From: Pristiophorus japonicus
Taxonomy: Eukaryota
Assembly (NCBI RefSeq): GCF_044704955.1
Contig: NC_091997.1
Span: forward strand, 67,022,001-67,086,000
Direction: 5' to 3'
DNA length: 64,000 bases
Shown: piece after piece, positions 1-64,000 of the stretch
How the letters are laid out: every line of letters starts with the position of its first letter
Position numbering within the stretch: the stretch's first letter is position 1
The notes under the pieces: generated by a model
What the model was told of the DNA's origin: nothing
Seen by the model: the letters and a program-made list of their open reading frames with translations, nothing else
Databases searched by the model: none
Program-made: the position numbers and the translations under genes

Positions 1-445
1 AGCACTCAGGGAGTGGATGTGCCGTCTATCGGATGGGACGTTAAACTCTCCGAGGTGGACATAAAAGATCGTATTTTGAAGAGGAGCAGGGAAGTTATCC
101 CTTAATTAACATCGCTAAAACAGATTATCTGGTCATTATCACGTTGCTGTGTGTGGGGACTTGCATTTCCGCTGTGTGCAAATTGGCTGCCGCGTTTCCT
201 ATATTACAAAAAGTACTTCATTGGCTGTAAAGCGCTTTGGAATGTCCTGAGGTCGTGAAAGGCGCTATATAAATGCAAGTCTTTCTTTCTTTTTGCAATG
301 AATTACTTTGACTGTTGTGCAAGACCCTTGCAGCCAGCACAAGTCGGAGGGAAAGGCCAGTAAATGACCCCTTTTGGGATCTATTAAAATCAGTGCGATT
401 AAGAATTACTGGCAAACTGAATTTCTGACTGCTAGTCAGACTCAC

Positions 446-496
446 CTTAAGTTGTCCCAGCAGTCCTGCCTCTTCCACGACCAACTTCCACAGATG
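446..496 (-). CDS. TUBGCP4: TUBGCP4 exon 10 (HLWKLVVEEAGLLGQLK); later exons lie outside the window
   Basis: Acceptor gaccag|CAT, donor AAG|gtgagt; 51 nt. Confidence 0.95.
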
Positions 497-1271
497 CTGG
501 TCAAACACAAAGAGAAACACGGGGTTATTCACAGGTCTGAAGTAACCAGCTGATCGGAGATGGAATACGAGAGTACACCAGCACTTGCTGTAGGTGCCAC
601 AGGAACAGGGCTAGCGCGATGGTTACCCTAATAACGCTACCTCAGCCCAACTACATGCCTCAATTCTTCCATGTTAATTGTACTTAAGTGGTGTATAGCG
701 ATTGAACATTAATTGTATGCAGGTGGTGGGACGGATTATGGGAGGTCACGCTGACCCTAGACTTACCGGGTGCTGATGACGGTGCTGTCGGGTCCCGACC
801 CCTGAAGCTGGATTTGCGTATGTACTGAAATCTCGGGCCTCCCTCTCTCCCGGTGCTGGTTTGGTGCTCCTTTTCTGGAGCCTACTGCGCAGCATTTCCT
901 CGTCCAGAATCTCTCCGTTTTTTTTTCAATCCTCCGCTCCCTCAGGCCCAGCTTCGGCGCCTCGGTCAGCCGCCTGCCCTTCCCATCCCTTCCCTTTCCC
1001 GGCCCGCTTAACTCCATGAACAGCGCGGGACACCACCCTGCCGGGAATGATGCCGGACCAGGGATGTTTCCGGACTAAAGAGGCCCGGACTGGAGAGGTA
1101 CAACTGCGGATAGCGCTTGCGGGCGGGCGGCCAGTTTCCAGCGCCCCGCCTGGACATTCGGTGCCGGTTTCGAGGGGGGGGCGTGAAGCATTACCGCCCG
1201 GGAGAGGCGAGCTGGTGAGCAACGCCCCTAGTTGCGACAGTGGCTCGATATTTGGATCGTGCCCGACCTGT

Positions 1272-1290
1272 AGAGCGCCCCCTGGTGGGA
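1272..1290 (-). promoter_or_regulatory. CTCF consensus motif
   Basis: Minus strand reads CCACCAGGGGGCGC (1288-1275), a perfect core, within a GC-rich intronic stretch. Confidence 0.5.
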
Positions 1291-2197
1291 ACGCCTGTGG
1301 AAGCTGCCGTAGTGGCCACAGTGAGGGAAGTAATGTCGACCTGAGGTTGAGTGTGATTGAGTTTGCGATTCATGTTGTGGTGGCGTGAGTTATGTATTGG
1401 AAAAGTTTACGGTGAGGGTTTTTTTTCAGATTTTATTCCCCCCCCCGCCGGAGGCCTCTCATAGGTCACTCAGAGGCCGGCTGTTTAGCTCGGTATTTTC
1501 ACTTCCTCAGCCGGCCTAGCGCCCTCAAAGAAGTGTGCAACGCCTCCCTTAGCGCTCCACCCCACACTCAGGGTCCAGCTGATGAATTTTGCTGCGGCGG
1601 ACGCAAACCGTTTCCCGCTCCGTCCGGGTTAACGCCACAAGAGGCGCGACCAAATTTCCACACCCTGGTCTTCTATCCTTCACAAACTGGCTATCCAACT
1701 TTGACACCCCAACTTTCCTGCTGAGGTATGGTCTCACAGCCATTAGCCGGCATCCCTCCAGTACACCAAGAAGCCATTCTTTGAGCGTGACCATAAAACA
1801 GTGATTGTGGAGACTTCGTAGCCAAGTCTAATTCCGTCCCCATCCAAAATCCTAGGAAAGCCTCTCTCCGTTGCAAAGACGGAACGAGGAGCAAGAACCC
1901 TGGCTAATTCTACCCAGCCTTGGACCCAGGAGCACAGAGGTCAGCAGTGGTGGCCAAACTGCTGCACTGCTGCGTCCAGTTAACTCAGCAAGGGCAAGGG
2001 AGTAGATGGGAGACACTCCCGGCCTGTATGGCATAACACCACACCCAGGCAGTGCACTTACTCATGAAGCCATCGGGGCGAGCTCAGATCAGCAGACTCA
2101 AATTATCGGCGCGCGCACACAGGTAAATGCTACGGAAGGAATAGCGTATCACTGCACCAACTGTCCCAATTACTTTGACGGTTCCACCCATTCTTAC

Positions 2198-2322
2198 CTC
2201 AGCCACTGTACTTCTGATCCTATCAATCAGATTTTCAAAATCCACCAGGTTGAAAAGGGACTGTTGTTTGAGCATATGCAGTTCTGCTGCGAAGGCATCC
2301 TCCTGGTTCTTCAAAATGGACC
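2198..2322 (-). CDS. TUBGCP4: TUBGCP4 exon 9 (GSILKNQEDAFAAELHMLKQQSLFNLVDFENLIDRIRSTVAE)
   Basis: Acceptor ctgcag|GG, donor GAG|gtaaga; 125 nt. Confidence 0.96.
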
Positions 2323-3196
2323 CTGCAGAGCACACGCAAAGTACAAGGTTAACAGGCTTGGTGAGCAGGGCAAAGACGTTGTCAATGCTACCTCTGCCCT
2401 CTCAGGTGGACGCAAACGATCCCGCGGCACTATTTCAAAGAGTTATCCCCAGTGTCCAGGCCAATATTTATCCCTCAATCAACATCACTAAAACAGATTA
2501 TCTGGGTCATTACCAACTTGCTGTGTGTGGGAGCTTGCTGTGCGCAAATTGGCTGCCGCGCTTCCCACATTACAACAGTGGCTACACTCCAAAATGTACT
2601 GGATTGGCTGTAAAGCACTTTGCGACAACCAGTGGTCGTGAAAGGCGCTATAGAAATGCAAGTCTTTCTTTTGCAAATGTGAAATTTGATTTAATTTAAC
2701 CAATTTGCTACTGCAAGTCATTGGAAAATATCTCGAACTCAGGTTATTCATTGCAAATAAGTTGTGTCATATTCAAGGTATTAGCTAGTTAAATTGCTAC
2801 ACAATTCCAGCATTTCCTGGCTCTCATTCCAGTATTTGCAGTTTTCTATCCAAAATAATAAGGATCTGCTGCCGATCCCCTCCACCAATTCCTCCCGAAC
2901 TCACCGATTCTTTATTTAAATGGGCGACACTTACTGTCCACCAATAGGTACTTGGAGAGGGTGGTCGCGGTTGAAATTGTTTTTACAACTGAATGGTTTG
3001 CTAGACCACATAGTGTCTAAGACTGGAGTCACATGTAGTCTAAGGTGGGCAACGATGGAAGGTTTTCTGCCCTGAACGACATTAGTGAACGAGTTAAGTT
3101 TTTGTGACAATTCAACGCTTTTGCGGCCAAGGTTTTGGCTGCCAGCTCACAGATTACAGTATTTATTGACTTCAATCTCAGTGTCGTGGTTATGTT

Positions 3197-4045
3197 CATC
3201 ATCATCATAGGCAGTCCTTCGGAATCGAGGAAGACTTGCTTCCACTCTAAAAATGAGCCCTTAGGTGGCTGAACAGTCCAATACGAGAGCCACAGACTCT
3301 GTCACAGGTGGGACAGATAGTCGATGAGGGAAAGGGTGGGTGGGACAGGTTTACCACACGCTCTTTCCGCTGCCTGTGCTTGATTTCTGCATGCTCTCGG
3401 TGATGAGACGCAAGGTGCACTTCCTCCACTTAGGGTGGTCTTTGGTCAGGGACTCCCAGGTGTCAGTGGGGATGTTGCACTTTATCAGGGAGGCTTTGAG
3501 GATGTCCTTGTAACGTTTCCTCTGCCCACCTTTGGCTCGTTTGCCATGAAGGAGTTCCGAGTGGAGCGCGTGCTTTGGGAGTCTCGTGTCTGGCATGCGG
3601 ACAATGTGGCCTGCCCAGCGGAGCTGATCAAGTGTGGTCAGTGCTTCAATGCTGGGGATGTTGGTCTGGTCGAGGACGCTAACGTTGGTGTGTCTGTCCT
3701 CCCAGGGGATTTGCAGGATCTTGCGGAGACATCGTTGGTGATATTTCTCCAACGACTTGAGGTGTCTACTGTACATGGTCCATGCCTCTGATCCATACAG
3801 GAGGGCGGGTATTATTACAGCCCTGTAGACCATGAGCTTGGTGGCGGATTTGAGGGCCTGGTCGTCAAACACTCTTTTCCTCAGGCGGCCGAAGGCTGCA
3901 CTGGCGCACTGGAGGCGGTGTTGAATCTCGTCGTCAATGTCTGCTCTTGTTGATAGGAGGCTCCCGAGGTATGGGAAATGGTCCACGTTGTCCAGGGCCG
4001 CGCCGTGGATCTTGATGACTGGGGGACAGTGCTGTGTGGCGAGGA
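3197..4045 (-). mobile_element. RTE-clade LINE 3' fragment
   Basis: ORF 3351..3986 (FPYLGS...QLRWAGHIVRMPDTRLPK), CPTC zinc finger, (TGA)n tail. Confidence 0.88.
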
Positions 4046-4419
4046 CAGATTATGTTGCTGGACTGGTAAATGCAGAGAACGGGATTTCAGAATCACAGGT
4101 TGAGAATTAGCATTTTAAAAATCTGGAATTAAATAGCTGGCACCAGTAAAAGTGATCATGAAGCTGACGGATTGTTGTGAAAACTCAGCTGGTTCACCAT
4201 GTGCTTTCGGGAAGGATACCTGCCAGCCTTACCCAGTGTGGGTCTATATGTGACTCTTCCCACACCAATGCGGTTGATATGTCTGGAGTGGCCTAGTAAG
4301 CCACTCAGTTGTATAAAACAGCGAAAAAACCCTCGTCCAAGGGGCCCGTTTTCATGTTTCAGTCTAGACAAAAATGGCGTGCTGCATTATTCAACTGTGG
4401 AGGGCATCACAGGCAAACC

Positions 4420-4680
4420 TACAATATATGCTCACAGGTTTGGAGAGCTGTTGAGTTGGGAGTGGCTTAGCCAGTCACGTGATGTTCACAAGACTCAATA
4501 AAACCCCAGCCAGTTGGGTTCGGGGGATCCACGATGAGGCAGGTGGTTGTGAGCCTGGTAGATGAACTGGTAATGTGTCGTGTGATTGTTAAACCTTTTG
4601 CTAATAAACCAACTAGTTCTTAATAGCAATGTGTTGCTATGAATTCTTAAGCAAAGAATCCATGAAGCAAATATATTACA
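4420..4680 (+). mobile_element. Solo-LTR-like element (275-bp family) with perfect 5-bp TSD AAACC
   Basis: AAACC at 4415-4419 and 4681-4685; ends ATTACA; internal AATAAA; homologous to copies at 8034, 19398, 22012 and 52813. Confidence 0.75.
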
Positions 4681-4972
4681 AAACCCAATCCTGCTCTCGC
4701 CCAACCTCCACAGGGACACTTTACAGCAGGGGTCAGTGGATAGTAATCAGGAGCGGGAACCCTGGCTGACTTTTTTTTTTTTAAACCCCTCCTCTTCTTC
4801 AGCCCAGTAGCATCGAGTCAGATTGTAGTGGCTTTGACTAGAGATCAGCTGACCCTACACAGGACCAGGGATTGAACCCGGTGACTTTCCGAGCCTGGCA
4901 TGGCAGGGTAGCATGCTGGGCGCTGTGGTGACTTACTGAGGGATCGGGAAAACTCTGAACACTGCGCCCTAC

Positions 4973-5138
4973 CTGCACGAGTGTGATTCACGTTCTGATG
5001 CTCAAACATCTGCACGGACTCCCCCACAAACAGGATCTTCTCTGCCACCCTCACGGGGATGTAAGAGGGCAGCATCTCGGCTCGCAGCGAAAACTGCTTC
5101 AGGGACGTAGCCAACATGCTCTCCTCTTCAATTAACCG
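4973..5138 (-). CDS. TUBGCP4: TUBGCP4 exon 8 (RLIEEESMLATSLKQFSLRAEMLPSYIPVRVAEKILFVGESVQMFEHQNVNHTRA)
   Basis: Acceptor taatag|CGG, donor G|gtaggg; 166 nt, ends phase 1. Confidence 0.96.
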
Positions 5139-7322
5139 CTATTAGAAATATGCAAAGCAGTCAGCACTTGGTGCACAGAATAATAAGCAACTAAATAGCT
5201 TCATAAAATACAAATCATTTTAAATTCATGAATGGGATGTGGGTGTCGCTGGCCAGGCCGGCATTTATTGCCCATCCCTAATTGCCCCTTGAGAAGGTGG
5301 TGATGAGCCACCTTCTTGAACCGCAGCAGTCCGTGTGGTGAAGGTCCTCCCACAGTGCTGTTAGGGAGGGAGTTCCTGGATTTTGACCCAGCAATGATGA
5401 AGGAACAGCCGATATATTCCCAGTCGGGATGGTGTGTGACTCGGGAGGGGAACGTGGAGGTGGTGGTGTTCCCATGCGCCTGCTGCCCTTGTCCTTCTAG
5501 GCGGTAGAGGTCGCGGGTTTGGGAGGTGCTGCCGAAGAAGCCTTGGCGAGTTGCTGCAGTGCATCTTGTAGATGGTGCACACTGCAGCCACGGTGCGCCG
5601 GTGGAGGGAGTGAGTGTTAAAGGTGGTGGGTAGCGTATCGATCAAGCGGGCTGCTTTGTCCTGGATGGTGTCGAGATTCTTGAGTTGTAGGAAATGCACT
5701 CATCCAGGCAAGTGGAGAGTGTTCCATCACACTCCTGACTTGTGCCTTGTGGATGATGCAAATAATCATGACGCTCCCCTTATGGAGAAGATATGTAGCC
5801 AGAGAACTTGCATCTATACGAAGACCTTTCAGGTCCCCAAGGTGTTCCAATTCGCTTCACAATCACTGAAGTACTTTTGAAGTGTAGCCACTGTTGTAAT
5901 GTGGGGAAAGGCCTTCTTTGCTCAGAATCAGCCCAAAAATACTCAGTTCATTATTCTGAATTGCATTGACTGTCGTGGTGAAGGTAAACTCGGCAGCCGT
6001 TCTGTACATGGCACCATCCCACCAACAGCAGTGAGGCCCTTCGAATATAGTCGTGGGATCTTGAGCAACCCCGCCAGCAAACGGGTTAACACATCTCTCT
6101 CAAACGACCCAGTCAAAAACAGGCCCGCAATGACCTCACTGTAGTTTGTGGGATCTTTCTGTGCTGCGGGCTGTGCCTATATAATAACAGTCTCTGCGCT
6201 GCGATAAGTAAATTGTTCTGCATGAAGGGGGACATGAACCAACATCACTGAAAAGCAGATGAACTGGTCATTATCTCATTGCTGTGTGTGGGACCTTGCA
6301 GTGCATATTTTGGCTGCTGCTTTTCCCACATTACAACAGCGACTACACTTCAAAAAAGTACCTCATTAGCTGTGAAGCCCTTTGGGATGACCGGAGGTTG
6401 TAAACGGCGCTATATAAATGCAAGCCTCTTTTTTCATTCTTTCCAGTCATCCGGTGTCAGCAGCAAGAACCACTAGATGAGTTATAACATAAATTAATTG
6501 CAGAGTAAAGCTCGTTCTACTCTGCCTCAACAATGAGCCTCAGCTCTGACCTCAGGGTAATTCCCCTTACTGCGACAGTGAGATATTTTTCCATTTTCTC
6601 CACTAGCCAGCTTTTGACAACTTTGAGTGGGAAATGCAACTCAGTGCTAACTAGTGAAGAGCTTTAATTTATATAATTAATGATGTCGTTTTTTTTCTTT
6701 CTTTTGCATTGAAAGCTGCGATAGGGTCCTGTATAAATAGAAATTTTTCTTCTGTCAGTACTGGGGGGCAAATTGCAACACTTTTCCACTTTAACACCTC
6801 GTCTCAAGCATTGCCAGCTAATTTGGCCAGAGACAGATGAAAGCGCGATGACAAATCACGGGCAGCTCTCGTTAAGAACTGGCTCCGGACTGCTCAAACT
6901 CATTTCATGGTTGGACCCTCGCACCCAGCAGATGGAACAGACTTTCCATCCCATCAGTCGAGGCTGCATTCCCAACCCGGCTCCCCGGGGCTGGTGGTCT
7001 CAAGGGCAACTGGCTCGAAGGAGTCCAGCTAACCGAGGGAAGCTGAATGGACATCAACGGAGATGGGGACAGTGACCAAGGGGCCTCTTCAGCTGCGTCT
7101 ATTAATTCAGTGCTTTCGCGCTGTCAGCTCGAATAACCTCTTCAAGTCAGTGTCCCTGACACGTTCAGTTTAAGGAAGAATGCAACAGGAAGGCAGGATG
7201 AAGCAAAACAAGTTGTTGAAGTGAATAAGTCTGTAATGATTGTATATTTTTAAATAGCGCATGCTGATGGCGACAGTGGCTCTGAGCAAATTCAACTAAA
7301 GTCACATACAGATACAATTATA

Positions 7323-7757
7323 TCATCATCATCATAGGCAGTCCCTCGAAATCGAGGAAGACTTGCTTCCACTCTTAAAATGAGTTATTAGGTGGCTGAA
7401 CAGTTCAATATGGGAATTACAGTCCCTGTCACAGGTGGGACAGATAGTCGTTGAGGGAAAGGGAGGGTGGGACTGGTTTGCCGCACGCTCCTTCCGCTGC
7501 CTGCGCTTGATTTCTGCATGGTCTCCGCGACGAGACTCGAGGTGCTCAGCGCCCTCCGGGATGCACTTCCTCCACTTAGGGCGGTCTTTGGCCAGGGACT
7601 CCCAGGTATCGGTGGGGATGTTGTACTTTATCAGGGAGGCTTTGAGGGTGTCCTTGTAACGTTTCCTCTGCCCACCTTTGGCTCGTTTGTCGTGGAGGAG
7701 TTCCGAGTAGAGCGCTTGCTTTGGGAGTCTCGTGTCTGGCATGCGGACAATGTGGCC
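7323..7757 (-). mobile_element. RTE-clade LINE 3' fragment; further copies near 24380-24808 and 52535-52735 (plus)
   Basis: ORF 7332..7742 homologous to the 3351..3986 product; (TGA)n tail. Confidence 0.85.
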
Positions 7758-8033
7758 ACTGAGGAAGAACTAAAATAACTAACTTGAAGACTACAGTTAT
7801 CACCAATGTTCTCGCTAAGCTGTGCAATCTGGAATCCAGCGCAGGCCGCTCACCGGCTTTTAACTGGGAGAAACTGCACATGCGCGAGAATTTGAATGGG
7901 CCACGCAGCCACTTAAAGGCCGTTCGAGCACCCAAAAAAAAATTTAGAGGGAACATTGCTATCACGAGATTTCTTTTCACCAATACTTGCCGTTTTGTCC
8001 GGTTTCTACTTTTAAACCGTTCGTATGATACGG

Positions 8034-8286
8034 ATGCTCACAGGTTTGTAGAGCTGTTGAGTTGGGAGCGGCTTAGCTAGTCACGTGATGTTCACAAGAC
8101 TCAATAAAACCCCGGCCAGTTGGGTTCGTGGAATCCACGATGAGGCAGGTGGTTGTGAGTCTGGTGGATGAACTGGTAATGTGTAGTGTGATTGTTAAAC
8201 CTTTTGCTTATAAACCAACTGGTTCTTAATAGCAATGTGTTGCAATGAATTCTTAAGCAAAGAACCCTTGAAGCAAACACATCACA
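8034..8286 (+). mobile_element. Solo-LTR-like element copy abutting the TUBGCP4 exon 7 donor
   Basis: Homologous to 4420-4680; the terminus ACATCACA ends 5 nt from the exon boundary. Confidence 0.75.
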
Positions 8287-8291
8287 CTTAC

Positions 8292-8496
8292 CAGGTCTTG
8301 TAGTTCCCGGAGCTGCTTCCCACTTAATCCACGGATTCCCAGATCTTCCTCCTCTTCATCCTCAGACTGAGTGCTAACATTACCAGAGGAAGGCCCTTGC
8401 TTGATAAAGAACTCCTCATACTTGTCCAGTAACAGCCCGTGGAGCATCCACGCAGATAACTGCTTGTACATCACACCGTGACACACTGCTAGGATC
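8292..8496 (-). CDS. TUBGCP4: TUBGCP4 exon 7 (ILAVCHGVMYKQLSAWMLHG...GKQLRELQDL)
   Basis: Acceptor atgcag|GATC, donor CTG|gtaagt; 205 nt; matches ORF 8253..8486. Confidence 0.96.
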
Positions 8497-9336
8497 CTGC
8501 ATTGGGACGGAACAGCAACTTATCATCATACCTGATAATACAACTCTTGGCTCTCTGTTTTACTTTATGGTCTCTTCTCCTTTCAGCTTATCTCTCGTCC
8601 CTCCCAAACTCTCAATATTAGGCTCTATATGCTCTTCCACTTGCCTTCATTCGCATTGTAAATCACCTCTGCAACCTTCTCCTAACATTACAACAGTGAT
8701 TACACTTCAAAACCAATTCATTGGCTGTGAAGCGCTGTGGGATGTCCCGAGGTCGTGAAAGGTGCTATAGAAAAATGTATCTTTCTTTCCTTTGTTTCAA
8801 ACTTATTTTTTCCACTTCACCAAAACTGCACGAATCCCGAACACCCTCAAGGCTCCCAATTCTTTTAAAATCCAAGCTTAGCACTGCCTAATCGTTACTT
8901 ATTGTCTTCTCTCCGACTTTGATTGCGTCCTGCACCGCAAGCCTTGGCCCTTCATTTAGGGTTCCTAATTGAAAAACCCTCCTGTCCCGTTGTTGTCGTT
9001 GATAAAGCTGATAGTAAATACTGTCTGCAGAGAGGCAATAATAAAAATGTAAAATATTATTAGAAATGGAGCACATGTTGCTCTCGCATTCCTTCTAATC
9101 TAGAAGGACTCCCCGTCCCCATCTCAAAGGTAACAGGCTGAAAGATTCTGTAATTCCCAATGCCACAGCTCCTGAATTTGGAACATATCAACCTTGACGT
9201 TGAGGGATGAATATTACAGTACTGCCAGTTTTAATTGCGCTCCTTCCACTGGCTCTATAGACTCTCAGAAATTTGTGGCACAGAAGAAGGCCATTCATTG
9301 TGTAGGTGCCGGACGACAAAGAGCTAGCCAACCTCA

Positions 9337-12300
9337 TCCAGGATGGTATGTTGCCTCCCTGGTGCAAGGGTCATGGATGTCTCGGAGCGGGTGCAGGACA
9401 TTTTGAAAAGGGAGGGTGAACAGTCAGTTGTTGTGGTGCACATTGGTACCAACGATGTAGGTAAAAAAAGGGATGAGGTCCTACAAGACTTTAAAGAGCT
9501 AGGAGCTAAATTAAAAGGTAGGACCTCAAAAGTAGTGATCTCGGGATTGCTACCAGTGCCACGTGCTAGTCAGAGTAGGAATCGCAGGATAGGTCAGATG
9601 AATACGTGGCTTGAGCAGTGGTGCAGCAGGGAGGGATTCAAATTCCTGGGGCATTGGAACTGGTTCTGGGGGAGGTGGGACCAGTACAAATCGGACGGTC
9701 TGCATCTAGGCAGGACCGGAACCAATGTCCTAGGAGGAGTGTTTGCTAGTGCTATTGGGGATGGGAACCAATGCAGGGAGACAGAGGGAAACAAATTGGA
9801 GACAGAGGCAAAAGACAGAAAGGAGATGAGTAAAAGTGGAGGGCAGAGAAACCCAAGGCAAAAAACAAAAAGGGCCACTTTGCAGCAAAATTCTAAAGGG
9901 TCTAAGTGTGTTAAAAAGGCAAGCCTGAAGGCTCTGTGCCTCAATGCGAGAAGTATTCGGAATAAGGTGGATGAATTAACTGTGCAGATAGCAGTTAACG
10001 GATACGATGTGGTTGGCATCACGGAGACATGGCTCCAGGGTGACCAAGGCTGGGAACTCAACATCCAAGGGTGCTCAACATTTAGGAAGGATAGACAGAA
10101 AGGAAAAGGAGGCGGGGTGGCGTTGCTGGTTAAAGAGGAAATTAAGGCAATTGTAAGGAAAGACATTAGCTTGGAATCGGTATGGGTGGAGCTACGGAAT
10201 ACCAAGGGGCAGAAAACACTACTGGGAGTTGTGTACAGACCTCCACACAGTAGTAGTGATGTTGGGGAGGGCATCAAACAGGAAATTAGGGGTGCATGCA
10301 ATAAAGGTGCAGCAGTTATCATGGGTAACTTTAATATGCATATAGATTGGGCTAACCAAACTGGAAACAATACGGTGGAGGAGGATTTCCTGGAGTGCAT
10401 AAGGGATGGTTTTTTAGACCAATATGTCAAGGAACCAACTAGGGGGGAGGCCATCTTAGACTGGGTGTTGTGTAATGAGAGAGGATTAATTAGCAATCTC
10501 GTTGTGCGAGGCCCCTTGGGGAAGAGTGACCATAATATGGTGGAATTCTACATTAGTTTGGAGAATGAAACAGTTAATTCAGAGACCATGGTCCAGAACT
10601 TAAAGAAGGGTAACTTTGAAGGTATGAGGCGTGAATTGGCTAGGATAGATTGCCGAATGATGCTTAAGGGGTTGACAGTGGATGGGCAATGGCAGACATT
10701 TAGAGATCGCATGGATGAACTACAACAATTGTACATCCCTGTCTGGCGTAAATATAAAAAAGGGAAGGTGGCTCAACCGTGGCTATCAAGGGAAATCAGG
10801 GATAGTATTAAAGCCAAGGAAGTGACATACAAATTGGCCAGAAATAGCAGCGAACCCGGGGACTGGGAGAAATTTAGAACTCAGCAGAGGAGGACAAAGG
10901 GTTTGATTAGGGCAGGGAAAAGAGAGTACGAGAGGAAGCTTGCAGGGAACATTAAAATGGACTGCAAAAGCTTCTATAGATATGTAAAGAGAAAAAGGCT
11001 CGTAAAGACAAACGTAGGTCCCCTGCAGTCAAAATCAGGGGAAGTCATAACTGGGAACAAAGAAATGGCAGACCAATTGAACAAGTACTTTGGTTCGGTA
11101 TTCACTAAGGAGGACACAAACAACCTTCCAGATATAAAAGGTGTCAGAGGGTCTAGTCAGAAGGAGGAACTGAGGGAAATCCTTATTAGTCAGGAAATTG
11201 TGTTGGAGAAATTAATGGGACTGAAGCCGGTAAATCCCCAGGGCCTGATGGATTGCATCCCAGAGTACTTAAGGAGGTGGCCTTGGAAATAGCTGATGCA
11301 TTGATAGTCATTTTCCAACATTCCATAGACTCTGGATCAGTTCCGATGGAAGGTAGCCAATGTAACCCCACTTTTTAAAAAAGGAGGGAGAGAGAAAACA
11401 GGGAATTATAGACCGGTCAGCCTGACATCGGTAGTGGGTAAAATGATGGAATCAATTATTAAGGATGTCATAGCAGCACATTTGGAAAGAGGTGACATGA
11501 TAGGTCCAATTCAGCATGGATTTGTGAAAGGGAAATCATGCTTGACAAATCTTCTGGAATTTTTTGAGGATGTTTCCAGTAGAGTGAACAAGGGAGAACC
11601 AGTTGATGTGGTGTATTTGGACTTTCAGAAGGCTTTCGACAAGGTCCGACACAAGAGATTAATGTGCAAAGTTAAAGCACATGGGATTGGGGGTAGTGCG
11701 CTGACGTGGATTGAGAACTGGTTGGCAGACAGGAAGCAAAGAGTAGGAGTTAATGGGTACTTTTCAGAATGGCAGGCAGTGACTAGTGGTGTACCGCAAG
11801 GTTCTGTGCTGGGGCCCCAGCTGTTTACATTGTACATTAATGATTTAGACGAGGGGATTAAATGTAGTATCTCCAAATTTGCGGATGACACTAAGTTGGG
11901 TGGCAGTGTGAGCTGCAAGGAGGATGCTATGAGGCTGCAGAGTGACTTGGATAAGTTAGGTGAGTGGGCAAATGCATGGCAGATGAAGTATTATGTGGAT
12001 AAATGTGAGGTTATGCACTTTGGTGGTAAAAACAGAGAGACAGACTATTATCTGAATGGTGACAGATTAGGAAAAGGGGAGGTGCAACGAGACCTGGGTG
12101 TCATGGTACATCAGTCATTGAAGGTTGTCATGCAGGTACAGCAGGCGGTTAAGAAAGCAAATGGCATGTTGGCCTTCATAGCGAGGGGATTTGAGTACAG
12201 GGGCAGGGAGGTGTTACTACAGTTGTACAGGGCCTTGGTGAGGCCACACCTGGAGTATTGTGTACAGTTTTGGTCTCCTAACTTGAGGAAGGACGTTCTT

Positions 12301-12810
12301 GCTATTGAGGGAGTGCAGCTAAGGTTCACCAGACTGATTCCCGGGATGGCGGGACTGACACATCAAGAAAGACTGGATCACTGGGCTTGTATTCACTGGA
12401 GTTCAGAAGATTGAGAGGGGACCTCATAGAAACATTTAAAATTCTGACGGGTTTAGACAGGATCGATGCAGGAAGAATGTTCCCAATGTTGGGGAAGTCC
12501 AGAACCAGGGGTCACAGCCTAAGGATAAGGGGTAAGCCATTTAGGACCGAGATGAGAAGAAACTTCTTCACCCAGAGTGGTGAACCTGTGGAATTCTCTG
12601 CCACAGAAAGTTGTTGAGGCCAATTCACTAAATATATTCAAGAAGGAGTTAGATGTAGTCCTTACTACTAGGGGGATCAAGGGGTATGGCGAGAAAGCAG
12701 GAATGGGGTACTGAAGTTGCATATTCAGCCATGAACTCATTGAATGGCGGTGCAGGCTCGAAGGGCCGAATGGCCGACTCCTGCACCTATTTTCTATGTT
12801 TCTATGTTTC
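9337..12810 (+). mobile_element. CR1 LINE, 5'-truncated: SGNH esterase, APE endonuclease, reverse transcriptase; frameshifted
   Basis: ORF 9343..11292 has esterase motifs (VHIGTND, DGLHL) and APE motifs (LNARS, ITETW, SDHN). ORF 11434..12414 has RT motifs (LDFQKAFD, GVPQGSVLGP, FADD). Ends in a (TTTCTATG)n tail. Inserted into an older antisense CR1 3' end (about 9257-9336 and 12810-12970). Confidence 0.93.
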
Positions 12811-13481
12811 CAGCTCTTGGTCCGTAGCCCTGTAGGCTATGGCACTTCAAGGGCACATCCAAGTACTTTTTAAAGTGAATGAGGGTTTCTGCCTCGACCA
12901 CCCTTTCAGGCAGTGAGTTCCAGACTCCTCAACGCCCCTCTAATCCTTCTACCAATTATTTTAAATCTATTTAAATAGATGCTGGAATAGCATTGCCTCC
13001 TAATAGCAACCATTTGGTTTCCCTCACTGAATAGAAGAGGAGAGCAGTCGTGGTGCTGTAACCTGCGGCCAGGCTCAATGGGGGCCCAGGAACATCCTCG
13101 GCAGCAGATGAGGGAGGGAGAGGTGGGCTGTAAGTGGGCCCTGTATTCTATTGTATTATGAAGAACGCTGGTCTGGATAGAAATCCGGAAGGTGGTAATC
13201 TCCCGTCCAATTATCTAGGGAGTGCTGGACAGAGATAAAACGCAGGCCACACCTGCACCAACCTGTTCATCCATACTGACAGTCACAAATAAAAACCTCC
13301 TATTGTCAGTACCAATGCCAGAGCAATATTTCTTTAAGCCGAGAAAGCTTTGCCGTAAAACAAATATCTTTACATTAAAAATCTGGTGTAGGAAAGCACT
13401 TCCAGCAGTCATGGTTTTCGGTCACACTTTTCGGTCAACATTTCCCATTGTAAATTGCTATGTCAACTGTCACGATGTAGT

Positions 13482-13510
13482 TGCAAGCTCTTGGCCACTA
13501 GGGGGCTCTG
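13482..13510 (+). promoter_or_regulatory. CTCF consensus motif with possible upstream module
   Basis: TGGCCACTAGGGGGCTCTG at 13492-13510, preceded by TGCAA at 13482. Confidence 0.55.
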
Positions 13511-13576
13511 TGGACCGAGTTTCTGCACCCTCTCTCCCAACTCCGTCGCCATCTTGTATACCAAAAAAAACTTACA

Positions 13577-13626
13577 TTTATTATTAGTAAATGACCATGG
13601 CAACATGGTCATTTACTAATAATAAA
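13577..13626. repeat. Perfect 23-bp inverted repeat with 4-nt loop
   Basis: tttattattagtaaatgaccatg-gcaa-catggtcatttactaataataaa. Confidence 0.95.
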
Positions 13627-13726
13627 ACATTTTGATGTTTAGATTGTCCTTTCGAACCAAAGGTTACACCCTTACACAATGACGGGAATCCTGTGGTACA
13701 GAGCATGAATAGATCGGTTCTCTTAC

Positions 13727-13806
13727 TTCTCCAATGCACTGCGGACTGGCGGAAGTCCTCCACAGCTGTGTTTGTGAACGGTCTCCAGAAGTTGGCAGCC
13801 ATGAAT
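13727..13806 (-). CDS. TUBGCP4: TUBGCP4 exon 6 (IHGCQLLETVHKHSCGGLPPVRSALE plus 2 nt of K)
   Basis: Acceptor ctttag|ATT, donor AA|gtaaga; 80 nt; phase 2 matches exon 7. Confidence 0.95.
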
Positions 13807-14855
13807 CTAAAGCGGCAAAACAAAGACGTGGTGAAAACCAATCTATCTATTGTACCAGTAGCCATCAATTTACAGCGCAAAACTCAATGTTACTCTCAAA
13901 ATATTCCATTTTGTTTTTAAAGGTATAATCGTATTCTCTCTCCTTCCCAACTCTTGCTGGGTTGTTTCCATGGGCACTGACTGGCCTCTTCTACCGGTTC
14001 CAAATGGCAAGAGCAAAGATGTTGAGTATCTGCATGATATTCAACCATGGTAAGGCATCACATTGAGCTTGACCTTGTCCACATCTAATATCCACACGCA
14101 TGCACTCGCAAGTGAGGACCATTGTAGTGAGCAGGAGTAGGTATCCTGACTGGGTTTTCCCATCTTTGAGTCCAGGGACACAGAGACTGACTGTATCTCC
14201 TATCATCCTGCCTTGGGGGTGCTTAGCTAATCCAACACACACCGGGGACTGAACCGGGATGATGCTAGTACTAAGTGGTTATAACTATCAGGAAAGGCTG
14301 AATAGGCAGGGGCTCATTTCTCTAAAAAAGAGGCTGAGGGGTGACCTGGTAGAGATCTTTAAGATCATGAAAGGGTAGACTTAGGGAAGATGGTGGTGGA
14401 GACCAAAATTAGGACCCAGAAATATAAAATAGTCACTAATAAATCCAAGAGGGAATTCAGGAGAAACTTCTTTGCCCAGAGAGTGGTGAGAATGTGGAAC
14501 TCGCTACATATTGGCAAGGACACCGGGGATAATTCACCTGCTCTTCTTCAAATAGTGCCATGGGATCTTTTATATCCACTTGAGGGCAGACGGGATATCG
14601 GTTTACCGTTTCGTTTGTAAGACGGCACCTTCGACCTTCTGACTCAGAGGCGACCATGGTAGCACTGAGCACTGGCTAAAATATTCCTGGTCCATACAGT
14701 ACCAAGACTAAAGGGAGACGAGTTAAATCAGGAAGCAGTAACGAGATGACAAGTTGCCTGGATCCCACAAGAGAAAGGCAGACAGTCTGCTCCATGAACA
14801 GTAGACATCTGAGCAACAACGTAGTTCATAAATAACTCACTAAACCAACGCTTAC

Positions 14856-14912
14856 CTTTTGAGATTTTATTTGTTCAACCACCACCATAACAGACGGAAA
14901 CAGCAGCTGAAA
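14856..14912 (-). CDS. TUBGCP4: TUBGCP4 exon 5 (FQLLFPSVMVVVEQIKSQK)
   Basis: Acceptor tcccag|TTT, donor AAG|gtaagc; 57 nt. Confidence 0.95.
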
Positions 14913-15200
14913 CTGGGAACAGGAATGAACTGTTAGTCGCACAGGAAGAGAGATCAATATTGTACCAGAACACCTTGGCTCAGTGTGCCCAGACTGATGT
15001 GGTTAAGAGCTCCTCTCCACATTATTTGCAAGAGTCACAGAAGAAATAAGACTGGGTAGTCAAACCCAGTTCCTTATAGTGTAATTCCACAATGCAGGGG
15101 AATGGCAGCATAGTGGTTATGTTATTAGTAATCCAGACTGCTCCATTTTTGATCGGGGCAGAGGAGCAGTGAGAGGTCGGGGCCCAGTAGCATCGTGATC

Positions 15201-15830
15201 AGGGCCCAGGAGAGGCGAGGGTTCGGGGCCCAGGAGAGGCGAGGGTTCGGGGCCCAGGAGAGGCGAGGGTTCGGGGCCCAGGAGAGGCGAGGGTTCGGGG
15301 CCCAGGAGAGGCGAGGGGCCGGGGCCCAGGAGAGGCGAGGGTTCGGGGCCCAGGAGAGGCGAGGGTTCGGGGCCCAGGAGAGGCGAGGGGCCGGGGCCCA
15401 GGAGAGGCGAGGGGCCGGGGCCCAGGAGAGGCGAGGGGCCGGGGCCCAGGAGAGGCGAGGGGCCGGGGCCCAGGAGAGGCGAGGGGCCGGGGGCCCAGGA
15501 GAGGCGAGGGGCCGGGGGCCCAGGAGAGGCGAGGGGCCGGGGGCCCAGGAGAGGCGAGGGGCCGGGGGCCCAGGAGAGGCGAGGGGCCGGGGGCCCAGGA
15601 GAGGCGAGGGGCCGGGGGCCCAGGAGAGGCGAGGGGCCGGGGGCCCAGGAGAGGCGAGGGGCCGGGGGCCCAGGAGAGGCGAGGGGCCAGGGGCCCAGGA
15701 GAGGCGAGGGGCCCAGGAGAGGCGAGGGGCCAGGGGCCCAGGAGAGGCGAGGGGCCAGGGGCCCAGGAGAGGCGAGGGGCCAGGGGCCCAGGAGAGGCGA
15801 GGGGCCAGGGGCCCAGGAGAGGCGAGGGGC
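15201..15830. repeat. G-rich minisatellite, 24-25 bp unit (GGCCCAGGAGAGGCGAGGGKYCGG), about 26 copies
   Basis: Directly visible tandem array. Confidence 0.95.
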
Positions 15831-16913
15831 AGCATGGGCCAGCCCTTACTGCGATTTATGGATAATAGGAGCATGCGTGAGCACTAGGTCCGTGCAGCAG
15901 AGCTGTCGTCTTGGTAAACCTTTGCCACTGGATCAAGTCCGTGTAGTGGGTGTGCAACGGCCACCCCACGTTAAAAGAATCCATGCCCAGGCACCTTCCT
16001 CCCTTTAGTATGTAGTTCGGGACCTAGATTGTCAGGTCCCTCATCGAAACACCTGTGAACTCATCTATTTTTGGTGTAGAAGCAGGTCATCCTCGATACG
16101 AGGGACTGCCTAATACAGTAATCCAGAGACCTGGACTAATGATCTGGAGGACCCAAGTTCAAAACCCACCACGGCAGCTGGGGAATTTTAATTCCATTAA
16201 ATAAATTTGGAATAGAATCAGTAAAGGTGACCATGAAACTACTGGATTGTCGTAAAAAGCCATGACTAATGCCCTTTAGGGAAGGAAATCAGTCGTCCTT
16301 ACTCGGTCTGTGACTCCAGACCCACAACAATGCCCTCTGAGATACAAGTCACTCGGTTGTATCAAACCGCTATGAAAAGCAATCACCACACGGACTGCAG
16401 CGGTTCAAGATGGCGGCTCACCACCACCTTCACGGGCAATTAGGGATGGGCAATAAATGCCAGCCCTGCCAGCGACGCCCACATCCAGAGAATAAAAAAA
16501 GAACTACCTGTAAAAATATAACCGAAATATGTACAGCATTCTGAAAGACGGGGAGGTAATGGAGGAATTGTAATGAATAATTCAATGCTCCAATTAAAAT
16601 TGCAATACAGACAGGTCCCCCACACTCTTTGAAAGGATTCCCATTATCACCTGTGCTGATCCTTGCAGAACAGGTTCGAGGGGCTGAAAGGCCTACTCCT
16701 GTTCTTATAGCCTGGCCCCAGAAGTTGCACCCAAATCTCCTGACTGCACACACCAGTGTCGTCTGTAAGCAGTCCAGTCGGGAGATTTGCTTTCAACACA
16801 GCGAGGGGCGGAAGTGATTCAGCAAGATTTCAAGTCACTTTACACTAATGGGCCTCGTTTTAAAACATGCAATGAATCTGGAGCAGCTTCAACATACTGC
16901 AACAGGAGCTTAC

Positions 16914-16967
16914 CTGATCCAAGGAGTAGTTGACATGAGAGACGGAGAGGTGTGGGTCTGCCAAGAA
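16914..16967 (-). CDS. TUBGCP4: TUBGCP4 exon 4 (FLADPHLSVSHVNYSLDQ)
   Basis: Acceptor ttgcag|TTC, donor CAG|gtaagc; 54 nt. Confidence 0.95.
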
Positions 16968-18033
16968 CTGCAAGCAAATAAACAAGAACATAAGAAATAG
17001 GAGCAGGAGTCGGCCATTCGGCCCCTCGAGCCTGCTCCGCCATTCAATAAGATCATGGCTGATCTGATCCTGGCCTCAACCCCACTTCCCCGCCCGCTCC
17101 CATAACCCTTCACTCCCTTATCGTTCAAAAATCTGTCTATCGCCACCTTAAATATATTCAATGACCCAGCCTCCACAGCTCTCTGGGGCAGGGAATTCCA
17201 AAGATTCACGATCCTCCGAGAGAAGAAATTCCTCCTCATCTCCGTCTTAAATGGGCGACCCCTTATTCTGAAACTATTCCCCCCTAGTTCTAGATTCCCC
17301 CACGAGGATAAACATCCTCTCTGCATCTACCCTGTCAAGCCCCCTCATAATCTTAACACGTTTCAAACTATATCTTGTAGGAGCCACAAAAGTACATAAG
17401 GATTCTTAAAAAAAAATACTTGCTTATAGCCAATATTTATCCCTCAACCAACATCACTAAAACAGAAAATGTTATTTCATTGCTACGCGCAAATAGGCTG
17501 CCGCGATTCTCTACATTACAACAGTGCCTACACTTCAAAAAGTACTTCACTGGCTTTAAAGCGCTTTGGAATGTCTGGAGATTGTGAGCTTGTGCAAGGC
17601 GCTATATAAATGCAAGTTCTTTCTTTACTAGCCGATCTCCTTTGATGTACAGAAAGCAGGTGGGACATCGACAAGGTATCTCACGGTCACTGTGGGGTCC
17701 TGGAACTCGTTTTGATGACATTTGGAGGTCAATTTCCCAGATTTTGTGTTCACTGAAATGGCCTAGCCTTTTTTTTTTGCCTCTCCCAGGAGATTACGCA
17801 GCTACTGGTGGCTGGGGGTGGGGGGGATTGGGGATTCTCAGCTGCACTGTGACTGTATGGGACAGGTGGAATGGACCAGCTGGTCTTTGCCTGTCTGTCA
17901 TTTTTGTATCTTGGTGCATCTAAAAAGAACTTCACACGATGTACTCGATTTGGAGTGCAGTGGTGCTGGTTGAGGGAGGAATGTTGGCTGGGACACCAGA
18001 AGGTCTCCCTGCTCTTCTTTGAATTGTACCTGG

Positions 18034-18777
18034 CAATGTTCCCGCTAAGGTGCGCACGCGCGGCTGCGCAGTAAAGAGACTTGCATTTATAAAGCGCCTT
18101 TCACAACCACCGGACGTCTCAAAGCATTTTATAGCCAATGAAGTACTTTTGGAGTGTAGTCACTGTTGTAATGTGGGAAATGCGGCAGCCAACCTGCGCA
18201 CAGCAAGCTCCCACAAACAGCAATGCGATAACAAAAACAGATTATCTGGTCATTATCTTGATTGTGGAATAAATATTGGCCCAGGACATTGGGGATAACT
18301 CCTCTGCTCCTCTTCAAAACAGTGGCATGGGATCTTTTACGTCGACCTGAGGGAGCAGACGGGGCCTCGGTTTGTCGTCTCATCCGAAAGACGGCACCTC
18401 CGACAGTGCGGCGCTCCCTCAGCACTGCACTGGGAGTGTCAGCCTAGATTTATGTGCTCAAGTCCCTGGAGTGGGACTTGAACCCACAACCATCTGACTC
18501 AGTAATATGAGAGGTACTGCGTAGGCCGCTCACTGGCTTTTACAGTGTGAATACCGCGCATGCGCAGAAACTTAAAGGGACCGCGCATGAAAAGAAGAAG
18601 GCTGCGATGAACAAAGTGCAGCTTATGGGGAACACTGGTGCCTTGGGATGTTCCCTTTAAGCTGTACGGCAGCGTGGCGCTGCAAGGATCACGCATAGCC
18701 GTTTCAATGCAAAACCCGCGCATATGTGATACTTTGAATGGGCCGCGCAGTCCCAAAATAAATTACAGGGAACATTG
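18034..18777. mobile_element. Two tandem hAT-like MITEs (TIR CAATGTTCCC/GGGAACATTG), the first containing a nested SINE; other copies at 7804-7958, 41299-41431 and partial at 24852
   Basis: Terminal inverted repeats visible; degenerate 8-bp flanking duplications (gtgccttg/gtgccatg here, atacagag/ccacagag at the 41299 copy). Confidence 0.6.
18073..18520 (-). mobile_element. SacSINE1/DeuSINE-like tRNA-derived SINE; partial copies near 25-290, 2395-2671, 6235-6435, 17425-17625 and 28530-28815
   Basis: tRNA-like B box (ggttcaagtcc on the minus strand), conserved core tgtgggagcttgctgtgcgca, 3' end aatgcaagtct. Confidence 0.75.
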
Positions 18778-19146
18778 GTGCCATGGAATCTTTATCATCC
18801 ACCTGAACCATTGGAACAGGCAGACCAGGCCTCCGATTAAGGAGGGAGAGAAGTTAGAATTGTATTGCTGGCTGTGTTTCCACAGTTCAAATGGACACAG
18901 TAAGAAAGACGTGCATTTATATAGTGCCTTCCACCACCACCAGAGGTCTCAAAAGTGCTTTATAGCCAATGAAGTACTTTTGAAGTGCAGTCACTGTTGT
19001 AATGTAGGAATGGCTTTTGATAAAGCAATGGAACTTTACTGAAATCTGACCGAACAACACCAAGTTTTCAAACAGTAGTGAACCTGCTTAAACATCTCAT
19101 AGTTAGTGTTTCTGCAATATTGTGGTACAGGTTGAAGATTAGTTAC

Positions 19147-19269
19147 CTCCTGCTCAAGGTCAAGTAGAGCCTGTCGGTAGGGCTGCAGCACGGAGTCTAG
19201 TCCGGTACAAAAGGCACGAAGGTAAATACCGTGCAGCCCAGCCTGGCCCTGCTGGGATGAGTGGCACTC
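19147..19269 (-). CDS. TUBGCP4: TUBGCP4 exon 3 (ECHSSQQGQAGLHGIYLRAFCTGLDSVLQPYRQALLDLEQE)
   Basis: Acceptor tttcag|GAG, donor GAG|gtaact; 123 nt; lies within ORF 19036..19278. Confidence 0.96.
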
Positions 19270-19397
19270 CTGAAACACATGAGTCGCAGCGTGAGAGAAG
19301 TCAATGCAAGATTAGACTGGATGAAGGAAAATGGGATAAAGGGAATATGGGAACAGGGTGGGTAAATGTGATTGGAACTATTTACTTTTGTGGAGGG

Positions 19398-20374
19398 CAT
19401 TATGCATTTGCTTCATGGGTTCTTTGCTTAAGAATTCATAGCAACACATTACTGTTAAGAACTAGTTGGTTTATTAGCAAAAGGTTTAACAATCACACTA
19501 CACATTACCAGTTCATCCACCAGGCTCACAACCACCTGCCTCATCGTGGATCCCCTGAACCCAACTGGCTGGGGTTTTATTGAGTCTTGTGAACATCATG
19601 TGACTGGCTAAGCCACTCACAATGCAACAGCTCTACAACTATTTTAGTTGATCTGTAAATCAAATGCCTCCTTATTAAAGCGGCACACAAACTGACAAAT
19701 AAACAAATTAACATTTGCCCATCAACTTAAATCAAATTAAAATGCACTCCAGTCCCTCTGGTGCCCACCTCTCGCGGAAGGCCGCGAGCGTACCGGTGGA
19801 CACCGCGTGCTCCATCTCCAGGGACACCCTGGCTCGGATGTAAACGCGGAAGAGAGACAGGCAGTCGGGCTGAATGACCCACTCGACCGCCCGCTGCCTG
19901 GACCGGCTGATGGCCCCCTTGGCCGTGCCCGGGAGCAGTCCTACGAGGAGGCCTTCCGACCTGCCCGCTCTCCTCCGCACAGGGTGCCCAAAGATCAGGA
20001 GTGTGGGACTGAAGTGCAACCAGAATTTGAGGAGCAGCCCCTTCAAATAATGGAACAGGAGCTGCAACCTCACACACTCAATAAAAACATGGAACACGGA
20101 CTCTTCCAGACCGCAGAAATTATAGGCAGCCTGGGAGCCCGTGAACCGACTTAAAAACTTATTGCTCTGTGCAACACCCTCCAGGCCAAGTCCCCAATAA
20201 ATAGTGGGAGGACTCCCATGTAGAGTGCACTCCATTGGGGACCCCCGTCTCCTCCGGATAGCAAGATGGTGTGCCATGGCGTGTCCGGACGGCAGACGAG
20301 GATGGCAAGGTGGAGAGTGTGCAGGAGCAGCCCGTACAAAACCTGTGAGCATACTCACAGGTGCATACATTACA
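19398..20374 (-). mobile_element. Solo-LTR-like element (TSD GAGGG) interrupted by a Tx1/L1-clade LINE 3' fragment (about 19639-20340)
   Basis: GAGGG at 19393-19397 and 20375-20379. The insert encodes an ORF2 C-terminal zinc-finger-like region (FCGLEESVFHVFIEC...FRERWAP). Confidence 0.8.
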
Positions 20375-22011
20375 GAGGGGAAAAGCCAACTTAGGCTATA
20401 TTGAAACAACGGCATTTTCAATAACCACAAACGTTTCTGTCTCTATTACCACGTTTAGTAGATTATTCCGACAGAAAGACAGAGTGATGAAGATGAATAG
20501 TTTTTTTTTTTAATTGCGCATATGGAAATAAAGGCAAATGGGCTTCTGGGGGCATTGAACATAAAAGCAAAGAAGTGATGTTGAATTTGTGCCAAGATAT
20601 CAGATAGGCTATTGATGGGAATATGGTGGCAAGTTCAGGGCATATAGGAAGGGTGTTAAGAGTCTTGGAAAAGGGTACAGTGAAGAACGATACCACATAT
20701 GAGTGGGTTGTCCCATGAGAAGAGATTGAGCCTACACTCTCTGGAGTTTAGAAGAATGAGGTGATCTCATTGAAACAAGTAAGATTCTGAGGGGGATTGA
20801 CAGGGTAGATGCTGAGAGGTCAGAGTGTCTAGAATCAGGGGTCACACAGTCTCAGGATAAAGCGAAGGCCATTTAAGGCTGAGATGAGGAGAAATTTCTT
20901 CACTCAGAGGGTTGTGAATCTTTGGAATTCTCTGCCCCAGCTGTGGAGGCAGAGTCTCTGAATATATTCAAGACTGAGATCGATAGATTTTTGGACTCTA
21001 CGGAATCAAGGGATATGGGGATCGAGCGGGAAAGTGGAGTTGAGGTCGAAGATCAGCCATGATCTCATTGAATGGCGGAGCAGGCTCGAGTGGCCGAATG
21101 GCCGACTCCTGCTCCCAATTCCTAGGTGAGGCTCGAGTGGAGTATAAACGCCGGCATGGACTGGTTGGGCCGAATGGCCTGTTTCTGTGCCGTATATCCT
21201 GCGTAATTCTATGTTTTCGTTATGAAGTAAAGCTTGAAATATTGGAGGATTTATTTACTGGAAGAGAAAAGATTAAAGATTAAAAGGAGGATCAGATAAA
21301 GCTTTTCAAAATTATGAAAGGCTTTTAGAGGATAAATAGTGACGGGTTATTTATATCGCTATTGGGGGCGGGGGGAGCGATGGATGGTCTCAGTATCATC
21401 ACTGGAATAATGAAGTCGGAACTTAGAAGAAATGTTTTCACAGAGGTTTATTAGAGCAAAGAATGTTTTACCACAAGTGACTACTGATGCATACATACAA
21501 CATCATTTAAATAGAAATTGGGTAAGAATTTGAAAAGGATATGAGTTGGATATGGGGAAGGGGATTAGAATAGACAGCTCCAATTAAATAATTACTGCCA
21601 GCATTGGAATGAAGGCTTTTTTCAGTGCTTAAATTCTATGATTCTGAGGCACAAACTTCAAACTTTTAGTTTTAATTTTGCATTTAATAATAATTCTGTT
21701 TAAAAAAGAAAGCCCATCCCAGCTGGCCTGATGATTCAGTCAGCCAGAGTAATTCATCTATCCCGATCGTGAGAGCCCCTGATCGAACCACAGTCAGCCT
21801 GAATCGGCAGATCTCATCTTGTGCCCCAGTTCAGGGCCTACAATCTGTCCCGTGCCCCCCACCCCTGACCCCCTTCCAGGTTTAGGGAGGGGGGGGGACT
21901 CTGCCGGGGCTCCTGCTCCCGATCTATTTCAAGAGATCCCAGTCGGAGAATAGTGGACCTCGGGAACAGGCTGCGGTCCCGTGCAGTGGAAGCCGATTTG
22001 TTGAATCCCTT

Positions 22012-22763
22012 TGTAATGCATTTGCTTCATGGGTTCTTTGCTTAAGAATTCAAAGCTATTAAGAACTAATTGGTTTATTAACAAAGGTTTAACAATCACA
22101 CTGCACATTACCAGTTCATCCACCAGGCTCACAACTGCATACCTCATCGTGGATCCCCCAAACCCAACTGGCCGGGGTTTTATTGAGTCTTGTGACCATC
22201 ATGCGACTGGCTAAACCACTCACCATGCAACAGCTCTACAACTATTTTGTTGAACCTATAAACCAAGTGCCCCCTTATTAAAAAGGGCATTAAAACCGAC
22301 AAATTAAACTTTTAACTTTAAACGGTCAAATTAAAATTTGGTTGCCGGGGGTGATGATGCACTCCAGTCCCTCCGGCGCCCACCTCTCGTGGAAGGCCGC
22401 GAGCGTACCGGTGGACACCGCGTGCTCCATCTCCAGGGACATTCTGGCTCGAATGTAGCTGTGGAAGAGAGGCAGGCAGTCGGGTTGAATGACCCCCTTG
22501 ACCGCCCGCTGCCTGGGCCAGTTAATGGTCACCTTGGCCATGCCCAGGAGCAGTCCTACGAGGAGGCCTTCTGACCTGCCCGCTCCCCTCCGCGCAGGGT
22601 GCCCACAGATCAGGAGTGTGGGACTGAAATGCAGCCCAGAATTTGAGGAGCAGCCCTTTCAAATATTGGAACAGGGGCTGCAACCTGACATAAACATGGA
22701 ACACGGACTCTTCCAGACCGCAGAAATTACAGGTGGCGCATACTCATAGGTGTGGATATTACA
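22012..22763 (-). mobile_element. Solo-LTR-like element (TSD CCCTT/TCCTT) interrupted by a Tx1/L1-clade LINE 3' fragment (about 22242-22737)
   Basis: TGTAATGCA...ATTACA termini; same 3' junction as the 19398 copy; shorter insert. Confidence 0.8.
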
Positions 22764-23300
22764 TCCTTCAAGCGAGAGCTGGACCTGTTTCTAGCTGGGG
22801 GGAGTGGGTGAAAATCACGTCATACACAAGGTAGGTACCGCAGGGAATTCAGGGCCAGAGTGATCGCCTGGACTAGTTTCCATCAGAGAGGTATTTCACA
22901 GATTTACCCCTCCCTCCAGGTTGGCCCGGTTTTTTAAAATCTGTTTTTTTCCCCGCCTCTACCAGGAGATCACATGGTTTTGGGTGGGGAGGGGAATGTG
23001 TATATTGTGATACACAGGGTATCACAACTGTGTGGGGCAGACTGGATGGACCATTGTTCGTGTTTGCACCAAGAGATCAGGTAAGAAAGGGAATGAGATT
23101 GATTATGATGCCTTCCACTGTTGCATATCCTGCTGACATTCACTATCTAAGCTCACACATGAAAAATGGACACTTAGGCAAGGTACCCGAGAGCTGCCCT
23201 TGTCAACGGTACCATACAAGTCAGAGCCTTCAGGAGAGGAGGAGAAAAATAGTAAGGACAAGAAAACCTCTCGGCTTAAGTTAGTAGCCACAGAACCTAC

Positions 23301-23429
23301 CTGTTGCTGCACATGTCCAGTGTACTGCTCAACAAATTCGGTGAAGCGTATGTAGTCGGTGCCTAACTTGCACAGACGATTTAAGACACTGGTCTCACTG
23401 GGGTGAAGGAACGGCAGATCCTGAGATAC
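23301..23429 (-). CDS. TUBGCP4: TUBGCP4 exon 2 (VSQDLPFLHPSETSVLNRLCKLGTDYIRFTEFVEQYTGHVQQQ)
   Basis: Acceptor cctag|GTATCT, donor CAG|gtaggt; 129 nt; continues the GCP4 sequence. Confidence 0.96.
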
Positions 23430-26400
23430 CTAGGTACGGACAGAGATAACACTGTCAACTCTGCACAAGTCTTAACAAGTTCCTGAATAACAACTTTGTT
23501 CGGTGCCATTTGCATAGAACATTCCAAGGAGCTTCTCAGAGGAGAGATTAGTTAAGTCACTCTTGAGGCCAATAATATACATAGAAACATAGAAAATTAG
23601 TGCAGAGTAGGTCATTCGGTCCTTCGAGCCTGCACCGCCATTCAATATCATGGCTGATCATGCAACTTCAGTACCCCACTCCATACTTTCTCTCCATGAT
23701 CCCTTTAGCTGTAAGGGTCGCATCTAACTCCTTTTTGAATATATTTAGTGAATTGGCCTCAACAACTTTCTGTGGTAGAGAATTCCACAGGTTCACAACT
23801 CTGAGTGAAGAGGTTTCTCCTCATCTCGGTCCTAAATGGCTTACCCCTTATCCATAGACTGTGACCCCTGGTTCTGGACTTCCCCAACATCAGGAACATT
23901 CTTCCTGCACCCAACCTGTCCAATCCAGTCAGAATTTTATATGTTTCTATGAGATCCCCTCTCATTCTTCTAAATTCCAGTGAATATAAGCCTAGTCGAT
24001 CCAGTCTTTCTTCATATGTCAGTCCTGCCATCCTGGGAATCAGTCTGGTGAACCTTCGCTGCACTTCCTCAATAGCAAGAATGTCCTTCCTCAGGTTAGG
24101 AGACCAAAATATAACTCAAACCAAGGCTTGTATAGCACTGATATCTTGTAACTATTAGCTTTGGATTGTGCGTAAAGCCCATGAATGCTTAAGCTAGAGT
24201 TTACAACAACCAGTACAGACGATGGATTGCGTCATTCTAAATTGTCTATCTATGCAAATCTATGGTTCCCCCATCACAGTATCCAACTGCCTCTTGAATG
24301 ATTTTGGAGCTTTGCCTCTACTGCTCTATATAACAGGAGCAGGAGTAAGCCATACGGGCCAGGTCCACCATTCAATAAACCACACTGTCCGCTTGCCGGA
24401 CACGAGACTCCCAAAGCAAGCACTCTACTCGGAACTCCTACATGGCAAGCGAGCCCCAGGTGGGCAGAGGAAACATTTCAAGGACACCCTCAAAGCCTCC
24501 CTGATAAAGTGCAACATCCCCACCGACACCTGGGAGTCCCTGGCCAAAGGCCGCCCTAAGTGGAGGAAGAGCATCCGGGAGGGCGCTGAGCACTTCGAGT
24601 CTCGTCGCCAAGAGCATGCAGAAATCAAGCGCAGGCAGCGGAAGGAGTGTGCGGCAAACTAGTCCCACCCTCCCTTTCCTCCAACGACTGTCTGTCCCAC
24701 CTGCGACAGAGACTGTAATTCCCGAATTGGACTGTTCAGTCATCTGAGAACTCACTTTTGGAGTGGAAGCAAGTCTTCCTCGATTTCAAGGGACTGCCTA
24801 TGATGATGGGCTGATCTTCTATCTCAACACTTTCTTGCCCTATCCCCAGATCAATGTTCCCTTTAAGCTGTGTGGCCACGTGGCACTCTGAGGTATACAT
24901 GCCTATGCTAAGTTTTTTCAGATGGTTACCTGGGACTGACCAAACCGTACGAACGGTGTCCAGTTCTGGTCGCAGGGTAGATACTCAAGCACCAGAGGCA
25001 ATGCAGAAAGCAGCCACGAGGCTGATATCTGGCAGTACTGGGTGATCAGGTGGCTTCACACTCATTTGGGCAGTTTTGTTTTAAAAACCTGTGCTGGAAA
25101 AAGTGACTTTGAGCGAGGAGCCTAATCCTTGGACAAGTTTGTGTCATCCGTACAGCAGCCGCCCGCCAACTGCTAACCATCAGCACTAGCGGAGCAGGCT
25201 CAAGGGGCCGAATGGCCTACTCCTGCTCCTAATTCTTATGTTCTTATTGCCCCCACGCCCCGCTTCTGGCCTCCAGCTCTCACATGGCTGCTCATTGCCT
25301 GGCCGCTCATTGCCTGGCCGCACCCAGCCACCATCCCTCATTCATTCTGTTTCCGACAGGGATACAACTGGTCCGAAGTTTCCTTCTGATTGGTGCGGAG
25401 GCGTTGCTTGGTTGCCACGGAACCCCTGGGAAACCCATTGTCTGAGTGGGAGCTCTGATTGGTTGTCACCATTGGGGCGGTGTGAAGCTTGTAATTTTGT
25501 GTACACAAGTTCTCTGGATATCTTTTGTCCTTACGCAGAGCCTTCATCAGAATTCAGGTACGTTAGATTTTTTTAATGTTTTAAATAAAAAGTCTTGCAT
25601 TTATATAGCACCTGCCACAATCTCAGGATGTCCCAAAGCGCTTTACAGCCAATGAATTACTTCAGAAGTGTAGTCATTGTTGTAATGTAGGAATAGTGTA
25701 GTTAGATAGAAATGCAAACGGTGATTGATACAGTACAAATTATATTCTTGAATTAAAATAACAAACTTGTAAAACATTATTTTTCTTCGACCGGTTCAAA
25801 CGCAGTAGCCTAAATTGACCACTCTGCTACCCGTAACACATTGTGTGTGTTTGTGCGCTGATCGTTCTAATACCTTAAGATAAAAATATACAGTACTAAC
25901 AGACTTGAAAGCATCATGTTTATTGGGCTACCTTTGAGTTAGTTAGGCATCATAATATTGGGCTAGTATTTGGTTGACTTTGGATATTATAAAAATTCTG
26001 TCAATTTTTGAATTGGGGCCTCGATCGAGTGGACAAGAAGGACCTATTTCCCTTAACAGAGGGGTCAACAACCAGAGGGCATAGATTTAAAGTAATTGGT
26101 AAGAGGTTTAGAGGCGATTTGAGGGGAAATTTCTTCACCCAGAGGGCGGTGGGGGTCTGGAACTCGCTGCCTGAAAGGGTGGTAGAGGCAGAAACCCTCA
26201 CCGCATTTAAAAAGTACTTAGATGTGCACCTGAAGCGTCGTAACCTACAGGGCTACGGGCCCAGAGCTGGAAAGTGGGATTAGGCTGGGTAGCTCTTTGT
26301 CGGCCGCCGCAGACACGATGGGTCAAAATAGCCTCCTTCCGTGCTGTAAATTTCTATGATTTTTATGAATTCTCATCCTTGGTGTCATGGGTTTCAGTTG

Positions 26401-26839
26401 TGAGAAGATTGGAGAGAGAGAGATGGTATCTGAAAGGTTGATCTTAGAGAGATGCGCAAGATAGTTAAAGGAATGGAATAGGTGAACCCAGAATATATAT
26501 TTTTAAAATTTATTCACGGATGTGGGCGTCACTGGCAAGAGGAGCATTTATTGCCCATTCTTGAGATGGTAATGGTGGGCCTTCTTGAACCACTGCAGTC
26601 CGTGTGGTGAAGGTGCTCCTACAATGATGCAAGGCAGGGAGTTCAAGGATATAGACTCAGCGACGGTGAAGGAATGAATATGTCTATGTCAGGATGGTGT
26701 GCGAGTTGGAGGTAATGCCGTTTCATAGAAAAAAAACATAGAAAATAGGTGCAGGAGCAGGCCATTCAGCCCTGAACATTAGATTGTGGGAGTAGAACAA
26801 GAGGTCATAGGTTCATATGTATTCTATTAACGTGGTTGA

Positions 26840-27265
26840 AAGCTCATTTCAGGATCAACTATGACACCAAATTTGCGAACAGTCTGGTTTAGCCTCAGAC
26901 AGAAGTTGGGGAGAGGGATGGAGTCAGTGTCTAGGGAATGGAGTTTGTGGCGGTTGGAGAAAATTTCTGCTCATCCAGAACTGGATGTCGGACAAGCAAT
27001 CTGACAAGTTTGGAGGGGTCGAGAAAAGTGGTAGCGAGATAGAGCTGGGTGTCATCAGCGTACATGTGGAAACGCTGTGTTTTCAGATGATGTCGCCAAG
27101 GGACAACATACAGATGAGAAATAGGGGGGGGGGGGGTCACCGATAGATCCTTGGGGGACACCAGAGGTAACGATGCGGGGGGGCGGGAAGAGAAGCCATG
27201 TTTCTGGTGATTCTCTGGCTACGAGTTGATCAATAAGAATGGAACCAAGCAAGCGCAGTCCCATT
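26840..27265 (-). mobile_element. L2-like LINE reverse transcriptase fragment
   Basis: Degenerate SGVPQGS and FHMYADDTQLYL motifs. Confidence 0.7.
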
Positions 27266-27450
27266 TAACATTTATGCATGAAACATTTAACAGTTTAGAT
27301 GTACATTGATAATTATTTTCTGGAGAAACTAAGATGATTTTGCACAGCGCTATTTCAACCAAGCACGAAGATAAAACAGATGATCTGGCCGTTATCACAT
27401 TGCTGTTTGTGGGAACTTGCTGTGCACAAAATTGGTTTCCTACATTACAA

Positions 27451-27763
27451 CTATCTTAAATGAAACGATGAAGCTGAGCGCCCCCTTTATTAAAGGGACA
27501 CTTAGAACCCGCAAATGAAACTTTAGACCTAGCAGCTCAAATTAGAATTTGGTTGCCGGGGGTTGACGATGCACTCCAGTCCCTCCGGCGCCCACCTCTC
27601 GCGGAAGGCCACGAGCGTACCGGTGGGCACCGCGTGCTCCATCTCCCGGGGACACGCCGGCTCGGACGTAACCGCGGTGGAGAGGCCGGGCAGTCGGGCT
27701 GAACGACCCCCCCCCCTTGACCGCCTGCCCGCGGCCTGGACCGGCTGATGGCCCCCTTGGCCA
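27451..27763 (-). mobile_element. Tx1/L1-clade LINE 3' fragment inserted in a SINE
   Basis: Homologous to the 19639 and 22242 inserts; SINE sequence on both sides (cctacattacaa ... ttcattggctgtgaagcgc). Confidence 0.75.
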
Positions 27764-27899
27764 GGGTTAGGGGTTAGGGGTTAGGGTTCATTGGCTGTGA
27801 AGCGCTTTTGGGGCGTCCTGAGGTGGTGAAAGGCGCTACAGAAATGCAAGTCTTTGCTGGTTATGTGGGTTGTTGGGGGGGGGGGCACCCACCAAGGCC

Positions 27900-28300
27900 T
27901 GCCGGTTGCCATGGTGACGCAGGCTCGCTCCCTCACCTGCAGGCCGCTGCGCTTGTTCCAGCCGAAGATGCTGCCCGGGTAGCCGCTCAGGGCCAGCAGC
28001 AGCTCGTGGATCATCTCCCCCCGGTACTCTCACTCTCACTCTCACTCTCCCCCCGCGCTCCGATCCGAATAAAAAGAAAGATCCGCCTTCACGCTCGCCG
28101 CCGGGCGAACTCATTGGCGCCTTCGTGCGCCGCCATCTTTGAGACTGGCAGCAAAACGGCTCGAAAATGGCGGTTGCCAGTCGCCGCCATATTTCCTCCT
28201 GGCAAGTGACCGCCGAAGTTGGATGTCGCCATCTTTAATGCTGGCGCGAACACTTTTTGCTCAGTACGGAACGGCGGCCATCTTTCTTGCTGGCAGAGAC
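27900..28300 (-). promoter_or_regulatory. TUBGCP4 CpG-rich promoter with clustered YY1-type motifs and an RFX X-box
   Basis: CpG-dense; GCCATNTTT at 28132, 28186, 28228 and 28277; AAAATGGCGG at 28164; GTTGCCATGGTGAC at 27905-27918. Confidence 0.7.
27937..28014 (-). CDS. TUBGCP4: TUBGCP4 coding exon 1 (MIHELLLALSGYPGSIFGWNKRSGLQ)
   Basis: ATG at 28014; peptide nearly identical to the vertebrate GCP4 N-terminus; ends CAG|GTGAGG; 78 nt, phase 0. Confidence 0.97.
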
Positions 28301-29199
28301 CACAGTTGAACTATACACTGACTTAAGCTCCTCAACTATTATGAAATAATGAAAGTAGGTCCAGCAGACTTTATTTCTACCTTCTTTTATATATATATTA
28401 ACTTAAGCTCCTTAACTATGAGGAAGTAATGAATGTAGGTCTCACCATTGTAGGCTTGGCCCAATAACAACTATCTCCATTAATACTACATAGAATCTGC
28501 ACAGGAACAGACTGTTTCATCCAACTTATCAGGTGGACGTAAAAGATCCCATGGCACTATTTCGAAGACGAGCAGGGAGTTCTCCCCGGTGTCCTGGGGC
28601 CAATATTTATCCCTCAATCAACATAAAAACACAGATTATCTGGTCATTATCACATTGCTGTGTGTGGGAGCTTGCTGTGTGCAAATTGGCTGCCACGTTT
28701 CCCACATTACAACAGTGACTACATTCCAAAAGTACTTCATTGGCTGTAAAGCGCTTTGGGATGTCCGGTGGTCGTAAAAGATGCTATATAAATGCAAGAC
28801 CTTTTTTTCTTTTTATGCCAATGTTTATACTCCATGCAAGTCTCTTTGAACTTAATTGCCTCTTGTTACTCTGACCTGTATCCCTCCGTTCCCTTCGCTC
28901 TCATGTATGCAACATATCGCTTTAACATTTAAAAATCTCAAAACACCTTACAAAAGAAGAAAGAAAGACTTGCATTTCTATAGCACCTTTCGTGACCACC
29001 AGACATCCCAAAGCACAAAGCAGCCAATGAGGTACTTTTTGAAGTGTAGTCACTGTTATAATGTGGGATACACAGCAGCTAATTTGCGCACAGCAAGCTC
29101 CCACAAATAGCAATGTGATAATGACTAGATCATCTGTTTTGTTATGTTGATGGAGGGATAAATATTGGCCAGGACACTGGGGGTAACTCCCCTGCTGTT

Positions 29200-29935
29200 C
29201 CCTCAGTACTGCCCCTCCGACAGTGCGGCGCTCCCTCAGCACTGCCCCTCCGACAGTGCGGCGCTCCCTCAGTACTGCCCCTCCGACAGTGCGGCGCTCC
29301 CTCAGCACTGCCCCTCCGACAGTGCGGCGCTCCCTCAGCACTGCCCCTCCGACAGTGCGGCGCTCCCTCAGCACTGCCCCTCCAACAGTGCGGCGCTCCC
29401 TCAGCACTGCCCCTCCGACAGTGCGGCGCTCCCTCAGCACTGCCCCTCCGACAGTGCGGCGCTCCCTCAGCACTGCCCCTCCGACAGTGCGGCACTCCCT
29501 CAGCACTGCCCCTCCGACAGTGCGGCGCTCCCTCAGCACTGCCCCTCCGACAGTGCGGCACTCCCTCAGCACTGCCCCTCCGACAGTGCGGCACTCCCTC
29601 AGCACTGCCCCTCCGACAGTGCGGCGCTCCCTCAGCACTGCCCCTCCGACAGTGCGGCGCTCCCTCAGCACTGCCCCTCCGACAGTGCGGCACTCCCTCA
29701 GCACTGCCCCTCCGACAGTGCGGCACTCCCTCAGCACTGCCCCTCCGACAGTGCGGCGCTCCCTCAGCACTGCCCCTCCGACAGTGCGGCGCTCCCTCAG
29801 CACTGCCCCTCCGACAGTGCGGCGCTCCCTCAGCACTGCCCCTCCGACAGTGCGGCGCTCCCTCAGCACTGCCCCTCCGACAGTGCGGCGCTCCCTCAGC
29901 ACTGCCCCTCCGACAGGGCGGCGCTCCCTCAGCAC
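29200..29935. repeat. Minisatellite, 33-bp unit (CTGCCCCTCCGACAGTGCGGCGCTCCCTCAGCA), about 22 copies, inside a SINE spanning about 28960-30042
   Basis: Directly visible; 11-aa periodicity in the overlapping ORFs. Confidence 0.95.
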
Positions 29936-30142
29936 TGCACTGGAGTGTCAGCCTAGATTTTTGTGCTCCAGTCCCTGGGGTGGGACTTGAACCCACAACC
30001 TTCTGACTCAGAGGCGAAAGCACTGCCCACTGAACCACAGCTCAGGTGGGCAAAGGTGACAGAATGTGCCTGCAATTGTAGGACTTTTAATACACTAGAT
30101 AGTTAATATAACTAGGAGGGAGAACTGAACGTCATTATTTCG

Positions 30143-30738
30143 AAACATAGAAAATAGGTGCAGGAGTAGGCCATTCGGCCCTTTGAGCCTGCACCACCAT
30201 TCGATAAGATCATGGCTGATCATTCACCTCAGTACCCCTTTCCTGCTTTCTCTCCATACCCCTTGATCCTTTTAGCCATAAGGGCCATATCTAACTCCCT
30301 CTTGAATATATCCAATGAACTGGCATCAACAACTCTCTGCGGCAGGGAATTCCACAGGTTAACAACTCTCTTAATGAAGAAGTTTTTCCTCATCTCAGTC
30401 CTAAATGGCTTACCCCTTATCCCTAAATGGCTTACCCCTTATGTCCCCTGGTTCTGGACTTCCCCAACATCGGGAACATTCTTCCTGCATCTAACCTGTC
30501 CAGTCCCGTCAGAATTTTATATGTTTCTATGCGATCCCCTCTCATCCTTCTAAACTCCAGTGAATACAGGCCCAGTTGATCCAGTCTCTCCTCATATGTC
30601 AGTCCTGCCATCCCGGGAATCAGTCTGGTGAACCTTCGCTGCACTCCCTCAGTAGCAAGAACGCCCTTCCTCAGATTAGGAGACCAAAACTGAACACAAT
30701 ATTCCAGGTGAGGCCTCACCAAGGCCCTGTACAACTGC
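30143..30738 (-). mobile_element. CR1 3' fragment downstream of CCIN
   Basis: YRALVRPHLEYCVQFWSP peptide; tttctatg tail. Confidence 0.88.
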
Positions 30739-30792
30739 AGTTGGTTCTGACTTTATAATTCATTTTCCAACAACTAGCTCGTTTTTGACGCT

Positions 30793-30798
30793 TTTATT
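30793..30798 (-). terminator. Candidate polyadenylation signal AATAAA of CCIN
   Basis: tttatt on the + strand, 47 nt past the stop codon and just before a CR1 fragment. Confidence 0.6.
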
Positions 30799-30845
30799 AT
30801 TTTTTATGACAAGAGGACAGAAAATATTAATATTGAATATTCTAT

Positions 30846-32648
30846 TTATCTAATATCTTTCTGGTGGTCTAGCTTTGGTTTAGAGAGGGATTTTTCTGAC
30901 TTCTGTATGAACTTGCATTGTAGTTTGCTCCGGCAGCAGGCAGAGCTTTCTAGAGCCTCAGACGGTTTCGCCACCTCACTCCAGACTCCCAGTTTTGTCT
31001 CTAATAGGAACGCGTTTTTGTTGACGGTGAATTCCTTCATGTTGCCGTCGTCAGTGGCAGAAGTCCCCCCGCAGACGAACACCATGTCCCGGATCAGGCA
31101 CATGGCGTGGCACACCTCTAGCTTGGTGTCGTTCGGGAGCAAGGGGATGCGCTTGGGCGTCTTGCTGGCCTTGAACTTCTGCAAGCTCACTTCGATGGTG
31201 TGTTTGTGGTTCTGCACGCTGAGGGTCAAGTCCCCTTGCAGCGAGATGACCGGCCTGTGCTTGAACTCGATGGGGAACGTCAAACTTTGTTTCACCTCCC
31301 CGGTTATGGTGTCGAAACAGTCCACCACTCCCACCCTGGAGATCCGGTCGTTGATCATACACCTCCCGGTCGCGATGTAGATGTACCGGTCGCCCTTGGT
31401 CACCACCTCGGCGCAGTCCATCGGCACGCTCATCCTTCCCACTGTCGTCCACTTTTCCTTCTTCTCGTCGTACCTGTAGATGGTGGAGATGTACTTCCTC
31501 GGTGCCACACTGCCCCCTACTGTGTACACGATCCCATTGCAGGCGATCATGGAGTGGAAGACCAGCCCCAGCGGAAGGTCCGGCAGTTTGCACCAAATGC
31601 TTTTGTCCAGGTCATACCTCCACGCCGACTTCAGGCTGGCGTTCTGCTCGTTGGTGCCGCCCGTCACATACAGGTACTTTCTCGTGCAGACGGCCCCCAA
31701 AGCCGCGGCCCGGTAAGGCATGTGGCTGACCTTAATCCACTTGTTCTCGTCGATGACGTAGGCGTAGATCGCGTTGCGGAAGCAGCCGTCGGAGCTCTGG
31801 CCCCCCAGGACAAGGACCACGTCCATCAGGGCTCCTTTCCGCTGAAAGTAGCAGAGGCTGCTGACGTTGTCCTGCTTGCGGTGGCTCAGCACGTCGACTA
31901 TAGCGCACACGCAGGCCGTGTTGTTCTGGATCAAGGGCTCCTCGCTGCTGATGTCTGAGAGAACCTCGTCGGAGACAGCGTTCAGATAAATATTCGAGAA
32001 GAGCTTCGGAAAGTGACCCTTCCGGTCTTCTAAGTTATGGTTAGTCCACCTTACGATGGTCAGCAGGACCTGATCTTCATTGGCAGTGTGAAGGTCTTCA
32101 TCTTTGACCAGCTTCAATAAGACGTGGTACGGGCAGTCCACAAACTCCTTTGTTCCGCTCAGGTGGAAGAATTGGTCTTTGAGGTACGAGTACACAATCA
32201 CAGCCAGCTCGGGTAAATCGTAGGTCTCGGCCAGCATGAGAGTGTACATGTAGTTCTGCTTGTCAAGAACGAGCTCCAAATATTCCACGCAGTGGGACTT
32301 GAGCCGCTTGATCATGAAGTACTTGGCCCCCTTCAACAGGTCCTCCACATTTTTGTCAGCGATGATAATCTTACCCGTGTAGAAGTACTCCAGCAATTGC
32401 TCCACCGACACCGGGCTCATGTAGTCGATGTCGATGGTGACGGACAGCTCGTCCGAGGGCTGAATGTTGCAGCTGTAGATTAGGTCCTTGACGTAGGGGC
32501 TGACCGCGGTGAGGATGTTCTGGTGTGCCGAGAATGAATGGGTGCCCACGTTGATCACGACATCGCAGCACTCCTTATTTTGCCTCTGGGCGTTGAGAGC
32601 TTGCAAGATGTAGGCGCTGTGCCTGTGGTCATCAAATTCCAGCTTCAT
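30846..32648 (-). CDS. CCIN: Calicin: intronless 600-aa BTB-BACK-Kelch sperm-head cytoskeletal protein
   Basis: Uninterrupted ORF. The N-terminus MKLEF...LQALNAQRQ...AHQNILTAVSP...TIDIDYMSPVSVEQLLEYFYTGK resembles mammalian calicin as I recall it (MKLEF...AHRNVLAAVSP...[23 protein letters not shown]). Kelch GG motifs (VLGG, VTGG, TVGG, VCGG). Mammalian CCIN also has a single coding exon. Confidence 0.9.
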   Translation of the reverse strand: MKLEFDDHRHSAYILQALNAQRQNKECCDVVINVGTHSFSAHQNILTAVSPYVKDLIYSCNIQPSDELSVTIDIDYMSPVSVEQLLEYFYTGKIIIADKNVEDLLKGAKYFMIKRLKSHCVEYLELVLDKQNYMYTLMLAETYDLPELAVIVYSYLKDQFFHLSGTKEFVDCPYHVLLKLVKDEDLHTANEDQVLLTIVRWTNHNLEDRKGHFPKLFSNIYLNAVSDEVLSDISSEEPLIQNNTACVCAIVDVLSHRKQDNVSSLCYFQRKGALMDVVLVLGGQSSDGCFRNAIYAYVIDENKWIKVSHMPYRAAALGAVCTRKYLYVTGGTNEQNASLKSAWRYDLDKSIWCKLPDLPLGLVFHSMIACNGIVYTVGGSVAPRKYISTIYRYDEKKEKWTTVGRMSVPMDCAEVVTKGDRYIYIATGRCMINDRISRVGVVDCFDTITGEVKQSLTFPIEFKHRPVISLQGDLTLSVQNHKHTIEVSLQKFKASKTPKRIPLLPNDTKLEVCHAMCLIRDMVFVCGGTSATDDGNMKEFTVNKNAFLLETKLGVWSEVAKPSEALESSACCRSKLQCKFIQKSEKSLSKPKLDHQKDIR

Positions 32649-32848
32649 TCTCGGGCGGGCCAGGCGGTTTCTGAGAGAGGCTTCTGCGGAGGGGCCTCTG
32701 GAGGCAGGAGTTTGTTGTAACCAGGAAGTGAGGTAACAAGAAGAGGTGTGACCTCACAGTGCACGTGTGTGACCCTTACAGTCCACATACGTGGAACCTT
32801 GGTGATAAACGCATCAGGCAGTTGAATAATGACATAACATAACGTAGT

Positions 32849-33421
32849 ATTGGTGGGGCCACACCTGGAGTACTGCGTACAGTTTTGGTCTCCGTATTTA
32901 AGGAAGGTTATACTTGCATTGGAGGCAGTTCAGAGAAGGTTCACTCGGTTGATTCCGGAGATGAGGGGGTTGACTTATGAGGAAAGGTTGAGTAGGTTGG
33001 GCCTGTACTCATTGGAGTTCAGAAGAATGAGAGGTGATCTTATCGAAGCATATAAGATAATGAGGGGGCTCGACAAGGTGGCTGCAGAGAGGATATTTCC
33101 ACTCATGGGGAAACTAAAACTCGGGGGCAGAGTCTCAGAATAAAGGGCCGCCCATTTAAAACTGAAAAGAGGAGGAATTTCTTCTCTCAGAGGGTTGTAA
33201 ATCTGTGGAATTCTCTGCCCCAGAGAGCTGTGGAAGCTGTGTCATTGAATAAATTTAAGGTGGAGAGAGACAAATTTTTGAGCGATAAGGGAGTGAAGGG
33301 TTATGGGGAGCGGGCGGGGAAGTGGAGCTGAGTCCATGAACAGATCAGCCATGATCGTATTAAATGGCGGAGCAGGTCGAGGGGCCGAATGGCCGACTCC
33401 TGCTCCTATTTCTTATGTTCT
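32849..33421 (+). mobile_element. CR1 3' fragment upstream of CCIN; many similar fragments elsewhere (about 16985-17365, 20700-21125, 23578-24110, 26005-26365, 34535-34955, 41840-42192, 44745-45105, 48225-48610, 53105-53575, 63570-63940)
   Basis: PHLEYCVQFWSP peptide and the shared CR1 3' UTR with a ttcttatg tail. Confidence 0.85.
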
Positions 33422-33424
33422 AAT

Positions 33425-33985
33425 GAGCCTGGATTGCCCTCTCTGCAGTTGCATCCCCGCAGGTTGGGGCCATAAAAGGAGCGGAGGTGCGGTGGCCTGG
33501 GAGCAGCGTGGAGGTCACTTCAGGGGGCAGTGCGAGCTGGTGCAGGAGGGCGACGGCAGCGAAGAGTGACGTCGGCAAGATCCAGCTCAGTGATTGGAGC
33601 GTGGGCAGATACAGCAGGAGCGGTGAGAGACTGTGGAGGGACGTGATCGGGGCCCAGGAGAGGCGTGAGTTCAGGCCCAGGGGCAGCACGGGCCCAGCCC
33701 ACACTGTGCGGTATGTGTGTACACTGGGTCCGTGCAGCAGAGCTGGTCTCCAGTCGTCCTGGTTAACCCTTGCCGCTGGACCAAGACCGAGCTCTGTCAA
33801 GCCCCGTGTGGTGGCTGGTGTGCAACGGTCACCCCACGTTAAACAAATCCACCCACAGACATCTTCCACCCTTCAACTGGAGTTCGGGATCCGGAGTATT
33901 AGGTCCTTCATTGAAACACCTGTGAACTCATCCCTTTTTTGACGTGGAAGCAAGTCATCCTCGCCTCGAGGGAGCGCCCATGATG
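33425..33985 (+). mobile_element. Non-autonomous element with an RTE-type 3' tail; other copies near 15150-16112 (plus) and 37395-37770 (minus)
   Basis: The 3' end gtggaagcaagtcatcctcg...atgatg matches the RTE tails in this window; non-coding body shared by three copies. Confidence 0.6.
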
Positions 33986-35589
33986 GTGGACGATTGGAAC
34001 GGTGGAATTTCTCCCTTCCCCCAACCGACTATCTCCTTTGCCCCGGGGTCAGGCTTGTTTTCAATATTTTCGACGATGTTGCTAGCTTAAGTTGGGAGCT
34101 CGCTGGGGAGTGGGGTGAGGGGGGGGGGTGTTGGGGGGGTGGGAGGGTGAGGGAGGGATTGGATATTGCTGCGGGATTCTAACACAGCAGCTCAACGTGC
34201 CGGGGATCCCAAACCTCCCAGGAACGAAAATGCCTCTGCTGAAGAATCGTCAAGAAATGTAGGTGGGAGCCTTCACCTGCTGCGTCGCCGTCCGTGTAGT
34301 GGCCTCCTGCAACCCTTTCAAATGCTTTCCCCCCACGTGACGTGTCACCCATTGACACTGGGCGCCCGTTGTATTCAGGGAGACATAACGTCTGGACTGG
34401 GCGAGGTGGGGAAAATGGGAGATGTGAGATCCCTTTGTGGTCGGTGCCTGACCTGAACAGCGCCGGTCCGTACCTGGGAGGCCATTGGGCGCAGGTGAGA
34501 CCGGAAAATCTCACGGAAGTAGAAATTGTCGAAGATTGAGTCGACTGGGCCCATTACTCGCTGGAGTTTAGAAGAATGAGAGGTGCTCTCATTGAAACAA
34601 GATTCTGAGGGGACTTGACAGGGTAGATGCAGGGAGGATGTTTCCCCCCGGGCTGGGGAGTCTAGAACCAGGGGTCACACAGTCTCAGGATAAGGGGTCG
34701 GCCATTTAGGACGGAGATGAGGAGAAATTTCTTCACTCAGAGGGTGGTGAACCTTTGGAATTCTCTGCCCCAGAGGGCTGTGGAGGCTCAGTCGCTGAGT
34801 ATATTCAAGGCTGAGATCGATAGATTTTTGGACTCGAGGGGAATCGAGGGATATGCGGATCGGGCGGGAAAGTGGAGTTGAGGTCGAAGATCAGCCGTGG
34901 TCTCACTGAATGGCGGAGCAGGCTCGAGGGGCCGAATGGCAACTCTTGCTCCTATGTCCCATGCTGCCTTTCAACTGCAGTGGTGAAACAGTGGGAAATT
35001 CTTGGCCCAATGCTGTTGCATCTCAAAAAATATTTTATACCGGGCTCTTACTCCCTTCAGAAGTGCAAGAAGGAGGCTTGGTAACCTAGCAACCGTATCC
35101 CACCTCAGATGGGTGCCTGTGCTGTGACTATACAAATTGAGTCAGGTGGCAATGACAACAACTTGTATTTATATAGCGCCTTTAACGTAGTAAAACGTCC
35201 CAGGGCGCTTCACAGGAGTGTCATAAAACAAAATTTGACACCGAGCCACATAAGGAGAAATTAGGGCAGGTGACCAAAAGCTTGGTCAAAGAGGTAGGTT
35301 TTAAGGAGCATGTTAAAAGAGGAGAGAGAGGTAGAGAGGCGGAGAGGTTTAGGGAGGGAGTTCCAGAGCTAGGGGCCCAGGCAGCTGAAGGCACGGCCAC
35401 CGATGGTGGAGCGATTATAATCAGGGATGCTCAAGAGGGCAGAATTAGAGGAGCGCAGACATCTCGGGGGGTTGTGGGGCTGGAGGAGATTACAGAGATA
35501 GGGAGGGGCGAGGGCCATGGAGGGGTTTGAAAACAAGGATGAGAATTTTGAAATCGAGGCGTTGCTTAACCGGGAGCCAATGTAGGTCA

Positions 35590-36757
35590 GCGAGCACAGG
35601 GGGTGTGATGGGTGAGCGGGACTCGGTATGAGTTAGGACATGGGGCAGCGAACACAGGGGGCGATGGGTGAGTGGGACTCGGTGCGAGTTAGAATACGGG
35701 GCACAGGGGGTGATGGGTGAGCGGGATTTGGTGCGAGTTAGGACATGGGGCAGCGAGCACAGGGGGTGATGGGTGAGCGGGACTTGGTGCGAGTTAGGAC
35801 ATGGGGCAGTGAGCACAGGGGGCGATGGGTGAGCGGGACTCGGTGCAAGTTAGGACATGGGGCAGTGAGCACAGGAGGTGATGGGTGAGCGGGACTCGGT
35901 GCGAGTTAGGACATGGGGCAATGAGCACAGGAGGTGATGGGTGAGCGGGACTCGGTGCGAGTTAGGACACGGGGCAGCGAGTACAGGGGGTGATGGGTGA
36001 GCGGGATTTGCTGTGAGTTAGGACACGGGGCAGCGAGCACAGGGGGTGATGGGTGAGCGGGACTCGGTGCGAGTTAGGACATGGGGCAGCGAACACAGGG
36101 GGTGATGGGTGAGCGGGACTCGGTGCGAGTTAGGACACGGGGCAGTGAGCACAGAGGGTGATGGGTGAGCGGGACTCGGTGCGAGTTAGGACATGGGGCA
36201 GTGAGCACAGAGGGTGATGGGTGAGCGGGACTCGGTGCGAGTTAGGACATGGGGCAGTGAGCACAGAGGGTGATGGGTGAGCGGGACTCGGTGCGAGTTA
36301 GGACATGGGGCAATGAGCACAGGAGGTGATGGGTGAGCGGGACTCGGTGCGAGTTAGGACACGGGGCAGCGAGTACAGGGGGTGATGGGTGAGCGGGATT
36401 TGCTGTGAGTTAGGACACGGGGCAGCGAGCACAGGGGGTGATGGGTGAGCGGGACTCGGTGCGAGTTAGGACATGGGGCAGCGAACACAGGGGGTGATGG
36501 GTGAGCGGGACTCGGTGCGAGTTAGGACATGGGGCAGTGAGCACAGAGGGTGATGGGTGAGCGGGACTCGGTGCGAGTTAGGACATGGGGCAGTGAGCAC
36601 AGAGGGTGATGGGTGAGCGGGACTCGGTGCGAGTTAGGACATGGGGCAGTGAGCACAGAGGGTGATGGGTGAGCGGGACTCGGTGCGAGTTAGGACATGG
36701 GGCAGTGAGCACAGGGGGTGATGGGTGAGCGGGACTTGGTGTGAGTTAGGACACGGT
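35590..36757. repeat. Minisatellite, about 56-bp unit, about 21 copies, inside an L2-like LINE fragment spanning about 35155-36880 (minus)
   Basis: Unit GAGCACAGGGGGTGATGGGTGAGCGGGACTCGGTGCGAGTTAGGACATGGGGCAGC; flanks translate to an L2-like RT C-terminus (LIHAFVTSRL...HWLPVKQRLDFKIL). Confidence 0.93.
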
Positions 36758-38823
36758 GCAGCCGAGTTTCGGATGATCTCAAGTTTACGTAGGGTAGAAT
36801 GTGGGAGGCCACTCAGGAGTGTGTTGGAATAGGCAAGCCTGGAGGTAACAAAGGCATGGATGAGGGCTTCAATCAGCAATGTACTCTATGTGAGAGGCAT
36901 ACAGAGTGAGTGGTAGTTACATAGAAGGGCAGGACGATAGAAGAAAAGGGAGAGAGGGGATGAGTGAGAAAAATAGTCACCGACAGGTAGCAGACTAGAC
37001 ACGAGAAAGGGTGTGAGAGCTGTATAGAAAGAGAGAGACAGAATGAATGGAAAGAAAAGAGGAGAGAAGGGGAAAACAAATTTTACCAAGTCGGAGAGAG
37101 AAGCAGAGAGAAAGTCCGAGAGACAATTTTGTTTTAATTTTGCCCGTGGAGAATGCCACAAGAGATCAACGAGTTTGCAGTGAAGAAGTAATTACATTCT
37201 GTCTTCAGGCAATTGGCCCTGGTATGAACATTCTCAGTCTTATTCTTTTGCATCTTTTTAAATGAGCTTCATCCTACGTTTTTCAAAGATACCATTCATG
37301 GGGAAAGTGCTTCCTCTGCAGGCTGTCTGTTAACCAGAAGATTTACACAGGCTGGTGAAATTGTGAACCATTTTCGCGATTATCCTATGCCCATCGTCAT
37401 CATCATAGGCGGTCCCTCGTATCGAGGATAACTTGCTTCCACGCCAAAAAGGGATGTGTTCACAGATGTTTCAATGAAGGACCTAATATTCGGATCCCGA
37501 ACTACATCCTGAAGGGTGGAAGATGCCTGTGGGTGGACTTTTTTAACGTGGGGTGGCCGTTGCACACCAGCCACCACACGGGGCTTGACAGAGCGAGGTC
37601 TTGGTCCAGTGGCAAGGGTTAACCAGGACGACTGGAGACCTGCTCTGCTGCACGGACCCAGTGCGCCCACATATCGCAGTGTGGGCTGGGCCCGTGCTGC
37701 CCCTGGGCCCTCGCCTCTCGCCTATCCTGAGCCCTGATCACATCACTCCATGATCAGTCGCCACTCCTTCGCCCCAACCCCAACATGTAGCTAGCAACCA
37801 CAACAGCTTGCATTTATATAGCGCCTTTAAAGTGGTAAAACGTCCCAAGGCGCTTCACAGGAGCGTTATCAAACAAAATTTGACACCGGACCACATAATG
37901 CGATATTAAGACTGATGACCAAAAGCTTGGTCAAAGAGGTAGTTTTTCAGAAGCGTCTTAAACGAGGAAAGGGAGGCGGCGGTATAGGGAGGAATTCTTG
38001 AGCATCCCTGATTATAATCGCTCCACCATCGGTGGCCGTGCCTTCTGTTGCCTGGGCCCCAAGCTCTGGAACTCCCTCCCTAAACCTCTCTGCCTCGCTA
38101 CCTCTCTTTCCTCCTTGACGATGCTCCTTAAAACCTACCTCTTTGACCAAGCTTTTGGTCACCTGCCCTAATTTCTTCTCATGTGACTCAGTGTCAATTT
38201 TTTTTTCCTTGCAACACTGCTGTGAAGCGCCTTGAGACATTAAAGGCGCTATATAAATACAAGTTGTTGCTACTTTCAGTTGGGAATTTCTACTTTTATC
38301 TTTCTTTGTCCCTTTCCATAACTACTTTAAACCTAGTTATATTATGATCGCTATTACCGCGATGTCCTCACACACTCCACTTGACCTGCTTCATTCCTCA
38401 TTGGGCTAGAAACATACTGATTAAGAAAGTTCTCCTGCACACATTTTAGGAATTCAGCACCCTCCTGCCCCTTTACACTGTGTCCCCCAGTCTGTATTAG
38501 GGAGATCGAAGTCCCCTACTATTACTGATCCATTATATAAATACAACTCATTGTTGTTGAGCTACTGTGAAACTTCCCGATACATCTCGCGAATTTCACT
38601 TCAAAATATTGAGTACGAAGAGCTCATTTTATATTACCAGGAAGCGCCAAAAGATATAATTTTCCTTGAAAGGGTACAAGTGCTGCATCTTTGATGAGTT
38701 CTGTGGGCTAGAGATTTGTCTCGGGCGGTGGGGCTGAGCGGGCAGTATTGGTTCATAGAAACATAGAAAATAGGAGCAGGAGTCTGCCATTCGGCCCTTC
38801 GAATCTGCACCGCCATTCAATGT

Positions 38824-39305
38824 TGTTATGTATGCATGCCAATGATGTAATGATGTACTGTAACACTAGACCTGAATGTACCTTCAGCCTGTATATACCT
38901 TACCTGTACACCAGAGGGTGCTGCTGCCGGAGACCTAAGGTCTATGAGTTGTCTCCTTGGTTGTCTTTGTTGCTTCAGTCCGGTTTTCTGGTTGGATCCA
39001 TTTTGGTCCCTTCGAAAGTAACCTTGTTTTTCACACCTTCCTGCACCATTCGGTGCTGAATTTAATATAAAAACCCTGAAGCACAGCGCGGAGACTGCGG
39101 AGCCGAAGACCTTGGAACCCTTTTTCCACCAGGAGAAAGAATCCAATGATCAAGGAAGTCAGACTGCAGGTAACCCAGTATAAAAGGGAGCTCACCTCTT
39201 GGTGTCCTCACTCTAGGAGCTGCAATAAGGGACTAAGGTCACTACAGTTCAAGTGCCATACCCTTGTCTCATGGAGTCATCAACAGAGTGCCTACATACA
39301 CAATA
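38824..39305 (+). mobile_element. Second solo-LTR family (possibly Gypsy) inserted in a CR1 3' end
   Basis: TGTTATGTAT start, TATAAAA at about 39179, flanks AATGT (38819-38823) and AATAT (39306-39310); host CR1 ccattcaat...gatcatgg resumes after it. Confidence 0.6.
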
Positions 39306-40819
39306 AATATGATCATGGTTGATCCTCTATCTCAACACCATATTCCCACTTTCTCCCCATACCCCTTGATGCCTTTTGTGTCTAGAAATCTATCTATCTC
39401 CCTCTTAAATATATTCAGTGACTTGGCCTCCACAGCCTTCTGTGGTAGAGAATTCCACAGGTTCACCACCCTCTGAGTGAAGAAATTTCTCCTCATCTCG
39501 GTCCTAAATTTCCTATCCCGTATCCTGAGACTGTGTGACCCCTTGTTCTAGACTTCCCAGCCCCGGGGAAACATCCTCCCCGCATCCAGTCTATCCAACC
39601 CCGTCAGAATTTTATACGTTTCAATGAGATCCCCTCTAATTCTTCTAAACTCTAGTGAATACAGACCTAGTCAACCCAGTAAGTGGAGCTGAGTCCACGG
39701 CCAGATCAGCCGTGATCTTGTTGAATGGTGGAGCAGGCTCGAGGGGCTAGATGGCCTACTCCTGTTCCTAATTCTTATGTTCTTATATTCTTATGTTCTT
39801 ATTAATGTTGGGGAAGTCCAGAACCAGGGGTCACAGTCTAAGGATAAGGGGTAAGCCATTTAGGACCGAGATGAGGAGAAACTTCTTCACCCAGAGAGTG
39901 GTGAACCTGTGGAATTCTCTACCACAGAAAGTTGTTGAGGCCAATTCACTAAATATATTCAAAAAGGAGTTAGATGTAGTCCTTACTACTCGGGGGATCA
40001 AGGGGTATGGCGAAAAATCAGGAATGAGGTACTGAAGTTGCCTGTTCAGCCATGAACTCATTGAATGGCGGTGCAGGCTCGAAGTGCCGAATGGCCTACT
40101 CCAGCACCTATTTTCTATGTTTCTATGTTTCAAATCTCTCCTCATACAACAGTCCTGCCATCCCAGGAATCAGTCTGGTGAACCTTCGCTGCACTCCCTC
40201 TATGGCAAGTATATCTTTCCTTAGGTAAGGAGACCCAAACTGCACAGGCTCAGCAGGCCCTTGTGCGTGGCACCTGGTGTTCAGTTCCATTGGCGGCGTA
40301 TAACGGGCGTTTGATCCGACACCGCCCGTTTAACGCCATCGCCCGAGACACACTTCAAGCCCCGGGTGTTTTGCGGGGCAGTTGATGCAGGCGGCTGATA
40401 TAATGTGGGGCAAGTATAGGTCAGTATGAGGAGGTGCGTTTTGGTAATCGCAATAAGGAGGCCACCTACTCCTTGGGAAAATAAGTGTCTGCGTGGGGTA
40501 GAGGAGCAAAGAGATCGAGTGCTACAGATTCACAAATCACTGAAAGTAGCGACACAGGTTAACAAAGAAAAAGACTTGCTTTTATATAGCGCCTTTCACG
40601 ACCACCGGACGTCTCAAAGCGCTTTACAGCCAATGAAGTACGTTTTGAAGTGTAGTCACGGTTGTAATGTGGGAATAATAACAAGGCCAGGACACATGCG
40701 GACCAAGCACTGAGGTTCATTTATAGAGGAATAGAATTGAAGAGAAGAGAAGATATGTTAAAATAACCTTGCTTAGAGCACAGCGCACAGTTCTGTGCTC
40801 CATATCACAAAAATGATAT

Positions 40820-41275
40820 AGAAAGAAAGACTTGCATATATATAGCGCTTTTCACAACCAGTGGACAGCATTTTACAGCCAATGAAGTAAACTTGGAGTG
40901 TAGCCACTGTTGTAATATACGAAACGCAGCAGCCAATCTGCGCACAGCAAGCTCCCACACACAGCAATGTGATAATGACCAGATCATCTGTTTTAGTGAT
41001 GTTGATTGAGGGATAAATATTGGCCCCAGGACACCAGGGATAACTCCCCTGCTCCTCTTCGAAATAGTGCTATGGGATCTTTCATGTCCACTTGAGAGCG
41101 CAGACAGGGCCTGGGTTTAACATCTCATCCGAGAGACGGCACCTCCAACAGTGCAGCACTCCCTCAGTACTGCACTGGAGTACCAGCCTCGATTTGTGTG
41201 TTCAAGTTCCTGGAGTGGGATTTGAACCCATGATCTTCTGACTCAGAGGCGAGGATGCTGCCCTCTGAGCCATGG
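40820..41275 (-). mobile_element. SacSINE1/DeuSINE-like SINE; further copies near 54607-55040 and 60718-61095
   Basis: Same sequence family as 18073-18520. Confidence 0.75.
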
Positions 41276-44200
41276 CCGACACTATAACTGATACAGAGCA
41301 ATGAGCCCTCTTATTTGCGGACTAAGTGCGCGGTCCCTTTACATTAGCCGCGTGGTATCTCCCAGCGGCAGCAGACAATGAGCAGCTTGCGCGGGACCTC
41401 CCATTGGCGCACGGCCGCAGGGGGAACATTGCCACAGAGGCTCTGGAGAAGGTGCGAAAAAGATTTACAAGGGTGATAACAGAACTGAGAGGTTATAACC
41501 ATCAGGAAAGTCTCAGCAGGCTGGGCTCTTGTCTCCAGAAAAGGCAAGGCTGAGGGAGTGACCCGATAGGGGTCTTTTAAATGATGAAAGGGTTGATAGG
41601 GTAGATGTAGAGAAAGTGTTTCCACTTGTGGGCGAGACCAAAACTAAGGCCCATAATTATAAGATGGTCATCAATAAATCCAATGGGGAATTCAGGAGAA
41701 ACTTCTTTACCCAGAGAGCGGTGAGAATGTGGAACTTGCTGTCACAGGGAGGGGTTGAGGCGAATAGTATCGATGTATTTAAGCATATGAATGAGAAAGG
41801 AATAGAAGGGTATGGCTCAGTGTGTAGCATACTCACCTCTGAGTGGATGCAGAGAGGATATTTCCACTCATAGCAGGAACTAAAACTAGGGGACCTGGTC
41901 TCAGAATAAGGGGTCGCCCATTTAAAACTGAGATGAGGAGGAATTTCTTCTCTCAGAGGGTTGTAAATCTGTGGAATTTTTTGCCCCAGAGAGCTGTGGA
42001 GGCTGGGTCATTGAATATATTTAAGGCAGAGGTAGACAGATTTTTGAGTGATAAGGGAGTGAAGGATTATGGGGAGCGGGCAGGGAAGTGGAGCTGAGCC
42101 CATGATCAGATCAGCCATGATCTTATTGAATGGCGGAGCAGGCTCGAGGGGCCGAATGGCCGACTCCTGCTCCTATTTCTTATGTTCTTATGCTGCTGGG
42201 GTGAGATGAAGAGGGGCGGGAGGAGGCTGGTGTGGAGCATAAACCCCGGCACGGACCTGTTGGGTGGGCTGTTTCTGTGCCGCATATCCTATGTAATGCT
42301 TGGTCAGTCACATGCTGGTCAGACCTGCCACCTTCCCTGTGCTTTCAAGGTGCTGTAAAGGAATAGAAATACAGGAATTTATCTTTGAAAGTGCACACAA
42401 AAGGTTTGTTAGGATGTGTGTGCATAGATGTGAGAATTTTAATATGTATTTAAATGATACAAATATTTTTATATGAATTGATGACACTGAAATATTCTGA
42501 ATATGAATTGCAGAAGCCAATAGATGTATAAGGACTGCGTGGGAAGGGGGCCAAATAATTTCCTAATGCCTTAACTTCCATCAGCCACAGTTTAAAATTC
42601 TCCACTAATACTGCGATATAGATTTTGACAGAAAAGAACCATCTGTTGGGGTTGAATGATGTTAATGCACATTGGATTGTCATGAAGGGATGCTAGTTTG
42701 GAGGGATTAATGTCAGCATTATACTTCACAAAGGCCATAGAGCGACTTTAAACAACATGTTCACCATGGCTCACGTTGCGTTGTATGTGGGGCATCTGAA
42801 GAAATGATTTTGGGAGCGATTGTGCTGGTCCTGTTCCTCATGCCGACATAAAGTAGAGTTGAGCAGAAAGTTTTGCAATATTGGCAAGCAGCGCTATTTA
42901 TTTTTAATATTCATTCTCGGGATGTGGGTGTCGCTGGCAGGGCCAGCATTTATTGCCCATCCCTAATTGCCCCTTGAGAAGGTGGTGGTGGTGAGCCGCC
43001 TTCTTGAACCGCTGCAGTCCGTGTGGTGAAGGTGCTCCCACAGTGCTGTTAGGGAGGGAGTTCCAGGATTGTGACCCAGCAACGATGAGGGAACGGCCGA
43101 TATATTTCCAAGTTGGGATGGTGTGTGACTTGGAGGGGAACGTGGAGGTGGTGGTGTTCCCATGCGCCTGCTGCCCTTGTCTTTCTTGGTGGTAGAGGTC
43201 GCGGGTTTGGGAGGTGCTGCCGAAGAAGCCTTGGTGAGTTGCTGCAGTGCATCTTGTAGATGGTGCACACTGCAGTCACGGTGCGCCGGTGGTGGAGGGA
43301 GTGAGTGTTGAAGGTGGTGGGTAGCGTGCCCATCGAGCGGGCTGCTTTGTCCTGGATGTTGATCGAACCTCTTGTGTGTTGTTGGAGCTGCACTCATCCA
43401 GGCAAAGAATAATCATGGCAGGTCACATTTAAATATATTGATATCATCTAAATAAGATGGCTGTGGGTAATAATTGAAGTAAGCACCAAGCTGTAGTCAG
43501 AATCCCTGCAGTTTAAAGCAAAAGGGTTTCCTTAGCTTTCACAGACACTGGGGGTGAAAGGTGAGCATCAACTCTAATTGGGCGTTCATGTAAGGGTTAG
43601 GGCATCGGCAGCCCATTTTATCCTCACCCAACTTTTTTTTCCAGGTTGAATTTCATCTCCACTGTGTCTTATTCAGGGTACAAGTGGGCCGGGCTATCTC
43701 AACAACAACAACTTGCATTTATACGGCGCCTTTAACATTGTAAGACGTCCCAAGGTGCTTCAGAGGAGCGATTACCAAACAAGAGTTGACACTGAGACAC
43801 ACAAGGAGATATTAGGACAGGTGACCAAAAGCTCCGTCACCGTGGTGGGTTTTAAGGAGCGCCTTAAAAGAAGAGAGAGAGGCGGAGAGGTTTAGGGAGG
43901 GAATTCCAGAGCTTAGGGCACAGGCAGCTGAAGGCACGGCCGCCGATGGTCAAGCGATTAAAATCGGGGAATGCGCAAGAGGTCTGAATTGGAGGAGCGC
44001 AGAGATCTCGGAGGGTTGTGGGGCTGGTGGAGGTTACAGAGATAGGGAGGGGGCGAGGCCATGGAGGGATTTGAGCACAAACCTGTGACATAGCTGCTTC
44101 AGTGAGTAAATGCACCGGCCAGATATGGTACGGAGTGCCACAGAGACCACAAAGGTCCACGTTTGGATCGCCAGTCTGTACTGAGTGCACTGATCTTGGC

Positions 44201-45309
44201 TAGTGCTGCAATAGAGGCAACACCATTGATTATAGTCTTCTTTTTAACCAGTTATTGTTACATTACCAAGCTCTGTGTTGATTTTAATCTTTATGATTGC
44301 TTGTCCCTTCACCCTATAAATCATCTCTGCAGTTATTAACTCACAAAACACATTAACATATTTCTCATTGGTTACTGATGCCAAGAATCTAATCAGCATG
44401 GAGTTGACATGGAATTCGTGATTTGATGTCACAGAACACAACTGATTTTCCCATCCATTTCCGAAAAACACACAGCCTCTAATGAGGCACATGTCACAGA
44501 TAAATTGAGAGATGAGATGAGCCGGACACTCCATGGTCCAATATGCTAAAATGTATTGAAATAATAACGTTTTATCTCCTGCTCTAGCTCAGTTATTGTC
44601 GGATGGGCGATGCTCTCGTTCCATTAAAACCCTTTGTGTCTTTATCGATATCACTGTGGGGATTGTTGCACTCCGTATTCCTTTCTTGTTCCTCATCAGT
44701 TCTAGATGCATCGTCCTTTGCATCATTCTTCCCCCCTGCATTCATTGAAACATAGAAAATAGGTGCCGGATTAGGCCATTCGGCCCTTTGAGCCTGCACC
44801 ACCATTCAATATGATCATGGCTGATCATGCAACTTCAGTACCCCTTTCCTGCTTTCTCTCCATACCCCCTGATCCCTTTAGCCGTAAGGGCCACATCTAA
44901 CTCCCTTTTGAATATATCCAATCAATTGGCCTCAACAACTTTCTGTGGTAGAGAATTCCACAGGTTCACAACTCTCTGAGTGAAGAAGTTTCCCCTCATC
45001 TCGGTCCTAAATGGCTTACTCCTTATCCTTAGACTGTGACCCGTGGTTCTGGACTTCCCCAACATCGGGAACATTCTTCCTGCATCTAATCTGTCCAATC
45101 CCGTCACACTCTCTTGAAGACTAATCATAGCGACTCCAACTCAAACTTATTTTTCTCTAGGACTTCAAAACTGTGGCTCTCCTCACCACCCTCAGTCCTC
45201 CCTTTCTGCTCCCATTGACAAGTTTCTAAACCCCAATCCTGCTGTCACCTAATTGCTTCTTCTGGATTTTTCTCGTCTTCTTTCCCACTCTTTTCAACAT
45301 TGATCGGTT

Positions 45310-47940
45310 TTTATATTCGTTCCTGGGATGTGGGCGTTGCTGGCAAGGCCGGCATTTATTGCCCATCCCTAATTGCCCCTTGAGAAGGTGGTGGTGAGCC
45401 GCCTTCTTGAACCGCTGCAGTCCGTGTGGTGAAGGTGCTCCCACAGTGCTGTTAGGGAGGGAGTTCCAGAATTTTGACCCAGCGACAATGAAGGAACGGT
45501 GATGAAAATTCCAAATCAGGATAGTGCACGATTTGGAGGGGAACGTGGAGGTGGTGGTGTTCCCATGCGCCTGCTGCCCTTGTCCTTTTAGGTGGTAGAG
45601 GTCACGGGTTTGGGAGGTGCTGCCGAAGAAGCCTTGGCAAGTTGCTGCAGTGCATCTTGTAGATGGTGCACACTGCAGCCACGGTGCGCCGGTGGTGGAG
45701 GGAGTGAATGTTGAAGGTGATCAAGCGGGCTGCTTTGCCCTAGAAACATAGAAAATAGGTGCAGGAGTAGGCCATTCGTCCCTTCGAGCCTGCACTGCCA
45801 TTCAATGAATTCATGGCTGAACATGCAACTTCAGTACCCCATTCCTGCTTTCTCGCCATACCCCTTGATCCCCCTAGTAGTAAGGACTACATCTAACTCC
45901 TTTTTGAATATTTTTAGTGAATTGGCCTCAACAACTTTCTGTGGTAGAGAATTCCACAGGTTCACCACTCTCTGGGTGAAGAAGTTTCTCCTCATCTCGG
46001 TCCTAAATGGCTTACCCCTTATCCTTAGGCTGTGACCCCTGGTTCTGGACTTCCCCAACATTGGGAACATTCTTCCTGCACCTAACCTGTCTAAACCTGT
46101 CAGAATTTTAAACGTTTCTATGAGATCCACTCTCATTCTTCTGAACTCCAGTGAATACAAGCCCAGTTGATCCAGTCTTTCTTGCTATGTCAGTCCTGTC
46201 ATCCCGGGAATCAGTCTGGTGAACCTTCGCTGCACTCCCTCAATAGCAAGAATGTCCTTCCTCAAGTTAGGAGACCAAAACTGTACACAATATTCAAGGT
46301 GTGGCCTCACCAAGGCCCTGTACAACTGTAGTAACACCTCCCTGCCCCTGTACTCAAATCCCCTCGCTATGAAGGCCAACATGCCATTTGCTTTCTTAAC
46401 CGCCTGCTGTACCTGCATGCCAACCTTCAATGACTGATGTACCATGACACCCAGGTCTCGTTGCACCTCCCCTTTTCCTAATCTGTCACCATTCAGATAA
46501 TAGTCTGTCTCTCTGTTTTTACCACCAAAGTGGATAACCTCACATTTATCCACATTATACTTCATCTGCCATGCATTTGCCCCCTCACCTAACCTATCCA
46601 AGTCACTCTGCAGCCTCATAGCATCCTCTTCGCAGCTCACACTGCCACCCAACTTAGTGTCATCCGCAAATTTGGAGATACTACATTTAATCCCCTCGTC
46701 GAAATCATTAATGTACAATGTAAACAGCTGGGGCCCCAGCACAGAACCTTGCGGTACCCCACTAGTCACTGCCTGCCATTCTGAAAAGTACCCATTTACT
46801 CCTACTCTTTGCTTCCTGTCTGACAACCAGTTCTCAATCCACATCAGCACACTACCCCCAATCCCACGTGCTTTAACTTTGCACATTAATCGCTTGTGTG
46901 GGACCTTGTCGAAAGCCTTCTGAAAGTCCAAATACACCACATCAACTGGTTCTCCCTTGTCCACTCAACTGGAAACATCCTCAAAAAATTCCAGAAGATT
47001 TGTCAAGCATGATTTCCCTTTCACAAATCCATGCTGACTTGGACCTATCATTGTCACCTCTTTCCAAATGTGCTGCTATGACATCATTAATAATTGATTC
47101 CATCATTTTACCCACTACCGATGTCAGGCTGACCGGTCTATAATTCCCTGTTTTCTCTCTCACTCCTTTTTTAAAAAGTGGGGTTACATTGGCTACCCTT
47201 CACTCCATCGGAACTGATCCAGTCTATGGAATGTTGGAAAATGACTGTCAATGCATCCGCTATTTCTCAGGCCACCACCTTAAGTACTCTGGGATGCAGT
47301 CCATCAGGCCCTGGGGATTTATCGGCCTTCAATCCCATCAACTTCCCCAACACAATTTCCCGACTAATAAGGATTTCCCTCAGTTCCTCCTTCTTACTAG
47401 ACCCTCTGACCCCTTTTATATTCGGACGGTTGTTTGTGTCCTCCTTAGTGAATACCGTACCAAAGTACTTGTTCAATTGGTCTGCCATTTCTTTGTTCCC
47501 CATTATGACTTCCCCTGATTCTGACTGCAGGGGACCTACGTTTGTCTTTGGATGGTGTCGAGCTTCTTGAGTGTTGTTGGAGCTGCACTCATCCAGGCAA
47601 GTGCAGAGTGTTCCATCACATGCCCGACTTGTGCCTTGTAGATGGTGGGAAGGCCTTGGGAAGTCAAGAGGTGAGACACTTGTCGCAGAATACACAGCCT
47701 CTGATCTGATCTTGTGGTCACAGTATTTATGTGGCTGGCCCAGTTAAGTTTCTGGTCAATGGTAACCCCCAGGATGTTGATGGTGGGGGATTCGGCGATG
47801 AATGTCAAGGAGCGGTGGTTAGATTCTCTCTTGTTGGAGAAAGTCATTGCCTGGCACTTGTGTGGCACAAATGTTACTTGCCATTCATCAGCCCAAGTCT
47901 GAATGTCGTCCAGATCTTGCTGCATGCGGGCATGGACTGT
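45310..47940 (-). mobile_element. Second CR1-like LINE family 3' fragment, host of the nested CR1; further copies near 5225-5755, 42905-43405, 59450-59930 (minus) and 62762-63190 (plus)
   Basis: RT C-terminal peptide QQDLDDIQTWADEWQVTF...LGVTIDQKLNW. Host sequence ctgctttg...gatggtgtcgagcttc resumes on both sides of the insert. Shared 3' UTR across copies. Confidence 0.8.
45741..47548 (-). mobile_element. CR1 LINE 3' fragment, same family as 9337-12810
   Basis: ORF 46185..46964 RT is nearly identical to the 11434..12414 product; tail at 45741; splits an older LINE fragment. Confidence 0.93.
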
Positions 47941-50900
47941 TTCGTTTCAACCTTGATGGTGTCCTACATTGTGGATTTTGAACTTTCACGAAGGCTTCTC
48001 AGTAATTAATAGTGAATATCCCAATCCTTTTAACTTTAGAGAATTGAGGTGTTGCTTCTAGTCCAGCCGGAATTGCTTTATTGTGGTCTCCTGGTGATGA
48101 CGGCTAGGAGGCAGTTTATGGTTGGACCGACTGATATAGTTTAAAACCTAACTGGACAGGAGGAATAAGATGTTCTCTTTGTGCTAGATACTGTTTTTTC
48201 AAATTATGTACTAGATTATTTGGAACAGAGGAGGCTGCAGGGAGACTTAATTGAGGTGTATAAAATTATGAGGGGGTCTAGATAGAGTGAATAGGAAGGA
48301 CCTGTTTCCCTTAGCAGAGGGGTCTATAACCAGGGGGCACAGATTTAAAATAATTGGGAGAAGGATTAGAGGGGAGTTGAGGAGAACTATTTTCACCCAG
48401 AGGGTGGTGGGGTTCTGGAACTCACTGCCTGAAAGGGTGGCAGAGGCAGAAACCCTCACCACATTTAAACAGTACTTGGAGGTGCACTTGAAGTGCCGTA
48501 ACCTGCAGGGCTACGGACCTAGAACTGGAAAGTGGGATTAGGCTGGATAGGTCTTTGTCGGCTGGCGTGGACATGATGAGCCGAATGGCCTCCTTCTGTG
48601 CCGTAATTCTCAATGATTTTATACTGTGTAGTAGAGTTATTTGGAACTCTGCTTTCACCCGCAGGACAGAGTGGGCAATGGTTTCCTATCTTTGAGAGTT
48701 GTTCGGCCTCCATTTACTGGTTGGCAAACTTTCTAAACATGACCCTTTATGTCAGTAACATGGATGTCACGATATAAAGCAAGAAACTGTGGCAAAATGC
48801 ATTCAACAATTCATTGAGGAGTTTTCAATGTTAATGATCATTTGAAGGAAGCTGATTTTTTAAGATGTTATGAATGAGGTGGTGCAGTATAAATAAAACG
48901 GGTCTTCCGCTCTCAAAGAAGGTTGTTTAGAATCAGGAGGATTTCGATGGAGTGGGTAAGGAGAGGCTGTTCCCAGTGGCTGAGGGGGTCACTGGTCAGA
49001 AGGCACAGATTTAAGGTGATTGGCATAGGAACCAGAGGCGACATGAGGAAAAATGTGTTTACGCAGCGAGTGGTTAGGATCTGGAATGCACTGCCTGATA
49101 AAGCTGAACATGGCAGGCCATATTGCACACAGCAAGAGATCCTTGAATTTACTAGAAAAGTTCCAAAGATGAGGGAAAAGAGTTATGTGGATAGATTAGG
49201 GAAGGTTAAGAGGCGATTTGATCGAGGTGTTTTAAATAAGAACATAAGAACATAAATAGGAGCAGGAGTTGGCCATTCCGCCCCTCGAGCCTGCTCCGCC
49301 ATTCAATACAATCATGGCTGATCCGATCATGGACTCAGCTCCACTTCCCTACCCGCTTCCCATAACCCTTTATCCCGTTATCGCTCAAAAATCTGTCTAT
49401 TGCCGCCTTAAATATATTCAATGACCCAGCCTCCACAGCTCTCTGGGGCAGAGAATTCCACAGATTTACAACCCTCTGAGAGAAGAAAATCAGGAAGGAT
49501 TTAGAAAAGAGTAAATAAAAGAGAAACTTTTATGGCTGAAGGATCGAAAAACAGAGGCACAGATTTAAGTTGATTGGCAAAAGAACCCGAGGCAACACGA
49601 GGAAAACTTATTTACACAGCGAGGGGTTAGGATTTGGAGTGCACTGCCTGATAGGGCGGTGGATACAGATTCAATAGCAGCCTTCAACAGGGAATTGGAT
49701 AAATATTTGAAGGAGAAATAATTGCAAGGATTATGGAGCAAGAGTGGGGGAGTGGGACTAACGGGTTTGCTGTTTGAAAGAGCCAGCGCAGACTCTATGA
49801 TCTACTATTGTGCAACTTAGCTCGAGCCAATTGCGCACTTTCAGCCTTTCCTCTTCTCAGAATGGAATGGTTCCCTTCTGTGGGATGTAGATGAGAAATG
49901 AAGGCGCTTCCCCCAACTGAAGTAGACAGCTTCTCTGTTAGAATCCAGCTACACAGAAGTGTGGAGGTGTTGCTCAGAGGAGCATAGCTGTCCAGTGCCA
50001 TGTCATGGGCATTTGGTTCCGTGGCTGCCCTCAGCTCCCAATCGCCTCCCTGGGGAGGCACCAATTTAGAGACCTGGAGATCCCCAACAAGCGCAGGCAG
50101 ACGGTTCAGTGGGGAATGTCACCAGCCGACACATGTGCACCTCCTGAATCGAGCCAGCTGGTGATTGCCCAGGAGCAGGCTGCACTCTCACGTGTTTAAT
50201 TCCTGGAGTGAGAGGGTTGTCCTATGAGGAGAGATTGAGTAGATTGGATCTCTGCTCTTTGGCGTTTAGAAGAATGGGAGGTGATCTAATTGAAACATGC
50301 ACGATTCTGAGGGGGATTGACAGGGTAGATGCAGAGAGGCTGTTTCCCCCGGGCTGGAGACTCTAGAACCAGGGGTCATAGTCTCAGGATAAGGGATTGG
50401 CCATTTAGGACGGAGATGAAGAGAAATTGCTTCACTCAGAGGGTGGTGAATCTTTGGAATTCTCTACCCCAGAGGGCTGTGGATGATGTGGAAAGAACAG
50501 AGGGAGTGGGACTAATGGAATCACTCTTTCAAAGAGCCAGCACAGGCACGATGGGCCGAATGGCCTCCTCCTGTGCTTATGATTCTATGATTAAAATTCA
50601 CCACACTGTACTATCTCTCAATCATTCATTCTCAGGATTTAAGAACTACTTTTGTCTCCATTTTTCGTTCCTTCCTCATCCTAACCTACAGGTTTTAAAA
50701 ATAAATTAAACTTGGTGTCATCCCACCACTAAACCAAAACGTGATTACTTCACCTCTCTTAATTTTCCAGGTTTGAAGGTGTCCGACAATATAAACCTTG
50801 TCCCTTCACTTAGCTATTCAATAGCAAAGCTTGCTGTGAGAATGAGCCTTATGTATATTCCGCTCTTTGATAAGAAGTACCCCATTATCAGGGTTACGGT

Positions 50901-51957
50901 GGTGTAGTGATTATGTTATGGGATTAATAATCTAGATTTCAAATCCCACCAAGGCAGTTTAGAAAAATTCTGTAAAAGTGACCATGAAGCTGTTGGATTG
51001 TCGTAAAAACTCAACTGGTTCACCAATGTCCCTTTAGTGGAAGGCAACTTGCCGTCCTTACCCGGTCTGGCCCTTATGTGACACCAGTCCCACACCAATA
51101 TTGGTTAACTTAATATTGGGGAGTCAAGGGTTATGGGGAACAGGCAGGGAAGTGGAGTTGAGGTCAAGATCAGATCAGCCATGATCTTATTGAATGGCGG
51201 AGCAGGCTCGAGGGGCCATATGGCCGACTCCTGCTCCTATTTCTTATGTTCTTCTGTAACTCTTGATCGCTCTCTGAAGTGGCCTAACAAGCCATTTAGT
51301 TGTATTAGGGTATAAACCTGAGACCTCTACTGCCTAGATGGACAAGGGCAGCAGGCGCATGGGAACACCACCACCTCCACGTTCCCCTCCCAGTCACACA
51401 CACCATCCCGACTTGGAAATATATCGGCCGTTCCTTCATCGTCGCTGGGTCACAATCCTGGAACTCCCTCCCTAACAGCACTGTGGGAGCACCTTCACCA
51501 CACGGACGTTTTAAAAATTAATCATTCATGGGACGTGGGCATCGCTGGCAAGGCCAGAACTTATTGCCCATCCTTAACTGCCCTTGAGCTGCCTTCTTGA
51601 ACCATTACTGGCACCAGCTTGTTAATCTGGATTTATTTAATCAAATTACCCGGCTGTTGTGGTGGGAGTTGAACTCACACCTCCAGAGCATCAGGGCCAG
51701 ACCTCGCGATTACTAATCCCGGAACACAACCACTACGCTACCATATCCGTATTGCGGCGGTTCAAGAAGGCGGCTTCTAGGGAGCAATTAGGGATGGGCA
51801 ATAAATGCCGGCCTTGGCAGCGCCTCCCATATCCCAGAATGATTTATTTTAAAAAGCCGCCCCACCTTGCAATCTGATCCTGAGAGGACCTAACATTTTA
51901 AAGCGTGGCAGGTTTACATGGAGAGAAGGCATGCCTGGCATTTGAACGCAAGACCAT

Positions 51958-51963
51958 TTTATT
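51958..51963 (-). terminator. Candidate polyadenylation signal AATAAA of the CART gene
   Basis: tttatt on the + strand about 310 nt past the stop, at the edge of unique sequence before repeats resume. Confidence 0.5.
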
Positions 51964-52269
51964 TCAAGGCAGGCAATGCTACACCCCGCAATACTGCACC
52001 AAAATGGACTGCCTTTGGACCAAAATATTGAAATCTCGAGACCAGACAGACTGCTTTAAAAAAAACTGGATAAGATATTTAATAATAGATTGAATCTTTC
52101 CAAAGGACACTGAAACACAAACAGAACAAGGTCATTGTACAGGAACGCTCTATGTAACTATGACAGAATGCAAAGCGCTAACAATATTCTTGTATTTAAA
52201 ATATGTCCACCGAATATCTTCGCTTTCTCCTCTTGGCCATTGAAAATAGCGACGATTTTTTGGGATTCT

Positions 52270-52377
52270 CTACAAGCATTTAAGCAGGAAGAAGTTGCAG
52301 CCGGCACTCCTGGGGCAGTCACAGAGCTTCCCGATTCGAGCTCCTTTTCGCACGGCACATTGTTCCCCAACATCACA
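52270..52377 (-). CDS. CARTPT: CART prepropeptide exon 3 ([35 protein letters not shown] stop)
   Basis: Acceptor ttccag|TGT; the six conserved cysteines of mature CART; TAG stop at 52272-52270. Missed by the ORF track. Confidence 0.96.
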
Positions 52378-52812
52378 CTGGAAATACACAAAAACAAGGA
52401 CTTACTGGTGAGAGACTTCAACTTGCTCTATAGCTAGCTCCTGTCTTTAGATACATAGGATACCACAGTGTCGAACGGCACAGAAACAGACCAGCTGGCC
52501 CAACATTAGTGCTACCATCAATCACCTACCTACTGAGTCTCGTCGCCGAGAGCGTGCAGAAATCAAGCGCAGACAGCGGAAGGAGCGTGCGGCAAACCAG
52601 TCCCACCCTCCCTTTCCCTCAACGACTGTCTGTCCCACCTGTGACAGGGACTGTGGCTCTCATCTTGGACTGTTCAGCCACCTAAGGACTCATTTTTAGA
52701 GTGGAAGCAAGTCTTCCTCGATTCCGATTATGATGACCTACTGATTCCACCAACAGGAATTTCTAGGCTTGTCAACCAAATGACGTTCAAGAAATTTGAA
52801 TTAATTCCCAGG

Positions 52813-53087
52813 TGTAATGTATGCACCCATGAGTATGCTCACAGGTTTGTAGAGCTGTTAAGGTGGGAGGGGCTTAGCCAGTCACATGATGTTCACAAGA
52901 CTCAATAAAACCCCAGCCAGTTGGGTTCGGGGGATCCACGATGAGGCAGGTGGTTGTGAGCCTGGTGGATGAACTGGTAATGTGTAGTGTGATTGTTAAA
53001 CCTTTTGCTAATAAACCAACTAGTTCTTAATAGCAATGTATTGCTATGGATTCTTAAGCAAAGAACCCATGAAGCAAATACATTGCA
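52813..53087 (+). mobile_element. Full-length solo-LTR-like element copy with an empty target site
   Basis: Begins TGTAATGTAT, ends ATACATTGCA (near-perfect terminal inverted repeat); uninterrupted caggtttgtagagctg; no clear TSD. Confidence 0.75.
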
Positions 53088-54240
53088 TCTGTGGTGTTCA
53101 GTCCTGTGTTGAGAGGGTTGTCTCTATGAGGAGAGATTGAGCCTATATTCGCTGGAGTTTAGAAGAGTGAGAGGTGATCTCATTGAAACATAGAAGATTC
53201 TGAAGGGGTGGGGGGAGGAGGGGGGAGATTGACAGGGTAGATGCAGGGAGGATGTTTCCCCTGGCTGGGGAGTCTAGAACCAGGGGTCACAGTCTCAGGA
53301 TAAGGGGTCGGCCATTTAGGACTGAGATGAGGAGAAACTTCTTCACTCAGAGGATGGTGAATCTTTGAAATTCTCTGCCCCAGAGGGCTCCGGAGGCTCA
53401 GTCGTTGAGTATATTCAAGGCTGAGATCGATACATTTCTGGACACTAGGGGAATCGAGGGAAATGGGGATCGGGCGGGAAAGTGTAGCTGAGGTCGAAGG
53501 TCAGCCATGATCTTATTGAATGGCGGAGCAGGCTCGAGGGGCAGTATGGCCTACTCCTGCTCTTAATTCTTATATTCATAGTTTAAAGCTACGTATAATT
53601 GAGTAATAATTATGCAAAGAGGCTACAACAATATCAAGGTTCCTAGACAACAAAAACTTGCATTTATAGATATGCCATTAACATAATAAAACATACCAAG
53701 GTGCTTCACAGGAGTGATATCAGACAAGATTTCACCCAAAGCCAGATAGAGATATGAGGGCCAAAAGTTTGGTCAAAGAGGTAGGTTTTAAGGAGCGTCT
53801 TAAGAAGGAGGTGGAGGTAGAAATGGATATATGTGCTTCTGAAAGTGGGGGAGCATAGAGGAAACTAGATTCACAAAGTGATGCGCCCCAAGGAGCATTA
53901 ATGCCCAAAGTTGGTGTGAGGTTCCATTCTTCATCCAATAAATTGTACGACAAGAAACAATGATTTAAAATTCCTTGGTGATAAAAGCAACAATACAAAC
54001 TCACAAGTTATAGCTTGATGGTCAAATCCACACAAAATGTAGAATTATTTTAGACACAAGCCGACTAACAGGACATTGCACATTACTGACATCCAATCGA
54101 TTGCTTGAAGAACCAAGATGATTTAATCTCACCTGTGCCCCGGGACGCTATGGGTTTTAAAAAGTTGTGAAAGGTTACTGTGATAAGGTGCAGTGTGCTG
54201 TACTCAGCCTATTCGTGTGCTACTCTAGTTATTTGCTATT

Positions 54241-54355
54241 TTCTGATGAAGGGTCATCGACCTGAAACTTTAACTCTGTTTCTCTCTCCACAGATGTTGC
54301 CCAACCTGCTGAGTGTTGACAGCATTTTCTGTTTTTATTTCAGATTTCCACCACC
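54241..54355 (+). mobile_element. Penelope-like repeat fragment carrying a degenerate minimal hammerhead ribozyme core
   Basis: CTGATGA-A-GGGTC-ATC-GACCT-GAAAC at 54243-54268, followed by a tail I recognise from shark repeats. Confidence 0.55.
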
Positions 54356-57300
54356 CTCAGTATTTTTCCTTTTGAATAACAATTATCTCTTTGTTAAAAG
54401 GGAACTTGCGCCGTTAATTACTAGACTTAACTTTCCATGGGGAGTTTGGGCAATTATGTCAATCATCGCAGTACACACAAACAAATTGTGAATGAAATCT
54501 GTTTAAATATGGATTAGTGAAAGACTGAAGCACAATGAATATAAAATATAAGAAACTAGCTGCAGTAATGTACAGAGTGATGTCTGCTTGCTTAATGGAA
54601 CTTCTTGAAAGAAAGACTTGCATTTATATAGTATCTGTCCCAAAGTGCTTTACAGCCAATGAAGTACTTTTTGAAGTATCGTCACTGTTGTAATGTGGTA
54701 AATGCAGCAGCCAACTTGCACACAGCAAGCTCCCACAAACAGCAATGTGATAATGACCAGATAATCTGCTTTTAGTCATGCTGGTTGAAGGATAAGTATT
54801 GACCAGCACACCAGGGTGAACTCCTCTGCTCTATGAAATAGTGCCGCGGGATCCTGAGAGGGCAGACAAGTTCTTGGTTTAACATCTCATCTGAAAGACG
54901 GTACCTCCGACAGTGCGGCGCTCCCTCAACACTGCACGGGGGTGGGGGGTGTCAGCCTAGATATGTGCTCAAGTCTCTGGAGTAGGCCTTGAACTCACAA
55001 CTTTTTGATTCAGAGGTGAGAGTGCTATCCACTGAGCCAGAGCTGAAACAGCTTGGTTGAAGCAATGAGTAGCACAGCCACACAGTACAGATTAGAACTG
55101 GCACAAGTTTGATTCCCAGTCTGTGTTGAGTGAAGTAATGGCAGAGTTTGGGCAATAACTGGCCTCAATTCTGCTCAGTATTGGCCTCTTGATGAAAAAT
55201 ACCTGCTGGAGAACAGGCGTGATCTATCCTATCGTTTAATCGTTTGCCAATTCTCGATATAATGGGGATTGAGAGCAAAAGTGACATTCTCACACTTGCA
55301 TCATTGCAAATTTCTATTTAATTTCAAGATTGTCTATGTTCTTTATTTCTTGTCAGCTCGCAAAATGTCAACACAGATGGGGATAAGTTCTTCCAGCAGA
55401 ATAATAGCATTTTCCACCACAAGTTAATCAGATAGCGATTGGACATTTCTTCAAATCTTTTCAACAAGTGTGTGAATCAATATCTAAGAATAATGAAACC
55501 TTATTGAATGGGGTATCTGGTTTCTGACTTTGTCAGAATGAAACATCACGCTAACCTGTTCATGGCTATATCCCCATTAACAAGTTCGTAAAATGAAATA
55601 GCTATTGGAATGGGTAATTCAACACAAGACCTCATTCATAGAAACTTTTGGGAGGTACTTTGTCCAATTGAAATATTGTGCTTTATTCGGTCATTACCAA
55701 CATATGAACAATGACGGACAGGTAAAGATCCTCTGCTCCATCCAGCCCGTCCCACACAATTGCGATAGCTTGTGCATCACAACTTAGACGCGCCACCCCA
55801 CCCGAAACCATGTGATCTCCCGGGAGAGGCAAAAAGCCAGATTAAAAAACCCCCAGGCCAATTTAGGAAAAAGACATTCTGGGAAATTCTTCTCCGACCC
55901 ATCTCGGCGATCGACACTAGTCCAGGAGGTATCACGCTGACCATTAAATTCCCTGCAGTACCTACCTCCTGTAAGAGGCGATCTCCTCCGCTGCCAGAAA
56001 CCAATCGAGCTCTCGCTTGATGGAATTCAGCGAGTCTGCATCCGCCACATGAAACGACAGCTTGGTCCAGCGGTCGTCTATTCTCTGGGCAAAGAACCAC
56101 CTCCTGATGTCTAACCTAGATCTCGCCCTGTACAACTTTAATTTGTGCAGTATTTCCTTTGGTGCAATGTTTCAACAAGGTTTGCATGCAATTCTCCCAC
56201 TGACAGCTCTTAAATCCCCATGCAAGATCAGAGGATATAGAGATCAGGTCATGCTTAATGGGAAACCTCTTTATGCATGCAATGCCCCCTTTATCAAACA
56301 TAATTTTATCAAACAAAATCTTCCAGTCTCATATTCTTCCTTTAAGAAACCTCTTGGGTGAAAGAATGCGTGTTTGAAGCACTGGTGCTTAATCCTGACC
56401 CTGGTTTCTTTGCCCTGTCTAAAGTCTAAGTAGAAGATATGATGAACAGCTGCTGGTAGGAACAAAATGCACATTCTACCAGAATCAATTACAGAAGTGG
56501 TTATTTTTTCACTTGCCCAGTTGTTGCTGTCCTCCCCTGAAGACTCGAGACTTTTCGCTGTGATGTGACCATTATTCAGCTGTTAGTCTTGACCATGGAC
56601 CTCGGCTACAGGAGACGGATCCTGTCCTCATCAGAAATACACGCACCGAGAGGGGGGGGGGTCAATGCATGAGGAGCAGGAACACTGGCTGATCCTCCTC
56701 TCGCAACCCAGGGGCCACTGAAGTTCATTGTAACACCCCAGCTCGCAGACACCCGAGCATGTTTCCCTAAAAGGACAGAGTTATATAATGTCCCAATTTT
56801 GCATTATTGCAAAAGGGGGAAAATTACTGGAAAAATTAATTCATTGGCTGGAAACCCAGTCTGGGGTTTGTCTGCTGGCAATGTATAGAGAATGGAGCGT
56901 GTTGTACTGGTGCCCTTGAGTTTATTAAATTATATATTTGGATCTGTACACCTGTATATCTCTGAAGGAACTATATAGGATGCAATGGACTTTAGCATGA
57001 AACCTCACGTTTTCTAGGAGTCGAAGCATTCCCAGTCAGCAGTGGGCGATGGGTTTGGGTAGGGACAACATTATTTTGCAGCGAGGGATATGTCCCAACA
57101 ATGTCTCGTCTTTTAGTCCTCCCCTTTCCGCGGTGTTGGTCGCCCTCCTTGAAGGCGGGGGGTGTTTTAATCAAAGGATAGAGATGGGGATGGAAATTGC
57201 AAATGAATCTCTCGTAGACATCATTTAATCCCCCACCTCCTTCAATTCAGTGGGCATTTTAGAGGAAGCTAGTGACCCAGATAACGAGAAGTCAATGGAG

Positions 57301-57777
57301 AGTGATATTGGACGGGGTATAGACCCGCTCTGGCCAGCTTTGGTTCAAATGACCTCCACTTGTGTCAGACACAACCAGCTCCATAAAAAAGGCGTTTCTC
57401 TTTGTTAACCTGGGTCACCATATCACGGACTTGGAACGGTAATGGGCACTTCTCTGCCCTAACCCTTGGCCACAATACCAGTTACTGGAACAGACTAACA
57501 CAAGATTAAAAAAATAACAACCTCCAACAAAAAACAGCAGACGCTGGAAAGGACCCCCGCCCCGTCCAGCTTCTGGAAGAGAAAATTGGTTCATGTTGGC
57601 CGGCAGACACCCTGGGATTGAAAGCGTCCCACAAGAAACATGCTTTCTCCTTCAGATACTAAGCTCACCCGCTGCCCAGTTCCTATTAACAAATAAACCC
57701 AACACATTTCTGCCACAGAAGACAACACCGAGCACTTCGGAACAGAAAGCTAAAAAGAAAGAACTATTCGACTTTAC

Positions 57778-57861
57778 CAGCGGCACCTGTCCGAATTTCT
57801 TCTCCCAGGTTGGAAGCCTCTTGCTCTGTAACTTCTCCAGCACCTCCTGCAAGGCTCCGAG
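57778..57861 (-). CDS. CARTPT: CART prepropeptide exon 2 (LGALQEVLEKLQSKRLPTWEKKFGQVPL)
   Basis: Acceptor ccacag|CTC, donor CTG|gtaaag; 84 nt; KR and KK processing sites. Confidence 0.95.
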
Positions 57862-58702
57862 CTGTGGACCAGTCCAGGTGTTCCGAATAATACAAAAAAA
57901 GAGTTTGGTGAGAATATGTATCTTGCAAACAAATATTCCAAAGCATTTTTCATCTGAATTAATGTGACTATCGGCACTCAAATTCGACTATATCCCCTCC
58001 CCCAAAAAAACAATTTGGAAGACGGGACATGAAGAATAAAAGACCCAAACGGGATGCTCACTAATATTTAGCCCTGTTTTTACAAAATTGACCGGCAAGA
58101 ATGGACCAAGTGGTCCTGTCCCACACTCAGGCTACTCGTCCATCAAGACTTGCATCTCAAGTCATCTGATTCCAGCATTTCTCCTGCCATTGTTCACTTG
58201 TTTTAACTTTTACCGTGTCTTTTTTTTTAAAGAGATCTATTTCCCTTAGCAGAGGGGTCATCAACCAGGGGGGTGGGGCATCGTTTTAAAGTGATTGTGG
58301 GGAGGTTTAGAGGGGATTTGAGGGGAAATTTCTTCAGGTGGGGGTCTGGGGTGGAACTCACTGCCTGAAAGGGTGGTAGAGGCAGAAACCCTCACCACAT
58401 TTAAAAAGTGCTTGGATGTGCACTTGAAGTACCGTAACCAAAGGGCTACGGACCGAGAGCTGGAAAGTGGGATTAAGCTGAATAACTCTTTGTTGGCGCT
58501 GATACGATGGGCCGAATGGCCGCCTTCTGTGCTTGACTCTAATATAAAGTCAGGTTCACACTCTTAGCCAGACTTAAAACATTATTATCACCAAGCACCC
58601 GAAGGCTCTCCAGGCATGATCAGTAATGAATGAATCCCCTGCCAAAACTAACAACCGAAAGTTAAAAGCAAAAAAAAAGAACACACAAAAAAATGGACTG
58701 AC

Positions 58703-58846
58703 CAGTTCTTTTTCGCTGGAAGGGTATGAATCTTTCGGGTAGAAGTCTCTCAAGGCTCTGGGTTCCAGATCAGAGCTCTCGGTGCCGAGGGCCAGGGAGA
58801 GCAAGACAGAGAGGCAGCCAGCGAGCAGGAATCGACCACTGTCCAT
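58703..58846 (-). CDS. CARTPT: CART prepropeptide exon 1 (MDSGRFLLAGCLSVLLSLALGTESSDLEPRALRDFYPKDSYPSSEKEL)
   Basis: Kozak-context ATG (gcaccATGG), hydrophobic signal peptide, CART-typical PRALRDFY...EKEL, donor CTG|gtcagt; 144 nt. Which paralogue is uncertain. Confidence 0.93.
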
Positions 58847-58926
58847 GGTGCTGAAACGCCTGGGCTGATTCTGCACGGGTAGACGTGAAACGGCGCAGTG
58901 CTGAACCCTTCACTGAGTAACCCAGC

Positions 58927-59018
58927 TTTTATACAAAAGGGATTACTGATCTGCCAACATCCAGTTGCTCCTCCCAGCTGAAGGGTGGGCTCAAGAGCCT
59001 TGGCGATTGGTACATTGG
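58927..59018 (-). promoter_or_regulatory. CART core promoter: TATAAAA box plus two CCAAT boxes
   Basis: TATAAAA on the minus strand at 58933-58927, about 80 nt upstream of the ATG; CCAAT at 59010-59006 and 59018-59014. Confidence 0.65.
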
Positions 59019-61798
59019 CTTGCTTTTTTTTCTCTCTCTCTGTAAAGTACATTAAAAAATTGCTCTACTCACAGTCTGCAGATTGCTTGCCGGCCACTTC
59101 CAATCGTCACTCAGAACACAACGTGTCGGTTTGCATGTAGAAGATGCAGCCAGTGCTTGGGAGATTCAAAGCATTTCACAAGGCAGCATGCTGCGACTGG
59201 ACTCATTCTCACAAGGCGCAAATAAAACGCCTTTTAAAAACAAAATAAAGGTCTTCATTCCTAACCAAAAAAAGACACAACAGTGAAATAAAACTTTTTA
59301 AAAAACTGGACATTCCTTTTTTGCCACTTTTATGAAGCAGATTCTGAATCGTGCTTTTTAAATGTTGAGTTATTTATTTTAAAAAATACCCCTGATAAAG
59401 ATCCGGTCAGTATTGTGAGTCCGGTAGGGTTGGGTGTGCTTTTTAAAAAATAGTTCCTGGGTTGTGGGTTAGGGTTAGGGTTAGGGCAAGACCAGCATTT
59501 ATTGCCCATCCCTAATTGCCCCTTGAGAAGGTGGTGGTGAGCCGCCTTCTTGAACCGCTGCAGTCCGTGTGGTGAAGGTGCTCCCACAATGCTGTTAGGG
59601 AGGAAGTTCCAGGATTGTGACCCAGCGACGATGAAGGAACGGCCGATATATTTCCAAGTCTGGGTGGTGGTGTTCCCATGCGCCTGCTGCCCTTGTCCTT
59701 CAAGGCGGTAGAGGTCGTGGGTTTGGGAGGTGCTGTCGAAGAAGCCTTGGCGAGTTGCTGCAGTGCATCTTGTAGATGGTACACACCGCAGCCACAGTGC
59801 GCCGGTGGTGGAGGGAGTGAATGTTGAAGGTGGTGGATGGGGTGCTGATCAAGCGGCTGCTTTGTCCTGGATGGTGTCGAGCTTTGTGAGTGTTGTTGGA
59901 GCAGCACCCATCCAGGCAAGTGGAGAGTGTTCTAACCGAGTTAACATGTAAGAGTTATTAGGTTAATGAGTAGATAGTGGTTTTCGGTTCTGATCTAACT
60001 TAGCCATTCTATTTAATAAGGCTGACACTACATGCATAATATTTCAATTACTGATAGTGATCTCCATCACATTAATGAGAAAATAACCCACAGAAAATAC
60101 GGGGGAGCCAATTTAAAACCGAGTTGAGAAGGAATTTCTTCTCCCAGAGGGTTGTGAATCTGTGGAATTCTCTGCCCAGGGAAGCAGTTGAGGCTAGCTC
60201 ATTGAATGTATTCAAATCACAGATAGATAGATTTTTAACAATAAGGGAATTAAAGGTTATGGGGAGTGGGCAGGTAAGTGGAGCTGAGTCCACGGCCCGA
60301 TCAGCCATGATCTTGTTGAGTGGCAGAGCAGGCTCGAGGGGCTAGATGGCCTACTCCTGTTCCTAATTCTTATATTTGAGAAATAACTTGCATTTATATG
60401 GCGCCTTTCAGGTCCTTGGGCTTTTCCAGAGTAATCCACAGCTAATGAAGTACTTTTGAAGTGTAGTCACTGTTGTTAAGTATGCAAGGCAGCCAATTTG
60501 CACTCAGCAAGCTCCCACAAGCAGCAATGAGATCAATAAGTTACTTTGTTTTGGTGGTGTTGGTTGAGGGAGTAGTATCAGCCAGCACACCAGGAGAATT
60601 CTCTTCCTCTTCCTTGGGGAAACTGCCATGGGATGTTTTACATCCACCTGAACAGGAAGATCATGTCTCCTCCAAAAGGCGGCAGCTCCAACCATGCCTC
60701 TCCAACTCCTTTATTAAGAAAGAAAGACTTGCATTTCTATAGCACCTTTCACAGCCAATGAAGTACTTTTGGAGTGCAGTCACTGTTGTAATGTAGGAAA
60801 CGCGGCAGCCAATTTGCGCACAGCAAGCTCCCACACACAGCAATGTGATAATGACCAGTTAATCTCTTTTTTAGTGATGCTAATTGAGGGATAATTATTG
60901 GCCCCAGGACACTGGGGATAACTTCGAAATAGTGCCAGGGGATCGTTTACATCTACCTGAGAGGGCAGACGGGGCCTTGGTTTAACGTCTCATCTGAAAG
61001 ACGGCACCTCCGACAGTGCAGCACTCCCTCAGTACTGTACTGGAGTGTCAGCCTGGATTTTGTGCTCAAGTCTCTGGAGTGGGACCTGAACCCACTGATT
61101 TAGAAGCAACACTGAACCAACCTAATGATTTTTAAAAAATAGATAGAAACCGTCATCCTTCCAATAATCCCAACACAAAGAGTGTCACTAGGCTTATGCC
61201 CGGGCTTCCATTTTTGACACATTTTCTCCCTAGATAACACTTTTGGTATTGACAATATAACAGCCCAGATTATACACAGTCCTGTTCCCACATTCTCTGT
61301 TATACTATATTTGTCTTGTGCAAAGTGTATTGGGGACTATCCTTTAATGGTTATGTTTGATTCATTCCACAAGATTGTTGAACACGCAGAAACTGTGCAG
61401 AACACATTTTTGATAAGTACATGTGAAGGGATGTTGTCTCCTGACTATTAGCGGAGGTTTGGACCTTTGTGGCAGCTCTGTGATTCTAGTTAGTGCTGTT
61501 TTATGGAGCTCTGCAGCAGTGCCGATAGTTGAAAAGTGTAAAAGCATTGTTGTGAAATGGCATAAAAGTTTAGTTCAAATGTCAGATAGTAAATAAGTAA
61601 CCAGCAGTACAATCTGCAATTGCTTGGCCCTGAGGCTTGCTCTTATTGCTCCTCAAAATGGTGATTGATGGCCGGGTACACTTCTTCACACCAATAGTCT
61701 TCCAATACCTTGCCTCAGTCACTGCTCTTCATGCATCAGTCTAGAAGATGAGAGTTAGTGGGCTATGCAACTGTGAAGTACCATAACAGTCACACCCA

Positions 61799-62097
61799 NN
61801 NNNNNNNNNNNNNNNNNNNNNNNNNNNNNNNNNNNNNNNNNNNNNNNNNNNNNNNNNNNNNNNNNNNNNNNNNNNNNNNNNNNNNNNNNNNNNNNNNNNN
61901 NNNNNNNNNNNNNNNNNNNNNNNNNNNNNNNNNNNNNNNNNNNNNNNNNNNNNNNNNNNNNNNNNNNNNNNNNNNNNNNNNNNNNNNNNNNNNNNNNNNN
62001 NNNNNNNNNNNNNNNNNNNNNNNNNNNNNNNNNNNNNNNNNNNNNNNNNNNNNNNNNNNNNNNNNNNNNNNNNNNNNNNNNNNNNNNNNNNNNNNNN
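61799..62097. other. Assembly gap (299 N)
   Basis: Run of n. Confidence 1.
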
Positions 62098-64000
62098 CAA
62101 CAAATCAAATGGGGAATCCTAGCCCTAACCTTTCATTAGGTGTTCTCTCACTGGGGGAATTGTCTGTTGCACTTGTGGATCTTTTAGACTGTATCAGAGA
62201 GCAGTTAGCAGCAGGCAGTGCTGGAGTTATACTGCAGGCTGCGCATGGTAGTGAATCAGCATTCCTGACACTGTGAGAGAAGATCACATGTAGACACAGC
62301 TCTGCTCCCACCTGGTTAAGCTTTCATGTTCTGAGTGCAGAGAGGGACACCCTGATTCTTAAAATGTATTTGTAAGACTCGTGCAACAAACCCATTGAGC
62401 ACTTTCACCTTGAAACTACCCTGGAGTTATACTCTGTGTGGTGCCAGGCCCAAGTGAAATGAGACAGCAGCACCCCCCACTCCACTGCACCCCAAATTCA
62501 TGTTGGGTCCTGACTATGGAACCCTTAGGACCAATTCTCCGACAATACATCCCCAACATAAACCCTTACCTCCAGGACCCCAGCCATTGGGGCAACTGCA
62601 GGCAGACTCTCGCAATGTTCCAACCATTCATTCCAAAAGTCGGTCCCATACTGTCACAATGCAGGCTAACTTCCAACCTCCTTCCTCCTTTTTCATTATA
62701 TTCATTATATTCAAAGATCTCGATAGACATATCTCATATTTTTATATATATATATATATCTCATTGATCAGCACCCCATCCACTACCTTCAACATTCACT
62801 CCCTCCACCACCGGCGCACCGTGGCTGCAGTGTGCGCCATCTACAAGATGCACTGCAGCAACTCGCCAAGGCTTCTTCGGCAGCACCTCCCAAACCCATG
62901 ACCTCTACCACCTAGAAGGACAAGGGCAGCAGGCGCATGGGAACACCACCACCTCCACGTTCCCCTCCCAGTCACACACCATCCAGACTTGGAAATATAT
63001 CGGCCGTTCCTTCATCGTCGCTGGGTCACAATCCTGGAACTCCCTCCCTAACAGCACTGTGGGAGCACCTTCACCACACGGACTGCAGCGGTTCAAGAAG
63101 GTGGCTCACCACCACCTTCTCAAGGGGCAATTAGGGACGGGCAATAAATGCCGGCCTTGTCAGCGACGCCCACATCCCATAAATTAATAAAAAATATAAT
63201 TAAAATACTGAGTCAGATCATTTATTTAAGAGAAGTTCAATGCTTCATATGTAACAGTGAATATTCATTTCACAAGTAGGTTATTTGCATAAGGTTCTAT
63301 GGCTCCTGTGTTACTTCCAGTATTTGCCATGTCAGTATCACCTGATTATTTGAATATATTTACACACGAAAAAACATTATGTACTGAACATTTTCAATAC
63401 CTTCCTCTTTATTTTAATATTCCAATACAGTTCTGATATTTAATTTAAACAGCATGTTATAAATCTCTACAGACTTCCCACAAAGTCATCAGAAAGTATT
63501 GTCCAAGTGTCAGAAATAAAGAGGGCCGTTTGACACCTTGGGTAATTTGGTTACCAGCCAGGAAACATGACAGAAATTGGAGAGACTGGAGAAGGTGGGA
63601 TTGTTCTCCTTGGAGCAGAGAAAGTTAAGGGGAGATTTAAGAGGCGTTCAAAATTATGAAGGATTTTGATAGGGAGAAACTGGTTCGGCCCCAGCTAGAG
63701 TATTGTGTCCAATTCTGGGCACTGCACATTAGGAAGGATGTGAAGACCTTAGAGAGGGTGCAGAGGAGATTTACAAGAGTGATTCCAGTAATGTGGGACT
63801 TCAGTTACGTGGATAGACTGGAGAAGCTGGGGTTGTTCTCCTTGGAGCAGAGAAGGTTGAGAGGAGATTTGATCGAGGTGTTCAAAATCATGAAGGGTCT
63901 GGACAGAGTAGAGAGAGAGAAACTGTTCCCATTGGCTCATGGAAAAGATCCCATTGCACTACAGTCCTCACCACTTATCGCAGGCTCGTTTATGTGAACT

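Follow-up and report, generated by a model that had tools for sequence, protein, structure and literature searches.

A Tx1-like LINE in a shark genome and a probable two-part target: an E-box-like word at a set distance from a short nick-site word

Host repeats and LINE fragments in the window

The window (the whole stretch of 64,000 nucleotides analysed here) belongs to a 5.9-Gb genome, whose repeats have their nearest named matches in sharks and rays, and contains five copies of one host repeat at the places given in the original prediction. Two of these copies are, as had been noticed, split at one host base (host nt 35/36) by equally oriented 3′ ends of a single LINE family; they carry different 5-bp flanking words (GAGGG/GAGGG vs. 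CCCTT/TCCTT), and their inserts differ in length and in 3′ UTR. The three copies described as empty are all present, although those near 4420 and 8034 lack the start of the repeat, and the two LINE fragments reported within hosts are joined by a third, outside any host, which had been missed. The features are as follows.

4427..4682, plus strand: empty host; first ~21 bases missing, no E-box word, one change in the nick word
8034..8286, plus strand: empty host; first ~22 bases missing, no E-box word
19398..20374, minus strand: filled host 1, Gypsy-type solo LTR (TG...CA) split by the LINE; GAGGG at 19393-19397 and 20375-20379
19625..19637, minus strand: nick-site word TGTAGAGCTGTTG; not duplicated in host 1, although most genomic insertions have it in duplicate
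19638..20339, minus strand: LINE insert 1, 5′-truncated Tx1; last ~200 aa of ORF2
20358..20363, minus strand: E-box-like word CACCTG of host 1, bases 24 to 19 upstream of the nick; assigned by sequence and positional enrichment
22012..22763, minus strand: filled host 2, solo LTR; flanks CCCTT (22007-22011) and TCCTT (22764-22768)
22241..22737, minus strand: LINE insert 2, 5′-truncated Tx1; one frameshift, 3′ UTR and 5′ end unlike those of insert 1
27450..27763, minus strand: Tx1 LINE fragment 3 (3′ end), off-target; lies within a SINE-like repeat and likewise precedes TGTA
52813..53087, plus strand: empty host, LTR complete, with a damaged E-box word that reads CACCCA (52824-52829)

Insert 1 has a short, old-type 3′ UTR ending in AAAATAGT and is 44% identical to the C-terminus of the Xenopus Tx1L ORF2 (E 1e-26) and 89% identical to an intact sister copy elsewhere in the genome (L152); a Pfam search of the window ORF2 tail gave no match. 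The usual 13–14 bp target duplication is missing from both window inserts: no more than a few bases are duplicated around copy 1, and nine host bases are gone from the 5′ junction of copy 2. The word upstream of the nick now reads CACCTA in host 2 (22747-22752) and is thus broken there, as it is broken or absent in all three empty hosts of the window. Telomere-like repeats lie at the 5′ junction of the third fragment (27450-27763).

Its sequence features identify the host repeat as a solo LTR left by a decayed Gypsy-type element: it ends in TG...CA, and 30 of the 48 complete hosts are flanked by a 5-bp target duplication, in 28 different words; a purine tract recurs ahead of some copies; paired LTRs enclose an interior that opens with a common primer-site-like word, presumably for tRNA-Ser; and a decayed pol in one interior (L452) matches RVT_1 (E 4e-10) and then rve (E 2e-4), i.e., reverse transcriptase followed by integrase. 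A primer site read as one base and then TGG was discarded, with solo copies only in 20/151 matches, the real spacing being three bases; a non-autonomous DNA transposon, considered earlier as the host, was rejected once the LTR interior had been found.

Full-length copies of the LINE (7.1–7.2 kb), the recovery of which the original prediction had advised, occupy the LTR site at 89 exact 5′ junctions, and 20 such stretches were examined. The intact sister copy L152 encodes an ORF1 of 697 aa, which has 866 relatives at E ≤ 1e-10 and a zf-CCHC match (E 0.004) that falls short of the curated cut-off, followed by an ORF2 of 1298 aa with the APE and RT domains (Exo_endo_phos, RVT_1, and zf-RVT in Pfam). 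This ORF2 is 49% identical over its full length to Xenopus Tx1L ORF2 (YTX2_XENLA, P0004), the sole named protein among its matches, and 35–38% identical to teleost relatives, which supports the Tx1 identity proposed from the window and places the insert, by sequence, in the Tx1L lineage of the Tx1 clade. The family is abundant, with 28,179 exact genome matches to one ORF2 end motif; no snRNA or other Rfam head was found at the 5′ end of full-length copies L152 and L168.

Independent insertion at one LTR position

The exact 3′ junction of a filled host occurs 6,830 times genome-wide and its reversed control not at all, and 75 of the first 100 host right arms listed are filled (hand count). When 3′ flanks were tabulated from the side of the LINE, as had been proposed, they proved not to be random: 79 of the first 100 listed tails of the LTR-targeting (A) type adjoin the LTR word, 21 adjoin other DNA and none the CR1 word described below (hand count), a share for which the tail pattern misses off-targets with A at +13, so that the true off-target share is nearer 27% than 21%; by script, 26 of the first 30 adjoin the LTR word. 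On the upstream side, 17 of 30 host junction sites are 5′ junctions with duplicated TGTAGAGCTGTTG and 13 are empty, and the 5′ truncation points vary widely, with 32 distinct starts among the 39 junctions that could be mapped out of 97. Filled and empty host arms are diverged alike (87%); on a tree of 49 filled and 21 empty arms, the filled state needs 19 changes, and the single filled clade that would have counted against the original prediction is rejected (AU p 0.0003).

These varied 5′ ends, the target duplications of individual insertions and the scatter of filled hosts support the reading that a Tx1L-lineage LINE entered the Gypsy-type solo LTRs of the two filled window copies independently, as the original prediction had favoured. 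The alternative that it had set beside this, a composite of LTR and LINE that arose by a single ancestral insertion, was amplified and then suffered unequal deletion, would explain why junction base and orientation are identical in both window copies, and some segmental duplicates do occur among the filled loci. It is nevertheless rejected, since target duplication and 5′ end are particular to each insertion, the inserts stem from subfamilies of different age, filled hosts form neither a clade nor a set with a single common 5′ junction, and the two LTRs of one element (L445, L443) bear different inserts or none.

An upstream word and a change of target

Both hosts of the family, the LTR and a CR1-like element, have CACCTG at −24 to −19, with the distance from E-box to cut fixed at 18 bases and a spacing rigid to ±1 base. 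Many off-target insertions sampled on contigs C1-C2 have the same arrangement. For the LTR-targeting types, 93 loci were collected, 70 of which have a duplication, mostly of 13–15 bp and starting with TG; six were dropped (LTR-like upstream sequence, one stack-internal, one doubtful), and the remaining 64 represent 55 independent sites. CANNTG starting at −25 to −23 is present in 27 of these 55 sites, against a control rate of 1.9% (323/16,943; p 8e-32), and in any other non-overlapping three-base window it is present in at most two of them. All 27 words are CAGCTG, CACCTG, CAGGTG, CATCTG, or CAGATG, mostly the first three, vs. 37% of background E-boxes. In the corresponding set for the CR1-targeting (B) subfamily (70 loci, 52 sites, 40 independent), 26 of the 40 independent sites have an E-box word, an enrichment gauged by the A control rate, and the nick word is TTCA, not TGTA. 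Off-target sites use the asymmetric words in both orientations (CACCTG 14, CAGGTG 8).

Filled LTR hosts retain an intact word in 42 of 50 cases, empty ones in 25 of 47 (p 0.002; hand count, three unclear rows excluded), and in a smaller, overlapping sample there is no difference (10/17 filled vs. 6/13 empty). The word is not required: its exact form is missing in 28/55 A and 14/40 B off-targets and from a site in the 5′ UTR of the LINE itself where self-insertion recurs, and it is broken in 8 of the 50 filled LTRs, for which post-insertion decay can account in part only. We consider it probable (about 0.78) that the LINE selects its sites by an E-box of the CA(G/C)(C/G)TG type ~24 bases upstream together with TGTA at the nick. 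The LTR site is then likely not targeted as a host repeat per se, the E-box likely being the real homing signal; the claim that the host repeat is the target stands in that this fixed site is favoured, but fails for the ~21–27% of copies elsewhere, where the common signal is the nick word plus an E-box-like word. Tens of thousands of insertions point to a second, distant determinant for an APE-type LINE, and such modularity makes the target rule interesting for RNA-guided gene-insertion tools.

A younger, intact subfamily inserts antisense at TTCATGCACAAGGA (15,937 exact junctions) in a LINE that, from its bird, turtle, and shark RT relatives, we take to be CR1-like. By hand count, 91 of 100 listed tails of this subfamily lie at the CR1 site, often in 7.2-kb tandem arrays; this share and the 79/100 of the LTR tails exceed the >20% of flanks in one repeat that passages of one survey use to define a target-specific LINE (PMC4494074). 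Identity within classes is 88% for the short-tail class (the window type), 92% for the long-tail LTR-targeting class, and 99% for the CR1-targeting subfamily; a tree with weak support places this last subfamily with the long-tail class. At the CR1 site, the ratio of non-empty to empty copies is 3.1-fold higher for CACCTG (1,642/22,337) than for TACCTG (197/8,243), although the two alleles, which encode the same valine, for the most part track the age of the CR1 subfamily, and roughly half of the TACCTG rows listed as "non-empty" resemble mutated empty sites. The 5′ end of the CR1-targeting subfamily resembles the old LTR duplication joined to the older 5′ end, and on this resemblance it likely records the direction of the switch, from LTR to CR1. 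The distant determinant has thus stayed the same while nick word and host repeat changed between subfamilies that are ~94% identical, and intact copies of 99% identity make target switching of site-specific LINEs directly testable.

The ORF2 proteins of the LTR- and CR1-targeting types differ at 29 positions, six of them in the endonuclease (four fixed in all CR1-targeting copies) and none in its hairpin. The pair E15G and N21D was ruled out as the cause of the switch by CR1-inserted copies that keep the older residues (L155-L156). In 4 of 52 B sites a T opens the duplication on the 3′ side but not on the other, so the element supplies it, which leaves a one-base uncertainty in the nick position. 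The switch of the nick word from TGTA to TTCA might have come from the RNA and not from the protein, with read-through into the donor flank giving 3′ bases that select matching primers. The small number of endonuclease residues fixed in the CR1-targeting copies and the unchanged hairpin are in keeping with this, and the four T-bearing sites indicate that RNA provides at least that base; even so, such an origin is rather unlikely, given that the 52 B sites include no templated correction at +2 to +4, that three fixed changes appear from the alignment to lie in loops near catalytic motifs, and that aa 855-1063 hold a cluster of 13 of the 29 fixed ORF2 differences (p 0.0003).

Candidate readers of the upstream word and related elements

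A protein seated on the E-box could hold the endonuclease two helical turns (21 bp) away, and the LTR would then be favoured only because its thousands of copies carry the two parts correctly spaced. That this reader is a host class I/II bHLH dimer is about an even call on the sequence of the word: a dimeric binder is expected to accept both orientations of an asymmetric word, the preference at the E-box centre agrees with class I/II bHLH dimers, and class I/II bHLH genes are present in the genome. A fixed distance from the binding site of a host factor is also the mark of TRE5-A-type tethering; the E-box word at −25 to −23 keeps such a distance, its binding by a host factor being putative. 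More tentatively, the LINE may piggyback on host bHLH factors of the E-protein type, any repeat with an E-box so spaced may act as a sink, and the present target may have arisen in a CR1 subfamily by a synonymous change from GTA to GTG; if docking on bHLH proteins were true, target switching would need just a few changes at the nick.

It is quite possible, if somewhat short of an even chance, that no host factor is needed and that the upstream word is read by the element's own ORF2p, through a thumb, wrist, or C-terminal surface, or by ORF1p, as R2Bm does. The rigid spacing of ±1 base would suit such an arrangement; passages on R2Bm describe the use of a motif at −34 to −22 together with the nick site (PMC10499050), and passages on human L1 report that the thumb, wrist, and C-terminal domain anchor the second-primer side of the target (PMC7617806). 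ORF1 moreover ends in a conserved, basic helical domain of no known family (93 relatives; structure model pLDDT 81), for which Pfam, word search, and Atlas gave no match. However, this domain is not bHLH-like and its model resembles no known fold clearly (best Z 7.5), the endonuclease and the CCHC fingers are the only DNA-binding modules that can be recognised in the element's proteins, and the occurrence of both orientations with a bHLH-like centre preference seems to fit a dimer better. That the endonuclease alone targets the LTR sequence, the classical APE model that underlay the original prediction, would agree with the roughly three-quarters of A-type tails that adjoin the LTR word and with the isolated Xenopus Tx1L endonuclease, which, in passages of PMC1950540, nicks its target unaided and is specific by itself, favouring element-encoded specificity in the closest known relative. 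This model is unlikely in the shark, where off-targets have just three to four nick bases in common and yet also have the distant E-box, and where the hairpin, three residues shorter than that of Tx1L, is identical in subfamilies with different targets. Causes of the E-box signal other than a host bHLH factor or the element's own proteins are likewise improbable.

The shark LINE resembles Xenopus Tx1L in having two ORFs, an APE endonuclease with RT and CCHC, and another transposon as its target (passages of PMC4494074 and PMC1950540). It differs in the targets themselves, Tx1D in Xenopus and a Gypsy-type LTR, then a CR1-like LINE, in the shark, and in a nick specificity of just three to four bases combined with a distant E-box. 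Fixed positions within LTR retrotransposons or DNA transposons are also occupied by the crocodilian Tx1-8_Crp, Tx1-4_AMi, Tx1-Mar, and Tx1-9_AMi (Kojima 2015, PMC4494074, main-text passages), where Tx1-Mar inserts into a Mariner, as Tx1L does into Tx1D, and Tx1-8_Crp and Tx1-4_AMi prefer LTR retrotransposons. The main-text passages of that paper mention no upstream motif and describe two preferred regions without recognisable similarity (PMC4494074); some Tx1-Mar copies have snRNA-type heads, unlike the shark L152 and L168.

With respect to the two-part target, the nearest likeness is to the RUM/RASIN arrangement of R2Bm, in which passages of PMC10499050 describe an upstream motif ~22–34 bases from the nick, a fixed spacing with a one-base tolerance, and a short nick word; R2Bm is, however, an RLE element with an N-terminal zinc finger and Myb domain, whereas the shark LINE is of APE type without such domains, and the same passages contrast R2 with other non-LTR elements in which the endonuclease is the only target determinant (PMC10499050). 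TRE5-A of Dictyostelium (PMC5391098, PMC3159450) is likewise a non-LTR element at a set distance from a host transcription-factor site, sitting ~47 bp from tRNA genes via Pol III complexes; the shark LINE differs in its E-box and tighter spacing, and tethering by the host is hypothetical there. Among open-access titles and listings, no two-part target for an APE-type LINE, no upstream motif for Tx1, and no account of this shark family was found. Tx1 elements in LTRs are already known, and the two-part targeting rule and the recent, tractable target switch are apparently undescribed.

Tandem insertions that sandwich the target duplication occur in the shark as in crocodilian Tx1 elements (passages of PMC4494074). 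In mixed stacks, the younger tail type lies upstream of the older in 11 of 11 neighbouring pairs, so stacks grow on the E-box side. Such stacks are a genomic record of 5′ end joining: 16 of 29 mapped stack neighbours have a common 5′ start despite differing tails, and these shared 5′ ends suggest that new cDNA is often joined by pairing with the first bases of the resident copy.

Young-subfamily arrays and the ORF1 C-terminal domain

L152–L165, contig C1 of the P. japonicus genome, e.g., 9.71–9.77 Mb: head-to-tail arrays of the young Tx1 subfamily
L152, 4304–4594: ORF1 C-terminal domain (amino acids ~600–697)

Inside one CR1-like site, 7.2-kb copies of the young subfamily follow one another head to tail in arrays with as many as nine members, several of which have both ORF1 and ORF2 intact (L152–L165). 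The ORF1 C-terminal domain, which is basic, conserved among Tx1 ORF1 proteins, predicted to form four to five helices and represented by 93 relatives, matched no Pfam family and gave no clear fold match (L152 copy); it is a candidate adapter.

Insertions within and outside the Tx1 LINE, and tandem repeats

L170, 2373–6968: different Gypsy-type element with both LTRs, inside a Tx1 copy
Window, 27450–27785: Tx1 fragment at an off-target site within a SINE-like repeat
Window, 15153–15830: tandem repeat array
Window, 29199–29938: tandem repeat array, period ~66 bp
Window, 35585–36767: tandem repeat array, period ~56 bp

Nesting in L170 reaches three levels, with the different Gypsy-type element lying in a Tx1 copy that itself lies in the host LTR. 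The 5′ junction of the off-target fragment bears approximately three telomere-like TAACCC units, and target bases were lost at its insertion; the surrounding SINE-like repeat presumably resembles shark HE1. Self-insertion of the Tx1 LINE recurs at about base 909, directly 5′ of ORF1 (L201, L203, L210, and L213), where the 5′ joint is seamless and the E-box is absent. Secondary hot spots occur in other repeats, namely the L347 (10 sites), L263 (five sites), and L376 (three sites) families; CAGCTG stands at −24 in the first two and is missing there from L376.

E-protein bHLH exons

L483 and L484, contig C18, 26.43 Mb: two adjacent E-protein bHLH exons

These exons are separated by ~3 kb, an arrangement that probably resembles the E47/E12 pair of alternative exons in TCF3.
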